Below are positions 1 through 64,000 of a DNA stretch of 64,000 bases, one piece after another; position 1 is the first letter of the stretch; each line of letters starts with the position of its first letter. The position numbers and the translations under genes are program-made. Source of the DNA: Lama guanicoe (lineage: Eukaryota); assembly GCA_013239625.1 (NCBI GenBank), contig MU053588.1, forward strand, positions 2,614,508-2,678,507, in the 5' to 3' direction. The notes below the pieces were generated by a model. It saw nothing but the letters and a program-made list of their open reading frames with translations, did no database searches and was not told the DNA's origin.

Positions 1-170
1 TGGCTGCCTTCTCCCCATATCCTCCTCCTATACGGGCACTAATCTCATGATAGGGGCTCCACCCTCATGACCTCTTCCTAAACTTAATTTCCTCCCCAAA
101 GCTTCATCTTCTAATACGAATCACATTGAGGGTTAGGGCTTTAACCTATTCATTTTGAGGGGACAAAAAT
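1..170 (-). mobile_element. MaLR (MLT1-type) LTR fragment
   Basis: Characteristic 'ggggctccaccctcatgacct...tcacattgagggttagggctttaacctat' segment, recognised by similarity. Confidence 0.6.
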
Positions 171-334
171 GGTACACCATCTTTATTTTCCAGTTAATCA
201 CTTGAGATCACACATGCCCATGTTAGCAAGAATCCAGCGTTTACCTCTTTTTCCCAAATTGTCCAGGAATCCAGGCGTTCATTCTCAAAGGTGTCAGTTA
301 GATCCTAGAAGCGAGGCAAAGCAAAAAAAAAAAA

Positions 335-410
335 NNNNNNNNNNNNNNNNNNNNNNNNNNNNNNNNNNNNNNNNNNNNNNNNNNNNNNNNNNNNNNNNNN
401 NNNNNNNNNN
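335..410. other. Assembly gap (76 N) flanked by poly-A
   Basis: Run of n between A tracts. Confidence 0.99.
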
Positions 411-2913
411 AAAAAAAAAAAAAAAAAAGTGGGATTGTCCCATGTATTCACATCTGCCTTCACTCCTAAAGAGTCTGCGAATTGGGTACCACTAGGGAAG
501 TGTCCCCTCTTGTTGCATCCATCAGGCCCCAGCAGGGTGTAGATGGCACACTCACAGGGCTTAACCAAAGGAGGTTAATGGTGAGACTGTCTACAGATGG
601 ATAAGTAGGGCTTGGGGAACCACCAAAGGCCAGTGATGTGCTCTGGGGAGTGAATACCAGAAAGCGGGATCATTGGGGTCACCTTGGTGTCTGGCTACCA
701 CAGCACCCTTTTGTCCACCAGCCATCGTCCTGCATCTGGCCTGCAATTTGGAGATGGTGGCCAGAACTCCAAGAGCTGTCTTGAGCCATGGGGTGACCCT
801 GAGAATTGTATCAGAGTTCCATCAGGAAAGAGAACTCCATGAGGATTATGGAATAAGAAATTCATTATAGGTGTTAGATCTTACACAGTGGTGGGAGGGG
901 ACAGGAAGATAAAGATTTGAACAGGGAATCAAAGAATCAGAGAAGGGGCACTAACCAGTCCTGGCAGGGATGAGTGAGTCTGAGCTTGCAGAAATCTGGG
1001 TGCTACGCTCACCCACCATTACAGAAAGACTATGAAAGTGCTGAGGAGGAATTTCTCTGGGAGATGGTTGGTTTTGGGGGCTACCTTCTCTGTGAGTTCA
1101 CCATGAAGTACCTGGTAGTGGGCTTGGGGCCACTTTTGATCAGCAGGACCAGCATTCCAGAAGGAGAGATGGATGCAGAAAAATAAGATGGAGGACAGAT
1201 TAGAACCCATCACTGACTCTGCTTCCGACTAAGGACAACCTTCAAACAGCACTGTCCGCTAGCTTCATTCCTGCCTCCCAAATCTTGCACATCATCACGG
1301 CTAATTCTAACCTTGAACCATGTGGGAAAGTGAAACCTGGTGGATAAAGATGCAACATAGGATTGGAAGCCATTTGATAAAAGTGGCAGAGCAGAAAGAA
1401 AGCACTTAAGTCCTAGAAGATTTCATGCTGCTGTCATCCTCGGACTAGCCACCTCAGACATCCTTTACCCGGAAAAGAAATAAGATTTTAAAGTATTCTA
1501 ACCATTCTTGCTTTGTCTGGGTTTTCTTTTTTTTTTTCTTTACATACTGCTGAGCCTAATCCTGACTGATACACTGAGTATTTTTCTAATTTATTCTTTT
1601 TCTTGCCTACATCTGCTCATTTGAAATCCAAAGAATATTAACCAATACAGCCCTATAACATGGTGACAGGAGTCAAAACCAGTAAGAGTCAACAGCACGC
1701 ACTTACTTCACGCCAGGCACTGTATTAAGCACTGGGCATTCCATTTTCACTTAAGTCCCAGAGCAACCCTGGGAGATGGTTTCTATTTTTATCCCCATGT
1801 CACAGAGTGGGAAATAAGGCATAGAGAGCTTGAGTAATAACTTGCCCCAAATCACACAGCTAGGAAGTGGCAAACTGGGATTTAAACATAAGCAGCTTGA
1901 CTCCAAAAGTTCCTGTTTTGTTTTTTAATTGAGGTGAAATTCATATAGAATTAGCCATTTTAGAGTGAATAATTCAGGGATAGTTAGTATTTTCACCGTG
2001 TTGTGCAACCACCACCTCTATTGAGTTCCAAAACATTTTCATCATCCCAAAAGGAAACCCTGTACCCATTACAGGGTCCCTGATCCTGGCAGCCACCAAT
2101 TCACCAGCGATGAAGGTCCTGTGTCACTGCCTAGGTTTTATTTCTTTGTTTCTAATTCTCTCTCTCCCTCTCCCCCTTCCTGTCTCTGACTCTGTCTCTT
2201 CTATCTTTCCCTGTCTGGATCAGTGTGGAATTTCTTCTCCTGCTTGATTCTGGGCACTGCTTGTCCACACAGAGTTCCCATGGAGTGAACAAGCAAATTA
2301 CAGAATGTTGGGAGGTGGAGATCTTGAGTAAAAGCCTCTGATCTTTTGTAAAGGACCTTTGAGACTGAAAAACGATGCTGGCAATTCCATAAAGTGCAAT
2401 TATGAAGTGTATTGCGAGTAACTTACAACCAGGCAGGATCAGACAGATGGATGACCCAGAGGCATTCGCAGCTGCACTCCGAGGTGCCAGAAGGGGAACA
2501 GGGGATTTAAAAGGGCCAAAGCTAAAAATGGAATCTGACTAGCAAGTGAGAAGCACGTCCACTCCGACAGGAACCAGGGCTTTTTCCCTCCCTTGGGAGG
2601 TGGGGTATCTCATGATCATTAACCATCTGCATTAGCAAAAGGCACTTTTCCAGTTTCCACATCAGATGAAGGCAAGAGGAAAGGGGACAGGGAACTTACC
2701 TGGCCTGGGCGCAGTCCTCATGAACAGGCTAAAGCTCAGTCGTGCAGAGAGGGGAGCGGGTAGGACTGGGGGCCTGAGATGGAGCTGACAAAACGGAGTC
2801 AGTGTGGGTCAGCCACACACAGAAGAATCGTCTAGATTTCTTAGCAGTGAGGAAGCTCCTTGGGCAGGGAGAGGAGGGACGGAAGGAGAGAGAAAGAGGT
2901 TTGCTTTGCTCCC

Positions 2914-3018
2914 CGTGATTAAGTCATTACCTTCTTTCACCAAGGTCCCTCCTGCGCAATAGTGGATCCTGGGGGAAGAAGGTAATGACTTAATCACGTT
3001 AAGTCACGTGACTTAACG
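2914..3018. repeat. 85-nt inverted repeat with 23-bp perfect arms, overlapping a 22-bp perfect palindrome with E-box core
   Basis: 2914-2936 is the exact reverse complement of 2976-2998; 2997-3018 cgttaagtcacgtgacttaacg is self-complementary. Confidence 0.95.
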
Positions 3019-3619
3019 ACTTCTTCCTGCTCTATCCCCATTCCTCTTGCAATGATCCCAGTAGGAAAGGGAGGGACCTAGAGCCCCAGAACAGACTTAC
3101 TGTGTGACTTTGGAAAAGTCTCTTCCTTGATATCCGGGCCTCAGTGCTCTGAAATATAAAAAACCAGAAAATGTTTCGATATTAGGATGTTTACTAATGT
3201 AAGTCATCATAAGCACGGATCAAAGGGGAAAACCTATGACCTTTATCACATGCCAGGCGGTGTGCCAGGCGCTGGTGATACGGCAGAGGGCAACACAGTT
3301 GCAACTTCTCTCTGCTTCGGTGACGCTTGTAAGTTGATGCTTCCCCCACCAGCTTGGGCCTCAGCTTGAAAACTCCCAGCTTTCAGTTGGATTCAGGTTT
3401 TACGAATGGATATTCCTGTTTCCAGGTATAATACACATGGTCAAACCAGCTGTGGTGTAGTGAGCTCGCCCACTAAACTGCCGGCGCGTAAAAGATCGTT
3501 TTACTCACTCACTCACTCATTCATTCATTCGTCATCTTCCTCCTCCTCGCTTTCCTCTTCCCACGAGTCTTCCCTCGCATCCTCCCTTGGCCCCATGTCT
3601 GTCTTGCCATCAATTCTCT

Positions 3620-4320
3620 GACACCAACCATGCGTCCTGAAATTCGGTTCCATCCTGACACCAACCTGGAGACTGTCAGATGTGGAGTCTGACTACCTGG
3701 AGTTAGTGTCAGCGTCCACAGGCTTAAAGGCGCCACAAGACGACCCTCACTTCAGGTGCCACCTGAAGGTTTCAGGTGTCCCCAAGCCACCCTCACTTCT
3801 GCCCAGATGGCTACAAATTCAGGACTTCCTACAGAACCTGCATCAATCATTTATTCACTAGAACAACTCACAGCACTCAGGAAAGTACTATACTTAGAAT
3901 TATAGTTTTATTATAAAGGACACAACTCTAAAACAGCCAAATGAGGAAGGAACACAAACAGCAAGGTCAAGAGGGGGATACAGAGCCTCTTTGCCCTTCC
4001 CTTATGGGATCCGGGCACCCTCCCAGCACCTCAATATGTTCACCAACCAGGAAGCTCCAATGAGCCTCGTGGTCAAGATTTTTTTTAAATCAGAGTTTCA
4101 TGATTGATTAAATTGTTGGCCATGTGATTGGACTGAGTCTCCAGCTCCCTCCTATGCCCAGAAGTCAGGCTAGCCCAAAGATCTAAATCCTAATTCTGTG
4201 GTTGGTCTTTCTGGTTGACCAGTCACCATCCTATCTAAGGGCCCACCATGAGTCACCTCATTAGCATAAACAAAGTCCCAGGAACCAGGGACAAAGACCA
4301 GCTATATTTTTTATCATTTA
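3620..4320 (-). mobile_element. MER21-like LTR
   Basis: 'ctacctggagttagtgtcag...cacaagacgaccctcacttcag...cactcaggaaagt...ttattataaaggacacaac' resembles MER21 LTRs; boundaries approximate. Confidence 0.6.
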
Positions 4321-6295
4321 CACCTCATTTCCCCCTATTTAAAATCTGTCCAATCATTTTCCCATGGGGAGACCGAATAAGTAGGAAACAAGGGTCTAAT
4401 TCTTCTCCCTGATCCTGTAGGAGAAGTCAGTCCCACCCCAACTCCATAAGTGTGGAGGGTGGATGTGGTCTGCTGACCTCAAGAGGTGGGAATAAAGGTT
4501 GACTCCTCCTCAAATGTCTCTTCCTCATCCAGGTAGTAGCTGGGAGACTAGGTGCTTAACTTCTCACAGCAGGGAAGTCATGAAGGGCTGAGCTTGGGGT
4601 AAAAGATATCTTGGGGTTGAGAGAAGATTCTAGGAGAGTTAATTACACCAAGGCACCTTCTAAAAAAAACGCTGTGAGAAAACGCAGGTGTATTTGAGTG
4701 AACAAAGGAGTCTCTAATTAGAATAAAGACCTTCATTCTGAGTTTTCTTGGCCCTAACTAGTCTCACCTTGGGGATGGACTATTCCTAAAACTGGGTCTT
4801 TGGGGGACGGTGAGGCACTTCGTCAAGTGGGAGCTACAGGGTCTCTTGATCTCACAAGTAACAGCTTCAGTTCAGATACTCTTTTCTGGGTGGTCAAGTG
4901 TCTGTGGGTGAGCTGGCCGATCACCTTGTAAATCTCTTCCTATACTTCTCCTGGACAAGCTAAGTCTTAGAAAACCTCATTGCAAAGGAGCAGCTTTCCA
5001 ATAAACCCTCAGAAAGGCTGGTGAGTCTGGAAATATTGGTAATGAAGAGTTGAGTCATTTTCATTCCACATCTAATCAGTAGGATCAAAAGCCGTATCTC
5101 AGAGATGCACTATTTAGTGAGACCGTCAAGTGTCATGGGAGTAAAAGTCCTATGTGGGCATTCCTTGGATACCTCATTCCAGGTTATTTTTGTGAGCAAG
5201 CATTTGTGATGGAGAGGGGGAAGCATGCGGAGCCTGAAACCTGTGTTACAAGTTGTGCCCATTGTTGATCTCCTTTGAGATACTGGTTACCCACTTCCTT
5301 TCTTAAATCTTAGTCTCCTAATGTCTGAGATGTGGGACTGGACTAGATAACATCTTTCAGAATCAAGACTAGTTTATGATATTTGCTCACCTCCCAAAGT
5401 TATTTTAAGAGCCAAGTGTAGTGATGACTTCAAAAGTGCTTTGCAGACGGGAAAGTTTATACATAGCCAGTTGCTTGGGAAAAGATTTTGTATGCAGCTC
5501 TCTGTCACTGAAAAGCTATGCTTCAAATTAACTCCGCACCCCTTCTTATTCACTTCCCACCACTGCCAGTTGTGCTCTATCTTCACAGCGCTTATCACTG
5601 GCATCCATTATCTCGCTTGTTTATTTTCTCCCCCAGTTGATGTCAGTGCCAGTAGAATAGGGGTGTCTCCCTTGTTTACTGCTTAATCCCAACCTGAGCA
5701 CCGTGCCTGTTCCATGGAAGGCACTCAGCAGATATTTATCATCTGGATGCTGGAGGATTTTGTAAACTCCCTTCAAGTGCTTTGGAAATTTTTAAGCCGT
5801 CATCAAGATCTGTCCTATTTTGATGAGTCTGAATGTAGAAGTAAAGCCTTTTGTGAATAGCAACTTCCATGTGAACATTCCAAAGGAACTGATATAATAC
5901 ATACTTTGTAATGTGGAAAATCACTTTATAACAATGCACTCTTCTAATGTATTTTGTAGACTGAAAACTTGTTATAAGTTACAAAATGCTTTGTAAACCA
6001 CACAGTGTTTATTTATACTCTATCCTATGTGCATCCTAGAATCTTTGTAACTATTAAAGTGCTTTGTAAATTTCCAAATACTTTAAAAAGTCGAAAGTGT
6101 TCTATAGACAATAAGGAGTTCTGTATTCTGCAAATATACTCTGTAAACATCACAAGGTTTTCCTTAGGGCAAAGGTGTTATTTATTTTTAACGTGAAGTG
6201 GTCCATCTACATGGAATTGTTTTGTAAGTGCAAAGTGCCCTTAGACTATAAAACACTTTATAATTTGGAAAAATAAAGAAATTGCCATATGCTTT

Positions 6296-6741
6296 TGATG
6301 GGGCTCAGGACAGACTACTCCAAAATATGCCACAGTGGCATACTGATTGTTTTGAATCTACTTGAGAAACACTTGGTACAAGAACACTCTGCCCCTCCTT
6401 TATTCCCCTGGCAGCAGGAAACAAAACGCCCCTGGGAAGATGGAGGGTATCCTTATTGCTGGAGATAGGGAATTTGAGGACACGAAAGCTGCATAAACAA
6501 ATTTTGTTATCTCTGCATTAATTTGCTACCCCCCACAAAAACCTCTTTGTTTTGTCAAGTCTTCACAAATAATTGATTCTTTGTCTAAAAAGGTATATAA
6601 ACAGCCTATTTTCATCATTTCTTAGGTCCCATACCTGTGGGGCCTCTGTATGCACAAAATTAAATTTGTTTGTTTCTTTCCTGTTACTTTGTCTTGTGTC
6701 CACTGGATTATTAGTTCGGCCAAAAGAACCTAGAACCAACA
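6296..6741 (+). mobile_element. 5' LTR of the ERV
   Basis: TG...CA termini, colinear with 29535-30044, followed by a PBS-like sequence. Confidence 0.85.
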
Positions 6742-7801
6742 GTTGGCACCATCAGCGGGATATTCACTGGCTGGAAGCTACTTTCTCCCAGGATGCCTGG
6801 AGCTGAGACCCGGGGACAAGTAAAAATTCTTACCACACCAGTCTCCTGGATCTCTCTCTGTGGGGTCCCATGGAAGCAAAAGTGATGGCAGCCCTTTTCT
6901 TTCTTTCTAAATTTAGATTAACAGGAGGAAATATTTGTGGAACCAGTTTCTCAGACATACCAACTCTGGTATTTGGTAAATGAATACTCTTGATTTTTAT
7001 TGATCCTTTCCCTCCCAGAGAGGGTCATTCTTTTTCTTTGTCTCTGTCTTTTGTTTTATTTATGTCTGATGAGAATACTCCTCTGGTCTCTATCAGCCAG
7101 AAGATGTAAATGCCTCAGGCAGGCAGCTGAGTAGGTTGTGGATCCAACTTTGGGAAATCTATAGAAATGGGTGGACTTTTCTTGGTCAGTCACTAATCTG
7201 TTTATAAGAGGGTGGAGGTAACACATGATTCCCTGTGCTTTCAAACGGCTGTTTACAAACCTGCCCTCATAGTTACTGCCTTTGCTTTATTAGGCTAACT
7301 CTGGGAGTAAACTTCCTGCACGTGATGAGGACTGCATCATTTTGAATCTCTTTTGGAGACACCTCTTGTGTCCTTAGTGATGCCATCAAAAGGCTTATTT
7401 GTCTGAGTTACTGTTAAGAAGATCTTATTCGTCAACAGCCAAATTTAGATGATGGAGCCTTTGAATTGGAAAAACTGCTAATAAATTTGAAAAATGAAAT
7501 TTAGAGAGCTTTCATACTGATATGACAGCTAACCATGAAGACTCCCTTAATAACATGGAGGGACAGATATTAGAACAAAAATCAAAGTCTATTCTAAACC
7601 CTTTCCTATTTTCCTTCAGACGTTGGCAGATACTGTAAAAGATCAAGACATCAGAAGTACAATTGTTCCATACTTCAAAAGAAAAAAAGAGGAAAAGATA
7701 ATGATATAACAGGTAGACTGAGGAACCCCTAACAAAATAAAAGGACAAAAAATTAGACTAAAACAAAAATCCAACATAAATGCCCCTTCTTAAAAGCTGC
7801 T

Positions 7802-7961
7802 GGAGGGGGAGGGTAGAGCTCAGTGGTAGAGCACATGCTTAGCACGCACTAAGTCCTGGATTCAATCCCCAATATCTCCATTAAAAAAAAAAAACTAATA
7901 ATAAATAAATAGACCTAAAATAAATAAAATGAAAAATAAATTAAATTAAAAAAAGTTTTTA
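7802..7961 (+). mobile_element. tRNA-Ala-derived SINE (camelid vic-1 type)
   Basis: tRNA-like head with A/B boxes, A-rich tail, TSD aaaagctgct at 7792 and 7962. Confidence 0.88.
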
Positions 7962-8236
7962 AAAAGCTGCTACATCTCCTTAGCAGTTCCTTAGGCCTTC
8001 CTACAGACAATCAGAAAATAAATCAGCTGGAGACCAATATAAAAGGGCTGATAAAAACAACTGTTTTTATCTTGCAAATCTCTTCAAAACCACAAGTACA
8101 ACTCCAGAAACAAGTCAAAGCCCACCTAACTTTACGAGTCCCAGGACCTCACCTCTCCTCTCAAAATGCTTATAGATATTATAAAAGATCAAGATATTAA
8201 AAACAAAAGGGTCCTATACTTTAAAAAAGGAAGAAC

Positions 8237-8386
8237 TTTTTTTACACTTTTTTAAAATGTCTTTTTTTGTGGGGGAGGTAATTAGGTTTATATGTTTATT
8301 TTTAGAGGAGGTGCTGGGGATGGAACCCAGGACCTTGTGCATGCTAAGCCATGTGCTCTACCACTGAGCACTATACCCTCCCCTCT
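8237..8386 (-). mobile_element. tRNA-Ala-derived SINE (vic-1 type)
   Basis: Same family in reverse; TSD aggaagaac at 8228 and 8387. Confidence 0.85.
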
Positions 8387-10490
8387 AGGAAGAACAATTT
8401 TAAACAAAAATTACTCTGAAATTCCTAGGAGAAAACTTGCATGCTTTCTCTGTCCCTTGAATATAAATCTTACCATGTTTTTTGAAATGTAAACACACCA
8501 AGGGGTAATTAAAACTTTGCCTAAACTGAAAAAATAAATAAAAGGAACTATTTGGAAATTGGGTGAGTGAAAAACTTGAGGTTCCAGACAGAGAGTTGGC
8601 CAGCACAGTGGAGCAGGAAGACCCTGAGCTCACTACTCTCACAGGCACTCCAAAATTACAATTATTTACAGAGCAACTATCTGTGAGAGAGACTGGAATC
8701 TAGCAGAAAAGATGTTCTACAGATGAAGTTATAGAGAAGGAACCACAGGCAGAAGGATAAGAGGGGCAGAGATGCAGTATAGTCAAGTCCCAAGGGTGGG
8801 CAACCCACAAATGGGAGGGTGATTACAATTGTAGCGGCTTCCCCCAGGAGCAACAGGTCCAAGGCTCACATGAGGCTCCCAGCCCCGGGGTCCTGCATTG
8901 GGAATACAAGCAACTAGAACGTTTGGCTTTGAAGGCCAGCGAGGCTGTGGGAAATAGAGACTCCACTCTTAAAGGATGCGCACAAAATTTCACAAGCTCC
9001 AGGACCCAGGCATTTGAAAGGAACCTGGGTCAGATTCACCTACTGATCTTAGCCTCCCAGAGAGGCAGGAGGAAACTGCAGCTCACCCTGGGGACACAGA
9101 CATTGGTGGCAGCTGTTTCTGGGAGCTTGCTATACCACGTGGATACGGGTGCTGGCAAGTGTTGTTTTGGAATCCTCCATCTGGATTATTGGCTCCAGGA
9201 CACAGCCCCACTCACCAGCAGGCAGGCTGCCTTAAGATCTCCTGTAGCCACAGCCTCCCCAGGACATGGTCCTGTCCACCAAAGGGCACAAGTATCAGCC
9301 TCACACACCAGTGTGCCAGCACTAGCCCCAGGGCACCTGGGGCCCTGGAGTGAGAGACCAGACGACCGAGCTCCACCCACTGGTGGCAGACACCAGCACC
9401 AGGACTACTGCAACCCCACAGCCTGCTGAGTTGGGACCAAGCCCATTCACCATCAGGAAGGAGCCAGCCCTGAGAACCTGGGTCCCAGCCACACTCATCA
9501 GCAGATCAATACCAGCTCTGAGACAACTTACAGACCCTCAGCAAGCCACCCCAGGGTCTGGCCCCATCTTTGGGGTGCTTCAGGACTCCCCAGATCCTGC
9601 AGCCAGCTGTGTCAGGAACCAGCCCCACCCCACCAGTTGGCTAACACCAGCTCCATTACCCACAAGGCCCTGCTGCCAGAGATCCCAGGACCCAGCTTCA
9701 CCCACCAGGGACCCAGCACTAACCCTGGGATAACCCTGGGCCTCAGCCTCACCCACAAGCAGTCCAACAGCAGCTCTGAGACCCTTGGGCCTTGCAGCCA
9801 GGGACCCCAGAACACGGCTCTGCCCACCAGAGGGCCAGCACTAGCCCCAGTACCTGGCTTCATCTGCCAGTGGGTGGGCATCAACAATGGTCCCCTGTGC
9901 CCTGAGTCATCCTAACAGCGAGCGGACACCAGACCCAGGACAACCGCAACATAACAGCCCACTTTGTCAGAACCGAGCCAACCACCAGAAGACCAGGACC
10001 AGCCCAGGGACCCCCGGGTCATGTCCCTGCCCACCAGCAGGCCACCAGCTCTAGGAAATATATATATATATATATATATAAAACAAGAACTCTCAACAAA
10101 CCAAAGTCCAGGATCAGAGAGCTTCATGGGTGAATTCTACCAAATGTTTAGTGAAGAGTTAACATCTATCTTTCTCAAACTATTCCAAAAAATTGCAGAG
10201 AAACACTTCTTTTTTTTTTCATTTTTTAACTTTTTTATTGATTTATAATCATTTTACAATGTTGTGTCAAATTCCAGTGTTCAGCACAATTTTTCAGTCA
10301 TTCATGGACATATACACACTCATTGTCACATTTTTTTCTCTGTGATTTATCATAACATTTTGTGTATATTTCCCTGTGCTATACAGTGTAATCTTGTTTA
10401 TCTATTCTACAATTTTGAAATCCCAGTCTATCCCTTCCCACCCTCTACCCCCCTGGTAACCACAAGTCTGTATTCTCTGTCCATGAGTCT

Positions 10491-13400
10491 TTAGATTCCA
10501 CATATGAGCGATCTCATATGGTATTTTTCTTTCTCTTTCTGGCTTACTTCACTTAGAATGACATTCTCTAGGAGCATCCATGTTGCTGCAAATGGCATTA
10601 TGTTGTCGGTTTTTATGGCTGAGTAGTATTCCATTGTATAAATATACCACATCTTCTTTATCCAGTCACCTGTTGATGGACATTTAGGCTGTTTCCATGT
10701 TTTGGCTATTGTAAATAGTGCTGCTATGAACATTGGAGTGCAGGTGTCATCCTGAAGTAGATTTCCTTCTGGATACAAGCCCAGGAGTGGGATTCCTGGG
10801 TCATATGGTAAGTCTATTCCTAGTCTTTTGAGGAATCTCCACACTGTTTTCCATAGTGGCTGCACCAAACTGCATTCCCACCAGCAGTGTAGGAGGGTTC
10901 CCCTTTCTCCACAGCCTCTCCAGCATTTGTCATTTTTGGATTTTTGAATGACGGCCATTCTGACTGGTGTGAGGTGATACCTCATTGTAGTTTTGATTTG
11001 CATTTCTCTGATAATTAGTGATATTGAACATTTTTTCATGTGCTTTTTGATCATTTGTATGTCTTCCTTGGAGAATTGCTTGTTTAGGTCTTCTGCCCAT
11101 TTTTGGATTGGGTTGTTTATTTTTTTCTTATTGAGTCGTATGAGCTGCTTATATATTTTGGAGATCAAGCCTTTGTCGGTTTCACTTGCAAAAATTTTCT
11201 CCCATTCCGTAGGTTTTCTTCTTGTTTTATTTCTGGTTTCCTTTGCTCTGCAGAAGCTTGTAAGTTTCATTAGGTCCCATTTGTTTATTCTTGCTTTTAT
11301 TTCTTCTAGGAGAAAATTTTTGAAATGTATGTCAGATAATGTTTTGCCTATGTTTTCCTCTAGGAGGTTTATTGTATCTTGTCTTATGTTTAAGTCTTTA
11401 ATCCATTTTGAGTTGATTTTTGTATATGGTGTAAGGGTGTGTTCTAGCTTCATTGTTTTACATGCTGCTGTCCAGTTTTCCCAACACCATTTGCTGAAGA
11501 GACTGTCTTTATTCCATTGTATATTCTTGCCTCCTTTGTCGAAGATGAGTTGACCAAAAGTTTGTGGGTTCATTTCTGGGCTCTCTATTCTGTTCCATTG
11601 GTCTATATGTCTGTTTTGGTACCAATACCATGCTGTCTTGATGACTGTAGCTCTATAGTATTGTCTGAAGTCTGGGAGAGTTATTCCTCCAGCCTCTTTC
11701 TTTCTCTTCAGTAATGCTTTAGCAATTCTAGGTCTTTGATGGTTCCATATAAATTTTATTATGATTTGTTCTAGTTCTGTGAAATATGTCCTGGGTAATT
11801 GGATAGGGATTGCATTAAATCTGTAGATTGCCTTGGGCAGTGTGACCATTTTAACAATATTGATTCTTCCAATCCAAGAGCATGGAATATCTTTCCATTT
11901 TTTAAAGTCTTCTTTAATTTCCTTCATCAATGGTTTATAGTTTTCTGTGTATAATTCTTTCACCTCCTTGGTTAGATTTATTCCCAGATATTTTATTACT
12001 TTGGGTGCTATTTTAAAGGGGATTGTTTCTTTACTTTCTTTTTCTGTTGATTTATCGTTAGTGTAAAGAAAGGCAACTGATTTTTGAACATTAATTTTGT
12101 AACCTGCTACCTTGCTGAATTCTTCGATCAGCTCTAGTAGCTTTTTTGTGGACCTTTTAGGGTTTTCTATATATAGTAACATGTCGTCAGCATATAATGA
12201 CACTTTTACCTCTTCTTTTCCAATTTGGATCCCTTTTATTTCTTTCTCTTGCCTGATTGCTGTGGCTAGGACTTCCAGGACTATATTGAATAGGAGTGGT
12301 GATAGTGGGCATCCTTGTCTTGTCCCAGATTTTAGTGGGAAGCTTTTGAGTTTTTCACCGTTGAGAACTATGCTGGCTATAGGTTTGTCATATATAGCTT
12401 TTATTATGTTGAGATATGTTCCCTCTATACCCACTTTGGCGAGAGTTTTTATCATAAATGGGTGTTGAATTTTATCAAATGCTTTTTCTGCATCGATTGA
12501 GATGATCATGTGGTTTTTGTCCTTTCTCTTGTTGATGTGATGTATTACATTGATTGATTTGCGTATGTTGAACCAGCCTTGTGTCCCTGGGATGAACCCC
12601 ACTTGGTCATGATGTATAATCTTTTTTATGTGTTGTTGGATTCTATTTGCTAAAATTTTGGTGAGGATTTTGGCGTCTATGTTCATCAGTGATATTGGCC
12701 TATAATTCTCTTTTTTTGTAGTGTCTTTGCCTGGTTTTGGTATCAGGGTGATGGTGGCTTCATAGAATGAGTTTGGGAGTATTCCCTCCTTTTCAATCGT
12801 CTGGAAGAGTTTGAGAAGGACTGGTATGAGTTCTTCTTTGTATGTTTGGTAGAATTCCCCGGTGAAGCCATCCGGTCCTGGACTTTTATTTGTAGGGAGG
12901 TTTTTAATTGCTATTTCTATTTCCTTTCTAGTGATCGGATTGTTCAAGTGTTCAGTTTCTTCTTGATTCAGTTTTGGTGGACAGTATGTTTCCAGAAACT
13001 TGTCCATCTCCTCTAGGTTATCCAGTTTGGTTCCATATAGTTTTTCATAATATTCTCGTATGATATTCTGTATTTCTATTTTGTTTGTTGTAATTTCTCC
13101 ATTTTCCTTTCTTATTTTGCTAATTTGTGCTCTCTCTTTTTTCTTCTTTGTGAGTTTGGCCAGAGGTTTGTCGATTTTATTTACTTTTTCAAAAAACCAG
13201 CTTTTGGTTTGGTTGATTTTTTCTATGGTCTTGTTAATCTCTATTGTATTTAATTCCTCTCTGATCTTTATTATTTCCTTCCTTCTGCTGCTTTTTGGGG
13301 CTTTTTGTTCTTCTTTTTCTAATTGATTCAGGTGGTGGGTTAACTTGTTTATTTGAGATTGTTCTTCTTTTTTGAGGAAGGCCTGTATCGCTATAAACTT

Positions 13401-14288
13401 CCCTCTTAGCACTGCCTTTGCTGTGTCCCATAGGTTTTGAGTGGTTGTGCTTTCATTATCATTTGTCTCAAGGTATTTTTTAATTTCAGCTTTGATTTCC
13501 TCATTGATCCATTGTTTTTTCAATAACATATTGTTTAATCTCCATGCTTTTCTTTTTTTCTCCTTTGTTTCTCTGTTGTTGATTTCCAGTTTCATGGCAT
13601 TGTGGTCAGTAAAGATGCTTGAGATAATTTCTATCTTCTTAAATTTGTTGAGGTTTCTTTTGTGTCCAAGTACATGATCGATCCTGGAAAATGTTCCATG
13701 TGCACTTGAAAAGAATGTATATTCTATTTTTTGGGGGTGTAATGCTCTGAAAATATCCACCAAATCTAGTTTTTCTATTGTAGTATTTAATTTCTCTGTT
13801 GCCTTGTTTATTTTCTGTCTGGAAGATCTGTCTAGTGATGTTAATGCAGTGTTAAAATCTCCAACTATGATTGTATTCCCATCAATATCCCCCTTTATCT
13901 CTGTTAGTAATTCTTGTATGTACTTAGGTGCTCCTATATTGGGTGCATATATATTAACGAGTGTAATATCTTCATCTTGTATCACTCCTTTAATCATTAT
14001 AAAATGTCCTTCTTTATCTTTCTTTATGGCCTTTGTTTTAAAGTCTATTTTGTCTGAAATCAGTACTGCAACACCTGCTTTTTTGGCTTTTCCATTTGCA
14101 TGGAATATCCTTTTCCATCCTTTCACTCTCAATCTATATGTGTCCTTCTCCCTAAAGTGGGTCTCTTGTATGCAGCATATTGAAGGTTCTTGCTTTATTA
14201 TCCAGTCTGCCACTCTATGTCTTTTGACTGGAGCATTTAGTCCATTAACATTTACAGTAATTAATGATAGATGTGTGTTTATTGCCAT
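10491..14288 (-). CDS. LINE-1 ORF2p (endonuclease / reverse transcriptase), 1265 aa
   Basis: Uninterrupted ORF; EN motifs NVNGL, QETH, GDFN, SRIDH, TDHN; RT motifs QGCPLSP and YADD; C-terminal CWRGC...HCWWEC. Confidence 0.97.
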
Positions 14289-14686
14289 TTTGAACTTATC
14301 TTTGCAGTTGAATTGGTATATCCTCTTTGTTCCTTTCTTCTTCCTTTTGTGGTTTGGTAATTTTCCTTTGTATTATCATGGATTTTATTTAATTTTTGTG
14401 ACTCCCTTGTAAATTTTTGACTTGTGGTTACCCTTTTTTGTAAATCTATTAACCTATACCCGTTTTTAATAAACTGATAATAACATGATCTCAAACCCAT
14501 CCTACTGTTAAAAAAATTTAAAAAAAGAAAGAAAAAAAATTCTATATTTCCCTGCCTCCCTCTCCCACTCTCAGTGATTTGTATGTCTTCTTTTATAATT
14601 TCGTGTTTTCTTTATTTGTAATTCATGAGTTATCACCTTTCCAGTTGTACGTTTCTCATTTCTGTAGCATCCTGCTGCTTTTCTAT

Positions 14687-15589
14687 TTAGAATAGCCCTT
14701 TCAATATTTCTTTTAGCATGGGTTTAGTGTTGCTAAACTCCTGCAGCTTTTTTTTGTCTGTGAAACTCTTTATTTCTCCTTCTATCCTAAAGGATAGCCT
14801 TGCTGGATAAAGTATCCTAGGCTGCATCTTTTTTTCATTCAGGGCTTTGAATATATCTTGCCACTCCCTTCTGGCCTGTAGTGTTTGTGTAGAGAAATCA
14901 GCTGAGAGCCTTATGGGGGTTCCCTTGTAGTTCACTCTTTGCTTTTCTCTTGCTGCCTTTAGAATCATTTCTTTATCCTTGACTCTGGCCATCTTGATTA
15001 TGATATGTCTTGGTGTGGGTCTATTTGGGTTCTTCCTGTTTGGGACCCTCTGAGCTTCCTGTACTTGGATATCTGATTCCTTCTTTAAGTTTGGGAAGTT
15101 TTCAGTCATGATTTCTTCAAAAACCTTTTCAATCCCCTTTGCTCCTTCTTCCCCTTCTGGGACCCCTATTATGCGAAGATTGGGACGCTTTATATTATCC
15201 CATAGGTCCCTTATGCTATTATCATTATTTTTTATTTGCTTATCTTGTAGTTCTTCTGAATGGGTGCTTTCTGTTGCCCTGTCTTCTAGATCACTAATTC
15301 GTTCCTCTGCATTAACTAGTCGGCTTTGCACAGCTATTAGATCATTCCTCATCTCTGTCAATGAGTTTACCCATTCTGCTTGGCTCTTCTTTATAGCTTC
15401 AATTTCATTTTTGACATATTTTATTTCTCTAAGCACTATCTCTTTTAATTCCTTCAGCAATTTGATCACTCCTTTTTTGAAATCTTGATCTAGTAGGCTA
15501 TCGATGTCTATTTCATTGAGCTTTCTTTCAGGGGATTCCTCTTGTTCTTTTAATTGGGAAAGGTTTCTCTGCTTCTTCATCTTGCTCAT
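14687..15589 (-). CDS. LINE-1 ORF1p (RNA-binding chaperone), 300 aa
   Basis: Uninterrupted ORF; coiled coil, then KRPNLRIIGVPE, RHIIIK, ARREW and YPARLSF motifs. Confidence 0.95.
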   Translation of the reverse strand: MSKMKKQRNLSQLKEQEESPERKLNEIDIDSLLDQDFKKGVIKLLKELKEIVLREIKYVKNEIEAIKKSQAEWVNSLTEMRNDLIAVQSRLVNAEERISDLEDRATESTHSEELQDKQIKNNDNSIRDLWDNIKRPNLRIIGVPEGEEGAKGIEKVFEEIMTENFPNLKKESDIQVQEAQRVPNRKNPNRPTPRHIIIKMARVKDKEMILKAAREKQRVNYKGTPIRLSADFSTQTLQARREWQDIFKALNEKKMQPRILYPARLSFRIEGEIKSFTDKKKLQEFSNTKPMLKEILKGLF

Positions 15590-17759
15590 ACCTCTCTGGC
15601 ACTGTGGTTTATGGAGTATCAGTTGTCTATTTTGGATCTTAAGGATTTTATCTATCTAATGCCTATTTAGGAATAGAACTTAGGAAAAAAAGAGAAAGAA
15701 ATAATAAGAGAGAGAGAGAAAGATTTTTAAAAGAAGGGAGAAAGAGGCTTTTAAAACAGTGTATAATGAATGATAGAAGAGCGAGTTGAAGCAGAGTATT
15801 AATCGGGTTGAGACGTCCTTTTAAAACCTTTAAAAAAAGAAAAGGAAAAGAAAAAAAAGGGGTGGGGAGATGAATAGATGTATTTGAAGCCTGTGTCTAA
15901 TCAATAACAGGACATCAAAACCCAAGAGAAATAGAAATGAATTAAGAAGTAAAAATTAAGAGAGTAATTGAAAATAGAACAGGTAAAAACAGATTTAAGA
16001 ACAAAACAGAAAACAAACAAACAAACAAACAAACAAAAAACAAAACAAAAAAAGGGGTTGTCGGTGTTCTCCTGGAGTCTGTGTGCTTTTAATGTGAAGT
16101 CCTTCTGTCTTCGTCCTGTTTTGGAAGCTCAGCTTGTTTTCATAGGCCCTCCGTTGGCGCCCTCTTCTGTGCTGCTCCCAGCACCTGTCGGCAAGCGGAT
16201 CGCGCCTCCTCCTAACACGGGGTCAGATGCAGCTCTCCTCTGCTGCGGGCGGGCGGGTCACTGCCCCTCCGGATGCCGCAGTCAGATGTTGCAGACTGGC
16301 CAGGCAGGAGGGTGAGTCGTGCCCCCTCCCAGCACCTCAGTCAGGGGCTGTGTTCCTGCCCGACAGGCGGTGGGGGGGGTGGCCGCTCTCCCTCTGCCTG
16401 CGCCGCCGGTAGCTCCGCTGCTCTGTGCGGCTGTGCGCTCCGCCCTGGCCGCGCTCCGCGGGTGGGCTCGGGGAAGGCCAAGGGGCAGCCTCGTCCCTGC
16501 TCCGAGCCAAGGCCCAGCTCCTTGTTTGTCTTTGTGGAGCAAGTTCTCTGAGGGACCAGGATGGTCCCACCTGCCCAGGGCTGTAGGCCCGTCTCAGTCT
16601 GGCCCTTGAGACTGCTGAGCCCTTCGGTGCGGATGCAGGTTTCGCCCCTGCCCCCGCCTGGGTGCTAAGCGCCGGAGAATATGGCGGCTGTGCCTGGGCC
16701 CCGCCTCTCTTCCCCTGAAAAGTCTCCGTGGGTTTTCAGAGATGGGGGCGTGCACCCTTCCCCCCGAGAGCACACATCAACCCTGCTGTTTTATGGAGGG
16801 CCCAGGTTGTTCTGTCCTGCACACCCACAGCCCCGGCACCCAGCCCCTTGCAGTCCCCTGGAGCTGCCTCCGTGCAGCCGCCCCCGTCCTCCGCCCGGCT
16901 TGTGCAGCCTGGCCCTGCCCGCCGCTGCCGGCCCGCGTCTCAGGCTGGGTGTCGGGGGGACGCTCTGTGCCCGTTTAACTTAGTTCTGTCAGACAAGGGC
17001 TGCTCTGTACAGATCCGAGCCTCGTGGGCTCCCCCTCCGTCACGCTGGCCTCTGAGTTGGAGAGGGGAGACCCAGCGAGCAAGCGCCAGTCCTCCTTTGC
17101 CGCTCCCTCCCCGCGGGACCCGTCCCGCGCTGCTTTGCCTTTTGTTCTTTCTTTTTTCCTTTTCTCCTACCAGATTTTTGGCGTCTTTATCTTTTGAAGA
17201 GGGCGATGTTCTGTCGGAGTTCCGCAGGTGCTCTGGTTGGCTGAGTGGTTCTGTAGATGTGGATCTTGGTGTATTTGTGGGAGAGGGTGACTTACAAGCA
17301 TCCTTCTACTCCGCCATCTTGCCTCTTCTCTGAGAAACACTTCTTAACTTATTCTAAGAGGCCAGCTTTACCCTGATACCAAAACCAAACAAACATAATC
17401 ACAAAAAGAAAATCACAGGCCAATATCACTGATGAACATAGTTGTAAAAATCCTCAACAAAATATTAGCAACTCAAAGTGAACAACTTATTAAAATGTTC
17501 ATACACCATGCTCAAGTGGGATTTATCCCAGGGATGCAAGGATGGTTCAATATCCACAAATCAATGAATATGATGCATCACATTAACAAACTGAAAAATA
17601 AAAACCATATGATCATCTCAATAGATACAGGAAAAGCTTTCGACAAAACTCAACATCCATAAAAGATAATGGGCATAGAAGGGACACACTTCAACATCAT
17701 AAAGGCCATATATGACATGCCCACAGCTAACATCATATTCAACAGTGAAAAGCTGAAAG

Positions 17760-20700
17760 CATTTCCTCTAAGATCAGGAACAAGACAAGGATGCCCACTC
17801 TCACCGTTTTTATGCAGTATATAATTGAAAGTCCTAGTTACAACAGTCAGACAAGAAAAAGAAATAAAAGGAATCCAAATTGGAGAGGAAGAGGTAAAAC
17901 TGTCATTGTTTGCAGATGACATGGTACTACTATACGTAGAAAATCCCAAAGACTCCACCAAAAAACTATTAGAACTCATCAATGAATTCAATAAAGTTTC
18001 AGGATACAAAATTAATACACAGAAATCTCTTGCATTTCTATACACTAACAGCAAAATATCAGAAAGAGAAATTAAGAAAACAATTTCATTTACCTTTGTA
18101 TCAAAAAGAATAAAATACCTAGGAATAAACCTAACTAAAGAGGCAAAAGACCTGTACCTTAAAAACTGTAAGACACTAATGAAAGATTTTGAAGGTGAGA
18201 CAAACAGATGGAAGGATATACTGTGTTCTTGGATTGGAAGAATCAGTATTGTTAAAATAGGACCATATTACTGTATTACCCAAGGTAATCTACATAGTCA
18301 GTGTAATCCCTAGCAAAATACCAATGGCGTTTTTCACAGAACTAGAACAAACAAATCTAATATTTGTGTGGAAACACAAAAATCCTTGAATACCAAAAGC
18401 AAATTTGAGAAAAAATAGCAGAGCTGGAGGGATCACACTCTTTGATTTCATACTATACTACAAAGCTACAGTAATCAAAACAGCATGTTACTGGCACAAA
18501 AACAGACACATAGATCAATGGAACACAACAGAGAGACCAGAAATAAACCTACACACTTATGGTCAGTTAATCTACAATAAAGGAGGCAAGAATATACAAT
18601 GGGGAAATAACATTCTCTTCAATAAGTGGTACTGGGAAAACTGGACAACCATTTGTAAAAGAATGAAAGTAGAACACTTTCTCACAGCATATGCAAAAAT
18701 AAACTCAAAATGGATTAAAGACCTAAAAGTAAGACTAGAAACCATAAAACTCCTAAGAGAAAATATAGGAAGAATTCTCTTTGACATAAATCATAGCAAT
18801 ATTTTGGGGGGTCTGTCTCCTAAGGCAAAGGAAACAAAAGCAAACATAAACAAATAGGACCTAATTAAACTTAAAAGCTTTGCACAGCAAAGGAAACCAT
18901 CAACAAAATGAAAAGACAACCTACTGATTGGGAAAAAATATTTGCAAATGATATGACTGACAAGAGGTTAATATCTGAAACAATATCATATAATTCAATA
19001 TCAAAAAAACAAACAACCCAATTTAAAAATTGGCAGAAGATCTGAATAGAAATTTTTTCAATTACAACATCCAGATGGCCAACAGGTACATGAAAAGATG
19101 TTCAACATCACTAATCATCAGAGAAATGCAAATCAGAAACATGATGAGCTATCACTTCACACCTGTCAGAATGGGTATTATCAATGAGACTATAATAATA
19201 TCACTCACGTGGAATCTAAAAAAATAAAAATAAAAAGAGGACACTGATGAACTCATCTACAAAACAGAAACAGACTCGCAGACATAGTACACAATCTCAT
19301 GGTTACTGGGGGAACGGGGGTGGGAAGGGATAAATTTGGGAGTTTGAGATTTGCAAATGATAACTGCTATATATAAAAATAGATAAAAAACAAATTTCTT
19401 CTGTATAGCACAGGGAACTTTATTCAATATCTTGTAATAACCTTTAATGAAAATGAATATAAAAATGAATGTATGTATATATATGCATGACATTTCCTCT
19501 AAGATCAGGAACAAGACAAGGATGCCCACTCTCACCGTTTTTATGCAGTATATAATTGAAAGTCCTAGTTACAACAGTCAGACAAGAAAAAGAAATAAAA
19601 GGAATCCAAATTGGAGAGGAAGAGGTAAAACTGTCATTGTTTGCAGATGACATGGTACTACTATACGTAGAAAATCCCAAAGACTCCACCAAAAAACTAT
19701 TAGAACTCATCAATGAATTCAATAAAGTTTCAGGATACAAAATTAATACACAGAAATCTCTTGCATTTCTATACACTAACAGCAAAATATCAGAAAGAGA
19801 AATTAAGAAAACAATTTCATTTACCTTTGTATCAAAAAGAATAAAATACCTAGGAATAAACCTAACTAAAGAGGCAAAAGACCTGTACCTTAAAAACTGT
19901 AAGACACTAATGAAAGATTTTGAAGGTGAGACAAACAGATGGAAGGATATACTGTGTTCTTGGATTGGAAGAATCAGTATTGTTAAAATGGGACCATATT
20001 ACTGTATTACCCAAGGTAATCTACATAGTCAGTGTAATCCCTAGCAAAATACCAATGGCGTTTTTCACAGAACTAGAACAAACAAATCTAATATTTGTGT
20101 GGAAACACAAAAATCCTTGAATACCAAAAGCAAATTTGAGAAAAAATAGCAGAGCTGGAGGGATCACACTCTTTGATTTCATACTATACTACAAAGCTAC
20201 AGTAATCAAAACAGCATGTTACTGGCACAAAAACAGACACATAGATCAATGGAACACAACAGAGAGACCAGAAATAAACCTACACACTTATGGTCAGTTA
20301 ATCTACAATAAAGGAGGCAAGAATATACAATGGGGAAATAACATTCTCTTCAATAAGTGGTACTGGGAAAACTGGACAACCATTTGTAAAAGAATGAAAG
20401 TAGAACACTTTCTCACAGCATATGCAAAAATAAACTCAAAATGGATTAAAGACCTAAAAGTAAGACTAGAAACCATAAAACTCCTAAGAGAAAATATAGG
20501 AAGAATTCTCTTTGACATAAATCATAGCAATATTTTGGGGGGTCTGTCTCCTAAGGCAAAGGAAACAAAAGCAAACATAAACAAATAGGACCTAATTAAA
20601 CTTAAAAGCTTTGCACAGCAAAGGAAACCATCAACAAAATGAAAAGACAACCTACTGATTGGGAAAAAATATTTGCAAATGATATGACTGACAAGAGGTT

Positions 20701-21221
20701 AATATCTGAAACAATATCATATAATTCAATATCAAAAAAACAAACAACCCAATTTAAAAATTGGCAGAAGATCTGAATAGAAATTTTTTCAATTACAACA
20801 TCCAGATGGCCAACAGGTACATGAAAAGATGTTCAACATCACTAATCATCAGAGAAATGCAAATCAGAAACATGATGAGCTATCACTTCACACCTGTCAG
20901 AATGGGTATTATCAATGAGACTATAATAATATCACTCACGTGGAATCTAAAAAAATAAAAATAAAAAGAGGACACTGATGAACTCATCTACAAAACAGAA
21001 ACAGACTCGCAGACATAGTACACAATCTCATGGTTACTGGGGGAACGGGGGTGGGAAGGGATAAATTTGGGAGTTTGAGATTTGCAAATGATAACTGCTA
21101 TATATAAAAATAGATAAAAAACAAATTTCTTCTGTATAGCACAGGGAACTTTATTCAATATCTTGTAATAACCTTTAATGAAAATGAATATAAAAATGAA
21201 TGTATGTATATATATGCATGA
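17760..21221 (+). repeat. Direct tandem duplication, 2 x 1731 bp, of L1 ORF2-3'UTR
   Basis: 17760-19490 repeated at 19491-21221; one difference seen (18259 A vs 19990 G). Confidence 0.95.
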
Positions 21222-21959
21222 CTGGGACATTATGCTGTACAACAGAGATTGACACAATGTAACTGACTATGCTACGATTAAAATAAAAAAAACAAAAACT
21301 ACTCAAAAAATAAAGTCTATTAAAAAAAATCCTTCCTAGTCAACCTCCCACCCAAATAATCTCTTTCAACCTTTGATCTGTTTACTGTCTTTAAACTTAA
21401 CTTAGAAAACATTTAAATACAAAATTTTTAAGGAAAAAAAGAGTACCATAACAAATGAAAACAAATTAAAATTTAAAAAGCCAGAAAAATAGCTTAAGAT
21501 GATAACTGATTTTGCCTAGTGTCTAATAGAATTTTTGTAGATGATTATTGAGAATAGGTGATATGAAGGGATGGAAATGGAATAAGAGTTTTGGGGTGAA
21601 CCTTTTTTCCCTAATGACTGGTTTATGGTATCTCTACTTAAAAAGTTTCCCAAATCTTTGGTAACTTCTACCCTTCTAATTTTGCTAAATTGGATTAAAT
21701 GTTGGGAATTTGTTGAATGTCTGGATCATTTCCAAATAGCATTAACTACTAAAACACTGATTGGTGGACAAGTCTAAATTTACCTACTTTTGATCTCTAA
21801 CTATAGAGGAACTAAAGATGTTTGAGTTTGTTAGTAAACATGTCTCAGGCCCCAATGAAAAATTGTGCCATGGGAAAATGTGTGTTTCTAGAAATTGTGA
21901 AATGCGTTCATAGATTTGCCAGTCCAGAGAATGCTGATGTAACAGATAGTTTTTGGCTC

Positions 21960-22883
21960 TCTGCTTTCTCATCTTGGCTGGAGGGCAACGATTACAAACA
22001 GTGAGGGGAAATTTGAAGGAAGAGCTGAGAGTGCAGGGCAGGCCAGAAGAGGGCATGGGGACAGTTGGAGTGAGAAGCATGGATTGACTCTGCACTGGCT
22101 GAGTGTACTGATGCTGCAAGGCTGCAGCCGGGGCAATAGGCAACTTTTTGGAGGGTGGAGGTGATGGGCCACCCATGAGTGCTCTCTCTTCCTGTAAAAT
22201 GAAACAACATATTTGAAAACCACTGCTCTTGTACCACAGGGAACTGAGCAACAAAAGGGATTAAGCATCCAGCTAAAAAGGCCAATACAGAAACAACCAC
22301 CATAAGCGGGTGGGAAGGGATAAATTTGGGTGTTTGAGATTTACAAATGTTAACCACTATATATAAAAACAGATTTTTAAAAAAGTTTCTGCTATATAGC
22401 ACAGGGAACTATGTTCAATATCTTGTAATAACCTTTAATGAAAAATAATATGAAAGCGAATATATGTATATATGTGCATGATTGGGACATTGTGATGTAC
22501 ACCAGAAATTGACATATTGCAACTGACTGTACTTCAATTTAAAAAAAAACAACACCCTTTTTGTCCTGCACACACACAGGCTGTAATCACTCTCTGAGAG
22601 GCTCATATTTTACTGCCTTGTCCTTTTAGATTTTGCAGCCAGGCAGCAGTCTTTGTTAAAAAGAATAATGCCCCATTTCTTATAACTACTGCATGGCTAA
22701 GAATTCAACTGGCAGCTTCCCAGATATTTATGGCTCTGCCACAAGTTTAGGACTTACTGTCTCATCTCTCAAATCTTTATTCTGTCTACTCAACTTAGAG
22801 AAACCCTTTTCAACAATAATGAGATCTTGCTGCTTCCGCCTGTTCTGTCATTCCCAGTCTAGCAGAGCAACGTCATGATGAAC
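21960..22883 (-). pseudogene. Two-exon fragment of an unidentified protein-coding gene inside the ERV, antisense to it
   Basis: Exon 22883-22758 (ctacag| ... |gtaagt, 126 nt) and exon from 22191 (ttttacag|) splice in frame; one TGA in the first exon. Confidence 0.55.
22305..22550 (+). mobile_element. 5'-truncated L1 3'UTR fragment
   Basis: Matches the L1 3'UTR at 21050-21290; ends in poly-A. Confidence 0.85.
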
Positions 22884-24059
22884 CTGTAGACACAAGTGAA
22901 TCTCCTACCGAAATTTTCCAAGAGCCTGTGGATTATTTTAACCATATTATGTACAAGGAGTTTATATTGATTTACTGTAGTGCACAGGCAATTATGCTAT
23001 CCTCCCAGAGTAAATCTGTAATTATTCTGTAACAACTGTGTTGCATCATTTCTTTTCTAGGAAGCTTTGTAAATTTTTTGAAATTGAGAAAGTAATATTT
23101 GACCAGTAAAGTTGAAATTGTCAGCAAAAAAACCAGGAAGGTTTTTTTCTGTTTTCTGTTTTTTGTTTTTTATTGCAAACCTGTTTTCTAAAAGAGCTAA
23201 GGTTTTCTGTTTTGTTTTGTTTTGTTTTGTTTTGTTGTTTTTATGGTTCCTTCTTTAACAAAACTAGTAGAAATAATAAGGATGAAAGAAAATGACTTTA
23301 TATGAAAATAGGATATATGTTTTTGGTTCAAGGAAGTATAAATAATGAAGGTGTCTTTTTGGTAAGGGAGAAAAAAATAATTTTGTCCTAAAGAAAAAAG
23401 ATTGTTCCCGAATAAGAAAGGGAAAAGATAGGATAAAACCTAAATGGACACAGAAAGTTGTAGAAGATGGTGGAAGAGAACCTTGTGAAAGGAATTATAT
23501 GTGTGATCAAGCTGAATAAGATTGAATGGATTTGATATGGGATTTTTAAACTAAGCTTTAGTATCAACACTGTACTTACATAAAACTGGAACTTAATTGT
23601 CTTTCATCTGTTAAAAGGGCAAAGTTTGAGTGAACTATTATCTCCTGATAAGAGATTATGAAAGGATTTTCCTTACCACTTTAAGTAATCTGCTTGAGAG
23701 CAAAGATTTTATAGTGCGTCACACTGTATAGGTAGGTCTTCGGTTACGTAAGGAATTTTAGCCTTTTCAATATACATTCAAAGAGCTAAGTTTTGCTCAG
23801 AACTATGTAACTTTTTCCATTTGCCTGTGAAGTCTTTAACTAGATAACTAAGTACGGTGACACAGTGGCTTATGATTCTATTTGACCAAGTGTTTTGAAA
23901 CCTTTTGGTATTTTTACAAACTCACCCCCTACTCAATCAAGAGAACTCAAATTCTAAATGAAACCTTTTTGACCTCAGACTAATTTGGGGATTTTTTGGA
24001 GAGTCTTTGGAACATCTCAAAAGATTTGTTCTTTCTTCCTTATAAAAAGATAGATGTTA

Positions 24060-27000
24060 CAGATTTCAGTTCAAGATGGCAGAGTAATAGGACCACGAGC
24101 TCGCCTTGCCCCATGACTACAACAAAACCACAACTGACTTTTAAACAACCATCGGGGGAAAAAAAAGAAACTGGAACCTAGCAAAAAGGATCTTCTTCAA
24201 CTGGAAACATAAAGAGGGAACCATAGCAGGATGGTAGGAGGGGTGTGCTCGTGATATAATTGAGCCCCATACCAGGTGGTTGACCCACAAGCTGAAGAAT
24301 AGTTAACTCGAAAAGGCCCTCCCACAGGAGTGAGAGTTCTGAGCCCCACGTCAAGCTCCCCAGCTGGAGTTCTGGCAGTGGGAGGAGGAAGAGACCCCAG
24401 GACATCTGGTTTTGAAGGCCAGTGGGGCTTGGCTCTAGGAGCCCCCTGGGACTGGGGAAACAGAGACTTAGGAAGCGCACACAGAATCTTGCATGAGCCA
24501 GGCCCAAGGCAGTGATTTCATGGAAACCTGGGCCAGACCTGCCTGCTGGTTTTGGAGGGTCTCCTGGGGATGTAGGGGACGGCTGCGGCTCACCCAGGGG
24601 ACATAAAAGCTGGTAGCAGACATTCCAGGAGTGTTCATTTATATGAGCTTTCCTGGAGGCTGATATCTTGATTGGATCATTAGCACCAAGACCAAGCACC
24701 AACCAACAGCCCATAGCCCCACCCAACAGCTGGGATGCCTCAGGCCAAACAACCTACTGAGTTGGAACAGCCCCACCCATCAGCAGACTCCCTGAGGCTC
24801 TAGACACGATCCTACCCACAAGAGGTCCAGTACTAAGCTTCACCCAGCAGTGTGCAGACACTGCTCCCTCCTGCCAGGAAACCTGCATAACCCTCTAGTC
24901 CAGCCTCATCCACCAGGGGGAAGATACCAGAAATAAGAAAACAACAATCCCAGTGCCTGTGTAAGGAATCCACAAACACAGGCCAGACTCTACATTGAGA
25001 CCAGCTGGAACCCGGCCCTTGGGTGACAAGAGAGAGGTGTTCTGCTGGGATGCATAGGACAACCCACAGAGGGCCACATCTCCAAAGTCAATGTAACTAA
25101 CCTACCTAAAAATTCAAATAGAAACATAGACAATATGAGGCAGCAGAGGAATATCTTCCAGGCCAAGGCACAAGATAAAAATCCCAGAAGAAAAAATAAG
25201 TGATGAGGGGATAGGCAATTTATGCAAGAAAGAGTTTAGAATAATGATGGCAGAGATATTTAGAGAACTCAAGAGGGATATAGATGCACAGAACAAAGTT
25301 TTTAGCAAAGAGTTAGAAAATATAAAGAATACCCAAACAGAGTTGAAAAATAAAATCACTGAAATGAATAACACACTAGAAGGAACCAAGAATAGACTAA
25401 ATGAGACAGAAGAATGGATCAATGAGCCAGAAGACAGATTAGTGGAAATCACTACTGCAGAACAGAAAAAAAGAAAAAAGAATGAGAAGAAATGAGGATA
25501 GTTTAAGAGAACTCTGGGACAACATGAAGCATGCTAATATTTGCATTATAGGGGCCCCAGAAAGAGGAGAGAGAGAGAAAGGACCTGAGAAAAATTTTGA
25601 AAATATAATGACCAAAAACTTTCCCAACTTGAGAAAGGAAACAGTCACCCAAGTCCAGGAAGTGCCAAGAGTTCCACACAGGATCTACCCAAAGAGGAAC
25701 ATGTGGAGGCACATGGTAATCAAATTGACAAAAAATAAGCATAAGTAGAAAATATTAAAATCAGCAAGAGAAAAGCAATGTATAACATAGAAGGGAACTC
25801 CCATAAGGTTATCAGCTAATTTTTCAGCGGAAACTCTACAGGCCAGAAAGGAGTGACATGATATATTTAAAGCGATGAAAGGGAAAAACTTACAACCAAG
25901 AATACTCTACCCAGCAAGGCTGTCATTCAGATTTGATGGAGAAATCAAAAGCTTCACAGATAAGCAAAAGCTAAAAGAATTCAGCACCACCAAACTAGCT
26001 TTACAAGAAATGTTAAAGGAACTTCTCTAGTCATCAAACCACAAGAAAAGAGAACAAAAAGAATAAAGAGAAAAAAAAAAAAAAGCTACAAAAGATTGCT
26101 TTGGCAGTTTGGGGTCTTTTATGGTTCCATATACATTTTGGAATTGTTTGTTCTAGTTCTGTGAAAAATGTCGTGGGTTTGTTAGCAGGAGTTGCACTGG
26201 ATCTGCAGATTGCTTTGGGTATTATGGCCAGTTTGATAATGTTGATTCTTCCAATCCAAGAGCACAAGATGTCTTCCCATTTCTTTATATCATAATCAAT
26301 TTCTTTCATCAATGTTTTAGTTTTCAGATTATAGGTAACCTCCTTGGTTAGGTTTATTTCTAGGTATTTTGTTGTTTTTGATGCAATGGAAATGTTTATG
26401 CCAGTTATAAAGTTCTGGTTTTTGAGCTGGGAAAAAAAAAGTGAATGAAGGGCCACAAATGGCAAAACATCCTTTTTTATGGGTGAGTTGTATTCCATCG
26501 CATATACGTGCTATAGCTTTTTTATCCATTCATCTATTGATGTGCACTTAGGATGCTTCCATGTCTTGGCAACTGTAAATAGTGCTGCTGTTAATAGCAG
26601 GGTGTATCTCTTTGAATTAATGTTTTTGTTTTTCTTAGCTGTATGCCCAGGAGTGGAATTGCTGGGCCATGTGGTGGTTCTGTTTTTGGATTTTTGAGAA
26701 ACCACTATATTGTTTTCCATAGTGGCTGCACCAATTTACATTACCACCAACAGTGCACAAAGGTTCCCATTTCCTCACATCCTTGCCAACATTTGTTATT
26801 TGGGGTTTTTTTTGTTTGTTTGTTTGTTTGTTTTTTGATGATGGCCATTCTGACAGGTGTAAGATGGTATCTAAGTGTGATTTTGATTTGCATTTCCCTG
26901 ATATTGGTGATGCTGAGCAGCTTTCCAAGTTCCTGTTGGCCATCTGCATTTCCTTTTTTTGAAAAATGTCTGTTCAGTTCTTCTGCCCATATTTTAAATA

Positions 27001-27497
27001 GGCTGCTTGGCTGGTTGTTTGCTTTTTAATTGAAGTACAGTTGATCTAAAAAATGTTGTATTAGTTTCTGGTGTACAGCATGGGTGGAATTGGAGGGCAT
27101 TATTCTAAGTGAAACAATTCAGACAGAGAAAGACAAATACTGTAAGATATCACTTACATGTAGAATCTAAAAAAAAATACAACAAACTAGGAATATAACA
27201 GAAAAGAAACAGAGTCACAGATGTAGAGAAGGAACTAGTGGTTACCAGGGGGAGAGGGAAGGGGGAAGGGAAAGATGGAAGTGGAGGATTAAGAGGTACA
27301 AACTATCAGGCATAAAATAAACTTCAAAGATGTACTGTACAACATGGGGAATAGGGCCAATATTTTATAATAACTACAAATGGAGTATAACCTTTAACCT
27401 TCACTATATTGTATGCCTGTAACATATAATATTGTCAATCAACTATACTTCAATTTTTAAAATATGATATTGTAAAATAAATAAATAAATAAAGTTT
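24060..27497 (+). mobile_element. Rearranged decayed LINE-1 (5'UTR + ORF1, inverted ORF2 pieces, 3' end)
   Basis: caagatggc start; decayed ORF1 ~25135-26030; minus-strand ORF2 pieces 26093-27000; plus-strand 3' end from ~27080; diverged TSD aaaaagatagatgtta (24044) / aaaaagagaggtgtta (27498). Confidence 0.8.
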
Positions 27498-29534
27498 AAA
27501 AAGAGAGGTGTTAAAATAATTAGGCTTCTTAGATACCTTAAATTGCATGGGAAGCATTGTCATATAAGTGATGCTAAACCTTTATTAGATTATTGTTGTG
27601 TAGATATATGTTATTTACAGAAGTATTCCAGAAATTATATGAAATTCCTAGAAATATATATCCTGGTATGTTTTCACTTGTAATTCTAGTTATATCTTGA
27701 AGTGCTATGTGTCACAGAAATAGCCAGATTTCTTTTTCAACTGCGACTCTCATCAGATCTTCAACTGTGGCCATTTTTAAGTCTTTTGTCATTTACAGTT
27801 ATTATTTTCTTCTAATGCCTTAGTAAAGTATTCCTGCAAAAGTGCTTTGTCTTCAGAGAGATACATGGAAAGGACTCTGAAAGTACCCTAAAATACGGGT
27901 TTCTGATAACTTTTCAGATAGTATCAGTGAACTAAGGAAGAATTTACAGAACTGTAACAGGGAAGTTGATGGCTTCATAAAACTTCTAACAAAAGTTCAA
28001 GATCAATAAGAATCAATTACACAGGGTGAAATGAACTGAGAATGAGGATTATAATTATTTTTATGACTTAAAATGTAAACATTGGGTTTTTTTAGATGTT
28101 TTGATTTTCCAGACTAAGAAAACTTTCTCCTGAGCTATGACTTACAGCAATTTGATGAAATGTATCTTTGCAAAGATAAAGCATTTACTTTTTCTCTCTG
28201 CCTAATCCCTCCAGCATTCAGAAACTCTCAGTGTGTATTCTTATTTTCATGGCAATATAGTTGTTTGCATGAATCCAATAAGAATCTATTCTCCTTGTAA
28301 CAGGACACAATTGGAAACATTGGTCATGTTACCAAGGCTTTGACTGGACTCTTATATTTAAGAAAGGTATGTGTAGACTCAGACAGGACCAGACAACTTT
28401 ATGGAACTAAGATTGGACCAGTAAAGAATCTTGGAAAATTGACCTGATATCTTACTTGCAGGATTCCTGGCAGGTGAGAATAAGGTCACTTCCTAGGAAG
28501 TGCAGGAAACTCAGGATATTTGGGGGACTTGCGAAGAGAGGAATTCACTCAAATCTATAGTTACTGCAGGCAAAGTCTGATGGCAAGTATTTGGCTTGGC
28601 TCCTTAGCCTCAAAATTCTTTTATAAGTCTAATGTGCTATTCCTTGTGAAAAGTTCCAGCAAAGCAGATTAAAAGATTCTATATGGTTAATGATTATTCT
28701 TGCTGCACTTATGTAAATAATTTAGCCCAGTTTATTGAAACTAGACTTAATTTGCAAACAAATTAGTCTTATTATGATTATCTTTGATAGAAATGGGGGT
28801 GATTGTAGAGAGAAAACATCCTGTTTCAGTAATAAATTTCATGGGTATCAAATTCTAATTCTGTTAATTATCTTTGAGGTTTTGTTTTCTGCCTGTAAAC
28901 TGGACTTGATCTTGGATTCTTTTGGTTTTCTCAAAATTTGGCTACAACATTCCAAACTAACATTTCTAATTTCTTCCCCAATCTTCTGACTTGAAAACAT
29001 TAAGAACTAAAACTGCCCTTTTTCTAAAGCTTTGCAAACTAAAGTTGGACAACTTGATATAAACTTTAGAGGAATCACCCCAACAGCTCATGTGCAGACA
29101 ATTTTCATGCCTGTTTCTGTGTAAGCGATACAAACGATAACCCGAGACACTGAAACTGCAAACTGGGAAGACCTGTCAAATTGCCACCATCTGCCTTCAC
29201 TCTATCTGAAGAATGTTTCACATCTGATACCTAGAAATATTCCTGACTGGCTGCCTTTAGAACTTAGAAACTGATTTATAATTTGCTTTAATCATTAACC
29301 ATTGTTTTTCTTTAGTTTCCACAGGAGTGTCTTGTTAAACACCTAATTTCACGCACAATATAGACCTAACTTTGGGAACACTGTTGCATCACCACCTCCT
29401 AAAATGAGACATGATTGCTTAACTGAACTGATGTACTTTCAAAACTACGAGATTAATTCGATGAAATAATGGAGCAATCTATCGGCTCGGCTTTTCCTAC
29501 GTGAAATTTCCAGGGAAGTTTCAGAGGAGGGAAC

Positions 29535-30044
29535 TGATGGGGCTGAGGGTAGCCCACCCCCAAAATATGCCGAACTGGCATATTGATTATTTTGAATTAA
29601 AATTACTCAAGAAACAGTCAGTACAAGAAGAACACTCTGACACTCTTTTGTTCTCCTGAAAGTAGGGAGGGAAAAAAAAAAGCTCCCATGGGAAGGTATC
29701 TTCCACATGCTGGGAAGATGGAGGGCATCCTTGTTCTGGAATTAAAGAATCTGAGGCAGAGAAATCTATATAAGCAGTCTTTATTACTTCTTCATTAATT
29801 TGCTACTCCAAGCAAAAACCCCTTTGTTTTGTCAAATCTTCACCAAAAAAATAAGTCTTTTTCTAAAAAGAAATATAAATAGCCTGCTTCAGTCGTTTCT
29901 TAGGTCCCATACCTATGAGACCTGTGTTATGTATGACATTAAATTCGTCTGTTACTCTCCTGTTAATCCATCTCAGGTCAGTTTGATTATATCAAGCCAG
30001 TCAAAAGAACCAGAATGGTTGAGGAAATTTTTTCCTCCCCTACA
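29535..30044 (+). mobile_element. 3' LTR of the ERV
   Basis: Preceded by purine tract; ends cccctaca; followed by TSD cttt. Confidence 0.85.
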
Positions 30045-30432
30045 CTTTATAATGAATGATTTACAAGAGGCAAAGTCTCTGATAGATTGTCAAGTGCTGA
30101 GCTCACTAAAAACAAAGTAATTTGTAAACAGCAGTATGTTTGTTGCTGATAACCATTGTTAATAAGCAATTAAAAGTAATTCTCAAGAGTGTACCTTGTG
30201 AAGGACATGATCACCTCAGAAATGGTCTTGAACATCCTGACGCATTTTGTCGCCAAGTGTCAGGCACAGAGCAGAGGCCCAACAAGTGTTTGTTGAATGA
30301 ATAAATATCTTGTAAACTCTAAAGTACTTTGAAAACTCTAGAATGATTTTAAATATGAGCCCATAAATTACATTAGCTATACTATAGATTGTAATGTATG
30401 AGGTTTGATAATCCCTGATTGATTGTAGACTG

Positions 30433-30807
30433 TGTTAAAATCAAGGACCAACAGAGATCAATCTTGAAAATTCCCTGAGCAAACAAGCCAGTTTAGTCAT
30501 CCAAACAAAGCTTAACTTATCTTATTTTGCAAGCATAAGGAAAACTTGAACTGTTTCCCAAGGTTGATATCAGGTAACCACTAAAAATTCAAATGTTATA
30601 ATTCATCACTGCAAAGAAAAAATAGTCACCACTTTCTCACTATAATAAGCTGCTTTATACCAACGTATCCCTGAACCTCATTCCATGTTTTGTTTTGAGT
30701 GCTCCACGTTTGCAAACTCTATTTTTGGTATGTGAACAGCGAACATTACCAATTTTTTACTACAGTGATTCATTGATTTTACTTTGGCTGTTTCTGCACC
30801 TTTGACA
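30433..30807 (+). mobile_element. Probable solo LTR
   Basis: TG...CA bounded ~375-bp segment with LTR-like composition interrupting the AT-rich array; family not identified. Confidence 0.4.
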
Positions 30808-31140
30808 ATTATAAAGTATTTTGTCATTTTTATGCCCTCGGACATCTATAGGACAGTGTTGGCAGGTTTTGTTGGAAAATACCTAGATGCTTAGAAATTG
30901 CCAGTTTATTTCTAAAATCCTGCATACACACTGAAGTGGTTTAAGACGGCCAACTACATGGTGAAGCATAAAATATTTGGTGAAGCGTAAAAGACTTTTA
31001 AAACAGTTAATGGTTTTTTAAATCAATTCTGCTAAAGTGATTTGTAAATGACAAAGTATTTGTAAATGGCTGTGTATATTTTACAATTAGTTTTAAAGCA
31101 GAACCGCAAATACAGAGGGATGCTTATAAAGTTATCTGTT

Positions 31141-31418
31141 GAGATGTAGAAAACAAACTTATGGTTACCAGGAGGGGAACGGGGTAGGGAGGGATAAATT
31201 GGGAGTTCAGGATTTGCAGATACTAACTACTATGTATAAAATAGATAAACAGTAAGGTCCTACTGTATAGCACAGGAAAACTATATTCAATACCTTGTAA
31301 TAGCCTATAATGAAAAAGAATATGAAAAGGAAAATATATGTATGTATAGAACTAAAGCACTATGCTTTACACCAGAAATTAACACAACGTTGTAAATTGA
31401 CTATACTTCTATAAAGAA
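31141..31418 (+). mobile_element. 5'-truncated L1 3'UTR
   Basis: TSD ataaagttatctgtt at 31126 and 31419. Confidence 0.88.
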
Positions 31419-31498
31419 ATAAAGTTATCTGTTATTTTTGACTGTGGGGGGTGTGGAAGGGGTCAGTGCCCCCAACCTCCCACATTGTTCAAGGGTCA

Positions 31499-31538
<40 letters not shown>

Positions 31539-32707
31539 TCCTGTCTCTTGGACTCTCCTTTCAATGTGATACTGACATGTCACCACTGAGATGCCACCTC
31601 TTTTCTCTACCCTTCAGTCTGGGTGAATTTGTAACTATCTTGACCAATAGAATGCAGTGGAAGTGATGCTGCATGACTTCCAAGGCTAGGTCGTGAAAGG
31701 CAGTGCAGTTTCCACTTGACTCGCTCCCTGGACACTTTGATCTGCCCTCCACTCATTGACTCCCCATGAGACTGGCTGAAGCAACTTGGTCTCATCCCTT
31801 CTGGAGAATCCGTTGTTTGCTCCATTAGCTTTTCCCAAACAACCTCAATTCCACATAGCACAACCGTAGGCCAGAGCCCTTGGCAGAAGGACCAATGCCC
31901 TATTTTCCTCCTAAATTTATAGCACAACTTTCACAACTCTCCTGGCCACATCCTCCATTAGAGTCTGAATCCTGCTGTTTGTGGCTCCAACAGGAACACT
32001 CTTTAGCTCCATGTGGCCCTCAAGCACATCCTCTTCCCTCAGCTGTTAGGGTATAGCCTGGATTGTCTAAAGACCAGTAATCTGAGATGCAATGAGCCCC
32101 CTCTCCCCACTCCAGCCCCGAGCCTCCTTTCTGAGCACCGGGACCTGTAAGGCATATTGCCTGCCCGGATCTGAGGCAGAGGATAGAATGGGGAAAGGGA
32201 GGTGGTTACTTTGGCTGTTTGGAAGACCCAGTTCCCATCCATCTTCCCAAATATAAGATCTAGCTATCCCTACCATCCTTCTCTGTGAAAAGGCCTGACT
32301 CCACACATGCCTTGATTAAGCCCCTCAGCATGGGACGGGAGGAAAATGAAGGCATGGAGCTGATGAGAAAGCCCCCTGCCTCCATGGCACCCCAACCTTC
32401 CCACCATATAGACCAGTGTTTTCCTTGTCTAAGAGCTCAGAGTTGAAAGTCATCAGGCTGGGGTGAGAGTCAGGCTCTGACCTCAGGCCAGCGACTTCAC
32501 TCCTTTCAACCTCAACTCAAAGATAAAGACTTATTTATTTATCAGTCACTTAAATAAAACTTACTTTGTGCCACGCACTGTGCTAGCCACTCTATCAGTG
32601 CTCTCTCATTTCATTTTCAAAACCACCATTGAAGAATATCTGAGAGAGGAGGTCTGACTCCATCCTTCCAGAGCCTTATGTCCAAAGGCAGAGACTGAAG
32701 AATATGT

Positions 32708-35700
32708 AGGGAAACCTCAAGATGGCAGAGTAAAGAGGATGCAGAGCTTACCTCCCCACCAAGGAACACATCAAAAATACAACTATGTGTGGAGCAATTC
32801 TCAGTGAAAACAACCAAGATACTGGCAGAAAGGCTCTTGTACAACCAGGTATAATGAAAGATCCACACGGAGTCTGGAAGGGAGGAGAAACAATCTGGTT
32901 GGGACCTGCATCCCTAGCGTGGGACACAGAAGAGAAGGGAGATATCATGGGCTAGGGATCCTCCCTGGAGAGTGAGGAGTTCAAGCTGCATATTAGGCAC
33001 TCTGGCCCTGAGGTCCAACACTGGGAAGGCAAGTCCCCTTAGCTGATCTGAAAACTAGTGGGGCTTACTGGAGGTCTGTAAGACACTAAGACACTGCTCT
33101 TGAAGAGCATGCACACGATTGCTTATTCCTGGTTACAGCACGGAGGCAGCAGAATGAAAACTGCCTGGGGCTCTGATCAGCTTGCCGGGACTACCCCAAC
33201 ATATACCACAGCCCCAGCCCCTCATACTCTGGCAGGCTGCCATTGCCAAAGAGAATGCACACACTTAGGGGGAACAGAGCAACACTGGAGCTGACCCTGC
33301 CTCTGACAAAGGCAGAGGCAGCCTTTGCCAGTGCAAACTTCCCTGCCCACTTCTAGGAGGAGTGAAAGTAGCTCCAGGGCAGAGACCCACATTGCAGGTG
33401 GGAGCAAAACCAGTTCAGTAGTGAGGCACCAAGCCTTCTGGTCCTGATCCAGCCTCTAATCAAGGTGTGCACACTGGGGGAAAAGTGAAACCAGTACAAA
33501 AGTGCAGCCTCAAGCCCTCAGGCCCCTGCCATGACCCCAGTCAAGACAAAGAATGCCCACATATACATCGGAGAAACCCAAACCTCAGAGCTTCTGCTCC
33601 AGCACCTTGGACCTTGACCCAGTCCCCAGTAGTGGACTGGCTGCCACTGAGCACAGGAGGAACCCAAGCTCACACCTGGCTCTGTCTCTAAGCCCTTTAT
33701 CTCCAGCACTACCTCCCACTGGCAAGTGGTAGCTGAAAGAACACCACAGGGGAGGATGTGGCCCATGCTCACTTCAGATCCACCTCTGCCACCAAAGCCA
33801 CTGGGCACATGCAGACTGCATAGGGAGTTTCCACACAAGGACATCCCTTCAAGACCAGGGTAGATAACTGTTTCACCTAATTTCATAGAGACAGAGAAAG
33901 TGAGACAAAATGAGAAGACAGAGGGGTATGTTTCTAATGAAAGAACAAGAAAAAAAACCTAAATGAAACAGAGATAAATAATTTACCAAATAAAGAGTTC
34001 AAAGCAATAGTAATAAGGCTAACTGAACTTGGGGAAAGAATAGATGAACACAGTGAGGACGTTAACAAAGAACTAGAAAATATTTTAAAAAGCACCAGTC
34101 AGAGCTGAAGAACACAGTAACTGAAGTGAAAAACAAACTAGAAGGAATTAACAGCAGACTAGGTGATATGGAAGAATGCATGAGCTATCTGGAAGATAGA
34201 ATAATGGACATCACCCAAACAGAACAGCAAAAAGAAAAACAAATTTTTAAAAGTGAGGATAGTTTAAGGTTACCTCTGGCACACCATCAAGCGTACTAAC
34301 ATTCATATTATAGGGGTCCCAGAAGGAGAAGAGAGAGAGAAAGAGGTAGAAAATGTATTTGATAAAACTATAGCTGAAAACCCAAAGCTAGAGACGGAAT
34401 AGATTTCCAAGTACAGGAAGTACAGAGAGTCCCAAAGAAGATGAACTCAAAGAGATCCACACCAAGATATAGAATTAAAATGGCAAAAGTTAAAGAATTT
34501 TAAAGGCAGCAAGAGAAGAACAAAGAGTCACGTATAAGGGAACCCTCATAAGGCTATCAGCTGATTTTTCCACAAAACTTTTGCGGGCCAGAGGGAGTGG
34601 TATAATAAATTTGTTCAGTGATGAAAGAGAAAAACTTACAACCTAGGATACTCTACCCAGCAAGGTTATCATTCAGAGTTGAAGGAGAGATAAAGAGCTT
34701 CGCAGACAAGTAAAAACTAATAGAGTTCATCAGTACTAAACTGACCTTACAAGAAGTGTTAAAAGATCTTCTTTAAGTGAAAAAGAAAAGTTCATAATGA
34801 GAAGTATGAATTTATAGGGAAGGAAAAATCCTACTCGTATAGGAAAGGCTGTGGATCAACCAATTAAATAAGTCAGTATGCAGGTTAAAAGACCAAAAAC
34901 ATTGTAAAATCAACTATAATTATAATAAACAGTTAAAGGGTAGACATGAAGATGTAAAATATGACATGAAAAAACACAAAACGTGAGGGAAGGGAGTGAA
35001 AAAATGTAGATCTTTTAGAATGCATTTGATTTTTTTACCTTTTTAAAAAATATATTTTTATTGAAGTATAGTCATACAATATTATGCAAATTTCTGGTGT
35101 ACAACATAATATTTCAGTTGTATAGGAACATACATATATTCATTTTCATATTCTTTTTCATTATGGGTTACTACAAGATATTGAATATGGTTCGCTGTGC
35201 TATACAGTATAAACTTGTTTATCTATTTTATATATATTAGTATCTGAAAATCTCAAACTCTCAATTTATCCCTTCCCATCTCCTTACCTCTCTGGTAACC
35301 ATAAGTTTCTTATCTATGTCTGTGAGTCTGTTTCTGTTTTGTAAATAAATTCATTTTTTTTTAAGATTCCACATATAAGTTATATCATGTGGTATTTTCT
35401 TTCTATTTCTGGCTTACTTCACTTAGAATGACAATCTCCAGTTTCATCCATGTTGTTGCAAATGGCATTATTTTATTATTTTTTATGGCTGAGTAGTATT
35501 TCATTGTATAAATACAACACAACTTCTTTATCCAGTTATCTGTCGATGGACATTTAGGTTATTTCCATGTCTTAGCTATTGTAAATAGTGCTGCTATGAA
35601 CATTGGGGTGCATGTGTCTTTTAGAATTAAGTTTCCTTCTGAATATATGCCCAGGAGTAGGATTACTGGATCATATGGTAAGTTTATTTTTAGTTTTTTG

Positions 35701-36700
35701 AGGAATCTCCATACTGTTTTCTATAATGGCTGCACCAAACTACATTCCCACCAACAGTGTAGGAGGGTTCCCTTTTCTCCACACTCTCTCCAGCATTTAT
35801 TATTTGTGGACTTTTGAATGATGGCCATTCTGACTGTTGTGAGGTGATACCTCATTATAGTTTTGACTTGCATTTCTCTGATAACTAGCTATATTGAACA
35901 TTTTTTCATATGCCTATTGGCCATTCGTATGTCTTCATTGGAGAAGTGCTTGTTTAGATATTCTGCCCATTTTTGGATTGGGTTGTTTGTTTTTTTCTTA
36001 TTAAGTTGTATGAGCTGTTTATATATTCTGGAGATTAAGCCCTTGTCAGTCTCAACTTTTGCAAATATTTTCTCCCATTCCATAGGTTGTCTTTTTATTT
36101 TGCTTATGGTTTCCTTTGCTGTGCAAAAGCTTGTAAGTTTAATTAGGTCCTATTTGTTTATTTTTGCTTTTATTTCTATTGCTTGGGTAGATTGCCCTAG
36201 GAGAACGATGTTGAGATAATAAATTAGATAATGTTTTGCCTATGTTTTCTTCCAAGAGGTTTACAGTGTCTTGTCTTATGTTTAAGTCTTCACGCCATTT
36301 TAAGTTTATTTTTATGTATGGTGTGAGGAAGTAGTCTAACTTCACTGATTTACATGCAGCTGTCTAGTTTTCCCAGCACCATTTGTTGAAGAGACAGTCT
36401 TTATTCCATTGTATGTTCTTGCCTCCTTTGTCAAAGATTAATTGACCAAAAGTTTGTGGGTTTATCTCTGGGCCCTCTATTCTGTTCCATTGATCCATAT
36501 GTCTGTTTTTGTGGCATTTGAATTTAAATGACTATCAGTTTAAAACAAATAGATCTAGGTATAGGTCAACACATATGAACTCCATGATAACCACAAATCA
36601 AAAACTTACCACAGATACACAAAAACTAGAAAGAAAGGAACACAAGCATAACACTAAAGAAAATTATCAGACCAGAGGAGAAGAGACTAAAAGATGAAGA
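32708..36700 (+). mobile_element. Decayed L1 5'UTR + ORF1 + inter-ORF spacer, no ORF2
   Basis: caagatggcagag start; frameshifted ORF1 ~33910-34778; spacer resumes after the nested insertion and stops near 36700. Confidence 0.8.
35030..36513 (-). mobile_element. 5'-truncated L1 (ORF2 C-terminus + 3'UTR) nested in the older L1
   Basis: Similar to 10500-11620; TSD gcatttga at 35022 and 36514. Confidence 0.9.
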
Positions 36701-36729
36701 ACACCTTCCTTTCATTACCCCGACAGACT

Positions 36730-37240
36730 GAAACAAAAGTCGGGCAGCCCTGCACACGAATGTTCATAGCAGCTCTATTCACAGTAGCAAAAAGGTAGAA
36801 GCAACCCACATGGCAATCAAGGGATGAAAAGTTACACAAAATGTGGTGATTCCCTGCAATGGAATACTATTCAGCCATAAAGCAAGTGAAGTACTGATAC
36901 CTGCTGCAATGTGGATGATTCTTGAAAACATGACGCTAAATGAGAGAAGACAGAGTTCCTTTCTGTGTGATACCATTTATGTGGAATTTCCAGAATAGGT
37001 AAATTTATACAAAAAGAAGCATACTGGTGGTTGTCAGGGGCCAGTGGGAGGAGAGAATGGAAATTGACATCTTAATGGGACACAGTTTCCTTAAGGCATG
37101 ATGAAAATGTTTTGGGATACAATTGATGGTTACACAACATGAATGCACTAAATGCCATTGGATTGCACACCTTAAAATGGTTATGGTTAATTTTATGCTA
37201 TGTGAATTTTACACACCCACCCCACCCCTAAAAAAAAGAG
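36730..37240 (+). mobile_element. Ancient L1M-type 3' end
   Basis: 'gaatgttcatagcagctctattcacagtagcaaaaaggtagaagcaaccc...ggaatactattcagccataaa'. Confidence 0.65.
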
Positions 37241-39849
37241 CAATGCAGCACAGATAGCCACTGACCCAGAAAGATTAGAACACTATTTTGATCTCACTGG
37301 TTTGGGAGGATAAAATCAGAGGTAAGGGAAATATCACAGAAGTGGAGGGCTGGACTGGAATTTTAATTCAAGGAAGGAAGAGGAGGGCAGGGGTGTGGAG
37401 TGGAGATGAGGACAAGGGAGGAAGGCAGGGGACCTGGTTCTGATGCTGCTGTTTGGAGTAAGCTTGGATCTAAATCTTTCCCCCTTTGGAGCCTCAGTTT
37501 CCCTAACTGTGCTAGAGGTGGTGGTAACACTAAGTTACTGAAGGTATTTCTTGACCCTGAAGTGTCCTCAGTCAACAGTGCAGGTCATCTGGGGATGAGT
37601 GGCATCTACAGCAGGCTGGATGAAGGAGAGACTACAGAAGGGACTTTCCCGGGGAGAGAGTGAGCAGGGAGGAGTCAGGAGGCCTGCTCACATTAACTCC
37701 TGACAGAGGCAGGGACTGGGTGGAAGGACTCCGAGAGGATCTGCATCTCTTCTCCCCCTCCACCGCGAGGCAGGAAGCAGACCTGGAATGGAGGGCACAC
37801 TCTCTCCAGCCCCTCTGTCTTTGGCATGAGGTCGATGTCTTCCGGGGCCTTGGGAGAGCCCAGGGAGAAGTTCTGCAGCACGGAGGTCAAGAAGAGGAGA
37901 GCTCAGCGTGGGCCAAGCTCTCGCCCAAACAGAGGCGTTTTCCTGAGGATACAATGGAAGGTGTGTCATTGTGGGGAGCCCTTGAGAGAACTGCCCCACC
38001 CCCACAATTCTGAGGTACTTGCACGCTCATTTACATAAATTTACATACGAAGTACATTCTTGTCCTCAATACCAACACCATCAGTGTACCTGTCTGCTTG
38101 TGTGTTGGAGGGGAGTGCGTTTCTATCTCAGTCCTGCCTCTTCTCAATCTACCCCATATGGTGCCCTCCTCTGCTCCTCCTGGTACCTGGTCCTTGCCTG
38201 TCTCGCACTCTCTCATTCTCTGTTTCTCTGGTTAAGTATACTCTCAACTAAGCCAATTTATGAGAAAATGTGAACTGGGAAAAACCCCTGGTAGCCTGTC
38301 CCACTAGAGGAGCCATGAGAGAAAGGTATAGGGGGGCTGAAACCTCTGGCGCATCCTGGACTGATACACAATAAGTAGTTGGGCATTTGCATCTGGATTG
38401 GCTGTTAGAATACTGACCTACTTCTGATCAGCTGGTGCACAGCCTTTGCTCTAAGCTCCTGAGTGCCTCACTCTTCTGGTCCCCTTGGCCCTCTTCCCAG
38501 CCCCTCCTCAGTCCTGCCCACAATCAGCAGTGAACAGAGTAAGCCTCCGAGACCCAATTTCCACACCACAACCAGTGGAAGTTCTGACTGCTCATGGCCA
38601 CGTCATGCTTGATAAAGATTTTAAAAGCACCCCACCCACCCCTGCTTTCATTTTTCTGACTCTCATATGCTCTATTCATATCTTCCTGCAAGATGGGGTT
38701 AACCATCACAAAAGTCCCATCTACATGGAGCCCTGAGTATCCACTACTGATTTCAGCACAGGCCATGTCCACTGGAATATCCAAGGATGGGACCAATGTG
38801 TCCCTGGGCTGGGTCACAGTTTGCTCTTCCTCCAGTTGACCTGCAATCCCATTGGGAAAGAAAGGAAGCCAAAGAGCTGCCCTGCATATGTGGTAAAGTT
38901 CATTACGGTGCATAAGTATTCACAGTGCATCTCTGGGTGCATAAACATGTCTACCATATTGAACTTGGATGGGACTTGCTTTGTCCAATGAGATGAGGGC
39001 TAAATTGACACATGCCGTGCTGTTTTCCCTGTTTCCTCAAGTGTCAGGATAGAGTCCCCATTTGCCCCTATCTCTACATGCCTGTGATAGTCTGGAATGG
39101 GCATGTTGCTTGAGCACAAAAATAACTTTCTGGCTTTATTGCTGAGGTATTCAGGTTGTCTGTCACAGCCCAGCCTGTCCTGACAAACAGATCATGACTT
39201 CCTAAGGGAACTTGGGAAGGCCCTCTGCCCCCTGGGCCTCCCGTGTTCCGCTTCTGCAAGAGAGTGATGATTCAACACTAAGACATCCATCGTTTCTTCA
39301 AGAGTTCAAAGGAGAAAAACAATTTGATCATCGTGATGGGAGCTGAAAAGATATTTGAGAATATCAACACCTAATCCTGATTAAATCCTGTTGTAAAATG
39401 GGGTAGAGGGGATAGTTCCTTAATTTGATTTAAAATGGAGAGAAGTATATGGAAGAATAAACCATTAAATACCTGGAATAGGCGACAGCCAGCAACAAGC
39501 TTAATAGAGAAAATAAACATATTCCCCTTAAAGTTAGGAGTTAGACAAGATTGTTCACTATGACTACTGCTACTTCACATGATTCCAGAAAGTGCTCATC
39601 CATGACATTAGGGAAAACATGCCTTGTGACTTTAACCTAAGAAAGCTGAGAAACAATTGAATCAAAATATCATCATTTGCAGATGCTAACACCAATTACT
39701 TGGAGAACCCAAGAGAATAAACGAAAAACTGTTAGTTACAAAAGAAACATAAGGAAATTGCTCAGTTATGACAGAAATAGACACCCCAAAAGCCCAGTGG
39801 ATTTCTGATATACTATTAAACAATGTAAAATACTATGTTAGAAGAGTAT

Positions 39850-40410
39850 TGTGGACTGAATTGTGTCCTCCCAAAATGTGTGTGTTGCAGCCCTAACCCC
39901 TAATGTGATAGTATTTGGAGAAGGGGCCTTGGAAGGTCATGGGGTTTAGATGAGCTTGTTAGGGTGGGGCGTCCATGAAGAGATAGAGCTCTTATAAGAA
40001 CAGGAAGTGAGATAAACAGCAAGGCCCTACTGTACAGCGCAGGGAACTATACTGAATACCCTGTAATAACCTCTAATGAAAAATAATATGAAAAGGAATA
40101 TATATGTATATTTATGTATAGTTGAATCACTGTGCTGTACACCAGAAATTAACACAGCGTTGTAAACCAACTATACTTCAATTAAAAAAAAAAAAGAAGG
40201 AGAAGAAGAAGAGATACCAGAACCTCACTCTCATATGAGGACACAGCAAGAAGGCGGCCGTCTGCAAGGCAGGAAGAGAGACCTCACCAGAACCCGACCA
40301 TGCTGCCACCCTGATATCGGACTTCCAGCCTCCAGAACTGAGAGAAAATTAATTTCTGTTGTTCAAGCCGCTCACTGTATGGTATTCCATTATGGTGGCC
40401 TGAGTTGACA
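39850..40410 (+). mobile_element. MLT1A-like MaLR LTR with a nested L1 3' fragment (~40011-40200), inside ancient L1
   Basis: 'tgtggactgaattgtgtcctcccaaaat...gacttccagcctccagaactgagag'. Confidence 0.7.
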
Positions 40411-43400
40411 AAGAGATTCCATGAATAATAGCAGCAACTCCTCCCATATTTCTTAGGAATAAATTTAGTAAGAAATATGCAAAACCTAGTTAAAAAAATT
40501 AAAGTTTAGGATGTCACCAAGTGATACAAGAAGAACTAAATGGACACATTCTTGTTTTGTCTGGGATATATCAAACATGCAGATTTGTCAGAGCTACCGG
40601 AATCAAACTACAAATTCAGGTTAATCTTAATAAAATCCCAGTGATACAGTTTTTTTGAGATTTTGACAAAATAATTCTAAAGTATACCTGGAAGAAAAAT
40701 AAAATGTGTGTGTACATGAAAGAAAGAAGAGTAATGGAGAGTGATTAGCACTTGTAAAATATTAAAACATATGTGCATATATAATAATTCAAACAAACAG
40801 TATTATATAGCTAGAAAAGACAGACCAGTGAATCAGTGTGGATATTTTTTTAAAAACAGAAATAGACCTAAATAGATTAAAAAATTGAGACATAAATTTC
40901 AAGTCAGTGGCTGAAAGTTGAATTGTTTGAAAAGTGATTGAATCAGGGTGCTTGCACAGCCCTGGAAGCGAATATTCCTTAAATTTGGGGGTCCTAAGTG
41001 CCTCCTGGATGTCACTCTAGTCCAGGACTTGATTTTAACAATGAAACTGGCTAACAAGAAATAAATCAATGAGTTCTCCTTCTTTCTCCTGCCTTCTGAT
41101 CCCTTTCTTCTTTCTTACTGTTCTTTCCACTACCTACATATCTATCTATCTATCCATCATCTACCTTTGTGTCTGTGAAAATATTAATTAAAATTCTGAT
41201 GGACATCTTTGGAATATTAATAGGTCTGGTTTTGGTGGTAAATTACTGATGATTTTTCACTTTCAACTTTTACTTCCTTGTTTGTATTAAAAATTGAAAA
41301 AATAGTTACTTTAATTTTGAAAGAAAAACTGAAAATGCCTTTCCCCATTCTTGGCACATAGCAGATGCTTGATAATGGATCTAATTTTGGTCTGTTCTGT
41401 GTTTGCAAGTGCCTGCATTGTGCATCTTTGTCCCTCTCTTTCTCTCTTTCAGTTAGTCTCCATCTTCCTTCCCCATCATACCTCCTCCTTTTCCTTCCAC
41501 CTCACATCGTCTTTGTCTCTGTAGATGTTTTGCTTTCTCTTTCCTTCAGAATCCTCTTCTCTTTCTGAAATATTCATGCAGTGTTTGGGGTTGGACAAAG
41601 GGAGTCACACACAGGGAGGGGTGAGCAGGTGTTCCCATAGGAAGAGGAAGGGCATAGCTTACCCATGGAGAATGGGATGAAGACTTTCTGCTTCCTGAAG
41701 TTGCCTTCTGCATCCAGGAAGTGGCCAGGGTAGAAAGAATCTGGCTTCTCAAAGTGGCATGGGTCTTTGAGGGCAGAGCTCAGGATGGAGTATACATTAG
41801 TGTCCTACGAGGACACCAAAGACAAGGGGACTCAAATGGCCACCCACACGAAGTAGCTGAATCCATTATGGTGAATTCACATCCACAGCTGTATAATAAG
41901 CCTCACCCACTGTATGGCTCTACAGTTAGAGGCAGAAATGTTGAAATAATTCTGCCTCATTTACAATAGTTACGTCCCACCTTCTAGAGATCCTCACCAT
42001 CTTCCCCAAGATACTATGGACTTCTTTGTGATTCATCAGCTAAATAGTTCACAACTGGCCCAATAGAAGCCTCCAAGGACTTGACTCCAGGACTAGGAGA
42101 ATATAATCTGATGGACGCTGTCTCTTGGGTGATTAGATATTGTAAATATCATCCCTAGGTACATCTACACTGGGAACATTTGCAATCATGGGAAAAAATG
42201 AGTTAGTATCATAAACGTTGATCTGCAAATATATCTACAGCATACTGTTACATTAAAAAAAAAAGGAAAGCCACACTTACACACAAAATAAAACAAGTTG
42301 CAAATTGGACATAAAAATAGGAGGGAAGGTGACATGCACACTGAATATACAAGCTGCAAAGTGATAGACACAGTATGAACCAATCTTTGTGTATATGGAT
42401 ATATTTGTTGTATATGTTCATATAAACTTAAGGTAAATGTGGAAGAAGAAACATCGAATTGTGAATGTCTTCTCATGAAGAAGAAAGGTAGGAGAGATGA
42501 TAAAATAGCTTTTAAAAAACTATTTAAAAACCATTGTACAAGTTTCAATAAGTATATGGTACATTCTTCAGCAAATCTAACATCTTATAAAGGTAAAAAT
42601 TAATAAGACAGAACAGAAGTGAAAGGACTTGTCTATATTTCTAACATCTTCCTCCCTCCCATGATAATCTGGAAATTCCACCAACCAGAGACATGAAACA
42701 TAAGACTACGGGCAGACAGCACCTTCCAACCAAGATTCCGTATCCCTGATGGTCTCACCTTAGGGAGATAATATCCCCGGAAGTGAGTGTCCTTGATGAC
42801 TGAGTGGGGGATACCGAAGGGGAAGATGTCATTGAATCTCTGAACCTCGTGGATGACAGCATTTGTATAAGGCATTTTGGCCCGATCTTCAGGGGCTGGG
42901 AGACGGTGTTCACCAATCACTCTGTCAATTTCTGCCTGGATTTTCTCTAAGAATGGTTAAGGTGGGAGGGGGAGACATCAATAAATGCCCATAAACAGTG
43001 GGCTCAACCAAGTGCCCTAAAAAATGACCTACAGCCTGATGGGAGGGTCTTGTAAACTCTTTACTAAGATGTTGGGTTATAGTTCCTTCTCAATAAAAGC
43101 ACTGAGAAAGAAAGTAGATGGGTTCTTTGTGGGGAAGTCTTGTCTGATGTTCCAGTCTACTTATGATGGGAGGGACTTGGGTAAAGATGTGTGGGTGGAA
43201 ATTTATTTAACATTTAAGGATGTTTTTTTTTTCCAACTAAAAATGAGTAGTGGCTGAAACTGGTGTCATATCCTTTTGTCCCACTGACTTGCTATGTGAT
43301 CTTAGATAAGTCAATCTCCACTCTGGCCTTAAATTCATTCCTATAAAATAATGGAGTTTGATCAGATGAGAGTTTCTCCAAGTCTGACCTGCAGACCATC

Positions 43401-44355
43401 TGCATGAGAACCAATGGAGGGATTTTTAATTAGTTGTATACCAGCAATATACTTCACAAAGTCAAGTTCTTTGTCATCCTCAAAGTGACAACCCCAGAGA
43501 ATTGTGTCAAGAGCCATGTACTTTTGTAGATGGCAAAATGCGCTGTGAATACTAATGCTTTATGACTGGAACATTCTTTGTAAAGCGTAAATCACCTTAA
43601 ACAATCGCCCAAGAATTTTGCAAATTACAAGGCACTTCATAAGTACAAATATCTTCTAAACCAGAGGGTATTTCACTGAATGAATAATATTTTGCAAACC
43701 CAAAAGTGCTTCGTCAACTTCAAAGAACTTTGTCCGCAGCAAACCTTTGTTATAAGTGACAAATCCCTGTAGGGGTGGATTTTTTGTTTTTCAGATGGCT
43801 CAGGACGGAAGGGTATGTCTTCACCCATCAAGCAAGCACCTTCTAGCATGGCCTCAAAGACCTTCAGCCTTCTCTGGACCCCACCTACCATAAGCCCAGC
43901 TCACCTAAGACATCTGGGTTCTTAAGAAGGAGTAGAAAACCAAAGCTGAGCGTGGTGCCAGAGGTCTCTGTGCCAGCAAAGAACAGTGAGAGCACCGTGC
44001 TGATGAGATTTTTCTGGTGGAACGCACTCTTAGGATTGACGCGCTCCTGAATGGGGCAACGGACATTCCTTAACATCTCCCCTTGCAAAGATTTCCAGTA
44101 TCTGGGTCTTCTTATTTCCCTGAGAACACCATGTTACTCTGTGCCCGTTATTCATTTTCCTTATCCTTTTTTCTCTAATCAAGGCCGACAACGCACCAAA
44201 AGGATGAGCTCGAGAGCCGAAATACCTGGGTTCAAACTCAGGCACTAGCTGGGTGTCTTTGGGCAGGGAACATAACCTCTCTGTACCTTAGTTCGTCACC
44301 TGGGGTTGCTTGGATATAATGTATGATGTGCTCAAAGAACAACAGGCATTAATTT

Positions 44356-44490
44356 AAAAAAAAATTTCTGGGGAAGAGGTAAGTAGGGGGTTTTTTGTTT
44401 TTGTTTTTCAAGGAGGTACTTGGGATTGAACCCAGGACCTCATGTATGCTAAGCGTGCGCGCTACCGCTGGAGCTACACCCTCCCCCGGG
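44356..44490 (-). mobile_element. tRNA-Ala-derived SINE (vic-1 type)
   Basis: Reverse tRNA-like head; flanking attaattt repeats. Confidence 0.8.
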
Positions 44491-45267
44491 TATTAATTTG
44501 TTGTTGTTATTTTTTTCTCTCTCCTCGGATATCATTGCACTCCTGATTGGCCCTTGCTGCTGTCACTCCAGCGGTCCTAGTGAAGATGCTTAACAGCTGT
44601 TACCTGCACTTGCCAGACCAATCAGAAAAGACGTCAGCCTCCAACCAATCGGAATAGACCTGGGCCTCTGACCAGTCAGAACAGAGTCGGGGGAAGGCTG
44701 AGCAGAGACTCAGGGAAAACTTCCAGGCCCACAGGTTCACTCAGTTCGTTACTACCTCTTTAAAGACATATTCCAGGAGGAAGCCTTGGGGAGACTGAGG
44801 GAGGAACGGGCAGCAGAGGGGTTGGACCACTGGCTTTCTTGCTAATCCTTAAGGAAGTATTCCAGCATTTAAAGAACGCGTACGTCGTACCCAAACACAC
44901 GAACTCAGTGGCAGTAGTGCGGCCATCAGTGTCTTTCCCACCCACCCGCCATCCGGTGCAGCCCTTGCCTTGTCCATGTAGAGCAGGAAGGAATCAATGA
45001 AGTCCTTTGGGTCACTGGGGTCCGGCGTCTTCCGGTGCCTCTCAGTGTTCTCAGTGACAAAATCTCCCAGTTCTTGAATGATGCTGTGCAAGCGAGTGTG
45101 TGTGCCAGGAAAGTGTTTCATGATGTTCGAGAGGAGCTCGAACACCTGCAGGGCGGCAGGGAAGACCCTGAGCCCGTTCTGTTCTCTGAGCTGGTGCCGT
45201 GGGTGTAGGTATTGTGCGCTGCATCGTTCACCCCGTGGGCTTGGAGAACATGCATCCCAGCCGAGCA

Positions 45268-45313
<46 letters not shown>
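45268..45313. repeat. (CA)n microsatellite
   Basis: Perfect dinucleotide run. Confidence 0.95.
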
Positions 45314-45315
<2 letters not shown>

Positions 45316-48300
45316 GGTGCATGAACCTCTGCAGCCTGCCCCAATCACTCTCACATCTGCTGAGGTTTCTTCTCTCAGAGCCCACTCTTCTCGGAGGCCT
45401 GGTTTCCACCCCAACACGGACTGATGGCCTCACCTGGGAGGGTGCAGGGGTTAGAGTGTCGCACATAGACCTGAACTCTTGATCCCTTCTGGTTTTGGTG
45501 TTCAGGACAGAAAGCATCTTATCTCTTCCCAGAGTCCACCCACCCTGAGTCCTGTCCCACTGTGGAATCTTTGGCCTCACCTGGCTGTAGGAGGAGCTGA
45601 AAATGGCGGAGATTTCATTCAGTAGATGTAGCAGCCGTGAGAATCTGGAGTCCTGGTAATTAAAGTGCTCTCCAAAGACAATGGAGCAGATGATGTTGGC
45701 CATGGTGCAGTTAAAGAGGATGTGGGGATCCAGATAGGTCCCTGAGGAGGAGAGGTCTGTCATGGGGTGGGGGGTCCCCTGCATTGCCCTCCTGGGTGGC
45801 TCTGACCTGGCTGGTGCCATCCTGGCTTCTTTGATTTCTCTGTCTTTCTCTTGGCCACCTCGAATTTCATCGAGTCTTTGCATCTCGCCCTTTCTTTCTG
45901 AGAGGCTCCACCTCTGCGTCTCTTTTTGTTTCCCTTGGTCTCTGTCTTGGTCGGACTTTCTCTGGTCTTTGGCTCTTTATTTCAGACTCAGCCCCTTCTT
46001 CTCTGTTCTCTCTCTGCTCATGCCGTCCGTCCTGATGCCCCGTCTCCTCAGCCTCACTGACGTTCTGTGTTCCCTTGACTCTCTGTCTCTCTTTACCTTT
46101 TCTTTCTAGGTCTTTTCCTTGCTTGTTCTACTCCTGGGTTCATTTTGGCGGTGTCTTCAGTTTCTCTCTGTCTGCTTTCTCTACCTCTCTCTCTCTCTCC
46201 CTCCGAGTCTCTCTCTCTCTCTGTCTCCCTTATCCTCTTTCTCTTTTTTGTCTCTGTCTCCTTCTCCCCTCTCTCCCTCAGTCTGTCTCTGCATCTCTCT
46301 CTCTCTCTGTCTCTGAATTTCTCTCCATCAGTCACATCCTCTCTCTCCCTCTCTCTGTTTTCATCTCAGCTTCAACTCCTTGCCCCGGGCTCACCCTGGG
46401 ATCTCCGCAGCTCCTCCACCAGACACTGAGCCTCCTCCTTGATTCGGTCCTCGATCCTCCACTTCCCCATCCCAAAGCCCTTTAGGGTGGCCAGAGAGAA
46501 TCGGCGAAGAGCTTTCCAAGACTTTCCACTGGCAAAGACCACACCTGATTGGTGGGGTGTGAAGGAAAGGTTGAGAAGACAAACAGAATGTCCCCTCCTC
46601 CTCTCCACAATCCTCGCCCCGACTCCACTCACCAGTTCCCTGGAAGATGGGCTCAAGGACAGCGACGTGCCCTCGGCCTGAGAAAGCCTCAGCCCGATCC
46701 ACCAGGGCCTCCCTCACCGCCTCGTGCCCCCCTCACCGCCTCGTGCCCCCACAGGACGACGACCGGCCATGAACCCATGTAGATGTCGAAGACATTCCCG
46801 TATCTCGCCCGCAGCTGTTGGAACAGTCTAGATCACTCTCTGACCCTAGAGAAGGGTGTCCACGCTCACACCTGGTCACACCTTCCCCCGTGTCTTAACC
46901 TGCCGCTGCAGCCCCTCGGGAAGAACAGAGACTTGAAGTCTGTGGTCCCCCCCAAGCCTCACACCTGCCCCCTCGCCCCAAGCATCCTCCTCTCTTGGCT
47001 TTTCCAGGAACCCTCCCAGCTTTGGATTTAAGAATTCCAGAGACTCCTCACATCCCGGCTCTAGGACCTCTCCCTCCCATCCCACACAGGCTGCAGCTCA
47101 GAGTCTCGAGTCTATCAGAATTTCTCTCTCCAGTCAACCTGGCCTCCATTCCTTCTCATGGGAACACTTACAAGCTTCTCTAGAGGGCACACAGGACCAG
47201 ATGGTGGCTGAAGAAGTGGAAGAAGACAGTCCCCAGAGGGGCTGTGAAACCCCAGCGGCAACTGAGCCCCGGCTCCCTTGCTGCCTGTGAGCTGTTTATG
47301 GCGCCCCCACCTCCTGCCTTCCACCCCCTCTTCCATCTCACCACCTGTAAGGCCTTCAGAAGGCCCTTGTGGCTCATTTGCAAAATGTTTCCCAGGAAGG
47401 GCAGAGGCTGTGGTCCGGGAGGGAGGCGGCCCCGGGAGCTGCGGTGGCCCCAGAGGAGCAGGAGGCCAATGAGGATGAGAAACAGGATGACAGAAAGCGC
47501 CATGGTCCTCCCTTCGCCTGCCTTCCGCCTTGCTGCCCTTCTTAAAAGGTAGGCTGCTCTGTTGTTTGTTTGTTTATTTTCCTGTGGTTTGGTGGAGGTT
47601 GTGCCAGAAATCTACCTCAGCGGAGCTCCTGCTGAGTCTCCAGAGGCAACAGGGAGCCCAGGGCAGCAGGCCTTGCAGAGGTCAGGAAATTTAGCCAACG
47701 TCCCACGGACCCCTGACTGGCTGGAGATATCTTAGTGGTCACAGCCCTTAAGCAGGGAGCATGTCCCGCCGGGAAGGGAGGTGGTGTCAGCTGGAGAAAT
47801 ATGCGGAGGCTGGGTTTGGGCTGATTGCATTGCAAGGGTGGCTTTCAGCCAGTTTTGACAGAGAGTAACATTGCGTCAGGAGGGGCTGGGATGAGCTGGC
47901 CGGCAGGATCGAGGCATCCTGAGCTCACGGAGAGTGGGGATTTATCTGGGCGTCTGTGCAGACTGAGATATACAAAAGAGATGTGGTCTGATGGGGAGTC
48001 CTAACTCCATGTTGCCTAGGTTTGGGGGTTTTCTGACTCATTCATTCATTCACTCCTTGGCAAATATTTTGAACACCTGCCACATACCACACACTGCTCC
48101 AGGTGCTGAGAGCAGAGTGATAAACAAGACAAGTTTTCCTTCAAGGAACAGGCATTGAGGTGAAGGAGCTGTTCTCACCTTCTGAAAAGATCACCAGTGA
48201 CCTGGTAATAAATGGGTCCCACGTAAAAAGGCATGGATCACCACCTGGCCCAGGGATGTCAGGCTTTGGGTGTTTATTTGAGTCTCAGGGGTTATGAAAG

Positions 48301-49123
48301 GGAGTATCGGGGAATCCAAGGTCCCAATGTAGAGCTGCACAGCTCAGGGGGCAGTGGGCCTAGGGGTCCATCATAGAGGGAAAAGGTGGGGAGATGCAGG
48401 AAGATGAGATGAGAGAGGACTCCGCTGTGTATAACCATGGTCCCCAACATGGATGTACCTCGAAAACATCACACTAAGAGAAAGAAGTCAGACACTAAAG
48501 AGCACACATTTCATGATCTGTTTGTATGAAATATGCAGAACAGGCAAATCCAGAAGGACTGAGAGCAGATGGGTGTTGCCAGGGATGGAGCAAAAAGGAG
48601 AATGGGGAATGAGGACTGATGGGGACAGGGTTTTCTTCTGAAGTCATGAAAATGTTTGGCACTAGCGATGGTGAGTGCTCAACATTGCGAATGAACTAAA
48701 TACCACTAAATTATACACTTTAAAATGGTTAGTTACTTGATGTGAATGTCAACTTGATTTTAAACTGTATGTCAAGGGCAGAAAGGAGCTGTGTGAAGAA
48801 TTTGAAGTCAAGAGCCAGGGACACGGGGTGTGAATCTTGCTTCTCTATTCACTAGCCACATGTCCTTGGACAACTGATGCCATTGTCCGGCCTCTGTTTA
48901 TCCATCTGTATGATGGGCATGATCATTGTGCCCACCACCTGGAGCTGCTGGAAGGAGGACTCAAGTGAGATTGTGTATGCACAGATCATGGTGCATAAGG
49001 AGTTAATAAATGGAAGTTCTCACTGTTCTGAGGAAGAGAGAAGTCACTCAGGGTGAGCAGTGACCTGAGAGGCAGAACTACAGAGAGACCCTGAGCTAAG
49101 TTTCCCCCTTTAGTGCCAGTTTC

Positions 49124-49129
49124 TTTATT
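49124..49129 (-). terminator. Probable polyadenylation signal of CYP2B
   Basis: AATAAA on the minus strand ~250 nt after the stop codon. Confidence 0.6.
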
Positions 49130-49377
49130 GTCACCACTTCTTGGATTCTATTAACAGGGGAAAGGAAAACTTCTCTGATACCTTAGAAGAGCTGCAGCAG
49201 GATGAGAGGGGGTGAGACTGCAGATGGGACTCTCCCAGGGAGGTGGCACCCAAGGAGTGGGAGGATGCTGGCTTACAGCTGGTCTCTCAGAGGCAGGAAG
49301 ACAGGGAGCGAGTCAAAGGGCCATTCTCTGCAGAGGTGGGGACACACATGACCCTGAAAGGGTTGGACCCCCTTCCC

Positions 49378-60878
<11,501 letters not shown>

Positions 60879-60925
60879 GGCACCGGTCTGGTAGACTTCT
60901 CCCTCACTGCAGCCTCTGAGCTGAG

Positions 60926-60965
60926 CCTTTTATTCTGAGCCTGCCTCCCCCCCCAGTTGTGTAAC
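60926..60965 (-). promoter_or_regulatory. CYP2B core promoter: non-canonical TATA (AATAAAAG) and C/EBP-like site (GTTACACAAC)
   Basis: About 50 and 80 nt upstream of the ATG, in the arrangement known for CYP2B promoters. Confidence 0.6.
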
Positions 60966-62135
60966 TTCGTTCCTTCTCTGATATCACCCGGGAGTGTGCA
61001 CTTGACAGAGAGGTTCTAGGAACCCATACTTCCTGCTCTGGCTGCCAGGTGACCTATTCATCCCCTACCTCTGCTGCTCTCCCTAGGTGTTGGCAGAGAT
61101 ACCATGCTAGACATTCCAAGGGCCACACGTGTGTGTGTGTGTGTTTATTTTTGTGGCTATGGGAGAGCATGCACTGTCCCTAGTTTTGGTCGTGTTTGTG
61201 TGTGTGTGCTTGTACATGCTGGTCCATGCCTGCTTGCATGCACGTGTGCTTGCACAATTCTTACATGTGAAGGAGTGTTTGCACTGATTGACTGTACCCA
61301 TTTTGTTTCTGCATGTGAGTCTGCACGTGCTGATGTGTGTATTTTTGCACGTGTGCAGACTTCTCTGTACTTATACGGTTTCATACCTGAAGGTGTATGT
61401 GCATTTTTGTGGTGGTGGTGGTAGTGTGTGTTCATGGGTGTGAGGGTGTGTGTGTATGTGAATGTGTGTGTGTGCATCAACCAGTCCCTATCCTTATAGA
61501 ACCTGCAGGCTCTTAGCATCTGTCTCTTTTGTCCCCCTTCCTCCTTCGCCCTCCCTTCTGTGACAGCCACATATACGAGTGATGGGAGAAACAGAACAAG
61601 GCGGGGAGAGACACAGAACCAATGAGACTCAGAGGCAGAGGCAGAGGGGGTCAGGGCGAGACAGATTGAGACCTGGCAGGTGGAGCATTTTGGGTCTTCT
61701 GGAATTTGGATCGCTCTGACCTGCTTCCTGCTCTGTCTTCATAGCGCAAGACTTTTCTCTGGCCCTCACCATCTCTCCTGCTATCTCTCCCTGTCTCAGT
61801 GTCTCTGTTTCCCCCTTTAGACTCTGAGCTCCAGGAGCACAGAGACTGGGTCCAGTTTGACTTATGTCCACTGGGCTTGCCACTATCTCCAGCATCCCTC
61901 TGAGCCTGTCCCCATCCAGCCTCTAGCAAGCTCAGCCCATATTTGCTGAATATGTGAATGACTGGATCTGTGTCCCCCTGCCGTGGCCTGGGCCTGGCTT
62001 TCCCTTATGGAAGGGAAGTGGCAGCATCTTGCTTGCAACGTTAGGCTAACCTCTGGCTGGAACCAGGACTCTGACCCCAGCAGTTGAGTATGTTCCATTG
62101 AACAAGACCTCATGATCTTTCCAAGGGGTGGAACC

Positions 62136-62183
62136 TATACTTTCCTGACCTTGGAGAGATGACAACATGGACTTTCCTGACCC
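62136..62183 (+). promoter_or_regulatory. PBREM (phenobarbital-responsive enhancer module; CAR/PXR DR4 sites NR1 and NR2)
   Basis: TATACT-ttcc-TGACCT, 16-bp spacer, TGGACT-ttcc-TGACCC; nearly identical to the human CYP2B6 PBREM as I recall it; ~1.3 kb upstream of the ATG. Confidence 0.88.
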
Positions 62184-62588
62184 CTGGTCCTGGCTCCTGC
62201 TGTGTTGTGTAACCTGGTACTGAACTTGGGTCCTTTTTTCAGGCCCAGAAATCACTGATGGGGGAACATGAAGTGCTTTCCACTTAATCCTCACCCTTTG
62301 AGGTAGGTGGTGTTATCACCTACACTCTATAGCTGAAGGGAGTGAAGCACAGAGAGGTTAAGACCTTGCCCAAGGTCACACAGCAATCTAGAGGTAAAAT
62401 CAGGCATCAAACGCAGACAATCTAGTTCTGGAGCCTGTTATTTCAACCACTTCACTGTGCTGCCTTTCCAAGAAAAATGTGAATAGAATAAAATAAATGC
62501 ATGTAAAATAGACCATGAAGGCACATTAATTGGTGATCCTGGAGTAAAAACATCAATAAAACAATGAGACGTGATAGATCTTATCACT

Positions 62589-62620
<32 letters not shown>

Positions 62621-62884
62621 ACAAAGACATCTCTTTCATGCAGAGATGAGACATTGAGAAACAGAAAGGAAAACAGATAGAAAGGGTGAGAGGCAGAAGA
62701 GGATATAAGTTCTGGGGGAAAGGGTTCTATAGATAAATAAGCAAAGGAGAGAATGGGTTAAACAAAGGTAAAGTGGTTTATTTTTCCTGCAGGACTTCTC
62801 AGGGCCTTTAGATTGCTAATGTGTGCTGTCAGTAACTCACCAAGAGCGGGTTCAGAATTTACAGCAGCTCCCAGGCCATTTGAC

Positions 62885-62911
62885 TTTCTTTCTTTCTTTC
62901 TTTCTTTCTTC

Positions 62912-62981
<70 letters not shown>

Positions 62982-63148
62982 CTCTTTCTTTCTCTCTTTC
63001 TCTAAAAAACTTTCTTTCTTTCTTTCTTCCTTCCTTCCTTCCTTCCTTCCTTCCTTCCTTCCTTCCTTTCTTTCTCTCTTTCTTTCTTTCTTTTCTTTCT
63101 TTCTTTTTCTTTCTTTCTTTTTTTTCTTTCTTTCTTCCCTTTTTTTTA
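62885..63148. repeat. (CTTT)n/(CCTT)n compound microsatellite
   Basis: Tetranucleotide pyrimidine runs. Confidence 0.95.
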
Positions 63149-63229
63149 TAGGACCCATCACCATCTCCCAGGTCAAGGTGGAGGGAGCACACTCCAGGAA
63201 GTGTTCACATGTCAGAATTAAGCACTAAT

Positions 63230-63710
63230 TTTTAGAGTCAGACAGACTGAGTCTCAAACCTCAGCTTCATCATTTATCTGTCATGCCCGACACTTGGGCA
63301 AGTGTCTGCTCCTCTTTGAGCCTCAGGTTTCCTCATTGGGAAAATGTGGGTACCTACCCTACAGGGTGGTTGTGAGAATGGAACTGAGACCCAGTATGCG
63401 GGCAGCTTGGTACATAGTAAGTGCTCAGTGAATACATCGCTGAGAGACAGACTCAGAGACTGCGGCTGAGGGAGGCAGAGGGACAGACAGACCCAGAAAG
63501 AGAGTGAGAAACTCAAGACAAAGTGATAGTGTGACCATGAAGGACACAGTAAGCATTCACTTATTCATTCAACAAACATTTATTGGTTACCTACATTTAT
63601 TGAGCCCTATTCTAGGCACTGGAGATGCAGCAGTGAACAAAACAGGTAAATACCCTGGCTCTCACAGAGCTAACATTCTGTAGGAGGGACAGATGATAAG
63701 GAAACAGCGA
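63230..63710. mobile_element. MIR and L2 remnants
   Basis: 'gagcctcaggtttcctcattgggaaaatg' (MIR core) and 'cattcaacaaacatttattg' (L2 tail). Confidence 0.65.
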
Positions 63711-64000
63711 TAAATATAGTAGTTCACAGAGCGACAGTTAAAATTCAGGCATCAAGTCCTGGGTTACCCTTCCTGGTTGTTGTTCTGCCAGCGTTCATTT
63801 TGATTGATCTGTGTCTACGTGTACAAAGTGCAAGGTAGTTTGATTATCTTCCTTGGAGTGTGGCAAGTGGAGCAGGGTTAGGAGGCACAAAGAAGGAAAC
63901 TGTGATACTGGAGGCTTTAAGAGGACAGGCATGGTGAAGAGATAACGAAAGATGGCAAGAAAACATGGAAGCCCAGAGACTGAAGAACAGAGAGACAGAC

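Follow-up and report, generated by a model that had tools for sequence, protein, structure and literature searches.

The question raised by this locus is whether an endogenous retrovirus captured a piece of a host gene together with its intron. In a 64,000-nucleotide stretch of guanaco DNA, here called the window, a GC-rich segment inside a provirus looks on the minus strand like two exons with an intron between them. A reading made from the letters alone (the sequence-only reading) had proposed that a fragment of a cellular or transposon-derived gene was captured antisense by the retrovirus, which would explain the survival of the intron, and that the retroviral family may have spread it. We examined the provirus, the segment, its candidate exons and their possible relatives. 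The reading that we prefer, at a probability of about one half, is that the segment is non-coding cargo carried by a non-autonomous ERV1 element at its integration, with a two-exon look that arose by chance or from non-coding splice sites.

An old non-autonomous provirus encloses the segment

Self-comparison of the window gave one pair of LTRs (Table 1). The same four bases, CTTT, flank both LTRs on their outer sides as a 4-bp target duplication, and the LTRs therefore bound one provirus (6296-30044). The pair of LTRs, their TG...CA ends and the short duplication of the target identify it as the provirus of an LTR retroelement. A TGG-starting, primer-site-like stretch was seen by eye after the left LTR, as was a purine tract ahead of the right LTR, so that the provirus reads on the plus strand and the segment is antisense to it. 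The two LTRs were identical in 343 of 444 aligned columns (77%, K2P 0.28). If neutral change is taken to run at 3.0-1.5e-9 per site per year, this divergence would correspond to an age of roughly 47-93 million years. The three main pieces of the interior were compared in 18 frames with the retroviral Pfam families, and none of the frames matched at E up to 1. The provirus is thus real, old and non-autonomous, an ERV1-like element in which gag, pol and env could not be detected. Its LTR and interior appear to resemble the MER4/MER34 group of ERV1.

Table 1. Features of the provirus and of the segment within it (positions in the window)
Feature	Position	Strand	Remarks
5' LTR	6296-6745	+	3' end shorter than that of the other LTR; CTTT at 6292-6295
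Old L1	about 8580-21330		split by the young full-length L1
Young full-length L1	10215-17333	-	clear target duplication; nested in the older L1 within the provirus
Internal sequence to the left, AT-rich and non-coding	21335-21955	+	GC 20-39% per 100 nt; no match to Pfam at its cut-offs
Candidate exon 2 / open frame	21784-22191	-	135 codons, rich in Pro, Ser and Gln at the start; acceptor score 10.7; not closed by a donor within the segment
Odd segment	21955-23170		GC richer than the flanks; approximate edges
Candidate intron	22192-22757	-	566 nt; about 315 nt without the L1 tail
L1 3' end, 5'-truncated	22303-22553	+	short A tail, imperfect target duplication; within the candidate intron
Candidate exon 1	22758-22883	-	126 nt, 42 codons, one in-frame stop at codon 12; acceptor score 8.2, donor score 6.9
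Internal sequence to the right, AT-rich and non-coding	23170-24059	+	cut at 24060 by an L1
L1 insertion	24060-27490		pieces in both orientations; imperfect target duplication of about 17 nt at the bounds
3' LTR	29535-30044	+	TG...CA ends; purine tract just upstream; CTTT at 30045-30048

Most of the 23.7 kb between the outer ends of the LTRs consists of later insertions, which comprise at least four L1 insertions and also SINEs. In the young full-length L1, ORF1 is open at 14687-15655 and ORF2 at 10491-14372 (1293 codons from stop to stop). The L1 sequence at 17760-19491 is repeated in tandem at 19491-21222, a 1.73-kb duplication with 99.94% identity that is either very recent or an assembly artefact.

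The window is mammalian; one of its CYP exons shares 98% identity with CYP2B proteins of the camel. On the minus strand, at about 37800-60900, there are exons from two or more CYP2B-like genes. Two tRNA-Ala(agc) calls by ARAGORN (58273-58345 and 60081-60153) lie within a repeat that has several copies in the window, and are likely a tRNA-derived SINE. Just right of the provirus, at about 30410-30830, a possible second solo LTR was seen by eye.

The region around the segment (21335-24055) was nearly unchanged, with 0.90-0.94 of the sampled words, in 16 of the 24 sequencing runs listed. Since it recurs across runs of four organisms and eight studies, it is not an assembly artefact. Four RNA or RNA-like runs contained 0.05-0.15 of the sampled words and give no evidence either way.

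Edges and composition of the segment

The segment stands out by its base composition. GC per 100 nt reaches 55% at 22001-22200, compared with about 20-39% in the flanks. Its edges near 21955 and 23170 are approximate; no alignment to a related element fixes them, and the one near 21955 is based on composition and on a putative likeness of the adjoining interior to the MER4/MER34 group. A scan of the edges for a target duplication, a poly(A) stretch or terminal inverted repeats found none of them, which speaks against a DNA-transposon insertion and makes an L1-driven one unlikely. The combination of poly(A) tail and target duplication that marks an L1-mediated retrocopy or transduction is thus absent at the segment, which has internal sequence of the same provirus on both sides.

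The two flanks align weakly and colinearly with each other (21415-21696 with 23371-23668); the score was reached in 1 of 300 local shuffles, for a pair chosen from 2625 compared. The alignment is no more than suggestive; it fits foreign DNA set between two internal modules that are related, and the modules may be an ancient duplicated part of the element. A degenerate repeat of about 85 nt at the two edges of the segment was discarded as chance. It was matched in 11 of 2000 shuffles, but 448 of the 2625 real pairs of internal stretches score as high.

The candidate intron contains the 3' end of an L1 that is 73-87% identical to all five of the other L1 3' ends in the window that were compared. 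With this divergence the segment is not recent, provided that the L1 tail was inserted in place.

The two-exon configuration is gene-like locally and weak at window scale

All elements of the two-exon structure in the sequence-only reading, from the acceptor through exon, donor, intron and second acceptor to the open frame, were found in the sequence at the positions given there. On the minus strand, the first acceptor, tctacag, ends at 22884, the donor, gtaagt, starts at 22757 and the second acceptor, tttcattttacag, ends at 22192 (scores in Table 1). Sites that score at least as high are present in the window at 272 of 9322 AG for the exon-1 acceptor, at 210 of 6460 GT for the donor and at 92 of 9322 AG for the exon-2 acceptor. 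The splice and codon tables behind these scores are approximate frequencies.

The configuration was then scored as a whole. A gene score was maximised over all choices of acceptor, donor, second acceptor and phase in 21940-23000, with no threshold taken from the observation. The maximum fell exactly on 22883/22757/22191 in phase 0 and amounted to 31.1, of which about 26 points come from the splice sites; the other strand reached 14.1. The score was reached in none of 400 whole shuffles and in 1 of 400 shuffles within 250-nt blocks (z 3.27). Ranks by the raw score are biased by GC (52 of 246 tile-strands of the window were as high), and a z value per tile was used instead. A z of 3 or more was found in 5 of 116 tile-strands. 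Three of these lie on CYP exons, and two (441+ and 59857+) have no gene that could be recognised by eye in three frames. One or two such matches are therefore expected per window. Canonical splice sites are present in a compatible arrangement, and the configuration is gene-like locally but weak at the scale of the window. A separate test, in which the observed values themselves served as thresholds (0 and 3 of 2000 shuffles), was rejected as circular; the window holds six such donor-acceptor pairs.

The configuration also has matching splice phases and an open frame. Exon 1 has one stop in the candidate frame compared with 3 and 6 in the other two minus-strand frames, and a frame with at most one stop arises in 58% of shuffles of exon 1. 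Over exon 2, all three minus-strand frames are open (21784-22260, 21969-22340 and 21992-22408), so that neither the open frame nor the 0/0 phase match carries weight as evidence. The first 54 codons (22030-22191) contain no stop in any of the three frames, which occurs in 1% of dinucleotide shuffles and is not a mark of coding. The last 56 or so codons of the exon-2 frame run antisense beyond the left edge of the segment, over the AT-rich interior. Codon bias alone was not significant (best-of-three-frames p 0.11 for exon 1 and 0.22 for exon 2); two CYP exons, tested as a control, were matched in none of 5000 shuffles each. No closing donor above a score of 2 was found in exon 2 before 21787, and no polyadenylation hexamer after it down to 21300.

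Neither candidate exon has a detectable protein relative

The two exon peptides were searched one by one, each on its own side of the predicted junction. Neither of the two matched a Pfam family. In the PDB, exon 2 had no match and exon 1 had one, a coiled coil at E 1.7. Two protein searches gave 173 and 8 candidates, none of which was confirmed as a relative. With phmmer, exon 2, which is low in complexity, matched one of 1.84 billion representative proteins, an unrelated repeat-rich protein with 29% identity over 41 residues, which we regard as spurious. As a positive control, a CYP exon of the window with 42 residues, equal in length to exon 1, found 515 proteins (515 of 547); its family is highly conserved, and annotated mammalian proteins are plentiful in the collection. 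The word-based searches went up to 2000 residues, and the one with exon 1 covered proteins of 75-2000 residues; it would miss a donor protein longer than that, as well as a gene that is lost or evolves fast. A piece that had decayed at 0.14 substitutions per site would be expected to share five-residue words with a living parent. A protein homologue, as the captured gene in the sequence-only reading would have, was thus not found for either exon at the protein level, with the exons searched apart and with a control that worked. This outcome of the check that the reading had itself set tends to speak against it.

A protein language model listed low-complexity proteins of chordates as look-alikes, among them the NUT family (0.81) and a PRRC2C fragment (0.81). 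The NUT, PRRC2C and Period look-alikes were rejected, as they are below 0.9, concern exon 2 only, show low recognition (1196) and compare with shuffled proteins that reach 0.8 a third of the time. Pfam holds a model for NUT, which did not match the peptides. Possible resemblances to the coiled regions of bZIP, bHLH, TFDP and NUT proteins had no support from Pfam or the PDB.

Nucleic acid collections were searched as well. In metagenomes, 157 pattern matches came down to one locus, a bacterial ORF that shares one short peptide and is no relative. None of 9 pattern matches in viral contigs and none of 125 in prokaryote genomes was confirmed. Motif scans with the flanks gave nine viral loci, none related beyond the motif, and no match in two further scans. 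Rfam returned three matches at E 1.2-2.3, far below its cut-offs. The copy in this window is the sole one observed, in viral, metagenome and prokaryote collections that hold almost no mammalian DNA.

Comparison with known captures

That retroviruses can capture the RNA of their hosts is established. For LTR-mediated retrocopies, PMC5131818 describes human FAM8A1 in HERV-K, three human and eight mouse cases in all, and proposes template switching. They resemble our segment in that a non-viral sequence lies between the internal sequences of one LTR element, without L1 hallmarks. Those retrocopies were found by the exon-exon junctions of a named parent (PMC5131818), whereas here the candidate intron is present, the orientation is antisense and no parent was found. 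In crocodilians, CrocERV29 and CrocERV31 carry mRNA-derived ORFs of KIT ligand and nectin3 in 9 and 6 copies, respectively, with purifying selection reported for KIT ligand (PMC4299795). Host-like, coding-looking sequence in an old ERV is the common feature. The crocodilian cargo is recognisable and multi-copy (PMC4299795), whereas our segment has one copy, no homologue, a stop and no significant codon bias.

The mosaic ERV1 elements in the neighbourhood of MER4-MER34 (HEPSI; PMC5753468, PMC4724089) share with our provirus the 4-bp duplication and the AT-rich, gene-less interior. The LTR divergence of 13-31% given there for HEPSI covers our provirus, whose tentative assignment to the group follows from an apparent resemblance of LTR and interior. 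Class 2 templated sequence insertions (PMC5110952) likewise have no target duplication or poly(A), and their template may be intronic or intergenic. They are described as young polymorphisms with a mapped donor, whereas our segment is old, is common to four organisms and has no mapped donor.

Discussion

The absence of a protein relative, the non-significant codon bias, the three open frames and the gene-less tile-strands with equal scores all support a non-coding origin of the segment, and a coding origin is disfavoured. Against this stands that the unbiased score picks the exact two-exon configuration (1 of 400 local shuffles) and that exon 1 has a single stop. On the non-coding reading, the segment would have entered the ERV lineage when the reverse transcriptase switched template to an RNA packaged in the same particle, either cellular or from another retroelement. 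It would then have been copied along with the element by the proteins of another virus and, after integration, have decayed neutrally for roughly 47-93 million years. Today it probably does nothing. Mosaic interiors are described as common in ERV1 (PMC4724089; PMC5753468 for Harlequin), and ERV1 clusters without ORFs are reported in alpaca (PMC8605555). We favour cargo at integration on priors and not on direct evidence; that the segment belongs to the family would also follow from priors.

A possible, if doubtful, explanation is that the segment is a one-off insertion after integration, with or without true exons, either as a patch of genomic DNA or of reverse-transcribed unspliced RNA in a double-strand break (class 2) or as a small DNA-level duplication. 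The edges without target duplication, poly(A) or terminal repeats are those of class 2 insertions, for which intronic and intergenic templates are described (PMC5110952), and the provirus has taken at least four L1 insertions. The frames, if real, also look young. From the LTRs, in which 10 of 11 gaps are frameshifting, an indel rate of 0.011 per base per lineage was obtained, and about 4 frameshifts are expected over the 363 nt of a frame of the age of the provirus (P for none 0.017, for exon 1 alone 0.24). The one stop observed in the frames is as expected at this age (mean 1.5). Frameshifts in exon 2 would be invisible under three open frames, however, and the argument for youth therefore comes down to exon 1 (P 0.24); moreover, a young coding patch should easily match its parent protein. 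For a given kilobase of target, patches of this length would also be rare, whereas an ERV of this kind usually has a non-coding mosaic interior.

The capture proposed by the sequence-only reading, in which the ERV lineage took up an intron-bearing piece of a protein gene antisense and its family spread it, with a donor that is lost, fast-evolving or very large, is unlikely in our view. It is consistent with a best configuration that is antisense, with phase 0/0, an exon length that is a multiple of three and a z of 3.3, and with the documented capture of host RNA by ERVs (PMC4299795, PMC5131818). In retroviral vectors, reverse orientation is described as protecting introns from loss (PMC6775231, PMC2266726). 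The proposed mechanism of intron survival is accordingly coherent in principle (PMC6775231), but the strand is a one-in-two observation. The look-alikes at 0.81 stay below the level at which the tool counts them as more than a lead, and shuffled proteins come close to them; the NUT model found nothing. No protein relative appeared despite the working control, the phase and the open frame are uninformative, a closing donor is missing and a single copy was seen. What stood of this reading is its setting, antisense within a real non-autonomous provirus and distinct from gag, pol and env by Pfam in 18 frames; its coding origin is disfavoured, and a spread by the family would be conjecture. It is very improbable that the old L1 with its end near 21330 brought in the segment as a 3' transduction, or that the segment is a separate unrecognised transposable element. 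In favour, the segment lies about 600 nt downstream of the poly(A) of this L1, which is not directly followed by a clear target duplication. Against it, no match to the flank before the L1 with an A tail was found at the far edge, which is T-rich on the plus strand, and AT-rich sequence like the right flank separates the L1 tail from the segment. There are also no inverted ends, and no Pfam or Rfam family was matched.

On the preferred reading of non-coding cargo, the import is little: the locus is another dead provirus without genes. The boldest version of the alternative, which we consider distinctly unlikely, is that a laurasiatherian ERV1 family captured two exons backwards with their intron, from a gene since lost or no longer recognisable, and multiplied them within the genome. 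A literature search, mostly at the level of listings and with sparse coverage of subscription journals, gave no mammalian case of an intron-bearing, antisense, multi-copy capture. If true, this boldest version would be a natural instance of intron survival by reverse orientation and the fossil of a vanished gene. If such an antisense, intron-bearing gene piece exists in many copies, screens for LTR-mediated capture by exon junctions, the method of PMC5131818, would miss this class of events, and the non-coding interiors of non-autonomous ERV1 elements would be shown to preserve host genes.
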